Shown: one piece after another, positions 1 to 27,832 of the stretch
How the letters are laid out: each line of letters opens with the position of its first letter
Numbering within the stretch: position 1 is the first letter of the stretch
Source of the DNA: Candidatus Collierbacteria bacterium CG_4_9_14_3_um_filter_43_16
GTDB taxonomy: Bacteria > Patescibacteriota > Microgenomatia > UBA1400 > MFAQ01
DNA length: 27,832 nucleotides
Direction: 5' to 3'
Assembly (NCBI GenBank): GCA_002789895.1
Contig: PFUC01000004.1
Span: 1 to 27,832, forward strand
The notes under the pieces: model-generated
What the model was told of the DNA's origin: nothing
What the model saw: the letters and a program-made list of their open reading frames with translations, nothing else
Databases searched by the model: none
Program-made: the position numbers and the translations under genes

Positions 1-47
1 TTTGTCCTACCTGTGGAACCAAAATGTTTAAAATCGGCGCTAAGTAA
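1..47 (+). CDS. 3' end of a small Zn-ribbon protein, DUF5679-like (partial)
   Basis: Frame starting at base 3 reads CPTCGTKMFKIGAK*, with TAA at 45-47. This matches my recollection of the DUF5679 C-terminus common in CPR genomes. Truncated by the window edge. Confidence 0.7.
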   Translation, partial: CPTCGTKMFKIGAK

Positions 48-59
48 GCATCGAACAAG

Positions 60-94
60 AAGCCCGGGTGAGAGAGATCAAGCTTGGGTTTTTT
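60..94 (+). terminator. Probable intrinsic terminator
   Basis: aagcccggg ... cttgggtttttt stem with G-U pairs followed by a T-run, between convergent genes. Confidence 0.5.
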
Positions 95-99
95 GTGAT

Positions 100-648
100 C
101 TAGGTAACTATTTCGGTCATACTAAGCTGTTTTAGCTTAGCGATAAGTTCTTCTTTGCTGTAACCCGAAGTGTCTATCTGTTTAATAATAAACGTTCTTA
201 GTCCCTCGATGATTCTTCTGACCATGACCGCCTCGCTTATTCTGAGATACTTAATTTTAATTTCATTTCTGGTAAAGGTTTTGGATACTATTACCAATTG
301 AGCGAAGAAGGGGGCGGTGTTGACAAAAATGTTGGAAATATCTTTGATGTCGACGCTATGCACTTGAGAAGAAAGGAAAAAAGTCCGATTGATGATTGTC
401 AGCCTACTCTCTTCAATATTTAAAGTATCGGGAAAAAAATCAAAAGGAAATCTATGCGTGCGTATTGTCACCAATATTCGGTTTGATTTTTTGACCAATT
501 TTGCCACCAATACCTTGTCGGTCCGACTGTCATTATTGACGACGATCGCTTCTTTCTGGCCCGAGATGGAATCCGACGCCATCAACGATTGCGTTTTGTT
601 TGACGATACGGTCACCTTACCTGTTTGATCGTCAATTTTGATTTCCAT
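100..648 (-). CDS. Hypothetical protein, possibly bacterial PH-like domain
   Basis: 182-aa ORF. The segment 'FPDTLNIEESRLTIINRTFFLSSQVHSVDIKDISNI' resembles bPH beta-strand patterns (inference). Confidence 0.65.
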   Translation of the reverse strand: MEIKIDDQTGKVTVSSNKTQSLMASDSISGQKEAIVVNNDSRTDKVLVAKLVKKSNRILVTIRTHRFPFDFFPDTLNIEESRLTIINRTFFLSSQVHSVDIKDISNIFVNTAPFFAQLVIVSKTFTRNEIKIKYLRISEAVMVRRIIEGLRTFIIKQIDTSGYSKEELIAKLKQLSMTEIVT

Positions 649-662
649 AAGTAGCTATGGTT

Positions 663-806
663 TCAGCTAATAATACCCAACCCCAGAAGCCCAATCACAA
701 TCAAGTAGCCGGCGATCAGATAGTTCAGAAATTTTGGGAACATCAAAATCAACAGGCCAAAGATTAACGAGGTTAAGGGAGTTAAGTTTGTTAAAGTAAG
801 ACTCAT
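663..806 (-). CDS. Small membrane protein, DUF3096 family (not in ORF track)
   Basis: Translated by hand: ATG 806 to TGA 663, MSLTLTNLTPLTSLIFGLLILMFPKFLNYLIAGYLIVIGLLGLGIIS (47 aa). The 'G.LIL..P..LNY.IA.YLI.IG' pattern is characteristic of DUF3096. Confidence 0.8.
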   Translation of the reverse strand: MSLTLTNLTPLTSLIFGLLILMFPKFLNYLIAGYLIVIGLLGLGIIS

Positions 807-845
807 ATTTTTCTTAAATAATTTTTAATAATAATCTGTATCAAA

Positions 846-1241
846 TTAATTGACTTGTTTTTCGCCCGAAAAGATTCTCATCAGCTTGACTATTCCCCAA
901 GCCAGGATCGCATAAACTATAAGGGCGACGGCCACTGAAGGTTCAATCACCGAAGTGGTTTCCAGCCCATGGGTAAATCCACGACGGAAGATTCCTTCAA
1001 AGGGAAGCACGAACACTCCCGTTATCCCATAAATGATATTGACAAACGGGCTCGAATGACTGGCTCCCATCAATTTTAGAACCAATCGAAAAGCCAGTAG
1101 TGTCTCCACTGCTCCTAAAATATAATAAACTACGTATTCTCGAGTTTGAGAATCGGTAGCTTCTTCCTGACCCGGAGTAATGACAACATTTCTGACGTTG
1201 TTATCTTGAGTCGATACTGTTTCTTTGATTATTTCTGCCAT
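846..1241 (-). CDS. YggT-like membrane protein
   Basis: 131 aa with hydrophobic helices and an 'LLAFRLVLKLMGA....FVNIIYGIT..FVLPF.GIF' pattern. Strong SD (AAGGAGGT) upstream. Confidence 0.7.
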   Translation of the reverse strand: MAEIIKETVSTQDNNVRNVVITPGQEEATDSQTREYVVYYILGAVETLLAFRLVLKLMGASHSSPFVNIIYGITGVFVLPFEGIFRRGFTHGLETTSVIEPSVAVALIVYAILAWGIVKLMRIFSGEKQVN

Positions 1242-1471
1242 ATGCTTTTGACCTCCTTTTTCGCGTTCTTCATGGTCTTGAGGGTATTGGTTGCTTTTTT
1301 CTTACCTTCTGCCATCTTCTCTTCGACTTCATCTTTTCTATTACCAACCTCTTTGTGTATTCCTTCAACGAATCCTTTTAGTTTCTCTTGATTCTTCTTG
1401 TTACTTAACGCTATCGCTCCGGCTACCGCGACACCCGCTCCTACCACCGCTCCCGCTACTACTGCAGCCAT
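1229..1471 (-). CDS. YtxH-like small membrane-anchored coiled-coil protein
   Basis: Gly/Ala-rich N-terminal helix (AAVVAGAVVGAGVAVAGAIAL) followed by a charged helical tail. The true start is uncertain (see the A7 finding). Confidence 0.65.
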   Translation of the reverse strand: MAAVVAGAVVGAGVAVAGAIALSNKKNQEKLKGFVEGIHKEVGNRKDEVEEKMAEGKKKATNTLKTMKNAKKEVKSIWQK

Positions 1472-1557
1472 GGTACTAACACCACCGCTTTTCTTATCTT
1501 GTTTTTTTGTTTATAAACAGTCATATCTTTCTTTTCGTTTTTTTAATATTGATTGGC

Positions 1558-1725
1558 TTAAATTGTTGGTTTTACAATGATTATTTCTTCGGGTAAATAC
1601 TTTACCAAAGCCATCTCGACTAGATTGGTTAAGGTTAAATTCTCGACTATGGCCTGCGTCTTGGCGTGTTTAATCAATTTTGGATCAAGAAAAAGGGTAA
1701 CTCGTTGCTTTGTATTAGTTGACAT
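1558..1725 (-). CDS. Small ribbon-helix-helix-like DNA-binding protein (55 aa)
   Basis: Start moved to ATG 1725 (MSTNTKQRVTLFLDPKLIKHAKTQAIVENLTLTNLVEMALVKYL). It shows an alternating beta strand then two helices, and lies directly behind a consensus promoter. Confidence 0.6.
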   Translation of the reverse strand: MSTNTKQRVTLFLDPKLIKHAKTQAIVENLTLTNLVEMALVKYLPEEIIIVKPTI

Positions 1726-1732
1726 ACTACCT

Positions 1733-1761
1733 ATACTACAACTATATGTAGTACTTGTCAA
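1733..1761 (-). promoter_or_regulatory. sigma70 promoter TTGACA-17-TAGTAT
   Basis: -35 at 1761..1756, -10 at 1738..1733, 7 nt before ATG 1725 (leaderless geometry). Confidence 0.75.
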
Positions 1762-2231
1762 GTGACGGCGAGAGAAGTCTTCTGTTTCAATACTTCATCA
1801 ATCAAAAATAACTGATTTTTTCGGAGAAGCGGGAGTTTATCCAAGGCAAAAAAACCATAGTCAGAAACTTCGTGGGTAGGCCCAAAATCACCACCAATCA
1901 AAACTCCCGTATAACACATGTCCAAACGTGCAGAGTCACGATCAGTACGGGTTTTGAGAGATTCATCGACACTAACTACCAGGCCAGATTCCTCTTTGAT
2001 TTCCCTTTCAAGTGCTTCTCGTGGGTGTTCCCCTGCCTTAAGATAGCCTCCCGGCAAACTCCATGAATGTGAGCGATAGGTGTGTTTAAAAAGTAGAACT
2101 TCATTTTTGTCGTTAAAAATTATTCCTGTCATACCGATCAAAAACTGATCTTGAAAAATACGCATCACAAAAAGCTGCAATTTCTTGGGAAGGTGGAGGG
2201 CTTTATAAATCTTACTTAATAGATTTTTCAT
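1758..2231 (-). CDS. NUDIX hydrolase
   Basis: Nudix box GGYLKAGEHPREALEREIKEESG. ATGA overlap with the upstream gene. Confidence 0.9.
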   Translation of the reverse strand: MKNLLSKIYKALHLPKKLQLFVMRIFQDQFLIGMTGIIFNDKNEVLLFKHTYRSHSWSLPGGYLKAGEHPREALEREIKEESGLVVSVDESLKTRTDRDSARLDMCYTGVLIGGDFGPTHEVSDYGFFALDKLPLLRKNQLFLIDEVLKQKTSLAVT

Positions 2232-2572
2232 AAAGCGTTTGTGTCCTCTGGTTCTACACTCGGTTCGTGCTTCAATTTCTCGTTTTCCAACTCAAGCTGG
2301 TGAACTCTCTTTGTTGATTCTAGCATTTCATCTTTACTATTTTTGATCTCTTTATCCTTTCTGTGAAGTTTAATAGAGGTAGAAATCGAATTAACGATAT
2401 ACATCAAATAAGACAGCCCTAAACCTATTACCAACGAACCGGCAATTACATAATAAAGTGGGATATCCGAGAGACTATATACACCTAGGTTAACTGAGAC
2501 GGGTGTGAAATTATATTTTGAAATATAAACAAGACCGGATCCAACTACCAAAAGTAAGATTAAATTTAGCAT
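2228..2572 (-). CDS. LapA/DUF1049-like membrane protein
   Basis: Two TM helices with an 'N.TPVSVNLG.Y...IPLYYVI.GS' pattern and a coiled-coil C-terminus. Confidence 0.7.
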   Translation of the reverse strand: MLNLILLLVVGSGLVYISKYNFTPVSVNLGVYSLSDIPLYYVIAGSLVIGLGLSYLMYIVNSISTSIKLHRKDKEIKNSKDEMLESTKRVHQLELENEKLKHEPSVEPEDTNAL

Positions 2573-2697
2573 AATATCCTATAAAATATCTAATACTTCC
2601 AGTATACGCTTTTTATTTCAATTATACTTATTCTTCCTACCTAAAAATCCATATCTTCTCGTTGGATACCTGCCTCTGAAGGGGGACGATTTTCGAA

Positions 2698-3387
2698 TTA
2701 TTTCTCGATTTTTTTGTACCAGTCTTCGAGAACTTTCTTGGTAATGTCTTTGGAGCCAAGCCCCAAACTGAGTCCTAGGGCAAGGGCAACGGCCATAATA
2801 AATCCGACGAAAACAGTATTGATGAAGAAACTGGCAATACCTAGCTGGGAGAGGGCAGCCAGAACAAAAAAGGTCATGACGGCATAACTAACGACTTTGC
2901 CGATAAAACGGGCCATAGATGGATCAGACGATCCCAGAGAGCCCTTTACTACTTTCTCAAGGAATCCTGCAACAACAACACCAATAACCAAAGTAATGAC
3001 GGCAGCGATAAGAGTGGGAATACCGGCGATGATACCGTTTAAGAACAGGCTGATGGAGGTAATACCAAGAATGTTGATACCGGCGACAAAGAAAAGGGTG
3101 ACAACCAACCACTTAACTATTTCACCAATGACATCTTCAAACTTCTGTGAGATTTGGGCGTTTTTTAGGAAATCGGTGACAACCGGATTTTTGAAAAGAG
3201 TGCCGAGCTTGGTGATGTTGACAATCTTGGCAGTAAGTGTCTTAAGCCAGTCGGCAAGAAGCCAACCGATGAGGAAGACAACAAGGGCGCCCAGAATATT
3301 GGGCAAAAAGTTAATGACTCCAACCAAGACCTGGTTGGCGGCAAAGGAAAGGGCGTTTTGGAAGGAAAGGAGAACGTTTGTTTGCAT
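2698..3387 (-). CDS. MscS-associated 'conserved TM helix' membrane protein (CmpX-like)
   Basis: Repeated 'FLPNILGALVVFLIGW' / 'IPTLIAAVITLVIG' TM-helix motifs and a C-terminal 'ALGLSLGLGSKD'. Start placed at ATG 3387 because of the promoter at 3396-3424. Confidence 0.8.
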   Translation of the reverse strand: MQTNVLLSFQNALSFAANQVLVGVINFLPNILGALVVFLIGWLLADWLKTLTAKIVNITKLGTLFKNPVVTDFLKNAQISQKFEDVIGEIVKWLVVTLFFVAGINILGITSISLFLNGIIAGIPTLIAAVITLVIGVVVAGFLEKVVKGSLGSSDPSMARFIGKVVSYAVMTFFVLAALSQLGIASFFINTVFVGFIMAVALALGLSLGLGSKDITKKVLEDWYKKIEK

Positions 3388-3395
3388 ATACACTT

Positions 3396-3424
3396 ATCAT
3401 AGGAACAATAAGTCTATAAGTCAA
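3396..3424 (-). promoter_or_regulatory. sigma70 promoter TTGACT-17-TATGAT
   Basis: -35 at 3424..3419, -10 at 3401..3396, 8 nt before ATG 3387. Confidence 0.7.
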
Positions 3425-3429
3425 ATGTC

Positions 3430-3438
3430 TGGTAAAAT
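3430..3438 (+). promoter_or_regulatory. Extended -10 promoter (TGgTAAAAT) for rnpB
   Basis: TGnTAAAAT lies 7 nt upstream of the P1 helix 5' strand. Confidence 0.6.
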
Positions 3439-3445
3439 ATACTAT

Positions 3446-3745
3446 CCCTAGTACGAGAGGAATGGTCGCCTCAGGCGACAGGAAAGTCCGGACAGCTAAA
3501 AGGAAGGGTGGCTGGGGAAACCCAGTCCTTCCCGAGGTGACTCGGGAGGCGCGACAGGGCCACAGAGACGATTAAAGGTGAAACGCCCCGCCGCTCGGCG
3601 GGGATCCTCAAGGAGTAATCTTAGAGGAGTGGTAACCCGCCCCGCTGCAATCGACGAATTGGGATTAAGGTGCCTTTTCCGTCCCTAAAGTCTCGAGCAT
3701 AGATAGATATTCCTCCACGACAGAATCCGGCTTATTGTACTAGGG
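3446..3745 (+). ncRNA. rnpB: RNase P RNA, type A-like, reduced
   Basis: P4 signatures AGGAAAGTCCGG (3480-3491) and ACAGAATCCGGCTTAT. P1 is ccctagtac/gtactaggg and P3 is gtcgcc/ggcgac. ACAGAGA and TGAAA conserved regions are present. Confidence 0.97.
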
Positions 3746-3767
3746 AGCCCGCAAGGGCTCGCTTGTT
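3745..3767 (+). terminator. Hairpin gagccc-GCAA-gggctc after rnpB
   Basis: Perfect 6-bp stem with a GNRA loop between convergent rnpB and the AI-2E gene. The U-tract is weak. Confidence 0.55.
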
Positions 3768-3776
3768 GGGTGAGGG

Positions 3777-4772
3777 CTAGTCGATTTCGGGGATGGTGGT
3801 GTCTTTGTTTAGCCTGACGTGGCCGAGAATGACCCGGGCGCTAAGCACAGTGGGTAAAGCCAGGACAGCAAGAAGAGGACCACCCAATTGAAAACCGATC
3901 ATAATGGCGACGATGGTGATAATGGGATTCAATCCAGCAACCTGTTGCATGACCTTAGGAACGATAAGATTGTTTTCCAATTGCTGAACGATGATAGAAA
4001 CAACGAGGGCGGCCAGACCATGAGTCGGGGAAACTGATAAACCGACCAGAACTGCAGGGACGGTGGCTATTGTAGGTCCAATATTAGGAATTAGTTCCAG
4101 CATACCGGCAATAAGGGCCAAAGGAATCGCAAAAGGAATTCCAATAATGAGATAGCCGATATAACTCAGAAGGCCGACAAGCAACATAAGAAGCAGCTCT
4201 CCCCTAACCCAATAACCAATTTGGACTTCCAGCTTTTCGGCGATGATGTGATAACGGTGACCTTTTTCACCAAACCAGAACTTGAGATAGTTCTCCAAAT
4301 TATGCATATCCTGAATCATGTAATAGCTGACGACAATAACCGTAAAAGCGGTGATAAAAGCCGAGAAAGTGTCGAGAGCAAAAGTAAGAACCTTACCGGG
4401 AACAGTGGCAAATTGGGCATTAAAAGAACCGTCGGTAAACTTGATGGGACTAACTGTATCGATAATGGTAGGTAACTTGATGAGAAAGAGCTGAGTCTGG
4501 TCCAGTAACGGAGAAGCTAAAGAAACGACGGAAAAAATGATAGTCCCGAATACAGCCAATAGAATGACCATGGAAGAAAGAGCTCGATTAATCCTGTATT
4601 TTTCAAGATGGTCCACCAGAGGACAAACTGCCAAAGTGATGAGAACAGCAATAAACAAAAGAATAATGACGTTAGAAAGCTTCATGACGATAAATATGGC
4701 GGCTAGAGAAAATAGGACCCAGAAGATGCTTCCAGTGGAGAAATCAAAGATAATGTGTTTCTGTTTAATCAT
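3777..4772 (-). CDS. AI-2E family transporter (PerM/UPF0118)
   Basis: Motifs 'GYWVRGELLL', 'ELIPNIGP' and 'QQLENNLIVPKVM....GLNP'. Confidence 0.92.
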   Translation of the reverse strand: MIKQKHIIFDFSTGSIFWVLFSLAAIFIVMKLSNVIILLFIAVLITLAVCPLVDHLEKYRINRALSSMVILLAVFGTIIFSVVSLASPLLDQTQLFLIKLPTIIDTVSPIKFTDGSFNAQFATVPGKVLTFALDTFSAFITAFTVIVVSYYMIQDMHNLENYLKFWFGEKGHRYHIIAEKLEVQIGYWVRGELLLMLLVGLLSYIGYLIIGIPFAIPLALIAGMLELIPNIGPTIATVPAVLVGLSVSPTHGLAALVVSIIVQQLENNLIVPKVMQQVAGLNPIITIVAIMIGFQLGGPLLAVLALPTVLSARVILGHVRLNKDTTIPEID

Positions 4773-5833
4773 TTTGTATATATTTCTGCCAGTTTTTGAC
4801 TTAATGATTTATCTACTTCACTTTTATCATACCAAAATATACTGGGTTGTTTCTTAAACCAGACCATTTGCCGACGGGCATAATCCACTTCGGATGCCGT
4901 CCACAGGTCTACCAGTGTTTCTTGAGAGATTTCATGGTGCAAGAATTGAAGAATCTGTTTGACGCCCAGACTCGTGTAGATTGGCAAGTGGAGGTCGGGG
5001 TATTTTTTAATTATATTTTTTACTTCTTCCACGGCTCCATTTTCTAATCTATCAATAACTCTATGATTGATCTGTGATTTCTGAATTACTTTATCGACTT
5101 TAAGGCCAACCCAAAGAAAGTTTGGTGGAGTGAGATTGCCGCGGTTCGAAGTACCGAAACTCGCAATGACGTTGGAGGAAGAAAAAGCGGTACTCATTGG
5201 ATGGATTCCCGCCTCCGCGGGAATGACGGAAGGCGAGGATGACAAGGGGAGGGTTTTTTGTTGTGAAGAGAAGATTTCGATGGCACGGATGAGACGTCTT
5301 GGATTATGGAGATCGGAGTTGTTTAGGGAAGCGAATTTGTGGGGATTTAATTTTGATAGACGGGATTGTAAAGACTGAAGATCTAGTTTCTCCAGATCCA
5401 AACGGAGAGATGGATTGGATGGAACGTGGACGTTGAGAAGATCTGAGGTAATGGCTTGCAAATACAAGCCGGTGCCTCCGACGATGATGAGAGGAATACT
5501 TTGAATAAATGATTTGTTAATCATTTTTTGAGAATAATTGACATAATCAGATAAGTTGAAGGGTTGGTTCGGCTCCACTAGATCCAGCCCAAAGTACCTG
5601 ATGCCTTGGGGAAGGTCACGAGGAATGTCCTTCCCCGTAACAATGTCCAGACCCTTGTATATCTGGCGGGAGTCGGCGGAGAGGATGTTGACGGATCGAG
5701 GTGGAGTGAGATTGCCACAGCACTTCGTGCTTCGCAATGACGAAGCGATGGAGAGAGCGAGGGAGGTTTTGCCGGAGGAAGTGGGGCCGCAGATGATGAG
5801 GATGGTTTGGTTTGTTTTTGTTATAGCTTTCAT
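4769..5833 (-). CDS. miaA: tRNA dimethylallyltransferase with in-frame REP-derived insertions
   Basis: GPTSSGKT P-loop, DSRQIYKGLDIVTGK, VGGTGLY, RRLIRAIE and YARRQ..WF. Confidence 0.95.
   Translation of the reverse strand: MKAITKTNQTILIICGPTSSGKTSLALSIASSLRSTKCCGNLTPPRSVNILSADSRQIYKGLDIVTGKDIPRDLPQGIRYFGLDLVEPNQPFNLSDYVNYSQKMINKSFIQSIPLIIVGGTGLYLQAITSDLLNVHVPSNPSLRLDLEKLDLQSLQSRLSKLNPHKFASLNNSDLHNPRRLIRAIEIFSSQQKTLPLSSSPSVIPAEAGIHPMSTAFSSSNVIASFGTSNRGNLTPPNFLWVGLKVDKVIQKSQINHRVIDRLENGAVEEVKNIIKKYPDLHLPIYTSLGVKQILQFLHHEISQETLVDLWTASEVDYARRQMVWFKKQPSIFWYDKSEVDKSLSQKLAEIYTK
5132..5171 (-). repeat. CGTC-type REP (subfamily A) inside miaA
   Basis: Minus strand CGTCATTGCGAG...GGCAATCTC. Encodes 'VIASFGTSNRGNL'. 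Confidence 0.85.
5202..5228 (-). repeat. CGTC-type REP (subfamily B) inside miaA
   Basis: Minus strand CGTCATTCCCGCGGAGGCGGGAATCCA. Encodes 'VIPAEAGIH'. Confidence 0.9.
5708..5742 (-). repeat. CGTC-type REP (subfamily A) inside miaA
   Basis: Minus strand CGTCATTGCGAAGCACGAAGTGCTGTGGCAATCTC. Encodes 'SSLRSTKCCGNL'. Confidence 0.85.
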
Positions 5834-5843
5834 GTTTCCCGGA

Positions 5844-5869
5844 TGGATCCCCGCATTCGCGAGGATGAC
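5844..5869 (-). repeat. CGTC-type REP (subfamily B variant) between miaB and miaA
   Basis: Minus strand GTCATCCTCGCGAATGCGGGGATCCA in the 45-nt intergenic gap. Confidence 0.8.
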
Positions 5870-5878
5870 AAATATAAC

Positions 5879-7024
5879 TTACGGGACGATGGGACGAGAC
5901 CTGAGATTATCTTTGTTGGTAATTTGATCCAATATTTCCCAACGTTCTTTCTTAATACTGGCCGGAATGTCGTCCGGGAATAGTTTAGCGGAGACTGTGC
6001 CTGGACGAGGCGAGTATCTGGCGACAAAGGCAACCTTGAAGCCAACTTCTTTGACTAGATTCAGTGTGTCCCGAAAATCATCCTCAGTTTCCCCCGGAAA
6101 ACCAACGATAATATCCGTACCAAAAACTACGTCAGGAATTTTAACTTTTATCTGATTAATTAAATTGAGGAAGGATTCTCTGGTGTATCCTCTATTCATC
6201 AGTTTTAAGATCCGATTGCTGCCGGACTGAACTGGTAAATGAATGAAACGATCGATTTTGGGATTTTTAGCTATCTCATCAACCAACTCGTCCCAGAAGT
6301 CCCAGGGGTTACTAGTAAAAAAACTGATCTTTTGGATGCCGTTAATTTTGCTGATTTCTCTAAGCAAAGTGACAAAAGGTGGGGTGTCTTGTGGCTTGAA
6401 GTATTGAGACTGATTGGAAGGAAAAATGTCTGAGTTGAAGGTGTCTTTATCCATGAACATCTTCCGGAGGGCCACACCGACTTTTTCTAAGCCCCAAGAG
6501 TTCACATTTTGACCCAACAGAGTGATTTCGGTATAGCCTTCTCCGGCCAACCCTGCAACCTCCCGAACGATATCGTCAATTGGGCGAGAACGTTCCCGAC
6601 CTCTGGAAAATGGCACAATACAAAAGGTGCAAAAAGAATTACAACCTGAGGAAATGGAAATAAAGGCCTTGTCCTTTTCTTTTCTGATAGCTTTTTGATT
6701 GAAACCGACTTCACCAATAGGAAGAATTTCGTCGATCTGGGGCAGAAGTACTCTTATTTCTTTTTCATTGAAATGGAGCATGCAGCCGGTGAGAATTATC
6801 TTGGGTCTTTGTTTCCGCGCAAAAAACTTGTCGACATTGAGCAAAAAACCGGTGACACGGTCCTCGGCAGACTGGCGGACGGAACAAGTGTTGATGACGA
6901 TTTCATCGGCTACTTTCCAAGTATCGGCCTCGGCATATCCGCGGGAAAGATAATCACCAAGTATGCGCTCGGAGTCTGACTTGTTCGCTTGGCAACCAAA
7001 AGTGTTGATAAAGACCGACGGCAT
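5879..7024 (-). CDS. miaB: tRNA methylthiotransferase MiaB-like, lacking the C-terminal TRAM domain
   Basis: UPF0004 domain (FGCQANKSDSE, TCSVR, GCM), radical SAM CNSFCTFC, HLPVQSGS and TDIIVGFPGET. Adjacent to miaA. Confidence 0.85.
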   Translation of the reverse strand: MPSVFINTFGCQANKSDSERILGDYLSRGYAEADTWKVADEIVINTCSVRQSAEDRVTGFLLNVDKFFARKQRPKIILTGCMLHFNEKEIRVLLPQIDEILPIGEVGFNQKAIRKEKDKAFISISSGCNSFCTFCIVPFSRGRERSRPIDDIVREVAGLAGEGYTEITLLGQNVNSWGLEKVGVALRKMFMDKDTFNSDIFPSNQSQYFKPQDTPPFVTLLREISKINGIQKISFFTSNPWDFWDELVDEIAKNPKIDRFIHLPVQSGSNRILKLMNRGYTRESFLNLINQIKVKIPDVVFGTDIIVGFPGETEDDFRDTLNLVKEVGFKVAFVARYSPRPGTVSAKLFPDDIPASIKKERWEILDQITNKDNLRSRPIVP

Positions 7025-7299
7025 TAGGCAACTTTCTTTTTCAAAGGTTTACCAACATGAAAGTTGATAACCTTGTGGCCCTTGACTACTTGTCTCTTAG
7101 ACTCATTACCAAAAGGAACAACTTGTTTGTCCTCAACTTTGCCGATATAGAAAGTCCCAAAGCCAGAGATCACGACTTTTTCACCTTTGCCTAGCGCGGC
7201 AATTGATTCCTCAAAAAAGCTATCTACCGTTTCTTTAACGGCCTTCTTGGTTAAATGGACTTTCTTACTAACGATGTTGACAAGAGTTTGTTTGGTCAT
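7024..7299 (-). CDS. hup: HU-family DNA-binding protein
   Basis: 91 aa, helix-turn-helix body and ISGFGTF motif. TAATG overlap with miaB. Confidence 0.85.
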   Translation of the reverse strand: MTKQTLVNIVSKKVHLTKKAVKETVDSFFEESIAALGKGEKVVISGFGTFYIGKVEDKQVVPFGNESKRQVVKGHKVINFHVGKPLKKKVA

Positions 7300-7375
7300 T
7301 TATTTCTCTTTCCGGGCAGAAAACTTAATAATAATTTAGCTGATGTTACCACCTAATTATACTACGCGCAAGGAG

Positions 7376-8248
7376 CTAACTGGCGATTTTTGAGTCGCGG
7401 GATTCATCGAAGACAAATTCGAGAGTGTCTGAGACTAGTTTGTCCTCAAGACCATTAAAATCGTGGTCTCCACCATCATAAATGACGATTCTCTTTCTTG
7501 GACAATCTGCCAACTGCTTTTCTAAAATGTCCATAGCTCGATGGACGTCCATGACAGGGTATATACCATCGTCGTTCGTACATGTAAAAGATAGAACTGG
7601 CTTATTAATGGAGTTAACTTTTTTCCATCCCAGAGTTTGATCACCGTAATTGAAAATGGCGGCTTCGGAATTGTCTCCAAACAGACTGATATAGGCGTTG
7701 GCGGTGAGTGTTTTGATTCCCCAAAGCAAGTGGTCTATTTCTTCTTTCCCTCGCCCTTCAGCAACTAACGCTTTTGCTTTTGACAACATAATGTTGTGAT
7801 CAATAATACCCTCTTTGTCATGAACCAAGCCTATCATATCCGAAGGGCTTAAAAATATAAAACCAGCTAAATCGATTGGCTTTCGATTGTAATACCAGTT
7901 GACAATTTTTGCCGGACCAAGACTACTAGCCTGCATCCAGATATTCTTATACCCAAGACTATTGGTGAAACCAAACCATGCGTCGATATCTAGTAATGAA
8001 TCTTCAAATAGCTCGGAAGTATACTCAGTACCTTTAGTTATTTTGTTTTTATATGATCTTGTTTCTGAGGCCAAGAACGAAACTCCTTCTGTGGGGAACC
8101 TATCTGACATTTCTCGATAGTATCCGAGATTATATATGTCTCCAGCCATGCCAGGAATATGCAAAATGATATGTTCCCTGTTAGGGGTTTCGAATAGTCT
8201 TCCACCAAGTTGTAACCCATCGGCAGTTTGAGCGTGGACTTCTTTCAT
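7376..8248 (-). CDS. Alpha/beta hydrolase (DUF1749-like)
   Basis: Start moved to ATG 8248, just after the rny stop. Oxyanion HIPGMAG, nucleophile QASSLG, candidate acid TNDD and His in GGDHDF. Confidence 0.75.
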   Translation of the reverse strand: MKEVHAQTADGLQLGGRLFETPNREHIILHIPGMAGDIYNLGYYREMSDRFPTEGVSFLASETRSYKNKITKGTEYTSELFEDSLLDIDAWFGFTNSLGYKNIWMQASSLGPAKIVNWYYNRKPIDLAGFIFLSPSDMIGLVHDKEGIIDHNIMLSKAKALVAEGRGKEEIDHLLWGIKTLTANAYISLFGDNSEAAIFNYGDQTLGWKKVNSINKPVLSFTCTNDDGIYPVMDVHRAMDILEKQLADCPRKRIVIYDGGDHDFNGLEDKLVSDTLEFVFDESRDSKIAS

Positions 8249-8253
8249 ATTGT

Positions 8254-9807
8254 TTAACTGGCTATTTCGCTGGCACGGGTTTCGCGAATACAATTGACCT
8301 TGACTGTTCCTGGGAAAGTCATAGTGTCTCTGATTTCATCACGAATGGCTTGAGCCAGTACCGTCAATTGATCATCTCCTGCCTTGCTTGGGTTAACAAT
8401 GACCCTGATTTCTCTCCCGGCGGAAATAGCGTAGGCATCATCAACTTCAGGATGTTTCCTGGCAATTTCTTCGAGATGACGAATACGTTTGCCATATTCT
8501 TCGGTGTTTTCGTGGCGGGCACCGGGTCTGGAACCGGAAATAGCGTCGGCAATATAGACAATAACGGATTCGTTGGAAGTAAATTCTTCATCTTCGTGAT
8601 GCTGGGCCACACAATCGATAACGGTTTGAGGAATATTAAATTTCTTTAAAAATTGAACTCCGAGCTCGACATGATTACCCTCGCCTTCGATTATTTTGCC
8701 GATATCATGAAGGAGGCAGCCCATACGGACAGTGTCGACATTGGCACCAATTTCGTTCGCCATCTTAATACCTATTCTGGTTTCTTCCAAAGTGTGACTG
8801 ATCATATTTTGCCCATATGAGGTGCGGAATTTAAAGCGGCCCAGCATACCAATGATCTCGCGGTTCATGTTGTATACCCCGACAGCATGACAAAGCTTCT
8901 GGCCCTCAAGGAACATAATTTGCTCGACATCGCGTTTGGATCTCTCGAAGTACTCTTCAATACGGGCAGGGTGAATGCGGCCGTCTTTAATTAAATGAAT
9001 TAAAGTGAGACGAGCAATCTCCCGGCGAACAGGGTCGAAACTGCTTAGTTTAACTTCGTCTGGGGAATCATCCATGGAAACGTCACAGCCGGAGACTTTT
9101 TCAAAAATGCGAATATTCCGACCATCTTTGCCGATAATCCTACCTTTAGTTTCCTCATCCGGAATCGGAACAGTAGAGATGGTGTACTCGGCCACATAGT
9201 CTGTAGCCCCCGCCTTCATGGCATCCACCAAAATTTCTCTGGCTAGATCCTCACACTCTATCTTGGATTTTTCTTCGGCTTCTTTAATGGCTCTGGCTGC
9301 CTCTGCGGCGGAACGCTTTTCGACCTGAGCAATGAGCTCTTTTTTGGCTTGTTCGGTGGTTAATGAGGCAATCTTCTCCAGTTTTTCGACCATTGAATCG
9401 GCTTGTGAAGAGATTTTGGCTTTGAGTTCTTCAATTTGTGTGGTTTGGAGATCGAGATTCGCTTTCTCCTTTTTGAGTTGCTCTTCAATCGTCGAGTTAC
9501 TTTGCTGTTTTTGGGCTAGGTTTTTGGAGCGAACTTCGATTTCTTCCAGCTGAATTCGGGCATCTTTGATGGCCTGATCCTTAATCTTGAAGGCTTCGTC
9601 TTTGGCCGAGATAATGATTTCTCTGGCCTGAGACTGTGCTGTGGCCTGTGCGGAGGCAATGAGAGCGGCGGTATCTGGGGCAACTTTGGGGAGTTCCTGG
9701 TTATTAGTTTTTGATGGCTCAACAGGAGAAGATGGGACGGCTTTGGACTTGATTGAAGAAATAGAGCCTTTGAAAATATTGGACTTGAAAATGGATAGTA
9801 TAGACAT
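8254..9807 (-). CDS. rny: Ribonuclease Y
   Basis: Coiled coil, KH domain (KGRIIGKDGRNIR) and HD domain (LLHDIGK, ADAISGSRPGAR). Confidence 0.97.
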   Translation of the reverse strand: MSILSIFKSNIFKGSISSIKSKAVPSSPVEPSKTNNQELPKVAPDTAALIASAQATAQSQAREIIISAKDEAFKIKDQAIKDARIQLEEIEVRSKNLAQKQQSNSTIEEQLKKEKANLDLQTTQIEELKAKISSQADSMVEKLEKIASLTTEQAKKELIAQVEKRSAAEAARAIKEAEEKSKIECEDLAREILVDAMKAGATDYVAEYTISTVPIPDEETKGRIIGKDGRNIRIFEKVSGCDVSMDDSPDEVKLSSFDPVRREIARLTLIHLIKDGRIHPARIEEYFERSKRDVEQIMFLEGQKLCHAVGVYNMNREIIGMLGRFKFRTSYGQNMISHTLEETRIGIKMANEIGANVDTVRMGCLLHDIGKIIEGEGNHVELGVQFLKKFNIPQTVIDCVAQHHEDEEFTSNESVIVYIADAISGSRPGARHENTEEYGKRIRHLEEIARKHPEVDDAYAISAGREIRVIVNPSKAGDDQLTVLAQAIRDEIRDTMTFPGTVKVNCIRETRASEIAS

Positions 9808-9826
9808 GGTTAAAAAAATTATTAAC

Positions 9827-9963
9827 CTAATCTATGAGAAGTCAGCAAACACGCAAAATCAGTCGACTAGCGACCAGCCTGCCGGGTGGCGGGCTTTAGA
9901 GGGACTTTTTTATTTTGATTGAGATCGGACATTGCGTAATTTTGAATGACTAACATGATTAGT
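9827..9963 (-). ncRNA. Candidate 6S-like long-hairpin RNA or structured rny leader
   Basis: Nested helices ctaatc/gattag, atg/cat, agtca/tgact, caaa/tttg and acgcaa/ttgcgt, then an internal bubble and a terminal agcccgcc/ggcaggct stem. The 5' end coincides with the predicted TSS of a consensus promoter. Confidence 0.5.
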
Positions 9964-9969
9964 ATCTGT

Positions 9970-9998
9970 ATTTTAGTCTTCCAAATAGCCCCCGTCAA
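9970..9998 (-). promoter_or_regulatory. sigma70 promoter TTGACG-17-TAAAAT
   Basis: -35 at 9998..9993, -10 at 9975..9970 (overlaps the recX stop). Predicted TSS about 9963. Confidence 0.75.
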
Positions 9999-10452
9999 AT
10001 GCACTTTTGACGGCACGGTTGGAATAGCCTCGTTGGTAGAGCTTGGAGATTAGTTTCCGGCGGTCAAGATGGGGAAATTTTTGAAGATACTGTCTGATGG
10101 AGGCGATTTCAGCTTCCAGTGGCGCGCTGGTGGCGAGAGCCTCTGCAACCGCTTCCTGAGATAATCCTAAGTATTTGAGCTTGAGGGAAATAATCCTAGA
10201 ACCATAATGTTTGGACAACTGCCGTCTAACAAAGGCTTCGGAGAGGTATTGGTCGTTTAGGTAACCACTTTTGGCTAAATCCTCGAGTATAGAGTCGATA
10301 ATGGGACCGGGGTTCGTAAATTTTTCTTTTTCGGCCCGCCGAAACAGTTTTTCGCGCAACTGGACCCGAAAATACGGTCTCGCAGTAAGAATCCTACCAG
10401 CATATTTGACGAGGGTTTGCCGTGAATTATTTTTCTGGCTGGATGCCGGCAT
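9973..10452 (-). CDS. recX: Recombination regulator RecX
   Basis: Directly downstream of recA. Motifs GYLND..LSEAFVR, G...I..KL...G and the terminal L..RGY. Confidence 0.85.
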
Positions 10453-11488
10453 TGACCTTTTCCATAACTTGTTGCTTAATTTTCTCGATTACCTGGGGAC
10501 GCTCAGCCAGGGCAGTCTTCGCTGACTCCCGTCCTTGGGCAAGAGTTTCGCCATCGTACTTTATGAACGAACCAGCTTTTTCGAGCACGTTGTAAGCAAT
10601 GGCAGTGTCGATAAGGTCCCCTAGCTTACTGATACCGCCAACGTTGAGAACGTCGAATTCGGCAGTCCTAAAAGGCGAAGCGACTTTATTCTTCACTACT
10701 TTAGCACGGTGGCGGGAACCAATAATTTCGTCTCCCTCCTGAATATTACCGATTTTGCGCATGTCGATACGAATCGAAGCATAGAATTTGAGGGCTTTAC
10801 CACCGGTAGTAACTTCCGGATTACCAAACATGACACCTATTTTTTCGCGGAGCTGATTGGTAAAAATAACGATGCATTTGCTCTTGGAAATGGCACCGGT
10901 AATCTTTCTGAGGGCTTGGCTCATGAGTCTGGCCTGTAAACCCATGGAAGAATCCCCCATTTCACCCTCGATCTCAGACTTGGGAACTAAGGCGGCGACA
11001 GAATCAATGACTACGACATCCACACCGCCGGAACGGATAAGAGTTTCGGCAATCTCCAAGGCTTGCTCACCGTTGTCCGGCTGTGACAATAGAAGGCTGT
11101 CCAAATCAACTCCTATAGATTTGGCCCGACTAGGATCGACTGCATGCTCGGCGTCAAGAAAAGCGGCAATACCGCCCGCTTTTTGAGCTTCGGCGATGAC
11201 ATGAAGAGCTAAGGTGGTCTTACCTGAAGCTTCAGGACCATAAATCTCAATGATTCTGCCTTTGGGGAAACCGCCTACGCCTAAGGCTAAGTCTAAACTA
11301 ATAGAGCCTGAAGAGATAACAGGAATCTTTTCATCGACACGGTCGGAACCCATGTGCATAATGGCTCCTTCACCATACTGTTTGGTGATTTGTTGCATGG
11401 CAATTTTGACAGCAGTAAGGCGAGCGTTGTTATCTGTCGGCTTAGCGACTGACTTTCCTTCTTTAACTTTTTTGGATTTCTTTGGCAT
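10427..11488 (-). CDS. recA: Recombinase A
   Basis: [37 protein letters not shown] and [10 protein letters not shown]. Confidence 0.99.
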
Positions 11489-11517
11489 TTCCTTCGGGTA
11501 TTTATTAATCTAAAATC

Positions 11518-11545
11518 ATTATATCTATTTGGGTTATTTTCGCAA
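11518..11545 (-). promoter_or_regulatory. Probable recA promoter TTGCGA-16-TATAAT
   Basis: Perfect -10 at 11523..11518 and -35 at 11545..11540. Confidence 0.55.
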
Positions 11546-11625
11546 TACCATCAATTTATCTTCTAGATGATTTGTCGGGAAAAGATCGCTTAGGTAAAGA
11601 CTAATTAGGTTGATTTTGTATTCTT

Positions 11626-11730
11626 TTATTTTCTGTAATTTTGTTTCCATCCGAACTTAATGGCTTCGTTATACCTCCCACTTTCACGAGTAAATATATT
11701 ATTACAATAATCACACCTTACGCTGATCAC
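11626..11730 (-). pseudogene. 34-aa CxxC fragment, probable truncated Zn-ribbon/HNH-type gene
   Basis: GTG 11730 gives MISVRCDYCNNIFTRESGRYNEAIKFGWKQNYRK*. Only one CxxC pair is present. TTGACA lies at 11765..11760 upstream. Confidence 0.4.
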
Positions 11731-11790
11731 AATATCATTTACCCAAAATTTACCCGAAATGTCAAGCGGATGTGTTAAAATAGTCGAGCA

Positions 11791-11861
11791 CGGGGTGTAG
11801 TATAACGGTAGTATTCTACTATGGGGTAGTAGAGACCGGAGTTCAATTCTCCGCACCCCGA
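11791..11861 (+). tRNA. tRNA-Pro (GGG)
   Basis: Acceptor CGGGGTG/CACCCCG, anticodon arm CTACT-ATGGGGT-AGTAG, T arm CGGAG-TTCAATT-CTCCG, discriminator A. CCA is not encoded. TGtTAAAAT promoter at 11773-11781. Confidence 0.97.
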
Positions 11862-11900
11862 ATTATATGATAACGTTCGAAAACGGTCACGTTTCGGTTA

Positions 11901-11934
11901 AAAAAAGCTTGGTATATCAATACCGGGCTTTTTT
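11901..11934. terminator. Bidirectional intrinsic terminator
   Basis: aaaaaagcttggta-tatcaa-taccgggctttttt, with A/T tracts on both sides, between convergent units. Confidence 0.8.
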
Positions 11935-11939
11935 GAGAT

Positions 11940-12707
11940 TTAGCGAACGACTACGGGTGGCCCAATTGGTGTGGGAGTAACTTTTGCGGACTGAGTAATG
12001 ATAGATAGGGGGAGTGATTTCGAACTAGATCCGCCTCGATTATCACTGACATAGACCTTTAGATTGAAGAATCCAGATTGGATAGGAGTTCCAGAGATGT
12101 AACAGGTGATTTTGCCCCCGCTGACAGGAACTGAGCAAGGACCAGTTTTCAATCCAAAAGGTAATCCCGATATCGTCATGGTTAAAGCATCGCCAGAGTC
12201 GATATCAGAGGCATTCACCTTTGCATTGTACGATTTGTTTACATAACCAGTTGGTAGAGATGTGGTCTGGATAAGGGGAGGGTGATTGGTTGATGGTGTG
12301 GGGGTAGGAGTTCTTTTGGGAGTGGGTGTGGGTGTGGATTTACTTAGAGTTAGTTGTTTGACATAGAAGTAGGGTCCTTTCAGAATACCTGTAGCAATAA
12401 CTCGTTTGCCGACAAGTGGCTCCGCAAGAGATTTGGAAACCACCAAGGCGGTGCAAACACCTTTATCTCTAAGAATGCGATACCGGCCTTTTCCCTTGAC
12501 TGGAAGTGGAATTCCTACACATTGAGTCGTATCAGAATCACTTATCAGCTTGCCTATCAGAATTGAACCGTAAGAGGCGCGACTTTGATCGTTGAAGTTT
12601 CCAGTCTTTAGAAGTAGAGCGACGCCAAAAATAATAACCAGACCAATTAATAATAGGAGAGCAGAGAAAAGAGTCTTTTTATTCTGCTTTTTCATCTTTG
12701 TCTTCAT
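11940..12707 (-). CDS. Membrane-anchored surface protein with Pro/Thr linker and putative Ig (He_PIG/cadherin-like) domain
   Basis: N-terminal TM helix, TPTPTPKRTPTPTP linker and 'NHPP.I.TTSLP.G.V...Y...V.ASD.D.GD....SGLP.GL...ISGTP...G.F...V.VSD'. Confidence 0.8.
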   Translation of the reverse strand: MKTKMKKQNKKTLFSALLLLIGLVIIFGVALLLKTGNFNDQSRASYGSILIGKLISDSDTTQCVGIPLPVKGKGRYRILRDKGVCTALVVSKSLAEPLVGKRVIATGILKGPYFYVKQLTLSKSTPTPTPKRTPTPTPSTNHPPLIQTTSLPTGYVNKSYNAKVNASDIDSGDALTMTISGLPFGLKTGPCSVPVSGGKITCYISGTPIQSGFFNLKVYVSDNRGGSSSKSLPLSIITQSAKVTPTPIGPPVVVR

Positions 12708-12802
12708 ATCTATTCTATGTGGTTATTAATAGCCAACCTAGTACTAAAATTTAGTGTAGACCTTTTGACATTTTTTGCAAGTGAGGCTCAAAATGGCGTA
12801 GT

Positions 12803-14560
12803 CTAAAATTTATCAATATCGAGAACGGGCTGGCCGTAGTCGAAAATCTTAATAGGAATTTTTTCTTGTCCGATCAGTTTACTTCCGGAATAGGTAAGTT
12901 TGACGAGAATACCTTTTCTCGTTTCTTCCGACCACATTTGATCGAAAACTAAATTTCCCAGCGAATAGTAGATAGGTTTACCCAAATAGGTTTCAATCTC
13001 CTGGACCCAATGTGGATGGTGTCCGATGACAGCATCGGCACCAGAATCAATAGCCATATGAGCCAGCTCTACCTGATGCAGAGATCGATGACTATATTCA
13101 TTACCCCAATGAAAAGAGGCAATCACTATATCGGCTTGCGATTTGGCATGAATTATCTGATCGGAAACATTAACAGGCCAAGATGCGGAGACCTGAGAAA
13201 AATTTGGGGGGATATCGTTAAAACCCAGAAAGGCTATTTTTGTATTCTTGACGGTTTTGATCACCGGTTTCCCCAAACCAACAGGGGCGATTTGATTTTG
13301 GTTAAGAGTTGAAATGGTAAGGTCGAAACCACTATTACCCTGATTATCAATATGATTGTTGGCAAGGTTAGCAATGTCTACACCCGAGCCAACCAAGCCT
13401 TTGACAGAAATTGGGTCAGCACAAAAGACCATACCTGTGTCGGTAGATTTACACTCAGAACCAAAGGGTGATTCTAAGTTTATGAAGGTTAAGTCGGCAT
13501 CGTTCAGGATGCTGGATATTTTCTTGAACGGCCAAGAAGGATCGTTGTTTTTGGCGATCCGGGTACCAACTGACCGCCCAAGCATAACGTCACCGCCGAA
13601 AAGGAGAGTGGTGGAGGTGATCTCAGATTTCAGATCTCGGATGCCAGTTGGGGAAGGAATCGTATTGACGACAGAAGACTGTTGAGTGACGACCATGTGG
13701 CCGATAAGCAAATAATAGGAGGTAACCGATTCGGGAATGTGGTTAAAGGCGTACGAATCAGTGTGAACCAGAACTTCAGAAACAAGAGATCTGGCCCGAA
13801 TAATCTTCAGAGCCGATATCAGGGAGGCCGGAGAATCGAGATACTCCGATGATAGCTTTTCGATAGCCTGATAGCTGTGGTTGTATATAAAATTTTCGGT
13901 TTGATCGTCCCTCTGCGTAGCTTGGTCGCGAGTTAAGCCGTGAGAAAAATCAACTGAAGCAATAATTACAGTGTCAGGTGAGGCAGTAATTAGTTGTTGG
14001 ATAAAGCTATCGAGCAAGGCCTGATCAAGGTTCTTCTTGAGAGCAAAAGGAACAACTTGGGTATTTGGCAGGTAAAACGCAAGAAACGGCATTAGCCCGG
14101 CAAGCCCATGTTCGGGCACAAGAGCTTGATCGTCCAAACAGACAGTACCATGTCTGACGAACGAACCCAGAAGATTTTTATCCACTTGGATTTGCCCGTA
14201 CGGCGTGTCCCAACTATTTGATGATGAAATAATATCGCATTGACCGGTATTGGCGTGATTCGGTGACAAAAGAATAATTGTCTTGGGTGGGTCGGCGGTA
14301 AGTAAAGAGATCCCCCTAGCGATAATATTAGAAGCGGTTAGATGGTGCGGAACAACCATGACGGAAGGAGACGAACCTTGGGAAAGAGAAGGGTATTGAA
14401 GAACAGCAGGGAAAAAAGTACGATTATCGTAGGCAAAATCAGTAGAAAATGATGGCGAGAGAGAGGTGGTTCCCCGGGAATGACGGACACCAAAATAAAT
14501 AAGCAGCAATAAAAAAAGCAGAAAGGGAATGGAGACGATTAATCCCCGCCTGGTTTTCAT
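12803..14560 (-). CDS. Memo (AmmeMemoRadiSam protein B-like)-CapA/PGA_cap metallophosphatase fusion, membrane anchored
   Basis: Memo-like motifs VPHH, LSPNH, EHG and ASVDFSH. CapA motifs GDVMLGR, NLESP, LANNH, FHWGNEY, GHHPH and YSLGNLVFDQ. Confidence 0.9.
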   Translation of the reverse strand: MKTRRGLIVSIPFLLFLLLLIYFGVRHSRGTTSLSPSFSTDFAYDNRTFFPAVLQYPSLSQGSSPSVMVVPHHLTASNIIARGISLLTADPPKTIILLSPNHANTGQCDIISSSNSWDTPYGQIQVDKNLLGSFVRHGTVCLDDQALVPEHGLAGLMPFLAFYLPNTQVVPFALKKNLDQALLDSFIQQLITASPDTVIIASVDFSHGLTRDQATQRDDQTENFIYNHSYQAIEKLSSEYLDSPASLISALKIIRARSLVSEVLVHTDSYAFNHIPESVTSYYLLIGHMVVTQQSSVVNTIPSPTGIRDLKSEITSTTLLFGGDVMLGRSVGTRIAKNNDPSWPFKKISSILNDADLTFINLESPFGSECKSTDTGMVFCADPISVKGLVGSGVDIANLANNHIDNQGNSGFDLTISTLNQNQIAPVGLGKPVIKTVKNTKIAFLGFNDIPPNFSQVSASWPVNVSDQIIHAKSQADIVIASFHWGNEYSHRSLHQVELAHMAIDSGADAVIGHHPHWVQEIETYLGKPIYYSLGNLVFDQMWSEETRKGILVKLTYSGSKLIGQEKIPIKIFDYGQPVLDIDKF

Positions 14561-17500
14561 TTGATGCTTACGGACCCAGACGGAGAAAGATTGAAAATTG
14601 ATGGCGAAATTAACGATTGAATCAAAGCACTTTCGGCTCGGAAGTCTCCGGACGAGACGACTCGGGCATAGTAATTGATGGTATTACTTGTGTTTTCCTT
14701 GCCGACACAGAAACTAATCTTTTGGCCATTGATTTCATATGGATACCAGACATCGCTCGTACTAAGTCCGAAACTGTAAACAGAGGTAATGGGCCTTAAC
14801 CCAGAAGGAAGCAAGTCTGAAACCTGATAACAGCCATCTTGAGAAATAGCGGTACGCGAGACGGGCAAAGATACTCGAATCAGATCTGCGCTAGAAAAAG
14901 TATTAGTGATAGAACCACGAACAGAATAAGTTCTTCCCACTGTGACCGAGGGACTGACATTGGCGGTTTTCGGATCTAGAACGGTGGTAAAAGTTGAACT
15001 CAAACCAATATCACCACTCAAGTCACTAAAGGATATCTCGGTAAGTTCTTTGGACGATAACTCCAGCTTAAAGACTTGACCTTTGTCAAGCTTTTTAGTC
15101 GTCTTTTTCCCGTTTAACGTGTAGGCAAAAGAAACAGGCAGTGGCTTGACGTTGTCAATTTGATTAGAAATAGCCAACAATTGGGGTGAAACAAGCAAAA
15201 TGTCTTTGCCATTATTGGCGAGGGTAAACCCAAGGAGACTATCTGTTTCCGGTTCTCCCAGTATTGAAGCGAGGGCAGCCATAAGGGCGGTGGCCTGAAG
15301 CTGAGAGTCTTTATCCGAGCCAATCTTTATAGACATAAAGTTGTCTTGTTTGACAGAAAAATCGGAAAGAAGAGCCCGATAGGTGAGCAGGGCTTTCTCG
15401 GTATCTCCGATTTTAGCCTGAGCCAATCCCAAATATATACGAGATAACGAGGTGAGATTATTGGCTTCGGAGAGATTGTCTATGAGTAAGAGAACCGGCT
15501 CGTCCAAACTGGCTAGACCAAAAAGAGATGTTGAAGCGGTGTCGACGTCTTTGGCTTGGGCCAATTGGCGATAGAAATAGTTTCCTAAACCGACGAAGTC
15601 AACCTTACTTTTGGCAAGTGCAGCGACAAAGGTAGAAAGTCCCAAGTCAGACCCTGAATAGGGAAAGAGAGCAAAACCACCATCAGGGGTTTGGTAAGGT
15701 GTCAAGTCAAGTTTTTCGGGAGTGATTGAGTCGTCAAAAGTTTTTTTGATAATTTCTCCGGAAAGTGTCCTAGTCAAGCGCTGATCCAGACGATCTCCCC
15801 ATGTGTAGGTCAAATTGGATAGAAGAGGGAAGAAACGACCTAGACTTTTGTCTGAGAAAATTAAAGCAGTGGGAGAATCGCTTGAACCTTCCGGTTTTGT
15901 GTCCGGAGATAAAGTAGTGCTGGTGGTTTTGACTACTTTGAGGCGTGAGTTGAGAACCAAAATCTTTTTAATTAATTTGTCAGAGAGGTTGCCGGAGCTA
16001 CCGGATATTGTGAGAGTATGTGAACCTTCTTTCATTTCCCCTAGATCTATAGGTACGTTTTCGAAAACTCTAGCGTTAAGGTTTTTATCTAAACCAAGAG
16101 AGGCTGATTGAATTCGGATGGCGACCTGGTCCCCGACGGACAGCCCTTCTCCATAAGCGCGGACCGAAATCCGGGGCCGCTCCCCGACCAAGTATTCGGT
16201 ATTTATAACCGCGTCGACAAAAAAGGGTTGCTTGACTACCAGAAGGTTGGAATTGGCACCGGCATTTAGATCGCCAGTTACTCCCTGAGAAGTAATCCTC
16301 CAAGAAGTAAGATTATCCGGAAGCTTGACGTCCAAGCTGGCCTGCCCATCACCGCCGGTGCGAACGCTGCCGAAATAGGCATTGTCTACGAAGAGTTCGC
16401 GGCCTTTTTCATTGTGAACATAGAAACCATCGGCAAGGTAAGTATTAAGTTTGTCGACCGTAAAATTATAAACAGTGTTTATGCCTGATCGAGATTCAAT
16501 GGAGTAAATTTTCTGATAATCTCCGCGTGAGTCCAGATAAAAATCGCCTATTTGTGCCTCTCCTGCCGTCATGAAGCGACCGTTGATATAGAGATTATGT
16601 TCGGCGGTAACCCTTAACCGATTATTAATGATGAGATACCCAGAAACTTGGTGTCGAAATACTTGGACAACTTTGGAGTTGACTGTTTTGGCCGAAGTGG
16701 GGCTTTGGAGAGTTTTGATGGTGTCGCTGACAACAATATCTTCAATATTTTTCGACTGTCCATTTCCCATAAGAATAGCGGTGCCAGGTAGAAAACAACC
16801 GCCACCTTCGGCCCCGGAGGAGTCAAGAGGATACTGATGTGACTGGTAAGAAACAATAATGTCCGGATCCAGAGAGCTGTAAATTCTGGCTAGAGGATCC
16901 ACAGTGATGGGGTTCATGGCGTTGTAGGCTTCATCGAGAAAGCTGAGATTGACCTCAGCCGACACCGGAGAGCCGTGTGAATCTTTGGACAGAATAGAAA
17001 GCCTGGCAGTACTACCTGGGAGATAAGATGATTTATCCAGGGTAATATCCAGCGAAAGTTTCTTGGCTGAATGATTGAACATTAGATTTAAACTTTCTGA
17101 TACTTCGTAGGTTTTTCCCGTAAAGCGAATGGCCCGAACAGAGATGTTGGGGATAAAGGTCTCAGGGAACTTAAAACCAACATTCGGGTCATCCGAGATC
17201 TGATAAGACTTGATACCTCTCTGAGCAAATAAGTACAGGAATTTGTCGGAATCGGTGGAGGACATGGGGACTTCCCCACGCATGACAGTAAGATTAACCG
17301 GCTCACCTACCGCAAAACCGTTGTTGATCTCAGATTTGTCCGATTTGAGGAAAATATAATTGTTTCTAGGGTAGTTATCAGCAGATCCGGAAACGTAAAC
17401 ATCCTGAGTGGTGATTCGGTTCTGATTATCTGCGGCGCGAAAAATAACGTTGTAAGATTTGCCTTCCGTAATCGGAAATTCGTAGATACCCTTACCATTT

Positions 17501-19773
17501 GCATCTGTAGTTAAACTGATGTCTGCGATTTTGTTTTGGACACGGTCGTATTCGTATCTTGGGGAAGTTACTTTGTTGATAAAGTCGTAGTAGGTACCCA
17601 CCTCACGACGGTTCCATTGGTTCTCCATGAGCGCGCCGGTAATAGTCCTGCTAGGTGCAGGAGAAAAAGAATCAAACGAGGTATGGGGTACGAATTTTGA
17701 AGTGTCTACCTGCCGCAAGTCCAACTCCACCCGGCCGGTCTTTCCTTTTGATTCTGATTTCGTGGAATTGAAAGTTAAAGAGGAATTGAAGACCGCAATG
17801 GACATATCGGTCTGGATATTTCCCTCTTCTGGTAGTAAGGGTCGAAGCGAAAGATAGGTATATTCTGGAGAATAATTAATAAGGCTGGGGTTTATTGAGG
17901 CGATTTGATTAAAACTAAATTTCCCCAATGAGTCGGTCGTCACCGTCCCGTTAGTGTCACGACTGGTGTATTTTAAGTTCATGCCGGGGATGGGTGAGCC
18001 TTCGAAAAAAGTAGCCTGTCCAGTGAAAGAAATAGTATCTCCGACGATAGCGGCCTTCTTTGAAGATTGGAGTATCAGTTTATAGGCTGGCTTGGTGTAA
18101 GTAGCCACAGTAAATGAAGAGCTCATGACTACAGAATCCCCTATCTTGAGAGCGATTCCGTACCAACCGGGATTGAAACCCGATAAGGGGATATCCCCGA
18201 TAAAAGTGCCTAGATCATTAGTTTCAAAATCTTTGGTAAACAGAACGATGGGATTAAAATCCCAGCTGGTATAGTCCGACCTAGTGACTTCTAGGGTGAA
18301 CTTTTGTTTTTGGTTGAGATTGTCCCTATCTCGAAGTAGTCCCCAGAATTTAATGCTGTCGGTAGGGAGATAAACGGGCCGATCGGTATAGAAATAACTC
18401 CAGTATTTATCTAATATGCGTCTGGTTTGTTGATATTTTGAGGAATAATAGTTGCCAGAATTTTTCGGGGGGAGAAGCAGATTGCTGTTGCCGTAACTAA
18501 CAGTGATGGCCGAGGGTTCTTCTATCTGTGACTGAGGGGTGTCAAAATAGGCTATGCCTTCTGATTCGGTCTCCTGCACCTTTCCTCCAAAATTTATTTT
18601 GGCTCCGGAAACTGGTTTTTGGGAACTAATGTCATTGACCCAAACCAGAGTCTTGGTGCCACTGGCACCAAGATAAGCTGATATATCGGTAATTTGAACC
18701 AATGCCTGAGTAGAAATATTGTCTATGGTAGATTCGACTAAGTAATATCCTTTGGGTAGAGATTGAGGGAATAAAAAGAAGTTGGTATATGTCTGCTGAT
18801 GAATGGGGGTGTGGAAGTCCAGAACCTTCGTAAGACCAGTGATCGGTAAACGTTTGGAATGGAGAGAGTTTGATGCCCACGAGGGAATAGAAAGGAGAGC
18901 ATTAAAATCTGAACTAAAACCCGGAAAACCGGAATACTGGAAGACCTGAACAGAAAGGTCTCCGCCACCGAGAGACGAAGTATAAATATCGAAGGCGGGT
19001 GTTTCCGATGATGAAAATTCATAAAAATTTCTGGCGAATCCGAGAGTTCGTGTAGAATTGGACTGTTGGGTTTCAAAACGAAAAACAAAATCCTCTTTGA
19101 GGGTTTCCGTGGTTCCATTTAGTTTCAAACCTTTTTTAACCTTGATGGTGTAAAGAGTGCCGGGAGTAAGGTCCTTGGGGACGAAAGATAAGGTGCGCTT
19201 ATGACGCTCAAAGCGACCATCGACGATCGGAGTGATTTCGAAGTTTCCTTCTTTTAGACCGATATCTGCCCAGTTGTCGTGGCTGAAGGTTATCTCAATT
19301 CCGGAATTTAGGGGCACATAGGTAGCCTGGTCACAAGGGAGGGTTTGAACCACACGAAAATCATTTTTTGTTTGGAAGGCCCAGGAAAACGTCTTTTGTT
19401 CGGAAAGAATCTTGATCCGATACAAACTATTGTCCTTCAGGATGGTTTTGGGAAAAATACTAAACTGACGGGGACCGACCTCTCTAATGTCGAATTCTAT
19501 TTCTGGGAAGAAAGTGACGTTATCCCTCAGACTGGCGATATCCAGGTCCTGATCGGATTTTAGAGTAAAAGAGGAGTCTGAAAAGGTTCCCAGAGAGTCT
19601 TGCCTATCCGCGGTGAGTATCAGGCCAGTAATTGAGCCGAGCTTGAGCTTGGCGGAATGTTGAAGGTACTGTGAAGCGAGAATGACAGAGATGAGTATGC
19701 CCACCGAGGCAAACAGAACGCCAAACAGCTGCCAAGGACGCAAAGAACCCAAGAAGGTTTTTATTTTTCCCAT
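14557..19773 (-). CDS. Alpha-2-macroglobulin-like surface protein, thioester-less, with a Hint domain in the bait region
   Basis: TM anchor, two Ig-like (Big_5-type) repeats, MG2 (FYTDRPVYLPTD.I.FWG), 'LDKSSYLPG..A.L.I....G.PV.A.V.LS..DEA', A2M domain (KLPDNLTSWRI; LVVKQPFFV) and TED (YQTPDGGF). Start moved from TTG 19812 to ATG 19773 because of the promoter. Confidence 0.92.
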   Translation of the reverse strand: MGKIKTFLGSLRPWQLFGVLFASVGILISVILASQYLQHSAKLKLGSITGLILTADRQDSLGTFSDSSFTLKSDQDLDIASLRDNVTFFPEIEFDIREVGPRQFSIFPKTILKDNSLYRIKILSEQKTFSWAFQTKNDFRVVQTLPCDQATYVPLNSGIEITFSHDNWADIGLKEGNFEITPIVDGRFERHKRTLSFVPKDLTPGTLYTIKVKKGLKLNGTTETLKEDFVFRFETQQSNSTRTLGFARNFYEFSSSETPAFDIYTSSLGGGDLSVQVFQYSGFPGFSSDFNALLSIPSWASNSLHSKRLPITGLTKVLDFHTPIHQQTYTNFFLFPQSLPKGYYLVESTIDNISTQALVQITDISAYLGASGTKTLVWVNDISSQKPVSGAKINFGGKVQETESEGIAYFDTPQSQIEEPSAITVSYGNSNLLLPPKNSGNYYSSKYQQTRRILDKYWSYFYTDRPVYLPTDSIKFWGLLRDRDNLNQKQKFTLEVTRSDYTSWDFNPIVLFTKDFETNDLGTFIGDIPLSGFNPGWYGIALKIGDSVVMSSSFTVATYTKPAYKLILQSSKKAAIVGDTISFTGQATFFEGSPIPGMNLKYTSRDTNGTVTTDSLGKFSFNQIASINPSLINYSPEYTYLSLRPLLPEEGNIQTDMSIAVFNSSLTFNSTKSESKGKTGRVELDLRQVDTSKFVPHTSFDSFSPAPSRTITGALMENQWNRREVGTYYDFINKVTSPRYEYDRVQNKIADISLTTDANGKGIYEFPITEGKSYNVIFRAADNQNRITTQDVYVSGSADNYPRNNYIFLKSDKSEINNGFAVGEPVNLTVMRGEVPMSSTDSDKFLYLFAQRGIKSYQISDDPNVGFKFPETFIPNISVRAIRFTGKTYEVSESLNLMFNHSAKKLSLDITLDKSSYLPGSTARLSILSKDSHGSPVSAEVNLSFLDEAYNAMNPITVDPLARIYSSLDPDIIVSYQSHQYPLDSSGAEGGGCFLPGTAILMGNGQSKNIEDIVVSDTIKTLQSPTSAKTVNSKVVQVFRHQVSGYLIINNRLRVTAEHNLYINGRFMTAGEAQIGDFYLDSRGDYQKIYSIESRSGINTVYNFTVDKLNTYLADGFYVHNEKGRELFVDNAYFGSVRTGGDGQASLDVKLPDNLTSWRITSQGVTGDLNAGANSNLLVVKQPFFVDAVINTEYLVGERPRISVRAYGEGLSVGDQVAIRIQSASLGLDKNLNARVFENVPIDLGEMKEGSHTLTISGSSGNLSDKLIKKILVLNSRLKVVKTTSTTLSPDTKPEGSSDSPTALIFSDKSLGRFFPLLSNLTYTWGDRLDQRLTRTLSGEIIKKTFDDSITPEKLDLTPYQTPDGGFALFPYSGSDLGLSTFVAALAKSKVDFVGLGNYFYRQLAQAKDVDTASTSLFGLASLDEPVLLLIDNLSEANNLTSLSRIYLGLAQAKIGDTEKALLTYRALLSDFSVKQDNFMSIKIGSDKDSQLQATALMAALASILGEPETDSLLGFTLANNGKDILLVSPQLLAISNQIDNVKPLPVSFAYTLNGKKTTKKLDKGQVFKLELSSKELTEISFSDLSGDIGLSSTFTTVLDPKTANVSPSVTVGRTYSVRGSITNTFSSADLIRVSLPVSRTAISQDGCYQVSDLLPSGLRPITSVYSFGLSTSDVWYPYEINGQKISFCVGKENTSNTINYYARVVSSGDFRAESALIQSLISPSIFNLSPSGSVSIK
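16411..16797 (-). other. Hint domain (A-type BIL / pretoxin-Hint-like mini-intein fold), 129 aa
   Basis: Block A CFLPGT (Cys codon 16797-16795), block B TAEH, block F VYNFTV, block G VHN (Asn codon 16413-16411). The +1 residue is Glu. No endonuclease domain. Confidence 0.93.
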
Positions 19774-19783
19774 CAATGATTTC

Positions 19784-19812
19784 ATTTTAATTTCAGGGTA
19801 GGGAGATGTCAA
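19784..19812 (-). promoter_or_regulatory. Consensus sigma70 promoter TTGACA-17-TAAAAT for the A2M operon
   Basis: -35 at 19812..19807, -10 at 19789..19784, 10 nt before ATG 19773. Confidence 0.8.
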
Positions 19813-20010
19813 TAAAACTATCCTGCTGACAGGATGTTTACTAATAAAAGTGGCGATATACTGGGGTCGGTGGTGGAGGTTTTGGCCATGAGATGGTCAC
19901 GATAGACTTTGGCAATAATACTCGCAAGCATTACCTGGTAACACTTATCGTCTCCTTTGATAAGAGTTCTTACCGATGAATTTCAGTCAGTTTTTTACTA
20001 TCGTGAATAC

Positions 20011-20032
20011 AAAAAGCCCCTCTTACGAGGGG
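20011..20032 (-). terminator. Intrinsic terminator
   Basis: Minus strand cccctc-gtaa-gagggg followed by ctttttg, just after the 20040 stop. Confidence 0.8.
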
Positions 20033-20039
20033 ATGGAGG

Positions 20040-20444
20040 TTATGTTTGAACAAAGTACTGAGGATTGGACAAGTTCACGATGATGAGGGCGGGCGGAAGA
20101 AACAGATCATTGTTGTTGGTGTTATTCAAAAATAACGTTATATCTTTGACGATCTGTAGCGCACTGTCACGGAAATCACTGATTATTGGTGGTTGAATAC
20201 CGCCTTTGGTGTATTGGTAGCTGATGACCACTTCTACCCGTTCGGTGGGAATCAACGTTTTGGTTTCTGGATTGTACTCAAATTGCTTGGCAGGAATAAA
20301 GATGGCGTGAACCCTGCCGTCAAGTTTTACCGGATGGGCTGCCTTCTCAAAGAATTTGTGAGTGTCAGCTAATAAATGCTTGAGAGAATCTTGCTCCGGT
20401 TTAAAATTTTGGCCGACATTTTTTACTTCGATGATAATGTCCAT
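20040..20444 (-). CDS. Hypothetical protein, 134 aa (paralogue B)
   Basis: ATG 20444 lies 2 nt after the upstream stop and aligns with the neighbouring paralogue. Confidence 0.75.
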   Translation of the reverse strand: MDIIIEVKNVGQNFKPEQDSLKHLLADTHKFFEKAAHPVKLDGRVHAIFIPAKQFEYNPETKTLIPTERVEVVISYQYTKGGIQPPIISDFRDSALQIVKDITLFLNNTNNNDLFLPPALIIVNLSNPQYFVQT

Positions 20445-20446
20445 TT

Positions 20447-20851
20447 TCAGCGCCCGCGCCATTCTGATTCAGTAACAGGATTCAGGCCCAGAAATTTGTA
20501 CTTTTTACCGCCTGATAGAATTTTGACCATTGCAGGAAGGTTTAAATCTTGATGGCTTGAAACTTGGAGAAGATCTTGGATCTTATTATTTATTAGAGCA
20601 GCCTGCGAGGAAAAAGATCTCGCGACATAGGTCCGTTTACCTTCAGAAGCATCTTCACAAACAAGGACCTCGACAGGACTTACGGGAATAATTTTCCCGT
20701 CCGAAAATGTGCTGAAAGAAAGGGCTGTATCAAAAGTAACCTCGACCGGAGAGTGGTAGGCATTTTCGACAATCTGTAATAGCTTTCCGAGAGATTTCAA
20801 ATCAGGACAAAAGGTACGACTAACATTCTTGATGGAAACTAGGATTTTCAA
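20447..20851 (-). CDS. Hypothetical protein, 134 aa (paralogue A)
   Basis: AGGAGG-6 nt-TTG start at 20851. TGtTATAAT promoter at 20890..20882. Confidence 0.75.
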   Translation of the reverse strand: MKILVSIKNVSRTFCPDLKSLGKLLQIVENAYHSPVEVTFDTALSFSTFSDGKIIPVSPVEVLVCEDASEGKRTYVARSFSSQAALINNKIQDLLQVSSHQDLNLPAMVKILSGGKKYKFLGLNPVTESEWRGR

Positions 20852-20919
20852 AGTAAACCTCCTCAAAGATGGTAATGGGACATTATAACATGGGGCGTGG
20901 TTAGACTATACTTAAAGAT

Positions 20920-21831
20920 ATGTCCGGTAAAGAAATGCATGGAAAACTGAACTTGGAGGAGGTGGGGAGATACTTTGAGAATAAAGGGTATAAAGTGCAA
21001 AAACTGGAACAACTGTGGCGGCACGTGACCGGTCAAGTCAAGTTTGAAAACGAAAAACTCTTCCTGAAATTGGCTAGTACCAAAGAGATTGGGGAAAGGA
21101 CGAGAAACGAAAAGAGTTTTAATGAGAGCGCCAACTCCATCTGGAAGAAATACATCAAAACGTTTCAATCCCCAAAAGTATTTGATGAAGGATATTTTCA
21201 AGATAAATATTGGTTTATTGGAGAGTTTGTTTTTGGAAAACCACTAGCTGAAGTGAAGGGAAAAATATCTGACATATCCGAAAAAGATATTATCAAAACG
21301 GCTGAGATAGCCAAGAATATCTTAGAAATCTCAGATCTTAGTTTACTACCCAAAGACAGAGAACACTTGAAAGAGATGTGGAAAGTAAGAATCCACGAAA
21401 TATCAAGTGGATGGTCTAATAACTGCAAAATAGATACAAAAGCCTTGCTTCAATATATTAAAGACAAAAGTGGCTATATGGAGACGGCATCAAGTCACGG
21501 AGACCTTACCCCCTGGCACATTATGAAGACCAATAATAATGTCTATTATTTAATCGACAGTGAAGCGGCACAAATGGGCGGCTTGAAATTTTATGACGTA
21601 GCCTATTTCTATCACCGTGTTTATACCAAACTAAAAAGACCATATCTGGCAGAGCAATTTTTGAAAATATTCAAGGAGGCTTATAAATGGACCGAGAAGA
21701 ACGATAAGGAGTTTGCGCCGGTGCTAGCGTCTAGAATCATGGGTGGTTATTTTGACGCAGAAAGAGACGGTGTGACGAGTGTGGAATTGAATCGGGAGAT
21801 GGAAGAAAGATTGTATGGTGGGGTGATGTGA
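20920..21831 (+). CDS. APH/choline-kinase-like phosphotransferase
   Basis: Beta-rich N-lobe with LFLK, catalytic loop HGDLTPWHI, LIDSE and FYDVAYF. TATACT -10 lies 7 nt before the ATG. Confidence 0.75.
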   Translation: MSGKEMHGKLNLEEVGRYFENKGYKVQKLEQLWRHVTGQVKFENEKLFLKLASTKEIGERTRNEKSFNESANSIWKKYIKTFQSPKVFDEGYFQDKYWFIGEFVFGKPLAEVKGKISDISEKDIIKTAEIAKNILEISDLSLLPKDREHLKEMWKVRIHEISSGWSNNCKIDTKALLQYIKDKSGYMETASSHGDLTPWHIMKTNNNVYYLIDSEAAQMGGLKFYDVAYFYHRVYTKLKRPYLAEQFLKIFKEAYKWTEKNDKEFAPVLASRIMGGYFDAERDGVTSVELNREMEERLYGGVM

Positions 21832-21866
21832 CAGGGTTTGAAATGGGCATTGCACGCGCGATTGAC

Positions 21867-21890
21867 GGGCATTGCACGCAATGCCCCTAC
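21867..21890 (-). repeat. GTAG-type REP (partial tandem copy at 21845-21857)
   Basis: Minus strand GTAG-GGGCATTGC-GT-GCAATGCCC, a perfect 9-bp hairpin. Confidence 0.85.
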
Positions 21891-22019
21891 GGAATGAATA
21901 ATTTGTCTTTTTTCCAATTCGAAGGATTGTTCTGAATGTATTCCTCGATTCGGTTCATGTCGGCTTCGTCACGGATGATGTGTTCGAAATAATTGCGTTG
22001 CTAAATTTTAATATATGAC

Positions 22020-22042
22020 GGGCGGGAAGACCCCGCCCCTAC
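22020..22042 (-). repeat. GTAG-type REP inside the RAYT coding sequence
   Basis: Minus strand GTAG-GGGCGGG-GTCTT-CCCGCCC. Encodes VGAGSSRP. Confidence 0.85.
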
Positions 22043-22100
22043 GGCGTGGTTAATGCGTTTTGTTGATTGATATTTAAAATAGGCAAGAATATTTCCCAAT

Positions 22101-22123
22101 GTAGGGGCGAGGTTTTCTCGCCC
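22101..22123 (+). repeat. GTAG-type REP inside the RAYT coding sequence
   Basis: Plus strand GTAG-GGGCGAG-GTTTT-CTCGCCC. Encodes GRENLAPT on the minus strand. Confidence 0.85.
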
Positions 22124-22430
22124 GCAATGGGTTTTGTCGGGATTATTAATAACAACAATTCCGTGCATATGGTTAGGCATAATGACGAATTCATCCATTT
22201 CAATATTGGTAAATCGATTGGATAATTGTTCCCATTCCTTTTGAATAACATTCCCCAATTCGGACAAGACCATTTCCCCACCAACAATCTGTCCAAACAA
22301 ACAGTCTCGATCTTTGGCACATATCGTGATAAAATATGCACCGTTTTGTGAATAATTGTAACCAGATAATCTAACTGAACGTCTTTGGGGAAAATCTACT
22401 CCCATAAGACAATGGTATCACCGGGAATCC

Positions 22431-22910
22431 TTAGCGTTTCGGACTTTGTTTCTTGGCACGGGCTCGACCACCTTGACCGGCTTTACGAGTTTCTTTCATG
22501 CGTGAGTCTCGTGTGATGAAGCCTTTGTCTCTAAGAATCTGTTTGTATTGGTCCGAGTTTACTTTTACCAAAGCGCGAGCAATACCATGTACTAAGGCAT
22601 GAGCTTGAGACATCAAGCCGGAACCGGCAATTTTGATACTTCCGGTGTATTGACCTAAAGTTTCGGTAACGATGAATGGTGCCTGATAAATCTTTTTGAA
22701 GGTTTCCCCTTTAAAATAGGTAGAAATTGGTTTACCGTTGATAAGAAGCTCTTGTTTTCCTGGCCAGATACGGACACGAGCGATGGCGGTTTTACGTCTA
22801 CCGATGGCGGAGAAAAATTCTTTGGGCATCGATAGGGAACCCTTTTTGACCGGTACAGTCTTGACCGGTTTTACAGCAATTTTTGATTTTTTGGATAGTT
22901 TTTGGGCCAT
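22431..22910 (-). CDS. rpsI: 30S ribosomal protein S9
   Basis: GRRKTAIARVR, TRDSRMKETRKAG and C-terminal QSPKR. Confidence 0.98.
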   Translation of the reverse strand: MAQKLSKKSKIAVKPVKTVPVKKGSLSMPKEFFSAIGRRKTAIARVRIWPGKQELLINGKPISTYFKGETFKKIYQAPFIVTETLGQYTGSIKIAGSGLMSQAHALVHGIARALVKVNSDQYKQILRDKGFITRDSRMKETRKAGQGGRARAKKQSPKR

Positions 22911-22913
22911 ATA

Positions 22914-23363
22914 TTAGTTCTTGGTTGCTAGTTCTTGGTTCTTGGATTTGAGTCCAAGTTCAACGGCATAAGGGTGATCGACACCGGGAAAAACTTTGAG
23001 ACGGCGTAGCCGTGTCTGCTGGAATTTGTTTTTAGGAAGCATGCCCTTGACAGCTTTCTCGATGACTTTACGGCAATCTTTTGCTTTGAGATCTCCCAGA
23101 GAAACCTCTTTAAAACCACCGGGGAAACCTGAGTGAGAGTAGTAAATCTTGTCGGTCATTTTTTTGCCGGTAACAATGAATTTATCGGCATTGATAGCCA
23201 CAACAAAATCGCCGTTGTCCAGATGATCCCCACTGAGAGCTTTGCCTTTGCCGGTTAGGAGAGTGGCCATTTTGACGGCCGCACGACCGAGTACCTGACC
23301 ATCGAGATCGATGAGATGCCAATTATGAGAAAGATCTGAGACTTTTAAGGTGGTAGTTTTCAT
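22914..23363 (-). CDS. rplM: 50S ribosomal protein L13
   Basis: WHLID...VLGR, GDFVVAINA, YYSHSGFPGG and KGMLPKN. Confidence 0.98.
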   Translation of the reverse strand: MKTTTLKVSDLSHNWHLIDLDGQVLGRAAVKMATLLTGKGKALSGDHLDNGDFVVAINADKFIVTGKKMTDKIYYSHSGFPGGFKEVSLGDLKAKDCRKVIEKAVKGMLPKNKFQQTRLRRLKVFPGVDHPYAVELGLKSKNQELATKN

Positions 23364-23806
23364 GATTTTTTCTTAATTACTTTCTTGATTTCTTTTTTGG
23401 CGATTTCTCTGACAACCTTGGGAGCTTTCTTGGGTGTTTCCGGTAACGGAACGACCAAACTTAAAGAGGCGGTGACGGTGGAATCACCTCGCCGGACGCC
23501 AACTTTTTGAATGGTAGTAAAGCCACTGTGCCTGTCGCCCATAACGGGGATAATGAGATCAACCAATCTATTGGCACTTTTGGGACTGCCTAGCTCGGAG
23601 GAAACTAGACGACGAGAGGCCAGGGTACCACCCTGTGCTTTCGCGGCCAGCCGATCAAATAAACGTTTGATAATTTTGGCTTTGGTGACAGTGGTTGTAA
23701 GACTTCCCAGCTCGATTAACTGTTTTAACTGAACCCTGAAGAGAGATTTTCGCTCTTTGGTGTTGCGGTTTAACTTGGCAATGATTGAATGATGACGACG
23801 TCCCAT
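23360..23806 (-). CDS. rplQ: 50S ribosomal protein L17
   Basis: KLNR...RK.L, TTTVTKAK and R.SGFT.I.K.G.RRGD. Confidence 0.96.
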   Translation of the reverse strand: MGRRHHSIIAKLNRNTKERKSLFRVQLKQLIELGSLTTTVTKAKIIKRLFDRLAAKAQGGTLASRRLVSSELGSPKSANRLVDLIIPVMGDRHSGFTTIQKVGVRRGDSTVTASLSLVVPLPETPKKAPKVVREIAKKEIKKVIKKKS

Positions 23807-23809
23807 ATG

Positions 23810-24715
23810 TTATTGAATTATTACGCCTTTTTCTGCAGCTTTTTCGACCACTTGTACGGCTGATTTCTCACCGAGGTTTTTAACTTTTTTCAAGTCGCCC
23901 AAAGTGAGAGCTTTGAGATCGGCTAATTTATTAATTCCTGATTTTTTGAGAGCATTTAGCACCCTGGTAGGGAGATCTAGGTCGTCAACGAAACCGGCAG
24001 TGGTAATCTCATGGGCAGATTTTTTCTCAAGGATGTATGCTTCGGCGGAATTGACATAGTCATAAAAACTTGTCAACACGCGGGCTGCATTTTTGACAGC
24101 TTCTCCCGGAGTAATCGTACCATCAGTAGTCAAAGTGAGTCTGACCTTGTCGAAGTTGCTAGAACGGCCGACACGAGCCGCTTCGATGGTGTAATTAGCC
24201 TTGAGAACAGGGGAGAAAGAGGCATCAAGAGGGATGACTCCTATCTCATTGGTAGCATTTTCTTCGGAAGAAACATATCCCAAACCTTTACCGACAGTAA
24301 TAACGGCAGACAATTTGGCTTTGGGGGAAGTCAAATGGGCCAAGATGGTGTCAGGGTTAGCAACAGTAACATTGGAAGGAAGGTCTAAATCGGAAGCTTG
24401 AACCTCTTTGACTCCAGAAACTTTGAGCTTTATATCTACCGGTTCGTCCGAGTCGACAAAGAAATTGAGAGTTTTGAGATTAAGAATAAATTCGACAATA
24501 TCTTCCTGAAGACCAGCCAAAGTGGAAAATTGGTGAGAGACCCCATCTATCTTTACGCGGATAGCTGCTCCGCCTTCGAGAGAAGTTAATAAGACTCGGC
24601 GGAAGGCATTACCCATAGTGTGGCCAAAGTTTTGAGGAAGCGGCTCAATAATAACTTCTGCAGTATTAATTTCTTTTTTATCTTTAAGGGTAATTTTGAA
24701 GTTTGGTGCTAACAT
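23810..24715 (-). CDS. rpoA: RNA polymerase alpha subunit
   Basis: EPL..GHTMGNAFRRVLL, HQFSTL.GLQED, DASFSPV and alpha-CTD LPTRVLNALK. Confidence 0.98.
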   Translation of the reverse strand: MLAPNFKITLKDKKEINTAEVIIEPLPQNFGHTMGNAFRRVLLTSLEGGAAIRVKIDGVSHQFSTLAGLQEDIVEFILNLKTLNFFVDSDEPVDIKLKVSGVKEVQASDLDLPSNVTVANPDTILAHLTSPKAKLSAVITVGKGLGYVSSEENATNEIGVIPLDASFSPVLKANYTIEAARVGRSSNFDKVRLTLTTDGTITPGEAVKNAARVLTSFYDYVNSAEAYILEKKSAHEITTAGFVDDLDLPTRVLNALKKSGINKLADLKALTLGDLKKVKNLGEKSAVQVVEKAAEKGVIIQ

Positions 24716-24739
24716 TTTTATGTAGTAATTGTTAATGAA

Positions 24740-25363
24740 TTATCTTGAGTAGAACTCAATAATTAGATTGGTTTTAATATCTGAGCCAATTTCATCGGAG
24801 GCTGGCATACGGTCTATTTTGCCTTGGGTACCCACACGAGAGAGCCACTTGGCGGGAACATTTTTCTCAACCAGATTGGGGGCGACGAAATCGAATTTGG
24901 CCGCATTCTCCGGAAGAGAAACGATCATCCCTGGTTTGGTTTGGAAAGAGGGAACGTCGACTCTCTTGCCGTCTACCAGAACATTTCCATGAGTGACTAA
25001 TTGGCGGGCGAGTGAGCGGGAGGTGACAAAACCAAACCGGTAACAGATATTGTCGAGACGGGACTCCAAAAGCTGAATAAGAACTTCGGCGGTATTGCCT
25101 CGAGATTTGATAGCCTGCTCGTAGTAGCCGTGAAACTGATTTTCCAAAACTGCATAGAGGCGCTTGGCCTTCTGTTTTTCTCTTAACTGAATGCCGTAAC
25201 CGGAAATTCGGCCGCGAGCCCTTTTCTTACCATGTTGGCCGGGCACTTGACCACCCTTCTTTTCGATTGGACATTTGGGTGAAAGACAGCGGGCACCTTT
25301 GAGATAGAGTTTGACACCTTCTCGGCGACATAGTCTGCATTTTGGATCGATGTATTTTGCCAT
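24740..25363 (-). CDS. rpsD: 30S ribosomal protein S4 (Zn-binding form)
   Basis: Start moved to ATG 25363 (MAKYIDPKCRLCRREG). QLREKQK, LESRLDN and ARQLVTHG. Confidence 0.98.
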   Translation of the reverse strand: MAKYIDPKCRLCRREGVKLYLKGARCLSPKCPIEKKGGQVPGQHGKKRARGRISGYGIQLREKQKAKRLYAVLENQFHGYYEQAIKSRGNTAEVLIQLLESRLDNICYRFGFVTSRSLARQLVTHGNVLVDGKRVDVPSFQTKPGMIVSLPENAAKFDFVAPNLVEKNVPAKWLSRVGTQGKIDRMPASDEIGSDIKTNLIIEFYSR

Positions 25364-25406
25364 TTTTAGTTTTTGGTTATTAGTTATCAGTTTATAGACG
25401 TGAGTA

Positions 25407-25826
25407 TTAAACCCGGCGGTGTTTTCTGGGGCGACAGCCGTTGTGAGGGATGGGGGTGGTATCGGCCAGCATGTTAATTTCAACACTGGAAGTCTTTAAC
25501 ACTCGAAGGGCGGCATCTTTACCAGGCCCTGGACCTTTCAAATAAGCGTCGACACTAGTCATTCCCAGAGTTTTGGCCTTTCTGATACCTTCTTCGATGA
25601 TGGTGGTAGCCGCAAAGGGAGTAGAGCGCTTGGCGCCTTTGAAACCACAGGTGCCGGCTGAACTCCAGCAAATTGTGTTCCCATTGGTATCGGTAAAGGT
25701 GACATAAGTAGTGTTAAAGGTAGATTTGACATACATTTTCCCCTGACCGCTCTTAAAATGGATCGCCGATGTCTTTTTGGCTTTAGTAACAGATTGTTTT
25801 TTGATGGTTGGTTTTGTTTCTGCCAT
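25407..25826 (-). CDS. rpsK: 30S ribosomal protein S11
   Basis: WSSAG..GFKG.KRSTPFAA and TPIPHNGCRP. Confidence 0.98.
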   Translation of the reverse strand: MAETKPTIKKQSVTKAKKTSAIHFKSGQGKMYVKSTFNTTYVTFTDTNGNTICWSSAGTCGFKGAKRSTPFAATTIIEEGIRKAKTLGMTSVDAYLKGPGPGKDAALRVLKTSSVEINMLADTTPIPHNGCRPRKHRRV

Positions 25827-25835
25827 ATTTAAAAA

Positions 25836-26261
25836 TTATTTCTTTGCGGTAGTAGTCTTGGCCTGAGCTGTTTTAGCAGGAGCTGAAGTAGCCGCCTCTT
25901 TGGAGATGGCACCGATGGTCTTTCTCTTGCCTTTTCGGGTACGGGCGTTGGTTCTGGTTCTCTGCCCCCTGACCGGAAGGCCCATAGAGTGTCGAACTCC
26001 TCTATAAGCTTGAATTCGTTTGAGGGTTTCGATATTATTGCGAATAATTTTTCTTAGTTCACCTTCAGTGGGCATAGTTTCGATAGCCGTCTGGATGTTT
26101 TTTAACTCTTCGCCGGTAAGATTCTTGGTGCGTATAGTAGGATCTACTTGGGCTATTTTAAGAATGTCGTGAGCAATCTTCTCCCCTATACCGTAGATAT
26201 AGGTTAGAGAAATATCAATTCGCTTTTCGTTTGGGATGTCGATACCTGAAAGTCTGGGCAT
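25836..26261 (-). CDS. rpsM: 30S ribosomal protein S13
   Basis: LTYIYGIG, YRGVRH..GLPVRGQRTRTNART. Confidence 0.98.
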   Translation of the reverse strand: MPRLSGIDIPNEKRIDISLTYIYGIGEKIAHDILKIAQVDPTIRTKNLTGEELKNIQTAIETMPTEGELRKIIRNNIETLKRIQAYRGVRHSMGLPVRGQRTRTNARTRKGKRKTIGAISKEAATSAPAKTAQAKTTTAKK

Positions 26262-26290
26262 AAAAATATTTTAGATTTTATATTTAATAT

Positions 26291-26404
26291 TTATCCTTGG
26301 CGCTGCTTGTGACGAGGGTTGGTACAGATAACCAACACCTTACCATGGCGTTTAATAATTTTGCAATTTTTGCAACGAGGTCTGACGGAGGATTGAACCC
26401 GCAT
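26291..26404 (-). CDS. rpmJ: 50S ribosomal protein L36 (not in ORF track)
   Basis: Translated by hand: [37 protein letters not shown] (37 aa, Zn-binding form). Confidence 0.97.
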
Positions 26405-26451
26405 GCGCGTTTTAGTTTATTTAAATAATTATTGTTGAGAGGGAAACGAAG

Positions 26452-26670
26452 CTAGCTTGATCTATAAACTATCCTGCCTTTGTCCGTGTCGTAGTCACTC
26501 ATCTCGAGTTTGACTTTGTCTCCGGGCATGACGCGAATGCGATGAAGTCGCATTCGACCAGCAAGATGAGCCAAGATTTCTCTGCCGTCATCTAGGGTTA
26601 CCCTAAACTGCATATTGGGTAGCGACTCGGAGACGACTCCGTTTACCTCAGTCATCTGGTTTTTAGCCAT
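26452..26670 (-). CDS. infA: Translation initiation factor IF-1
   Basis: Start moved to ATG 26670 (72 aa). [28 protein letters not shown] and KGRIVYR. Confidence 0.98.
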
Positions 26671-26686
26671 ATAAAAGTTGTGCAAG

Positions 26687-26699
26687 TGGTATTCTACCA
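26687..26699. promoter_or_regulatory. Palindromic extended -10 (TGgTAGAAT on minus for infA; TGgTATTCT on plus)
   Basis: TGGTA-TTC-TACCA inverted repeat, 20 nt upstream of the infA ATG. Confidence 0.55.
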
Positions 26700-26762
26700 A
26701 ACCCGGACGCTTATTACTAGTACCGAAGCAGGAGAGCCCACTCAATAGGGCAATTGTACAAC

Positions 26763-26782
26763 AAAAGGTCCCCTTGCGGGGA
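26763..26782 (-). terminator. Probable map terminator
   Basis: Minus strand gtccc-cGCAA-gggac followed by cttttgttgt. Confidence 0.55.
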
Positions 26783-26828
26783 CATGAACTTATCACTGGG
26801 CATTAGTCTGACATGAAGAATGATAAGG

Positions 26829-27563
26829 CTAGTTGATGCCCGTAAGGATTTTGGGGCCTTCGGGGGTGATGTAGACTGTTTCTTCGATCATGGCTGTGAG
26901 AGAACGATCTTGAGTAGAGAGAGTCCAGCCGTCCGATTCTTCGACCAAATGCCAATCTCCCATGGCGACCATGGCCTCGATAGCAACCGTTTGGTCGACA
27001 GAAAGGACAAATTTCTTACTCCTATTGTCAGCGAAACAAGGAATGTAGGGTTCCATGTGGAGCTTCCTACCTATTCCGTGCCCGGTGAGATCCCGGATGA
27101 CGTTGTACCCGGCTGTTTCCACCACGGTTTGCATAGCTAAGCCGATATCGTAAACAGTATGCCCGGGAATGGCCTCGAAAATGGCGGCGTCGAGTGCTTT
27201 CTGACAGACCTCAAGAAACTTGGCCACTTGGAGAGAGATTGGGGGTATGGCGATGGTGATAGAAGTATCCAGATGATAGCCTTCGTGGAAGAGACCCATG
27301 TCTATTTTGACTACGTCTCCTGCTTTGAAGGGAATCTTGCCGGGTATACCGTGGACAATACCCTGATTTACGTTGATACAGGTGGAGTGGTGGTAACCGG
27401 GCTCCATTTTGAAGTTTGGCCTGTCGTCCCCTTCCTTAATCAGTTTTTCTGCCTGAGCATCGATTTCCAGAGGCGTAACACCCTCTTTGACCATGCCAGC
27501 CAAGAGGCCTTTGATATGCCCGAGTCGCTTACCCCCTTCGGTCATGGCTTGGTATTTTGTCAT
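26829..27563 (-). CDS. map: Methionine aminopeptidase type I
   Basis: VHGIP, KIDMG, YHLDT, GHGIG..LH.EP and AIEAM. TAAAAT -10 lies 7 nt before the ATG. Confidence 0.97.
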   Translation of the reverse strand: MTKYQAMTEGGKRLGHIKGLLAGMVKEGVTPLEIDAQAEKLIKEGDDRPNFKMEPGYHHSTCINVNQGIVHGIPGKIPFKAGDVVKIDMGLFHEGYHLDTSITIAIPPISLQVAKFLEVCQKALDAAIFEAIPGHTVYDIGLAMQTVVETAGYNVIRDLTGHGIGRKLHMEPYIPCFADNRSKKFVLSVDQTVAIEAMVAMGDWHLVEESDGWTLSTQDRSLTAMIEETVYITPEGPKILTGIN

Positions 27564-27590
27564 TGGGTATATTTTATGACTTTATTTTCT

Positions 27591-27627
27591 GGATTGCCAC
27601 AGCTGGGTACCGAGATTCGCAATGACG
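27591..27627 (-). repeat. CGTC-type REP (subfamily A)
   Basis: Minus strand CGTCATTGCGAATC...GTGGCAATCC. Confidence 0.8.
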
Positions 27628-27633
27628 GAGAAA

Positions 27634-27660
27634 GGATTTTGAGTCAAGCCAGGGATGACG
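27634..27660 (-). repeat. CGTC-type REP (subfamily C)
   Basis: Minus strand CGTCATCCCTGGCTTGACTCAAAATCC. Confidence 0.7.
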
Positions 27661-27735
27661 GCTGATGGGTATATTTTACATTTGTTTATTCGGAGTGATG
27701 GAAAGGATTCCTGGACATTACGACTTTCGCAGTTT

Positions 27736-27806
27736 GTCATTCCGGGCAAACATAGTGCGACCCGGAATCCAGAAATACCTGGATGCCGGATCAAGTCCGG
27801 CATGAC
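27736..27806. repeat. Inverted pair of CGTC-type REPs (REPIN-like)
   Basis: Plus strand GTCATTCCGGG...CCCGGAATCCA (27736-27771) facing TGGATGCCGGATCAAGTCCGGCATGAC (27780-27806). Confidence 0.85.
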
Positions 27807-27832
27807 ATCTGTTAGGTACGGTGTAAGTGCGA

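Follow-up and report, generated by a model that had tools for sequence, protein, structure and literature searches.

In-frame CGTC-tagged hairpin repeats in the MiaA loops of a Collierbacteria genome and their likely origin

How does a gene for a tRNA-modifying enzyme come to harbour several palindromic repeats in its reading frame, and what becomes of the enzyme? The question is raised by the miaA gene of the window, that is, the whole stretch of 27,832 nucleotides analysed (contig PFUC01000004.1). The host of this DNA is an ultra-small groundwater bacterium (Collierbacteria). In the reading that we consider highly probable, the extra segments of miaA belong to two families of selfish CGTC hairpin repeats, which would have settled in frame in tolerant loops and would be translated, with MiaA still working. 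Its direct basis is the identity of the repeats, the empty and otherwise filled sites of the relatives, the recurrence at two loops, the intact gene and the location of the loops in a structural model. From there, we infer the translation of the inserts and their neutrality for the enzyme, whereas a nuclease-driven spread of the repeats would follow by analogy with a known system.

CGTC-tagged repeats in miaA and in the rest of the genome

The features of the locus, all of them on the minus strand, are as follows.

4769..5833, minus: miaA (tRNA dimethylallyltransferase), an intact ORF of 354 aa (Pfam IPPT, 2.4e-46)
5742->5700, minus: element B1 (family B, CGTC-tagged), CGTCATTGCGAAGCACGAAGTGCTGTGGCAATCTCACTCCACC, in loop 1, past the P-loop helix, translation SSLRSTKCCGNLTPP; made of the CGTC tag, an outer stem ATTGC/GCAAT, an inner hairpin AGCAC-GAA-GTGCT and the tail CTCACTCCACC
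5243->5233, minus: half copy of an A' element, GTCATCCTCGC, in frame as part of LSSSP and abutting element A on its 5' side
5228->5201, minus: element A (CGTC-tagged), CGTCATTCCCGCGGAGGCGGGAATCCAT, which reads VIPAEAGIH in frame; made of an 8-bp stem (ATTCCCGC/GCGGGAAT), a 4-nt loop GGAG and the tail CCA(T)
5171->5124, minus: element B2 (family B, CGTC-tagged), CGTCATTGCGAGTTTCGGTACTTCGAACCGCGGCAATCTCACTCCACC, in loop 2, translation VIASFGTSNRGNLTPP
5841..5870, minus: intergenic A' element, tGTCATCCTCGCGAATGCGGGGATCCATCC, 8-14 nt upstream of the miaA ATG
5879..7024, minus: gene of a miaB-like radical-SAM methylthiotransferase of 381 aa (Pfam UPF0004 and Radical_SAM), without a TRAM domain

The three CGTC-tagged palindromes that the first-pass annotation had described in the miaA frame were found at their places, together with the half copy, unnoticed until now, and one protein of 354 aa bears three and a half repeat copies. 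The fourth repeat claimed between miaB and miaA is also present, at 5847-5869, and occupies most of a spacer of 45 nt. The head of the half element is identical in kind to that of the 10 full A' copies of the genome, whereas B1 has an identical second copy in the same genome (C81:609-640) and corresponds to a 13-aa gap in the alignment to the solved MiaA 2qgn. Both loops are enlarged when compared with 80 homologs: loop 1 has 21 aa against a median of 9 aa, and loop 2, which runs from RAIEI to FLWVGL, has indeed the 51 aa previously reported, against a median of 20 aa. At the RNA level, single copies of the miaA repeats reach a moderate stability only (z = -2.0, -2.9 and -0.1; the fold of element A, with z = -2.9, has -17.6 kcal/mol), and neither a known RNA family in Rfam (E <= 1) nor a match of MiaA to the NCBIfam RPE-type domain models (E <= 0.1) was found. 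As for the adjoining miaB-like protein, it scores above the cut-off of TIGR00089 (355 bits) and below that of the MiaB model TIGR01574 (333 bits, cut-off 355), with a match that stops near position 369 of the 437 of the profile.

The repeat identity of these segments is far beyond chance. A k-mer census of the 888-kb genome gives CGTCATTGCGA as its most frequent 11-mer, with 68 copies, and the GTCATTGCGA head occurs 83 times where about 1.7 occurrences are expected. Full elements amount to 66 of family B and 14 of type A or A', dispersed over 42 contigs and with a majority of intergenic copies. Family B is built of a 5-bp outer stem, an internal loop, a variable inner hairpin (4-8 bp) and a tail of 11 nt; its inner stems vary in sequence yet stay paired (TTTCGG/CCGAA, TCTCGG/CCGAG, CCCGCC/GGCGGG, GTCGCC/GGCGAC and AGCAC/GTGCT). 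A C lies directly 3' of the palindrome in 62 of 63 B copies, and directly 5' of the GTCAT of the GTCATTGCGA head in 68 of its 83 genomic copies, with all three miaA copies starting by CGTC. On the other hand, element A agrees with the Neisseria NTS consensus CGTCATTCCCGCGMAVGCGGGAATCYRG at 26 of 28 positions (2 mismatches; 0 matches expected by chance), a type of pattern that gave 0 matches in 100 shuffles of the window and that, within 3 mismatches, has 4 copies in the genome. Repeats of these families were detected in 21 of 41 related genomes and also in other orders, the A type even in Neisseria.

The genome-wide count of repeats within coding sequences indicates that in-frame copies are common, with about a fifth of all repeat copies lying in frame within Pfam-supported genes. 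Apart from miaA, at least 17 in-frame copies map to 13 such genes, which encode SecA, ComM (2), TatD, LeuRS, a NUDIX protein, YchF, a polyprenyl synthase, a P-type ATPase, LepA (2), Ddl, an FkbM methyltransferase, GatB and a RimK-like protein. A repeat copy has on average 3.96 open frames against 3.28 for random windows, an excess too modest for a stop-free design of the repeats, and selection after insertion accounts for most of the pattern. The idea of the mia locus as a hotspot holds in part: its four copies within 1.1 kb form the densest cluster of the genome (P ~0.01 under random placement) and its two loops appear to have been hit time and again within the genus, but nothing sets it apart in kind, as the same pattern is seen in the LepA linker and in at least a dozen other genes.

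Filled and empty loops in a probably working enzyme

In the preferred reading, repeat copies would have landed inside miaA with the reading frame kept, at two surface loops able to tolerate extra residues, one past the P-loop helix and the other linking the RAIEI helix to the core strand that follows. The copies would survive there because the frame is kept, no stop codon occurs in that frame and the loops tolerate the extra residues. The inserts would thus be translated as about 12 and about 31 additional residues, mostly disordered, of a working MiaA. The comparison that bears on these steps was made with 12 aligned MiaA proteins of the same genus and a wider set of 80 homologs. Among the same-genus proteins, both loops are found empty, shared or otherwise filled, which defines the empty sites: two genomes with 0 repeat copies (G003 and G012) have bare MiaA loops, the opposite of what would be seen if repeat-free relatives carried the same peptides, and the miaA of G002 has B2 but lacks a 57-nt segment containing A. 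B2 is an orthologous copy in the present genome (G000) and G002, with 46 of 48 nt identical. Loop 2 has seven different fills on the MiaA tree, distinguished by family, frame or position, from which at least seven separate insertion events can be deduced, whereas the site-1 fills with a common CTCACTCCA tail may reflect one old insertion and later losses instead of repeated hits. Moreover, loop 1 is enlarged in 18 and loop 2 in 16 of the 80 homologs, mostly with repeat-type peptides, and G002, G003 and G012 have an empty LepA linker. No filled/empty polymorphism was seen in the Logan contigs of the metagenome runs, and the mobility of the repeats would be a deduction from the comparison between species.

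The gene itself looks functional and under purifying selection, with a dN/dS of 0.12-0.24. The protein scores 162.9 bits against the TIGR00174 equivalog (cut-off 148.65) and keeps the P-loop, DSRQ and GGTGLY motifs, as well as 43 of the 43 invariant columns of the 80 homologs, although the latter by construction of the invariant list. All 12 orthologs of the genus are open despite many separate inserts, every one of them in frame and stop-free. An AF2 model of MiaA (pLDDT 86.6; core above 90) has as its top Foldseek folds the MiaA structures 2zm5, 3foz and 3exa (2zm5_A with a TM of 0.79 by target). When mapped on this model, the inserts are predicted as unstructured loops on a good core: residues 36-47, which correspond to B1, form a coil with a pLDDT of about 80, and residues 194-237 have no secondary structure, with a pLDDT below 50 at 205-229. 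Taken together with the empty and filled sites, the loop location and the selected gene favour the repeat-driven loop growth in a tRNA-modifying enzyme that had been suggested earlier.

An assembly artefact is ruled out, given that independent runs carry the same filled allele. This allele occurs in independent metagenomes of 2014 and 2017, the runs X16 (2014), X23 and X7 differ from it at 0-1 positions with no indel variants, and a 99%-identical protein of 354 aa is encoded on 11 contigs. Joints skipping the repeats were not seen in the metagenome contigs, except for repeat-to-repeat cross-mapping. The sole RNA run provided one contig of 164 nt (5252-5415), which crosses no repeat and could derive from DNA carry-over.

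Competing explanations for the miaA segments

The most serious competitor, to which a small but appreciable chance is given, requires no transposition into miaA in this lineage: alleles already bearing repeats would have exchanged sequence by homologous recombination or gene conversion, the repeats acting as homology patches or as cut sites on incoming DNA. The identity between G000 and G002 flips at the loop-2 repeat cluster, from 0.92 on its 3' side to about 0.70 on its 5' side, and the divergent block of miaA is bounded by this cluster and the intergenic repeat. Moreover, dS amounts to 0.99 for the N part against 0.45 for the C part, G002 is no nearer to G000 in the N part than other species are, and the two genomes are sisters in the C-part tree (91/82) and unresolved in the N-part tree. 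Recombination tracts shaped by NTS repeats have also been proposed in the work on Ssn nucleases (PMC11893778). However, identity in 300-nt windows elsewhere in the same 8 kb goes from 0.65 to 0.92 (sd 0.058), which leaves the switch within normal variation, and both trees are short and poorly supported. A breakpoint at the repeats is thus suggestive, yet inside the background variation, and recombination without prior insertions cannot give differing families, frames and positions at one loop.

Improbable, in turn, seems a co-option of the inserts, either for new contacts with tRNA or a partner, or as hairpins of the mRNA or DNA with a role in miaA regulation or in flagging the gene for Ssn-dependent variation. 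All of the 16 third-codon positions of B2 are identical in G000 and G002, against 63% elsewhere in miaA, but a conservation specific to B2 is ruled out, as the high identity covers the entire 3' third of the gene. Enlarged loops are common in the clade and the intergenic repeat lies close to the start codon (8-14 nt); the fills, in any case, vary in family, frame and sequence among species, several of which have none, the insert-bearing loop is predicted to be disordered, and the same repeats occur in many unrelated proteins. Still harder to sustain is an inactive or decaying miaA, or a removal of the inserts before the mature protein, for all that CPR genomes are reduced and the adjoining miaB-like gene lacks the TRAM domain. 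Inserts of 43-48 nt fall well below the size of introns or inteins, nothing in Rfam matched, and the low dN/dS, the intact catalytic motifs and the 12 open orthologs of 12 rule out a pseudogene, the outcome that would have undermined the original proposal. Finally, the segments could be old parts of MiaA with a coincidental likeness to the repeats, or the repeats could derive from miaA, as the CTCACTCCA tail common to several species at site 1 might hint. This is scarcely credible in view of 80 dispersed and mostly intergenic copies, families present in other orders (the A type in Neisseria), sites that are bare in repeat-free relatives, and median loops of 9 and 20 aa in the 80 homologs.

Strand orientation, a candidate partner gene and related systems

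For the preferred reading of selfish repeats inserted in frame, the orientation of the copies offers a hint about their spread. Of 80 copies, 68 have their head on the locally C-rich strand (p ~1e-10), and most of the exceptions are inverted partners of dimers; in the closed genome G002, one strand is the C-rich one in each of 20 sampled windows, and it bears 28 of the 29 copies. A one-strand composition bias of Collierbacteria chromosomes was published in 2020. The nearly constant position of the CGTC head on the C-rich strand would be due to a strand-specific insertion or retention of the repeats on a chromosome apparently replicated one way, although a selective loss of cleavable copies from the exposed strand, instead of directed insertion, could also produce the bias. 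The enzyme acting on the elements, as hairpins in single-stranded DNA, would be a small Ssn-type GIY-YIG nuclease.

A single-domain GIY-YIG gene of 97 aa was found in the genome (C69:30226-30519; Pfam GIY-YIG, 64 bits), flanked upstream by B copies at 53 and 106 nt and downstream, at 51 nt, by an inverted B (order B, B, gene, inverted B). The same architecture is shared by this copy and its six closest homologs (L093-L098), across four families, whereas more distant homologs have GTCAT-headed hairpins of their own at their flanks. The best PDB match of the protein is UPF0213 BH0048 (E = 0.006), and 4735 homologs at 60-74% identity occur across phyla. By analogy with the Ssn/SRM system, this gene is likely the partner of the repeats. 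On the other hand, some of the related genomes have the repeats or the GIY-YIG gene, one without the other, and no GIY-YIG homolog was detected in G002, with 29 repeat copies, at E <= 1e-8. As a mobilising enzyme, RAYT is ruled out: the four Y1_Tnp (RAYT) genes of the genome are each flanked by their own non-CGTC hairpins, such as CCTTCAAGGCCAGGCCTTGAAGG. The label of REP given to the miaA repeats stands in the sense of CGTC-tagged REPs and can be refined to Ssn-related SRM/NTS motifs, with the GIY-YIG gene, and not a RAYT, as the putative partner.

The MiaA repeats add one example to a phenomenon known from Rickettsia and other bacteria, and the precedents invoked for palindromic insertions in coding regions, CGTC REPs and Rickettsia RPEs, are documented (PMC3733652). 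CGTC-tagged REPs with intragenic copies, which include Rickettsia RPE-4 and RPE-6, were reported by Di Nocera, De Gregorio and Rocco (2013, BMC Genomics 14:522, PMC3733652), and their Table 1 gives a single stem of 8-9 bp, a loop of 4-5 nt and a 3-bp tail. The repeats studied here share with them the terminal CGTC tag, a short GC-rich hairpin, a short 3' tail, tens to hundreds of copies, head-to-head dimers, in-frame genic copies encoding 10-30 aa and the lack of a RAYT of their own. Element A fits that description, whereas family B, instead of one such stem, combines a conserved 5-bp outer clamp with an inner hairpin that varies freely and with a tail of 11 nt, and the host, unlike in the published cases, is a CPR bacterium. 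Like the repeats here, RPEs are selfish palindromic DNAs in frame in many housekeeping genes, at surface regions and compatible with function; the RPE-1 family (Ogata et al. 2000, as cited in PMC3733652) has an unrelated sequence, and the RPE host is an intracellular alphaproteobacterium. As in the GTAG REP/RAYT systems (IS200/IS605-like Y1), hairpins would move as single-stranded DNA and the partner gene is accompanied by inverted repeats, but the miaA repeats are tagged CGTC and the RAYT genes of this genome have other hairpins at their flanks. As to size, RPE-1 elements are longer than the present repeats, about 100-150 bp.

The Ssn GIY-YIG single-strand nucleases, their NTS/SRM repeats and the cleavage of ssDNA, in which the enzyme binds the single-stranded hairpin and cuts immediately upstream of it, were described in 2025 (Nat Commun, PMC11893778). 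The upstream CGTCA and the C 3' of the palindrome are conserved in both systems, element A agrees with NTS at 26 of 28 positions, and both have a single-domain GIY-YIG gene of about 97 aa with inverted repeats on both sides; different nuclease lineages go with different hairpins. In contrast, the GIY-YIG flanks found here are of B type and not of NTS type, and the presumed kinship with Ssn nucleases is one of architecture. Intragenic or translated copies, Patescibacteria and replication-relative orientation are not treated in that paper (PMC11893778). The case of MiaA brings together three published observations, intragenic CGTC REPs (2013), the strand bias of Collierbacteria (2020) and Ssn nucleases (2025), whose combination gives a testable idea on the spread of the repeats. 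Tentatively, and with doubts outweighing confidence, the probable unidirectional replication and nearly uniform repeat orientation of Collierbacteria could be linked to an Ssn-type GIY-YIG nuclease tied to a replication-coupled, single-strand spread or purging of the repeats, which would remodel MiaA and LepA loops and may mark recombination breakpoints.

The locus would add the candidate phyla radiation to the range of translated CGTC/SRM repeats and provides a clean and well-controlled example of selfish DNA turned into protein sequence, in which 12 congeneric genomes let the events be counted and ordered. In the CPR, conserved proteins often contain insertions that lack an explanation, and these can lead annotation, alignment and structure prediction astray. 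For MiaA itself, the consequence of carrying these repeats is likely small.

Repeat elements within the miaA reading frame

The miaA gene of the Collierbacteria genome G000 (888 kb in 94 contigs, 43% G+C) stays open for 354 codons on the minus strand of the window (4769-5833), and its product matches both the Pfam IPPT family (2.4e-46) and the NCBIfam equivalog model of MiaA (162.9 bits, exceeding the cut-off of 148.65). Judged by the names that homologs bear, the organism belongs to Candidatus Collierbacteria (Microgenomates, CPR). The first-pass annotation had described REP elements lying in frame inside this gene, and re-reading of the coding strand confirmed their coordinates and peptides, the 51-aa length of the loop between RAIEI and FLWVGL, and the additional copy between the miaB-like gene and miaA. 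The repeat-encoded segments of the MiaA product are predicted from the open frame.

Repeat elements in and beside miaA (window coordinates)
B1, 5742->5700, coding (minus) strand: CGTCATTGCGA-AGCAC-GAA-GTGCT-GTGGCAATC-TCACTCCACC; peptide SSLRSTKCCGNLTPP
Half element, 5243->5233, coding (minus) strand: GTCATCCTCGC
A, 5228->5201, coding (minus) strand: CGTCATTCCCGCGGAGGCGGGAATCCAT; peptide VIPAEAGIH
B2, 5171->5124, coding (minus) strand: CGTCATTGCGA-GTTTCGG-TACT-TCGAAC-CGCGGCAATC-TCACTCCACC; peptide VIASFGTSNRGNLTPP
Intergenic copy, 5869->5847, filling the spacer between miaA and the miaB-like gene upstream: GTCATCCTCGCGAATGCGGGGATCC

These segments are members of true repeat families. A k-mer census identified CGTCATTGCGA as the commonest 11-mer of G000, while GTCATTGCGA occurs 83 times versus ~1.7 expected, and full elements amount to 66 in family B and 14 in family A/A', both tagged by CGTC. 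Family B shows a conserved head (C ahead of GTCAT in 68 of 83 copies), an outer clamp ATTGC/GCAAT, a C after the palindrome in 62/63 copies and, in about half of the copies, a tail TCACTCCAYC. Its inner hairpin varies in sequence but keeps its pairing (TTTCGG/CCGAA, TCTCGG/CCGAG, CCCGCC/GGCGGG, GTCGCC/GGCGAC, AGCAC/GTGCT). Of the 28 positions of the NTS motif published for Neisseria (CGTCATTCCCGCGMAVGCGGGAATCYRG), 26 are matched by element A, and this type of motif gave no matches in 100 shuffles of the window; an Rfam search of the miaA region matched no family. Another family-B copy (GTCATTGCGAATCTCGGTACCCAGCTGTGGCAATC, minus strand) is found close to the window end, at 27592-27626.

The four copies within 1.1 kb at miaA form the densest cluster of G000 (P ~0.01), one of six with at least three copies in that length. 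The first-pass annotation had also suggested counting REP copies inside coding sequences genome-wide, and a scan for elements inside long open frames, which were then searched against Pfam, yielded at least 17 further in-frame copies in 13 supported genes, about one fifth of all copies. They lie within or between the domains of SecA, ComM (two copies), TatD, LeuRS (editing domain), a NUDIX protein, YchF, a polyprenyl synthase, a P-type ATPase, LepA (two copies), Ddl, an FkbM methyltransferase, GatB and a RimK-like ligase. Repeat copies keep a mean of 3.96 of six frames open versus 3.28 in random windows, and their survival in genes would therefore result mainly from selection after insertion.

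The miaB-like methylthiotransferase (5879-7024) has only 381 aa. Its matches to MiaB models end near position 370 of 437, so that the TRAM domain at the C terminus is missing, and it scores below the MiaB equivalog cut-off and above that of the MiaB/RimO subfamily.

Integrity of the gene and loop filling in relatives

In Logan contigs of groundwater and aquifer runs made independently in 2014 and 2017, the filled allele recurs with 0-1 differences and no indel variants of it were seen, which rules out an assembly artefact; these contigs often break at the repeats, with depth spikes, as expected for repeats present community-wide. A decaying pseudogene, also contemplated in the first-pass annotation, is opposed by a dN/dS of 0.12-0.24 (versus three congeners), by orthologs that are all open in the genus and by intact P-loop, DSRQ, GGTGLY and NPRRLIRAIE motifs, which fall within invariant columns. 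Together with an AlphaFold model (80 homologs; mean pLDDT 86.6, pTM 0.81) whose closest structures are MiaA 3exa, 2zm5 and 3foz, these data make miaA look functional. Mapped on this model, as had been proposed, the inserts are located in coil (residues 36-47, pLDDT ~80) and in a region without secondary structure (194-237, pLDDT <50 at 205-229), and would be loops of MiaA; with respect to solved MiaA structures, they correspond to a 13-aa gap and ~28 extra residues. Transcription is weakly suggested by one metatranscriptome, with only a 164-nt contig within miaA.

MiaA sequences from 40 related genomes were aligned. Among the 12 same-genus genomes, variation occurs at two loops, one after the P-loop helix (loop 1) and the linker from RAIEI to FLWVGL (loop 2), the remainder being gap-free. 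Loop 1 is bare in G003, G004, G005 and G012, and carries B-type fills with a common tail in G000, G002, G006, G008, G009 and G010. Loop 2 is bare in G003, G004 and G012. B2 occupies the identical codon of loop 2 in G000 and G002, the former having 57 nt extra that contain the half copy and A; G011 and G005 have in common another B copy (VIA/VIT frame), and further fills are B in G010 (SLR frame) and G009 (RHC frame), B plus an inverted B-like copy in G006, an A copy in G008 (VIPAKAGIH) and a third CGTC type in G001 (VIPGLTRNPE). Placed on the MiaA tree, the fills of loop 2 would require at least seven events. As for repeat-free relatives carrying the same peptides, the opposite was found: G003 and G012, the two members of the genus with zero copies of CGTCATTGCGA, have both loops bare. 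The bare and filled loops support the interpretation of the first-pass annotation, that is, repeat-driven loop growth in MiaA. Over 80 homologs the loop medians are 9 and 20 aa, versus 21 and 51 aa in G000, and most enlarged loops contain repeat-type peptides, loop 1 reaching 84 aa in one homolog. In G002 (locus L002) and G010 (L008), a second small hairpin (TACCC..GGGTA; GGTACCCGAAGGGGTA / GGATACCCCTTGCGGGTA, 21 and 24 nt) is nested in the loop-1 B element between GGC and AAT, keeping the reading frame. G000 has 17 occurrences of ACCCCTTCGGGTA, a related k-mer.

In LepA (G000 contig C57:7414-9282, L042/L075), the linker that joins the G domain to domain II holds two B copies in G000, whereas the orthologs (L076-L087) show other repeat fills in G001, G005, G007 and G010 and a bare linker in G002, G003 and G012. 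This linker is another recurrently colonised loop and follows the MiaA pattern.

Comparison of miaA between G000 and G002 (window 4769-5873) reveals a mosaic, with a 3′ third, from B2 on, 87-97% identical and 5′ two-thirds only ~70% identical (dS of 0.45 versus 0.99), the borders coinciding with repeats. Only the tree of the C-terminal part supports G000 and G002 as sisters. Other parts of these 8 kb show identity swings of similar size, and a recombination breakpoint tied to the repeats is therefore only possible.

A candidate partner nuclease

In the case of RAYT-like Y1 transposases, G000 encodes four (C54, C64, C65 and C52; L051-L054), each bordered by its own, non-CGTC hairpins (e.g. CCTTCAAGGCCAGGCCTTGAAGG), a difference that led to their rejection as mobilisers of the CGTC repeats. 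Previously described CGTC REPs are likewise devoid of RAYT (PMC3733652). In the RAYT-like proteins, NLQGL(A/S)L(Q/K) stretches resemble in-frame readings of the hairpins that flank their genes.

A search for GIY-YIG genes gave three matches, one of them a single-domain protein of 97 aa (P0121, C69:30226-30519). Its locus (C69:30120-30680, L090/L092) has two direct B copies upstream and one inverted B copy downstream, a layout common to the six closest homologs, which with the G000 copy represent four families of the order. On the upstream side, the distance to the repeat head is 49-65 nt in all of these seven loci except L095, where it is 118 nt; on the downstream side, the inverted head follows after 36-69 nt. 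More distant homologs are flanked by hairpins of their own, also headed by GTCAT, one type being that of the G001 MiaA. This arrangement is the same as that of the Ssn site-specific single-strand nucleases with NTS/SRM repeats published in 2025 (PMC11893778), and by analogy the CGTC repeats probably have an Ssn-type partner in P0121, with which, and not with a RAYT, they would probably spread. Homologs of P0121 number 4735 at E <= 1e-5, and identity still amounts to 60-74% in distant phyla (Ignavibacteriales, Syntrophomonas and the cyanobacterium Phormidium). Such a distribution agrees with a mobile gene and suggests that horizontal transfer has been frequent.

Novel features and strand orientation of the repeats

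CGTC/GTAG REPs lying in frame inside genes were already described, as were Rickettsia palindromic elements (PMC3733652); the phenomenon is of a known kind, and its likely partner belongs to the nucleases reported in 2025. New features are the lineage of the host, a density of three and a half copies within a single small enzyme, recurrence documented at two loops, the composite structure of family B and a strand lock. In G000, 68/80 copies have their CGTC head on the locally C-rich strand (p ~1e-10), most exceptions being inverted partners of dimers, while the link with gene direction is weaker (56:23). In the closed genome of G002 (1,089,434 bp), 28 of 29 heads map to one strand, the plus, whose GC skew is negative in each of the 20 windows sampled round the chromosome; G006, G024 and G019 likewise show evident per-contig purity of orientation. 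The one-strand composition bias of G002 was published in 2020 and interpreted as one-directional replication, with repeat orientation absent from that paper (PMC7143001); the Ssn paper discusses the repeats' own orientation and does not contain the words 'lagging' or 'leading strand' (PMC11893778). The link between skew and repeat orientation appears to be unpublished, and the strand lock would fit either strand-specific insertion or strand-specific loss.

Follow-up and report, generated by a model that had tools for sequence, protein, structure and literature searches.

RNase Y initiates most of the mRNA decay in the bacteria that possess it, and its level must be tightly set. To our knowledge, control of this level is known only for Bacillus subtilis. 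Several other systems are relevant as points of comparison. In leader-peptide regions such as mgtL-mgtA (17 codons), pyrBI, ermCL and trpL the translation of a short leader ORF competes with RNA structure, and the peptides are too short to exit the ribosome before they are released. In the fold-back of hok-type mRNAs and at the MS2 replicase start, long-range 5'-3' pairing silences an internal start codon until the helix opens. 6S RNA is a discrete, stable rod of 150-200 nt in which a large central bubble, unpaired on both strands, lies between closing and terminal stems; it binds RNA polymerase holoenzyme and serves as template for product RNAs. The autoregulatory leaders of RNase genes (rny, rne, pnp, rnc) are long structured 5' UTRs that are cleaved or bound by the RNase they encode, with an effect on the half-life of the mRNA. 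For the CPR bacteria (Patescibacteria), which are hard to grow, we know of almost no described regulatory RNAs. In B. subtilis, RNase Y cleaves its own 160-nt rny leader, and RNase J1 subsequently degrades the RNA as far as the ribosome at the initiation site (Korobeinikova et al. 2023, PMC10303841).

Here we analysed the region upstream of rny in a stretch of 27,832 nt, in the following called the window, which belongs to an assembly of 0.89 Mb that is 94% complete. In the window recA, recX and rny all lie on the minus strand. The spacer between recX and rny comprises 165 nt (9808-9972) and is present as a single copy in the genome. It contains a probable, uncatalogued cis-regulatory leader of rny, in which a short upstream ORF (uORF) is held within a 5'-terminal rod. 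As in the leaders of other RNase genes, a long structured 5' UTR with its own predicted promoter is located directly 5' of rny. The features of the locus, in the order in which they are read on the minus strand, are the following:

10427-11488, minus strand: recA
9973-10452, minus strand: recX, the gene upstream of rny and host of the promoter
9993-9998, minus strand: -35 box TTGACG, within the final recX codons
9970-9975, minus strand: -10 box TAAAAT, its first three bases being the recX stop codon
9963-9966, minus strand: predicted transcription start, placed from the position of the -10 box, 0-3 nt 5' of P1
9954-9962, minus strand: P1 5' strand CUAAUCAUG, partner 9836-9827
9947-9951, minus strand: P2 5' strand AGUCA, partner 9844-9840
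9932-9944, minus strand: P3 5' strand CAAA..UUACGCAA, partner 9856-9846
9867-9932, minus strand: uORF MSDLNQNKKVPLKPATRQAGR, 21 codons plus TAG
9877-9894, minus strand: GC-rich REP-like palindrome, an insert within the uORF
9860-9876, minus strand: P4 apical hairpin, which holds the uORF stop codon
9846-9856, minus strand: P3 3' strand UUGCGUGUUUG
9840-9844, minus strand: P2 3' strand UGACU
9827-9836, minus strand: P1 3' strand CAUAGAUUAG
9808-9827, minus strand: P5 hairpin GGUUAA...UUAACC, ending at the rny AUG
8254-9807, minus strand: rny, RNase Y with the domains RNase_Y_N, KH and HD

Further upstream, the reading frames of recA and recX share 26 nt where the former stops and the latter starts (10427-10452, minus strand), which suggests translational coupling of these two genes.

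The initial annotation of this DNA had proposed a minus-strand promoter TTGACG-17-TAAAAT. This promoter is present, with TTGACG at 9998-9993 and TAAAAT at 9975-9970, 10 of 12 matches and a 17-nt spacer. Among the aligned relatives that retain this stretch TTGAC is invariant. The conservation of the -10 box extends beyond the recX stop codon (AAT A), a pattern that speaks for a promoter and against coding constraint as its cause. Elements of the form TTGACG-17-TAnAAT recur across the order, and the overlap of promoter and coding sequence upstream of rny is kept in at least 13 families (L070-L109). The rny promoter lies within the final 8-9 codons of the gene preceding rny (...I/F-D-E/G...), such that the TAA stop constitutes the first half of the -10 box. 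A second, weak promoter-like site in the 3' arm and P5 (9845-9818, 9 of 12 matches) was dropped, since it lacks conservation in relatives. Between the hairpin and rny, neither a terminator nor a second conserved promoter was found.

The minimum free energy (MFE) fold of 9808-9975 on the minus strand has -40.7 kcal/mol and a z-score of -4.15, with 1 of 200 shuffles being equally good. It reproduces the nested hairpin of 136 nt (9962-9827) described before, together with all five helices that had been named for it. In spacer numbering, where position i corresponds to window position 9973-i, the helices are P1 (11-19/137-146), P2 (22-26/129-133), P3 (29-41/117-127), P4 (97-113) and P5 (146-165). 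The final pair of P3 uses the A of the uORF AUG, and the uORF stop is located in the loop of P4 here and at the 3' base of P4 in relatives. P5 is kept in the genera g1, g2, g8 and g9 with compensating changes in length and bases, and g7 has an analogous hairpin. The T-rich tract that had been noted ahead of rny (9820-9812) does exist, being the loop and the 3' half of P5, but the relatives have no T run there. They read UCAUUAAUUUAAACC at this place, and the tract is therefore not a terminator tail.

The plus strand folds less well (z -2.67). Assignment to the minus strand, which had initially been based mainly on the promoter, is now supported by the promoter, by the uORF and by the aligned pairs, among which 81 G-U cells compared to 35 A-C cells favour the strand of rny. 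Transcription from the plus strand was dropped as a candidate, given the weaker fold, the A-C mismatches in place of G-U pairs and the absence of any plus-strand gene near the leader.

Within the genus the recX-rny spacer shows 72-92% identity, and it is partly conserved in a second genus. Owing to misaligned arms, RNAalifold retrieved no helix but P3 from the raw MAFFT alignment. This approach was replaced by a hand-set structure in combination with a covariance-model alignment. The covariance models (R1 and R2) match only g1, g2, g8 and g9, where exactly one copy per genome was obtained, always at the recX-rny site; other genera and families were examined via the synteny of rny. For 28 sequences from these four genera, 83% of the cells pair and 20 of the 31 pairs have changed on both sides, counts that are indicative only, since the alignment was fitted to the structure model and the sequences are related. 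None of 500 shuffles reached this level of covariation, and slid controls gave 7-11 pairs. In P1, 6 of the 9 pairs have changed on both sides across genera (A-U / G-C / C-G). All pairs of P2 and all six pairs of P4 covary, and the P3 core UACGCA/UUGCG is near-invariant in the four genera. For every genus of the family the MFE fold joins the 5' end of the RNA to a stretch ahead of rny, with the ORF filling the space between the two arms. At one locus (L051 in G025) the rny match begins only at query residue 82-83 while the leader and the ATGTC start are intact; the N-terminal part may contain a frameshift or have been misassembled.

The hairpin had originally been put forward either as a 6S-like RNA or as a cis element controlling RNase Y. 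With 6S RNA (RF00013) the leader has in common the rod shape, the unpaired middle and the dependence on a promoter. We found no canonical 6S RNA elsewhere in the genome, such that the corresponding niche seems empty. A stand-alone 6S-like RNA would in this case be processed from the rny transcript, mimic an open promoter and sequester RNA polymerase. However, a search of the whole genome with RF00013 gave zero matches at E up to 10. An Rfam search of 9700-10100 at E up to 10 likewise returned nothing relevant (snoR41 at E 2.4 is a chance match). At the gathering score the window contained only an RNase P RNA and a tRNA. The former, of class A (3448-3747, plus strand), scored 103 bits and thus barely above the gathering score; both it and the tRNA (11791-11861, plus strand) are situated among minus-strand genes. 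Moreover, nearly all of the unpaired sequence of the leader belongs to the 5' side, the 3' side contributing just 2-5 nt, and this 5' segment coincides with a conserved ORF that has a coding signature. The rod is also shorter, since it measures only about 115-120 nt when the repeat insert described below is absent. Finally, it has no defined 3' end: a terminator or processing signal is missing, and the rod stops 20 nt before the rny AUG, where a further hairpin follows. The 6S interpretation was therefore given up, and we regard it as extremely unlikely. Neither did our literature search find any paper that places ssrS next to rny, a neighbourhood that had been suggested for some lineages. The second proposal, a cis element that controls RNase Y, fits the conserved promoter, the invariable contiguity with rny and the covariation.

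The segment that had been described as an A-rich bubble is indeed there, but it is one-sided and represents a conserved ORF that starts at an invariant ATG (9932-9930). Its substitutions are of the coding type, which makes it a predicted translated frame. The AUG is invariant in 28 of 28 aligned sequences, and the frame is open in every one of them. As for known leader peptides, both position and frame of the short ORF are conserved. Without the insert the uORF has 17 codons and ends at a UGA at the 3' base of P4. A uORF of 12-22 codons (mode 17) was found in 43 of the 43 family genomes with data, always between the two arms, and the five genera missed by the covariance model have it as well. 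The 17-codon form was seen in all 10 genomes of g2, in 4 of g1, in 3 of g9 and in 2 of g7. In the 10 g2 genomes the uORF measures 54 nt throughout, while the flanks differ by 3-6 nt. In g9, UAA takes the place of the UGA stop without a shift of alignment column, and one genome (G012) carries an in-frame deletion of 3 nt. The mean pairwise difference at codon positions 1, 2 and 3 is 0.29, 0.41 and 0.57, respectively. Of the single-base differences 31-34% are synonymous in the frame of the uORF compared to 14-20% in the other two frames. An in-frame AUG within P1 (9956-9954), which would add 8 codons in most genomes of the genus, was rejected as start, because G001 and all other genera lack it.

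The uORF has no Shine-Dalgarno sequence, and neither has rny in this genome, in which only about 12% of 510 long ORFs carry such a sequence (as a 4-mer). In several other families of the same order rny is preceded by AGGAG. Throughout the genome the regions upstream of ORFs are A/T-rich, and many contain TATAAT-like boxes 7-12 nt 5' of the ATG. The closeness of these boxes to the ATG suggests that leaderless or near-leaderless mRNAs are frequent.

The GC-rich stretch at 9894-9877 had been taken for the terminal stem of the hairpin. It turned out to be a variable insert instead, and the conserved apical hairpin is P4 (9876-9860). The insert occurs in 8 of the 12 genomes of the genus, and it is lacking in the other 4 and in every other genus. 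Palindromes resembling CCTGCCTGCCGGCAGGCAGG are found at about 11 loci in this genome, and like REP elements they are dispersed, near-identical and variably present at orthologous sites. The insert of about 20 nt shifts the frame, such that the uORF terminates within the P4 loop, at UAG or UAA, after 20-21 codons. Three species (leaders L035, L005 and L043) have a second, identical GC palindrome with a U-rich tail between P1 and P5, directly 5' of the rny start. GC palindromes have entered the rny leader twice, once within the uORF and once between P1 and P5. The second of them looks like a terminator, yet it is tolerated ahead of rny.

An excess of synonymous changes would also be found if the ORF were a micro-protein gene. 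In this case the peptide would have a function of its own, e.g. as a partner of RNase Y, it would be co-transcribed with rny, and the rod would only tune its translation. The peptides of g1 and g2 are similar to each other (M-S/F-x-L/I-S-Q/N...S-L-x-G), but part of this similarity is encoded by the P4 helix. Across genera or families the peptides have no common motif; regulatory codons and arrest motifs common to them were likewise not found when the peptides were compared. The length of the ORF varies from 7 to 31 codons, and the repeat insert rewrites the C-terminal half in the 8 genomes that carry it. A peptide of 17 residues would furthermore stay in the ribosomal tunnel until its release. 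Taken together, this makes a micro-protein with its own function improbable.

We also inspected the regions upstream of rny in 40 genomes of the order that belong to 15 further families; both an rny start and a promoter call were obtained for 26 of these genomes. The promoters are mostly TTGACG-17-TAAAAT, located 150-205 nt upstream in the last codons of the preceding gene. In all 26 scored leaders there is an apical uORF enclosed by 5-31 long-range pairs. Their length ranges from 7 to 31 codons; most have 10-21, and 17 is frequent. An ORF of at least 10 codons is present in 22 of 23 lineages compared to 41-56% of dinucleotide shuffles; supposing that the lineages are independent, the sum of log10 p for the retention of the ORF is -7.4. 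Among 40 genomes from the rest of the phylum, we obtained a single clear case with 17 codons (G197), and G180 is possibly a second. The leader design is thus mainly a trait of this order, and the procedure does not find it everywhere. A scan of genome contigs for the pattern TTACGCAATG, a gap and TTTGCG was less specific: the matches listed were in unrelated taxa and presumably arose by chance, the pattern being too loose.

These data also bear on a passive role of the element, in which the rod would serve as a 5' stabiliser or as an RNase III processing site and the ORF would be a by-product of an A-rich loop that is poor in stops. The helix begins directly at the predicted 5' end, the genome encodes RNase III as well as RNase J, and a contained ORF is obtained in 12-56% of shuffles. 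A by-product would, however, hardly be kept in nearly all lineages with an invariant AUG. It would equally not be expected that one stop is swapped for another at the same position, that the length of the ORF is fixed while its flanks vary, or that third-position and synonymous changes are in excess. We consider a purely passive element to be quite improbable.

In the interpretation that we prefer, the hairpin forms the 5' leader of the mRNA for RNase Y, with a rod that encloses a translated uORF and with the fate of the mRNA being tied to ribosomes and RNase Y. We assign this reading a probability of roughly 60%. Transcription would start from the promoter at the end of recX. The 5'-most nucleotides of the transcript would then base-pair with sequence located 20-30 nt 5' of the rny start codon, forming the rod P1-P3. 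The rod would cap the 5' end and enclose the uORF, in its basic form of 17 codons, as well as P4 with the stop codon. A ribosome could load onto the uORF only with the rod open, while the closed rod would silence the uORF. The 5' strands of P2 and P3 fall inside the footprint of an initiating ribosome. Since, in addition, the A of the AUG is part of P3, rod closure and initiation on the uORF are predicted to be mutually exclusive. The apical segment, which is G-poor, AU-rich, single-stranded in the predicted fold and adjacent to a hairpin, would either be covered by ribosomes or be open to cleavage by RNase Y with subsequent entry of RNase J; loading of Rho would be an alternative. In this way the fate of the rny mRNA may be coupled to the availability of ribosomes and to RNase Y itself, which would result in a negative feedback of the kind seen for the B. 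subtilis rny leader. The sequence comparison shows the promoter, the covarying structure, the conserved uORF with its coding signature and the distribution across the order; starting from it, we infer the transcription and translation of the leader as well as every regulatory step, be it self-cleavage by RNase Y, Rho action or attenuation.

Regarding the output of such a leader, RNase J, RNase III and a match to Rho are encoded in the genome, the latter with 505.6 bits slightly below the family cut-off of 509.45. Stability-based and Rho-based outputs are thus all possible. A simple switch in which uORF translation unmasks the ribosome binding site of rny is not supported by the modelled accessibility of the rny start. 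When the uORF was forced to be single-stranded in the model, this accessibility went from 0.59 (free) to 0.56, i.e. there was no consistent change. P5 is predicted to form in both states, with the uORF either free or occupied.

Alternatively, the leader could act by transcription attenuation. Without a ribosome on the uORF, P4 together with a U tract, or Rho loaded on the C-rich, G-poor apical segment, would halt transcription before rny, and translation would relieve this block in a manner similar to pyrBI or mgtL-mgtA. In 44 of 60 leaders the stop codon of the uORF is part of a hairpin or sits at its base, and a U3-U6 tract follows 3' of P4 in most genera of the family. C outnumbers G in the uORF region of 63 of the 68 leaders, and a Rho homologue is present in the genome. 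However, the hairpins at the uORF stop are weak, with a mean of -6.3 kcal/mol, and at least 5 U within the 8 nt after the hairpin were counted in only 13 of 60 leaders, which makes an intrinsic attenuator doubtful. A terminator scan of the region remained at chance level (2 found, 1.1 expected), and a rut site would be expected to be longer than the roughly 50 nt of the apical segment. Attenuation therefore appears unlikely to us. We favour the mRNA-stability feedback, in which ribosomes that translate the uORF would compete with RNase Y for the apical segment.

This proposed feedback resembles the B. subtilis rny 5' UTR in that both have a leader of about 160 nt and an AU-rich single strand beside a structure, with ribosome occupancy being tied to the fate of the mRNA (PMC10303841). 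No sequence or structural homology between the two is established, and in the discussion of the B. subtilis leader neither a uORF nor a 5'-3' rod is mentioned (PMC10303841). B. subtilis rny has a very strong Shine-Dalgarno sequence, in contrast to the rny gene studied here (PMC10303841). Also, cleavage has been shown for the B. subtilis leader, while for the leader here it is a predicted step (PMC10303841).

Compared to mgtL, pyrBI, ermCL and trpL, the rny leader has no conserved regulatory codons, no clear terminator and no alternative structure that sequesters a ribosome binding site. Different from these systems, its uORF is enclosed by a helix that uses the extreme 5' end of the RNA. With respect to hok and MS2, the enclosed ORF differs in that it encodes a 17-codon hydrophilic peptide and no toxin, and in that the regulated gene is located downstream of the helix.

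The leader with its mini-gene probably tunes the amount of RNase Y. Extending this to the whole order, one can tentatively imagine an ancient ribosome-sensing switch, in which the helix at the 5' end locks a uORF of about 17 codons and the competition of ribosomes with RNase Y (or Rho) for one single-stranded segment sets RNase Y synthesis. Each mRNA molecule would then exist in one of two states, silent under the cap or open for translation; we see this as possible, with the odds somewhat against it. Our literature search found no paper on an rny leader in CPR bacteria.

The element of about 150 nt, consisting of promoter, rod and 17-codon uORF, provides a specific hypothesis that lends itself to testing in a heterologous host. 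It is a candidate for a new RNA family that spans at least 16 families of one order. For the prediction of non-coding RNAs it advises caution, since in genomes poor in Shine-Dalgarno sequences an apparent internal loop may be a translated mini-ORF. If the interpretation as a switch is true, the rny leader would establish a new class of control by leader peptides and would be the first mechanism of RNA regulation to be described in CPR bacteria.

Follow-up and report, generated by a model that had tools for sequence, protein, structure and literature searches.

The window (the whole stretch of 27,832 nucleotides analyzed here) encodes an alpha-2-macroglobulin (A2M)-like protein that carries, within its bait loop, a complete Hint domain of the bacterial intein-like (BIL) / PT-HINT kind. 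Our preferred reading of the sequence, to which we give a probability of roughly 0.55, is that an exported, membrane-anchored A2M-like protein has domesticated an A-type BIL / PT-HINT domain within its bait loop. Judging from its conserved residues, the domain is very probably catalytically active, and we think it rather probable that it is kept for a function of the host protein. Literature searches on macroglobulins with a Hint or intein-like domain, including those of CPR bacteria, returned no description of such a protein, and the papers that mention A2M homologs of parasitic CPR bacteria make no mention of a Hint; a preliminary description of this DNA, made from the sequence alone, had likewise known of no A2M-Hint system. 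The prevailing view is that A2M-family proteins are activated only once an external protease has cut the bait, and we know of no earlier case of a bait loop with its own cutting and joining chemistry. Such a bait, if confirmed, would mean that an A2M trap can be armed, timed, or fired by another route.

The A2M gene and its neighborhood

The gene is read from the minus strand, and its stop codon is overlapped by the start of the following gene:

14557..19812, minus strand: A2M-family gene (longest ORF 1751 aa from TTG; Pfam domains)
19784..19812, minus strand: promoter-like TTGACA-17-TAAAAT, 11/12 consensus positions, with the annotated TTG start as its -35 box
19666..19734, minus strand: N-terminal hydrophobic signal anchor WQLFGVLFASVGILISVILASQY, read from sequence
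16924..17319, minus strand: Pfam A2M_BRD, residues 832-963, the MG domain preceding the bait (29.4 bits against a cut-off of 22.7; structurally similar to ECAM, A2ML1, and C5)
16162..16365, minus strand: Pfam A2M domain, residues 1150-1217, containing LPDNLTSW (31.9 bits, cut-off 21)
15781..15798, minus strand: GDRLDQ, residues 1339-1344, aligned to the thioester motif by an earlier reader (position from sequence)
12803..14560, minus strand: Memo + PGA_cap (CapA-like) fusion gene, downstream of A2M

MG2, A2M_BRD, and A2M all score over their Pfam cut-offs and stand in the order of the A2M family, with bMG3 and bMG10 as weak matches. The TTG coincides with the -35 box of a promoter close to consensus, and translation probably begins at an ATG, either that at 19785, which is the start in database cluster P0002 (length 1742 aa), or that at 19773; residue numbers, taken here from the 1751-aa ORF, are probably 9 or 13 too high if an ATG start is used. 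The signal anchor would place the remainder of the protein outside the cytoplasm. A Memo-like gene lies immediately downstream in 55/80 related loci, and this pairing is also seen beside A2M homologs that have no Hint. Hint-bearing A2Ms adjoin PBP1C-like genes in some loci and Memo/CapA genes in others, and some Hint-bearing relatives, P0095 among them, have both a CxEQ and an adjacent PBP1C. The pairing of A2M with Memo/CapA appears to be a widespread surface system in CPR bacteria and some Firmicutes.

Type I bacterial A2Ms (E. coli ECAM/YfhM, Salmonella A2M) have a CxEQ thioester motif, a PBP1C partner, and a lipoprotein signal, whereas type II (P. aeruginosa MagD) has no thioester and belongs to a six-gene mag operon. 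The window protein shares with these the MG / bait / A2M / MG10 domain order, but it has an N-terminal transmembrane anchor and a Big_5 domain in place of the lipoprotein signal, a Memo-CapA fusion as partner instead of PBP1C or mag genes, and a folded autoprocessing domain inside its bait loop. Assignment to type I was rejected on the basis of the transmembrane anchor, the Memo-CapA neighbor, and the lack of CxEQ, which occurs nowhere in the full protein sequence. The absence of a thioester is shared with MagD; the neighborhood is not a mag operon.

Identity and fold of the Hint domain

The domain and its catalytic motifs are located as follows:

16411..16797, minus strand: 129-aa Hint (A-type BIL / PT-HINT), Cys1006-Asn1134 (Pfam, NCBIfam, profile search, AlphaFold2, Foldseek, VIA-align)
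16795..16797, minus strand: Cys1006 (Hint residue 1), putative N-S acyl shift nucleophile
16597..16608, minus strand: block B, T1069-A-E-H1072
16438..16473, minus strand: block F, VYNFTVDKLNTY, with Asn replacing the usual His at Hint position 118
16411..16416, minus strand: terminal His1133-Asn1134, putative Asn-cyclization site

The preliminary description had proposed a Hint fold with exactly these limits (codon 16795-16797 for Cys1006 and codon 16411-16413 for Asn1134, minus strand), and every motif that it listed is present, namely GAEGGG-Cys1006, T1069-A-E-H1072, VYNFTV, LNTY, H1133-N1134, and Glu1135. Its identification as Hint is upheld by both profile and structure, at a level well above chance. 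PT-HINT (PF07591, Pfam) scores 37.1 bits with the full-length protein and, with the excised piece, 42.7 bits (E 8.7e-11), both above the cut-off of 27.7; NCBIfam intein_Cterm also exceeds its own cut-off; and a family profile of the domain matches PDB 2LWY (“bacterial intein-like domain”) with E 5e-19. The AlphaFold2 model (pLDDT 88.9) has the Hint fold. When it was searched with Foldseek, the BIL domains 6Y75 and 2LWY ranked first, and the 50 best-ranked of the 63 matches at E <= 0.001 belong to the Hint superfamily (BIL domains, inteins, and Hedgehog autoprocessing domains). VIA-align superposes the domain on 2LWY over 130 residues, with Z 21.4 and rmsd 1.5 A.

The best match in both sequence and structure is the A-type BIL domain (Clostridium thermocellum BIL, PDB 2LWY; PF07591), with which the A2M Hint shares a length of about 130 aa without an endonuclease, Cys1, TxxH, a VYN-type block F, a terminal His-Asn, the lack of a +1 nucleophile, and placement in a variable part, here a Gly-rich loop, of a bacterial protein outside the cytoplasm. 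However, host and site differ: described BIL / PT-HINT domains are found in hypervariable secreted proteins or before C-terminal toxin domains, whereas the A2M Hint is fixed at one bait-loop site of a large conserved scaffold, has co-diverged with it across CPR bacteria, and is followed by an obligatory [E/D/Q]-Lys after the Asn. [quoted passage not shown]

Two other classes were considered and rejected. Class 1 mini-inteins (Mtu RecA, Npu DnaB) agree with the A2M Hint in fold (Z 19-20) and in the catalytic residues at both termini, but the A2M Hint has no +1 Cys/Ser/Thr, would work outside the cytoplasm, and does not interrupt an active-site motif conserved in an essential protein of the cytoplasm. 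For a canonical class 1 intein, both the +1 residue (Glu here; E/D/Q in 86/91 homolog clusters) and the site, a Gly-rich linker of variable length with no conserved host motif, are wrong. A Hedgehog-type Hog domain does not fit either, as the terminal His-Asn is present and the A2M resumes directly after the Hint with no sterol-recognition region. Neither a homing endonuclease nor any other extra domain is contained in the 129 aa.

Position in the bait loop

The Hint is flanked by two elements of the bait region:

16798..16854, minus strand: disordered N-side bait linker VSYQSHQYPLDSSGAEGGG, ending Gly-Gly-Gly at -3 to -1 (pLDDT < 50, model residues 167-183)
16390..16401, minus strand: R1138-E-L-F1141, the RxxF motif opening the post-bait (BR-C) segment (Arg in 86/91 clusters)

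As originally proposed, the A2M is membrane-anchored and its bait region is where the Hint lies, a position borne out by several signals in both alignment and superposition. In Pfam order, the domain falls between A2M_BRD (832-963) and A2M (1150-1217). MAFFT and hhalign place it opposite about residues 939-972 of E. coli ECAM, a segment that we take to be the bait loop from the present alignments rather than from published limits. Structurally, its flanks match ECAM, A2ML1, C3, and C5 with Z 11-15, superposing on ECAM 759-1089 (Z 15.3), A2ML1 454-860, and C5 466-902. The junction sequence “HN-EKG-RELF” aligns with “H-TETV-RKYF” of human A2M and with “RQYF” of A2ML1, which is weak if taken alone (E 0.013-0.44). 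Gly is found at -1 in 88/91 clusters and at -2 in 88/91, and the C-terminal junction of the Hint lies four residues before RxxF, at the end of the bait and between disordered linkers. A role in the A2M family has been described for Arg730 and Phe733 of RxxF, and the MG ring is arranged differently in bacterial and animal A2Ms (PMC9156758). In complement C3/C4/C5, the same topological MG6 insert is filled by the anaphylatoxin domain and two-chain processing takes place there (PMC9156758); however, that processing depends on an external protease (furin, then convertases), and the inserted domain differs from Hint in fold and function.

Conservation of the catalytic residues and the following lysine

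Conservation was scored over 91 homolog clusters that bear the Hint, with a species-level check on 79 species loci. Cys1 is present in 91/91 clusters and in 79/79 species loci, the latter having been found with a pattern that requires Cys-Phe. In block B, Thr64 is kept in 89/91 clusters (Ser in the other 2) and His67 in all 91, and the terminal His128 and Asn129 are both found in 91/91. No decayed copy of the Hint was seen among the 91 clusters and 79 species loci. The lack of a +1 Cys, Ser, or Thr noted for the window, where the residue is Glu1135, extends to every cluster (0/91, with E, D, or Q in 86/91); among the 79 species loci, Ser occupies +1 in 3 and Cys in 1.

The usual His of block F, which helps C-terminal cleavage in many inteins, is indeed Asn in the window’s Hint, which counts against the preferred reading. 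The His is found in 66/91 clusters and has been lost in the other 25, which form two subclades, one of them the window’s own. Since the other catalytic residues are still in place and dN/dS stays at 0.08, the block-F His is dispensable for whatever is under selection. Thus, the replacement itself is as first reported, but the suggestion that it slows C-terminal cleavage and shifts the chemistry is not supported.

A lysine accompanies the Hint throughout:

16405..16410, minus strand: Glu1135-Lys1136 (+1, +2), a dipeptide present solely with the Hint

Lys is at +2 in 80/91 clusters and at +3 in the remaining 11, and in the nested relatives that have no Hint, the [E/D/Q]-Lys dipeptide is missing together with it.

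Distribution, phylogeny, and selection

Hint-bearing A2Ms were found in at least 217 species loci, and the 80 that were kept are almost all from MAGs labeled as CPR. The Hint is present in about 19/401 sampled Patescibacteria genomes and was not found in the only other genome sampled in the same family. Two deep A2M clades contain it, among proteins that have CxEQ and proteins that lack it; that motif is kept at the thioester position in 24/88 full-length Hint-bearing homologs, all in one deep host clade. Occurrence in both thioester-bearing and thioester-less A2Ms argues against a simple replacement of a lost CxEQ, so that the Hint as a stand-in for the thioester is disfavored.

The Hint tree tracks the host clades (10 label changes, compared with 50 when labels were shuffled), and tree distances are shorter for the Hint (2.08) than for the host protein (3.18). 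A recent horizontal insertion is not supported, given this tracking, the unremarkable GC content of the segment, and the single PT-HINT in the genome. Relatives without a Hint are nested among Hint-bearing ones, so that the tree requires at least six gains or losses; one of them (P0054) is 66% identical to P0022. Such nesting indicates that the host protein works in the absence of the Hint and is also compatible with a dispensable passenger. In the closest pair, dN/dS is 0.083 for the Hint and 0.079 and 0.116 for its flanks; the measure was restricted to this pair since synonymous sites are saturated in more distant ones.

Proposed mechanism

The following steps are drawn from the conserved residues and from established Hint-domain chemistry. 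After export, the Hint would fold, and Cys1006, aided by Thr1069 and His1072, would attack the Gly1005 carbonyl and turn the Gly-Cys bond into a thioester. Asn1134, aided by His1133, would then cyclize and cut the chain before Glu1135. An amine could resolve the thioester, most likely the side chain of Lys1136 or the freed alpha-amine of Glu1135, and the halves would thereby be re-joined; if no amine reacts, water would hydrolyze the thioester and leave a two-chain protein. Either way, the 129-aa Hint would depart, and a short Gly-rich bait, as in the orthologs without a Hint, would lie directly before the RxxF segment, whose release starts the conformational change of the A2M family. The Hint would thus serve as a built-in maturation or priming step of the trap and not as a selfish element. 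Assuming that it is active, we put re-joined halves at even odds, a two-chain product at a little under even, and transfer of the thioester to another molecule as quite unlikely.

Alternative explanations

The preliminary description had suggested that this A2M could activate itself with no protease. The Hint would cut the bait by Asn cyclization, with or without thioester hydrolysis, and the resulting two-chain A2M could reflect either a constitutive maturation, comparable to that by furin on C3, C4, and C5, or a conditional firing of the trap. BIL domains that lack a +1 nucleophile do yield predominantly cleaved products, along with some ligation (PMC7664689 and references cited there), complement proteins are processed to two chains at the same topological site (PMC9156758), bait-cleaved bacterial A2Ms remain associated as two fragments (PMC5764988), and the C-terminal junction is just ahead of the RxxF segment that bait cleavage frees. 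However, one cut would suffice, yet the N- and C-terminal catalytic sets are both invariant; the invariant Lys that accompanies the Hint is left unexplained; and spontaneous springing is hard to square with protease trapping unless it is tightly conditional. Given the invariant Cys1/TxxH and His-Asn sets and the constant Lys, full excision with re-ligation fits at least as well as a self-cut. Self-activation is thus retained as one possible outcome, and as an explanation for the whole we consider it a serious but somewhat unlikely contender. A clearer departure from a host function would be a selfish or neutral passenger resembling a mini-intein, which removes itself by BIL-type splicing, leaves a normal A2M with no gain to the host, and persists because mutations that stop excision would cripple the host protein. 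Alternation of Hint presence and absence in close relatives, the patchy distribution and repeated gains or losses described above, and the resemblance of the form without a Hint to a spliced product (AEGGG + GGSLF compared with AEGGG[Hint+DK]GGSVF) are all in its favor, and the same Hint clade builds tandem arrays elsewhere, which implies that it spreads between contexts. Further, purifying selection on splicing residues is expected wherever failure of an intein would disable its host and so is no proof of host benefit. On the other hand, there is no homing endonuclease, and none of the 91 clusters has a +1 Cys/Ser/Thr, although +1 nucleophiles make BIL domains efficient splicers (PMC7664689). 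The Hint has been retained although its site is a variable Gly-rich linker in which sloppy deletions should be tolerated; imprecise deletion being harmless there, a useless insert should decay, and none has done so. The Hint has also evolved more slowly than its host protein and has been retained from before the split of the two A2M clades, which are now roughly 30% identical. We regard a passenger as unlikely.

Two further possibilities carry still less weight. The Gly1005 thioester could be captured by an amine of a cell-wall peptide, a host-surface protein, or an attacking protease, tying the membrane-anchored N-terminal half covalently to a target, as in the attachment of Hedgehog to cholesterol or of BIL2 to target lysines. 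We know of no link between Memo or CapA and thioester-conjugation chemistry, and the gene neighborhood indicates no partner. Lysines on other proteins receive the N-extein of BIL2 (PMC8616854), the N-extein here ends in Gly-Gly like ubiquitin-like domains, and the protein is extracytoplasmic; yet Gly-Gly is also present in relatives without a Hint and is thus a feature of the bait, N-terminal chemistry alone would suffice although the terminal His-Asn is invariant, and the conserved nearby Lys favors an intramolecular reaction. For the tethering to a host surface that had been envisaged, the chemistry is possible and nothing further speaks for it; we consider conjugation a very unlikely explanation. 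An inactive Hint fold that serves the bait loop as a binding module or structural spacer is scarcely credible: the block-F His is missing in the window’s clade, and some Hint-fold domains are non-catalytic, such as AXH, to which the A2M of the window gives weak Pfam hits, but the invariance of Cys1, TxxH, and His-Asn over 91 clusters in which most other surface positions vary is unexpected for a non-catalytic domain.

Possible lysine-directed splicing and implications for intein biology

One specific form of the preferred reading, a domesticated Hint acting in the bait loop, concerns the lysine. The Hint and its obligatory Lys could constitute a lysine-directed splicing module, in which the epsilon-amine of Lys1136 attacks the Gly1005 thioester and Asn cyclization frees the Hint; from the sequence pattern, we propose this tentatively and think it more doubtful than probable by a wide measure. 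The precedent for amine capture is BIL2 of Tetrahymena thermophila BUBL1 (PDB 6Y75 / 6TMM), the top Foldseek match (E 2e-10, TM 0.81), which is reported to resolve its thioester on a lysine side chain to make a C-terminus-to-Lys isopeptide (PMC8616854). In both domains, Gly-Gly closes the N-extein and Cys-Phe comes next (Ala for Cys in the crystallized BIL2 C1A mutant). However, BIL2 is eukaryotic, is flanked by ubiquitin-like domains, and is only about 21% identical; its nucleophilic Lys is inside a folded C-extein domain, whereas the putative one of the A2M Hint is at +2.

If lysine-directed splicing occurs, a Gly-Lys isopeptide would link the halves and leave a single residue dangling at the N-terminus; such a linkage would be ubiquitin-like and formed outside a bacterial cell with neither enzyme nor ATP. 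An isopeptide bait could read differently to ordinary proteases or could be a latent branch point transferable to other amines. For intein biology, the A2M Hint represents a large, vertically inherited BIL family at one site of one host protein, with activity that would take place outside the cytoplasm, and the invariant neighboring Lys makes the disputed ligation by Hint domains without a +1 nucleophile directly testable. Lysine-directed chemistry would also account for tandem Hint arrays with Lys-Gly(n) exteins. Relatives of this kind were taken from a search of representatives, the sample of non-A2M Hints from four genomes being too small; in the nearest tandem-Hint proteins, Lys is at +1 in 168/218 units, and the sole “exteins” of the tandem arrays are Lys-Gly(n).

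A Hint domain in the bait of an A2M-family protein

The object in the window is best described, from its sequence, as an A-type bacterial intein-like (BIL) domain fixed in the bait of alpha-2-macroglobulin (A2M)-family proteins, with autoprocessing predicted. The Hint domain itself (residues 1006-1134) is real. Pfam PT-HINT scores 37.1 bits against the whole protein and 42.7 bits (E 8.7e-11) against residues 990-1150 alone, where the curated cut-off is 27.7 bits; the NCBIfam model intein_Cterm also exceeds its cut-off in this protein. Compared with PDB sequences, the whole protein matches only 2LWY, a Clostridium thermocellum "bacterial intein-like domain", and a 61-member family profile ranks the same entry (E 5e-19) above Tetrahymena BIL2 and mini-inteins. 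Modelled with AlphaFold2 (10-residue flanks included; mean pLDDT 88.9), the domain superposes on 2LWY with Z 21.4 and an rmsd of 1.5 A over 130 residues (VIA-align), and Foldseek places BIL2 (6Y75/6TMM) and 2LWY at the top of its ranking, followed by inteins and Hedgehog. Every Hint motif listed in the preliminary description was found where it had been placed, and this is the only PT-HINT domain in the organism's own genome.

Features of the A2M gene and its surroundings (all on the reverse strand; residues counted from the TTG)
19784-19812: near-consensus promoter, TTGACA-17-TAAAAT, whose -35 hexamer is the TTG opening the longest ORF
14557-19812: A2M-family ORF, 1751 aa from TTG (ORF listing and translation)
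residues 27-49: single hydrophobic N-terminal anchor (sequence reading)
residues 151-248: Big_5 (Pfam)
residues 473-516: MG2 (Pfam)
residues 832-963: A2M_BRD (Pfam)
residues 1032-1134: PT-HINT (Pfam)
residues 1150-1217: A2M domain (Pfam)
residues 1638-1737: bMG10 (Pfam, weak)
12803-14560: fusion gene of Memo and PGA_cap (CapA-like), its start overlapped by the A2M stop codon

Because the protein has a single N-terminal anchor, its bulk should be extracytoplasmic. It contains four cysteines, among them Cys1006 of the Hint, and a search of all 1751 residues found no CxEQ thioester motif. The first ATG of the gene (19785-19783) overlaps the promoter -10 box; the true start is probably either this ATG, which is also the start in the database cluster of the protein (P0002), or the one at 19773, where translation may begin on an mRNA with a very short leader or none.

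Position in the bait region

The Hint sits in the A2M bait region. When the protein is aligned (MAFFT) with Hint-less homologues and with ECAM, the type I A2M of E. coli (from NC_000913), the Hint is a clean insertion within a Gly-rich linker opposite ECAM GQGRLAALRFGGDGDELKRGGKPPVNHVNIVVQQ, which we take, from our own alignment rather than from published limits, to be the ECAM bait loop. Alignment of the family profile to ECAM with hhalign (probability 93%) puts the Hint at about ECAM 939-972. In a 439-residue AlphaFold2 model (pLDDT 88.7), low-confidence linkers (987-1003 and 1137-1142) tie the Hint to flanking MG domains, and these flanks superpose on native ECAM 759-1089 (Z 15.3), human A2ML1 454-860, and C5 466-902; the same structural unit is the bait site in A2Ms and the anaphylatoxin-domain site in complement proteins (PMC9156758). 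The sequence after the Hint, "HN-EKG-RELFVDNAYF...LPDNLTSW", aligns to human A2M "H-TETV-RKYFPETWIW...VPDTITEW" and to A2ML1 "RQYFPETW", with weak E-values that agree with the Pfam and structural matches. In A2ML1, Arg730 and Phe733 are highly conserved and form part of a post-bait segment whose retraction on cleavage starts the conformational change (PMC9156758). This puts the C-terminal Hint junction four residues ahead of the switch element.

Distribution and residue conservation

A word-indexed search, clustered at 90% identity and with similarity measured over query residues 900-1300, recovered 92 clusters carrying PT-HINT and A2M domains together (32-100% identical to the query) and 28 Hint-less homologues. 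In the 91 non-redundant clusters that have the Hint, its length is 126-130 aa, and 12 positions are invariant: Cys1, Phe2, Ile18, Asn58, His67, Gly84, Val109, Asn111, Thr119, Ala122, His128, and Asn129. Nearly so are Thr6 and Asp85 (each 90/91) and Thr64 (89/91, with Ser in two). Position -1 is Gly in 88 clusters and Ala in three; at +1, 36 clusters have Glu, 26 Asp, and 24 Gln, and none of the 91 has Cys, Ser, or Thr. A Lys follows at +2 in 80 clusters and at +3 in the other 11. The block-F His (Hint position 118; 16447-16449, reverse strand) is missing in 25 of the 91, which comprise the window's Collierbacteria subclade (N, S, or G instead) and one other (E, Q, K, or G); all other catalytic positions of these proteins are invariant, and constraint elsewhere in the Hint is not relaxed.

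When one genome was scanned for each species, this Hint type turned up at 217 loci. Among the best 80, nearly all are CPR lineages by record label (Collier-, Gottesman-, Magasanik-, Peregrini-, Uhr-, Moran-, Davies-, Levy-, Woese-, Dojka-, Saccharibacteria, and others), and 79 have the Hint in open frames that are 998-2144 aa long, of which the shortest are truncated by contig ends. An A2M flank was recognized by pattern in 66 of these 79 and as close variants in the other 13, with Lys at +2 or +3 in all 79. Several loci (L004, L005, L008, L020, L023, and others) come from MAGs labelled "uncultured Pseudomonadales", "uncultured Gammaproteobacteria", or "Nanoarchaeia archaeon"; the A2M-Hint genes in these records share 50-83% identity with those of Collierbacteria or other CPR, and the records are therefore probably mislabelled. 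Of 401 evenly sampled Patescibacteria genomes, 52 matched residues 960-1220, about 19 of them with a match that spans the Hint.

Gene neighborhood

Directly downstream of the A2M gene, 55 of 80 related loci carry a Memo-like gene. Hint-less homologues can have the same pairing (Memo beside a Clostridiaceae homologue, PGA_cap beside P0054), and Memo/CapA looks like a third conserved partner of bacterial A2Ms, after PBP1C and the mag operon. Two proteins with both CxEQ and Hint differ in setting: P0080 is flanked by PGA_cap and Memo genes, and P0095 adjoins a PBP1C-like gene, the classical pairing of type I bacterial A2Ms. Thus, the Hint is an add-on to more than one type of bacterial A2M system. 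No Pfam match was obtained for the 255-aa ORF after Memo-CapA (11940-12707, reverse strand) or for two ~140-aa ORFs upstream of the A2M gene (20040-20866, reverse strand). Of this upstream pair, only one has a relative, a weak one confined to one related locus (L005).

Evolution of the insertion

A tree of the host A2M, built without the Hint columns, has two deep clades. All 28 members of one carry the Hint and 21 carry CxEQ; the other lacks the thioester and contains 60 proteins with the Hint and 27 without, the latter including a Hint-less Firmicutes/Clostridia subclade. Four proteins without the Hint branch from within Hint-bearing groups (e.g., P0054, 66% identical to P0022), and well-supported branches require at least six gains or losses. 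What each of these four lacks is the Hint together with the x-Lys or x-x-Lys behind it, as in P0059 AERGG[C...HN-EEK]GGGSARADF versus P0110 AERGG-GGGDARVDF; since Hint-less forms keep the N-side AE-G-G-G, this belongs to the bait and [E/D/Q]-Lys belongs to the Hint. Branching among the Hints mirrors the host clades, with 10 label changes compared with 50 when labels are shuffled and without well-supported conflict, and distances in the Hint tree are smaller than those of the host (2.08 < 3.18). For the closest pair, the window and a Collierbacteria MAG (L003), the Hint has a dN/dS of 0.083, between the values for the N-flank (0.079) and the C-flank (0.116). The Hint is under purifying selection and has descended mainly vertically, with repeated loss or gain.

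Predicted processing and function

Full-text literature searches found no paper linking A2M to Hint, BIL, or intein domains; published mentions of A2M homologues in parasitic CPR bacteria speak only of a possible defense against host proteases. In BIL domains, a thioester forms at the N-terminus and the chain is cut at the C-terminal Asn; those without a +1 nucleophile give mainly cleavage products and some ligation (PMC7664689, PMC7765530, and references they cite). The fold, the bait position, intact catalytic residues at both junctions, the lack of a +1 nucleophile, and the co-occurring Lys are all observed here; after export, the Hint would excise itself from the bait. The preliminary description had proposed self-activation without a protease: its Hint in an A2M bait is borne out, its interpretation is supported in part, and the chemistry stands as a prediction. 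Strict conservation of both Hint ends makes a single cut unlikely as the selected outcome, and because the Lys travels with the Hint, halves re-joined by a peptide or isopeptide bond are slightly favored over a two-chain product.

Relatives outside the A2Ms bear on this Lys. A HMMER search with the Hint profile over 1.84 billion representatives (E <= 1e-30) matched 1126 proteins, the top-scoring being non-A2M proteins with 2-13 tandem copies of this Hint type. Several of them (P0124, P0129, P0130, P0131, and P0132) comprise a signal peptide, "RAGGG", 3-5 Hints, a Gly-rich stretch, a transmembrane helix, and a Tim44-like domain. Lys directly follows His-Asn in 168 of 218 tandem units, which marks it as a hallmark of this Hint clade, at the site that the nucleophile occupies in class 1 inteins. 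Consecutive Hints are usually separated by nothing more than Lys-Gly(1-5), and the "exteins" are just 2-6 residues long. In BIL2 the thioester is reported to be resolved on lysine (PMC8616854), which is a precedent for the A2M Hint rather than evidence of the reaction there.

A purely selfish element would account for the Hint-less relatives nested among Hint-bearing ones, and we keep this explanation alive. However, the Hint has stayed intact in a deletion-tolerant linker since the two A2M clades diverged, which favors a function for the host, such as maturing the trap at a set time or under certain conditions.

In the Hint-less P0054, P0063, and P0096 (aligned to about 16400-16815 of the window), 8-11 consecutive glycines, preceded by "AE" or "QG", make up the bait; we speculate that such a poly-Gly bait might be aimed at Gly-Gly endopeptidases (lysostaphin-type cell-wall hydrolases).
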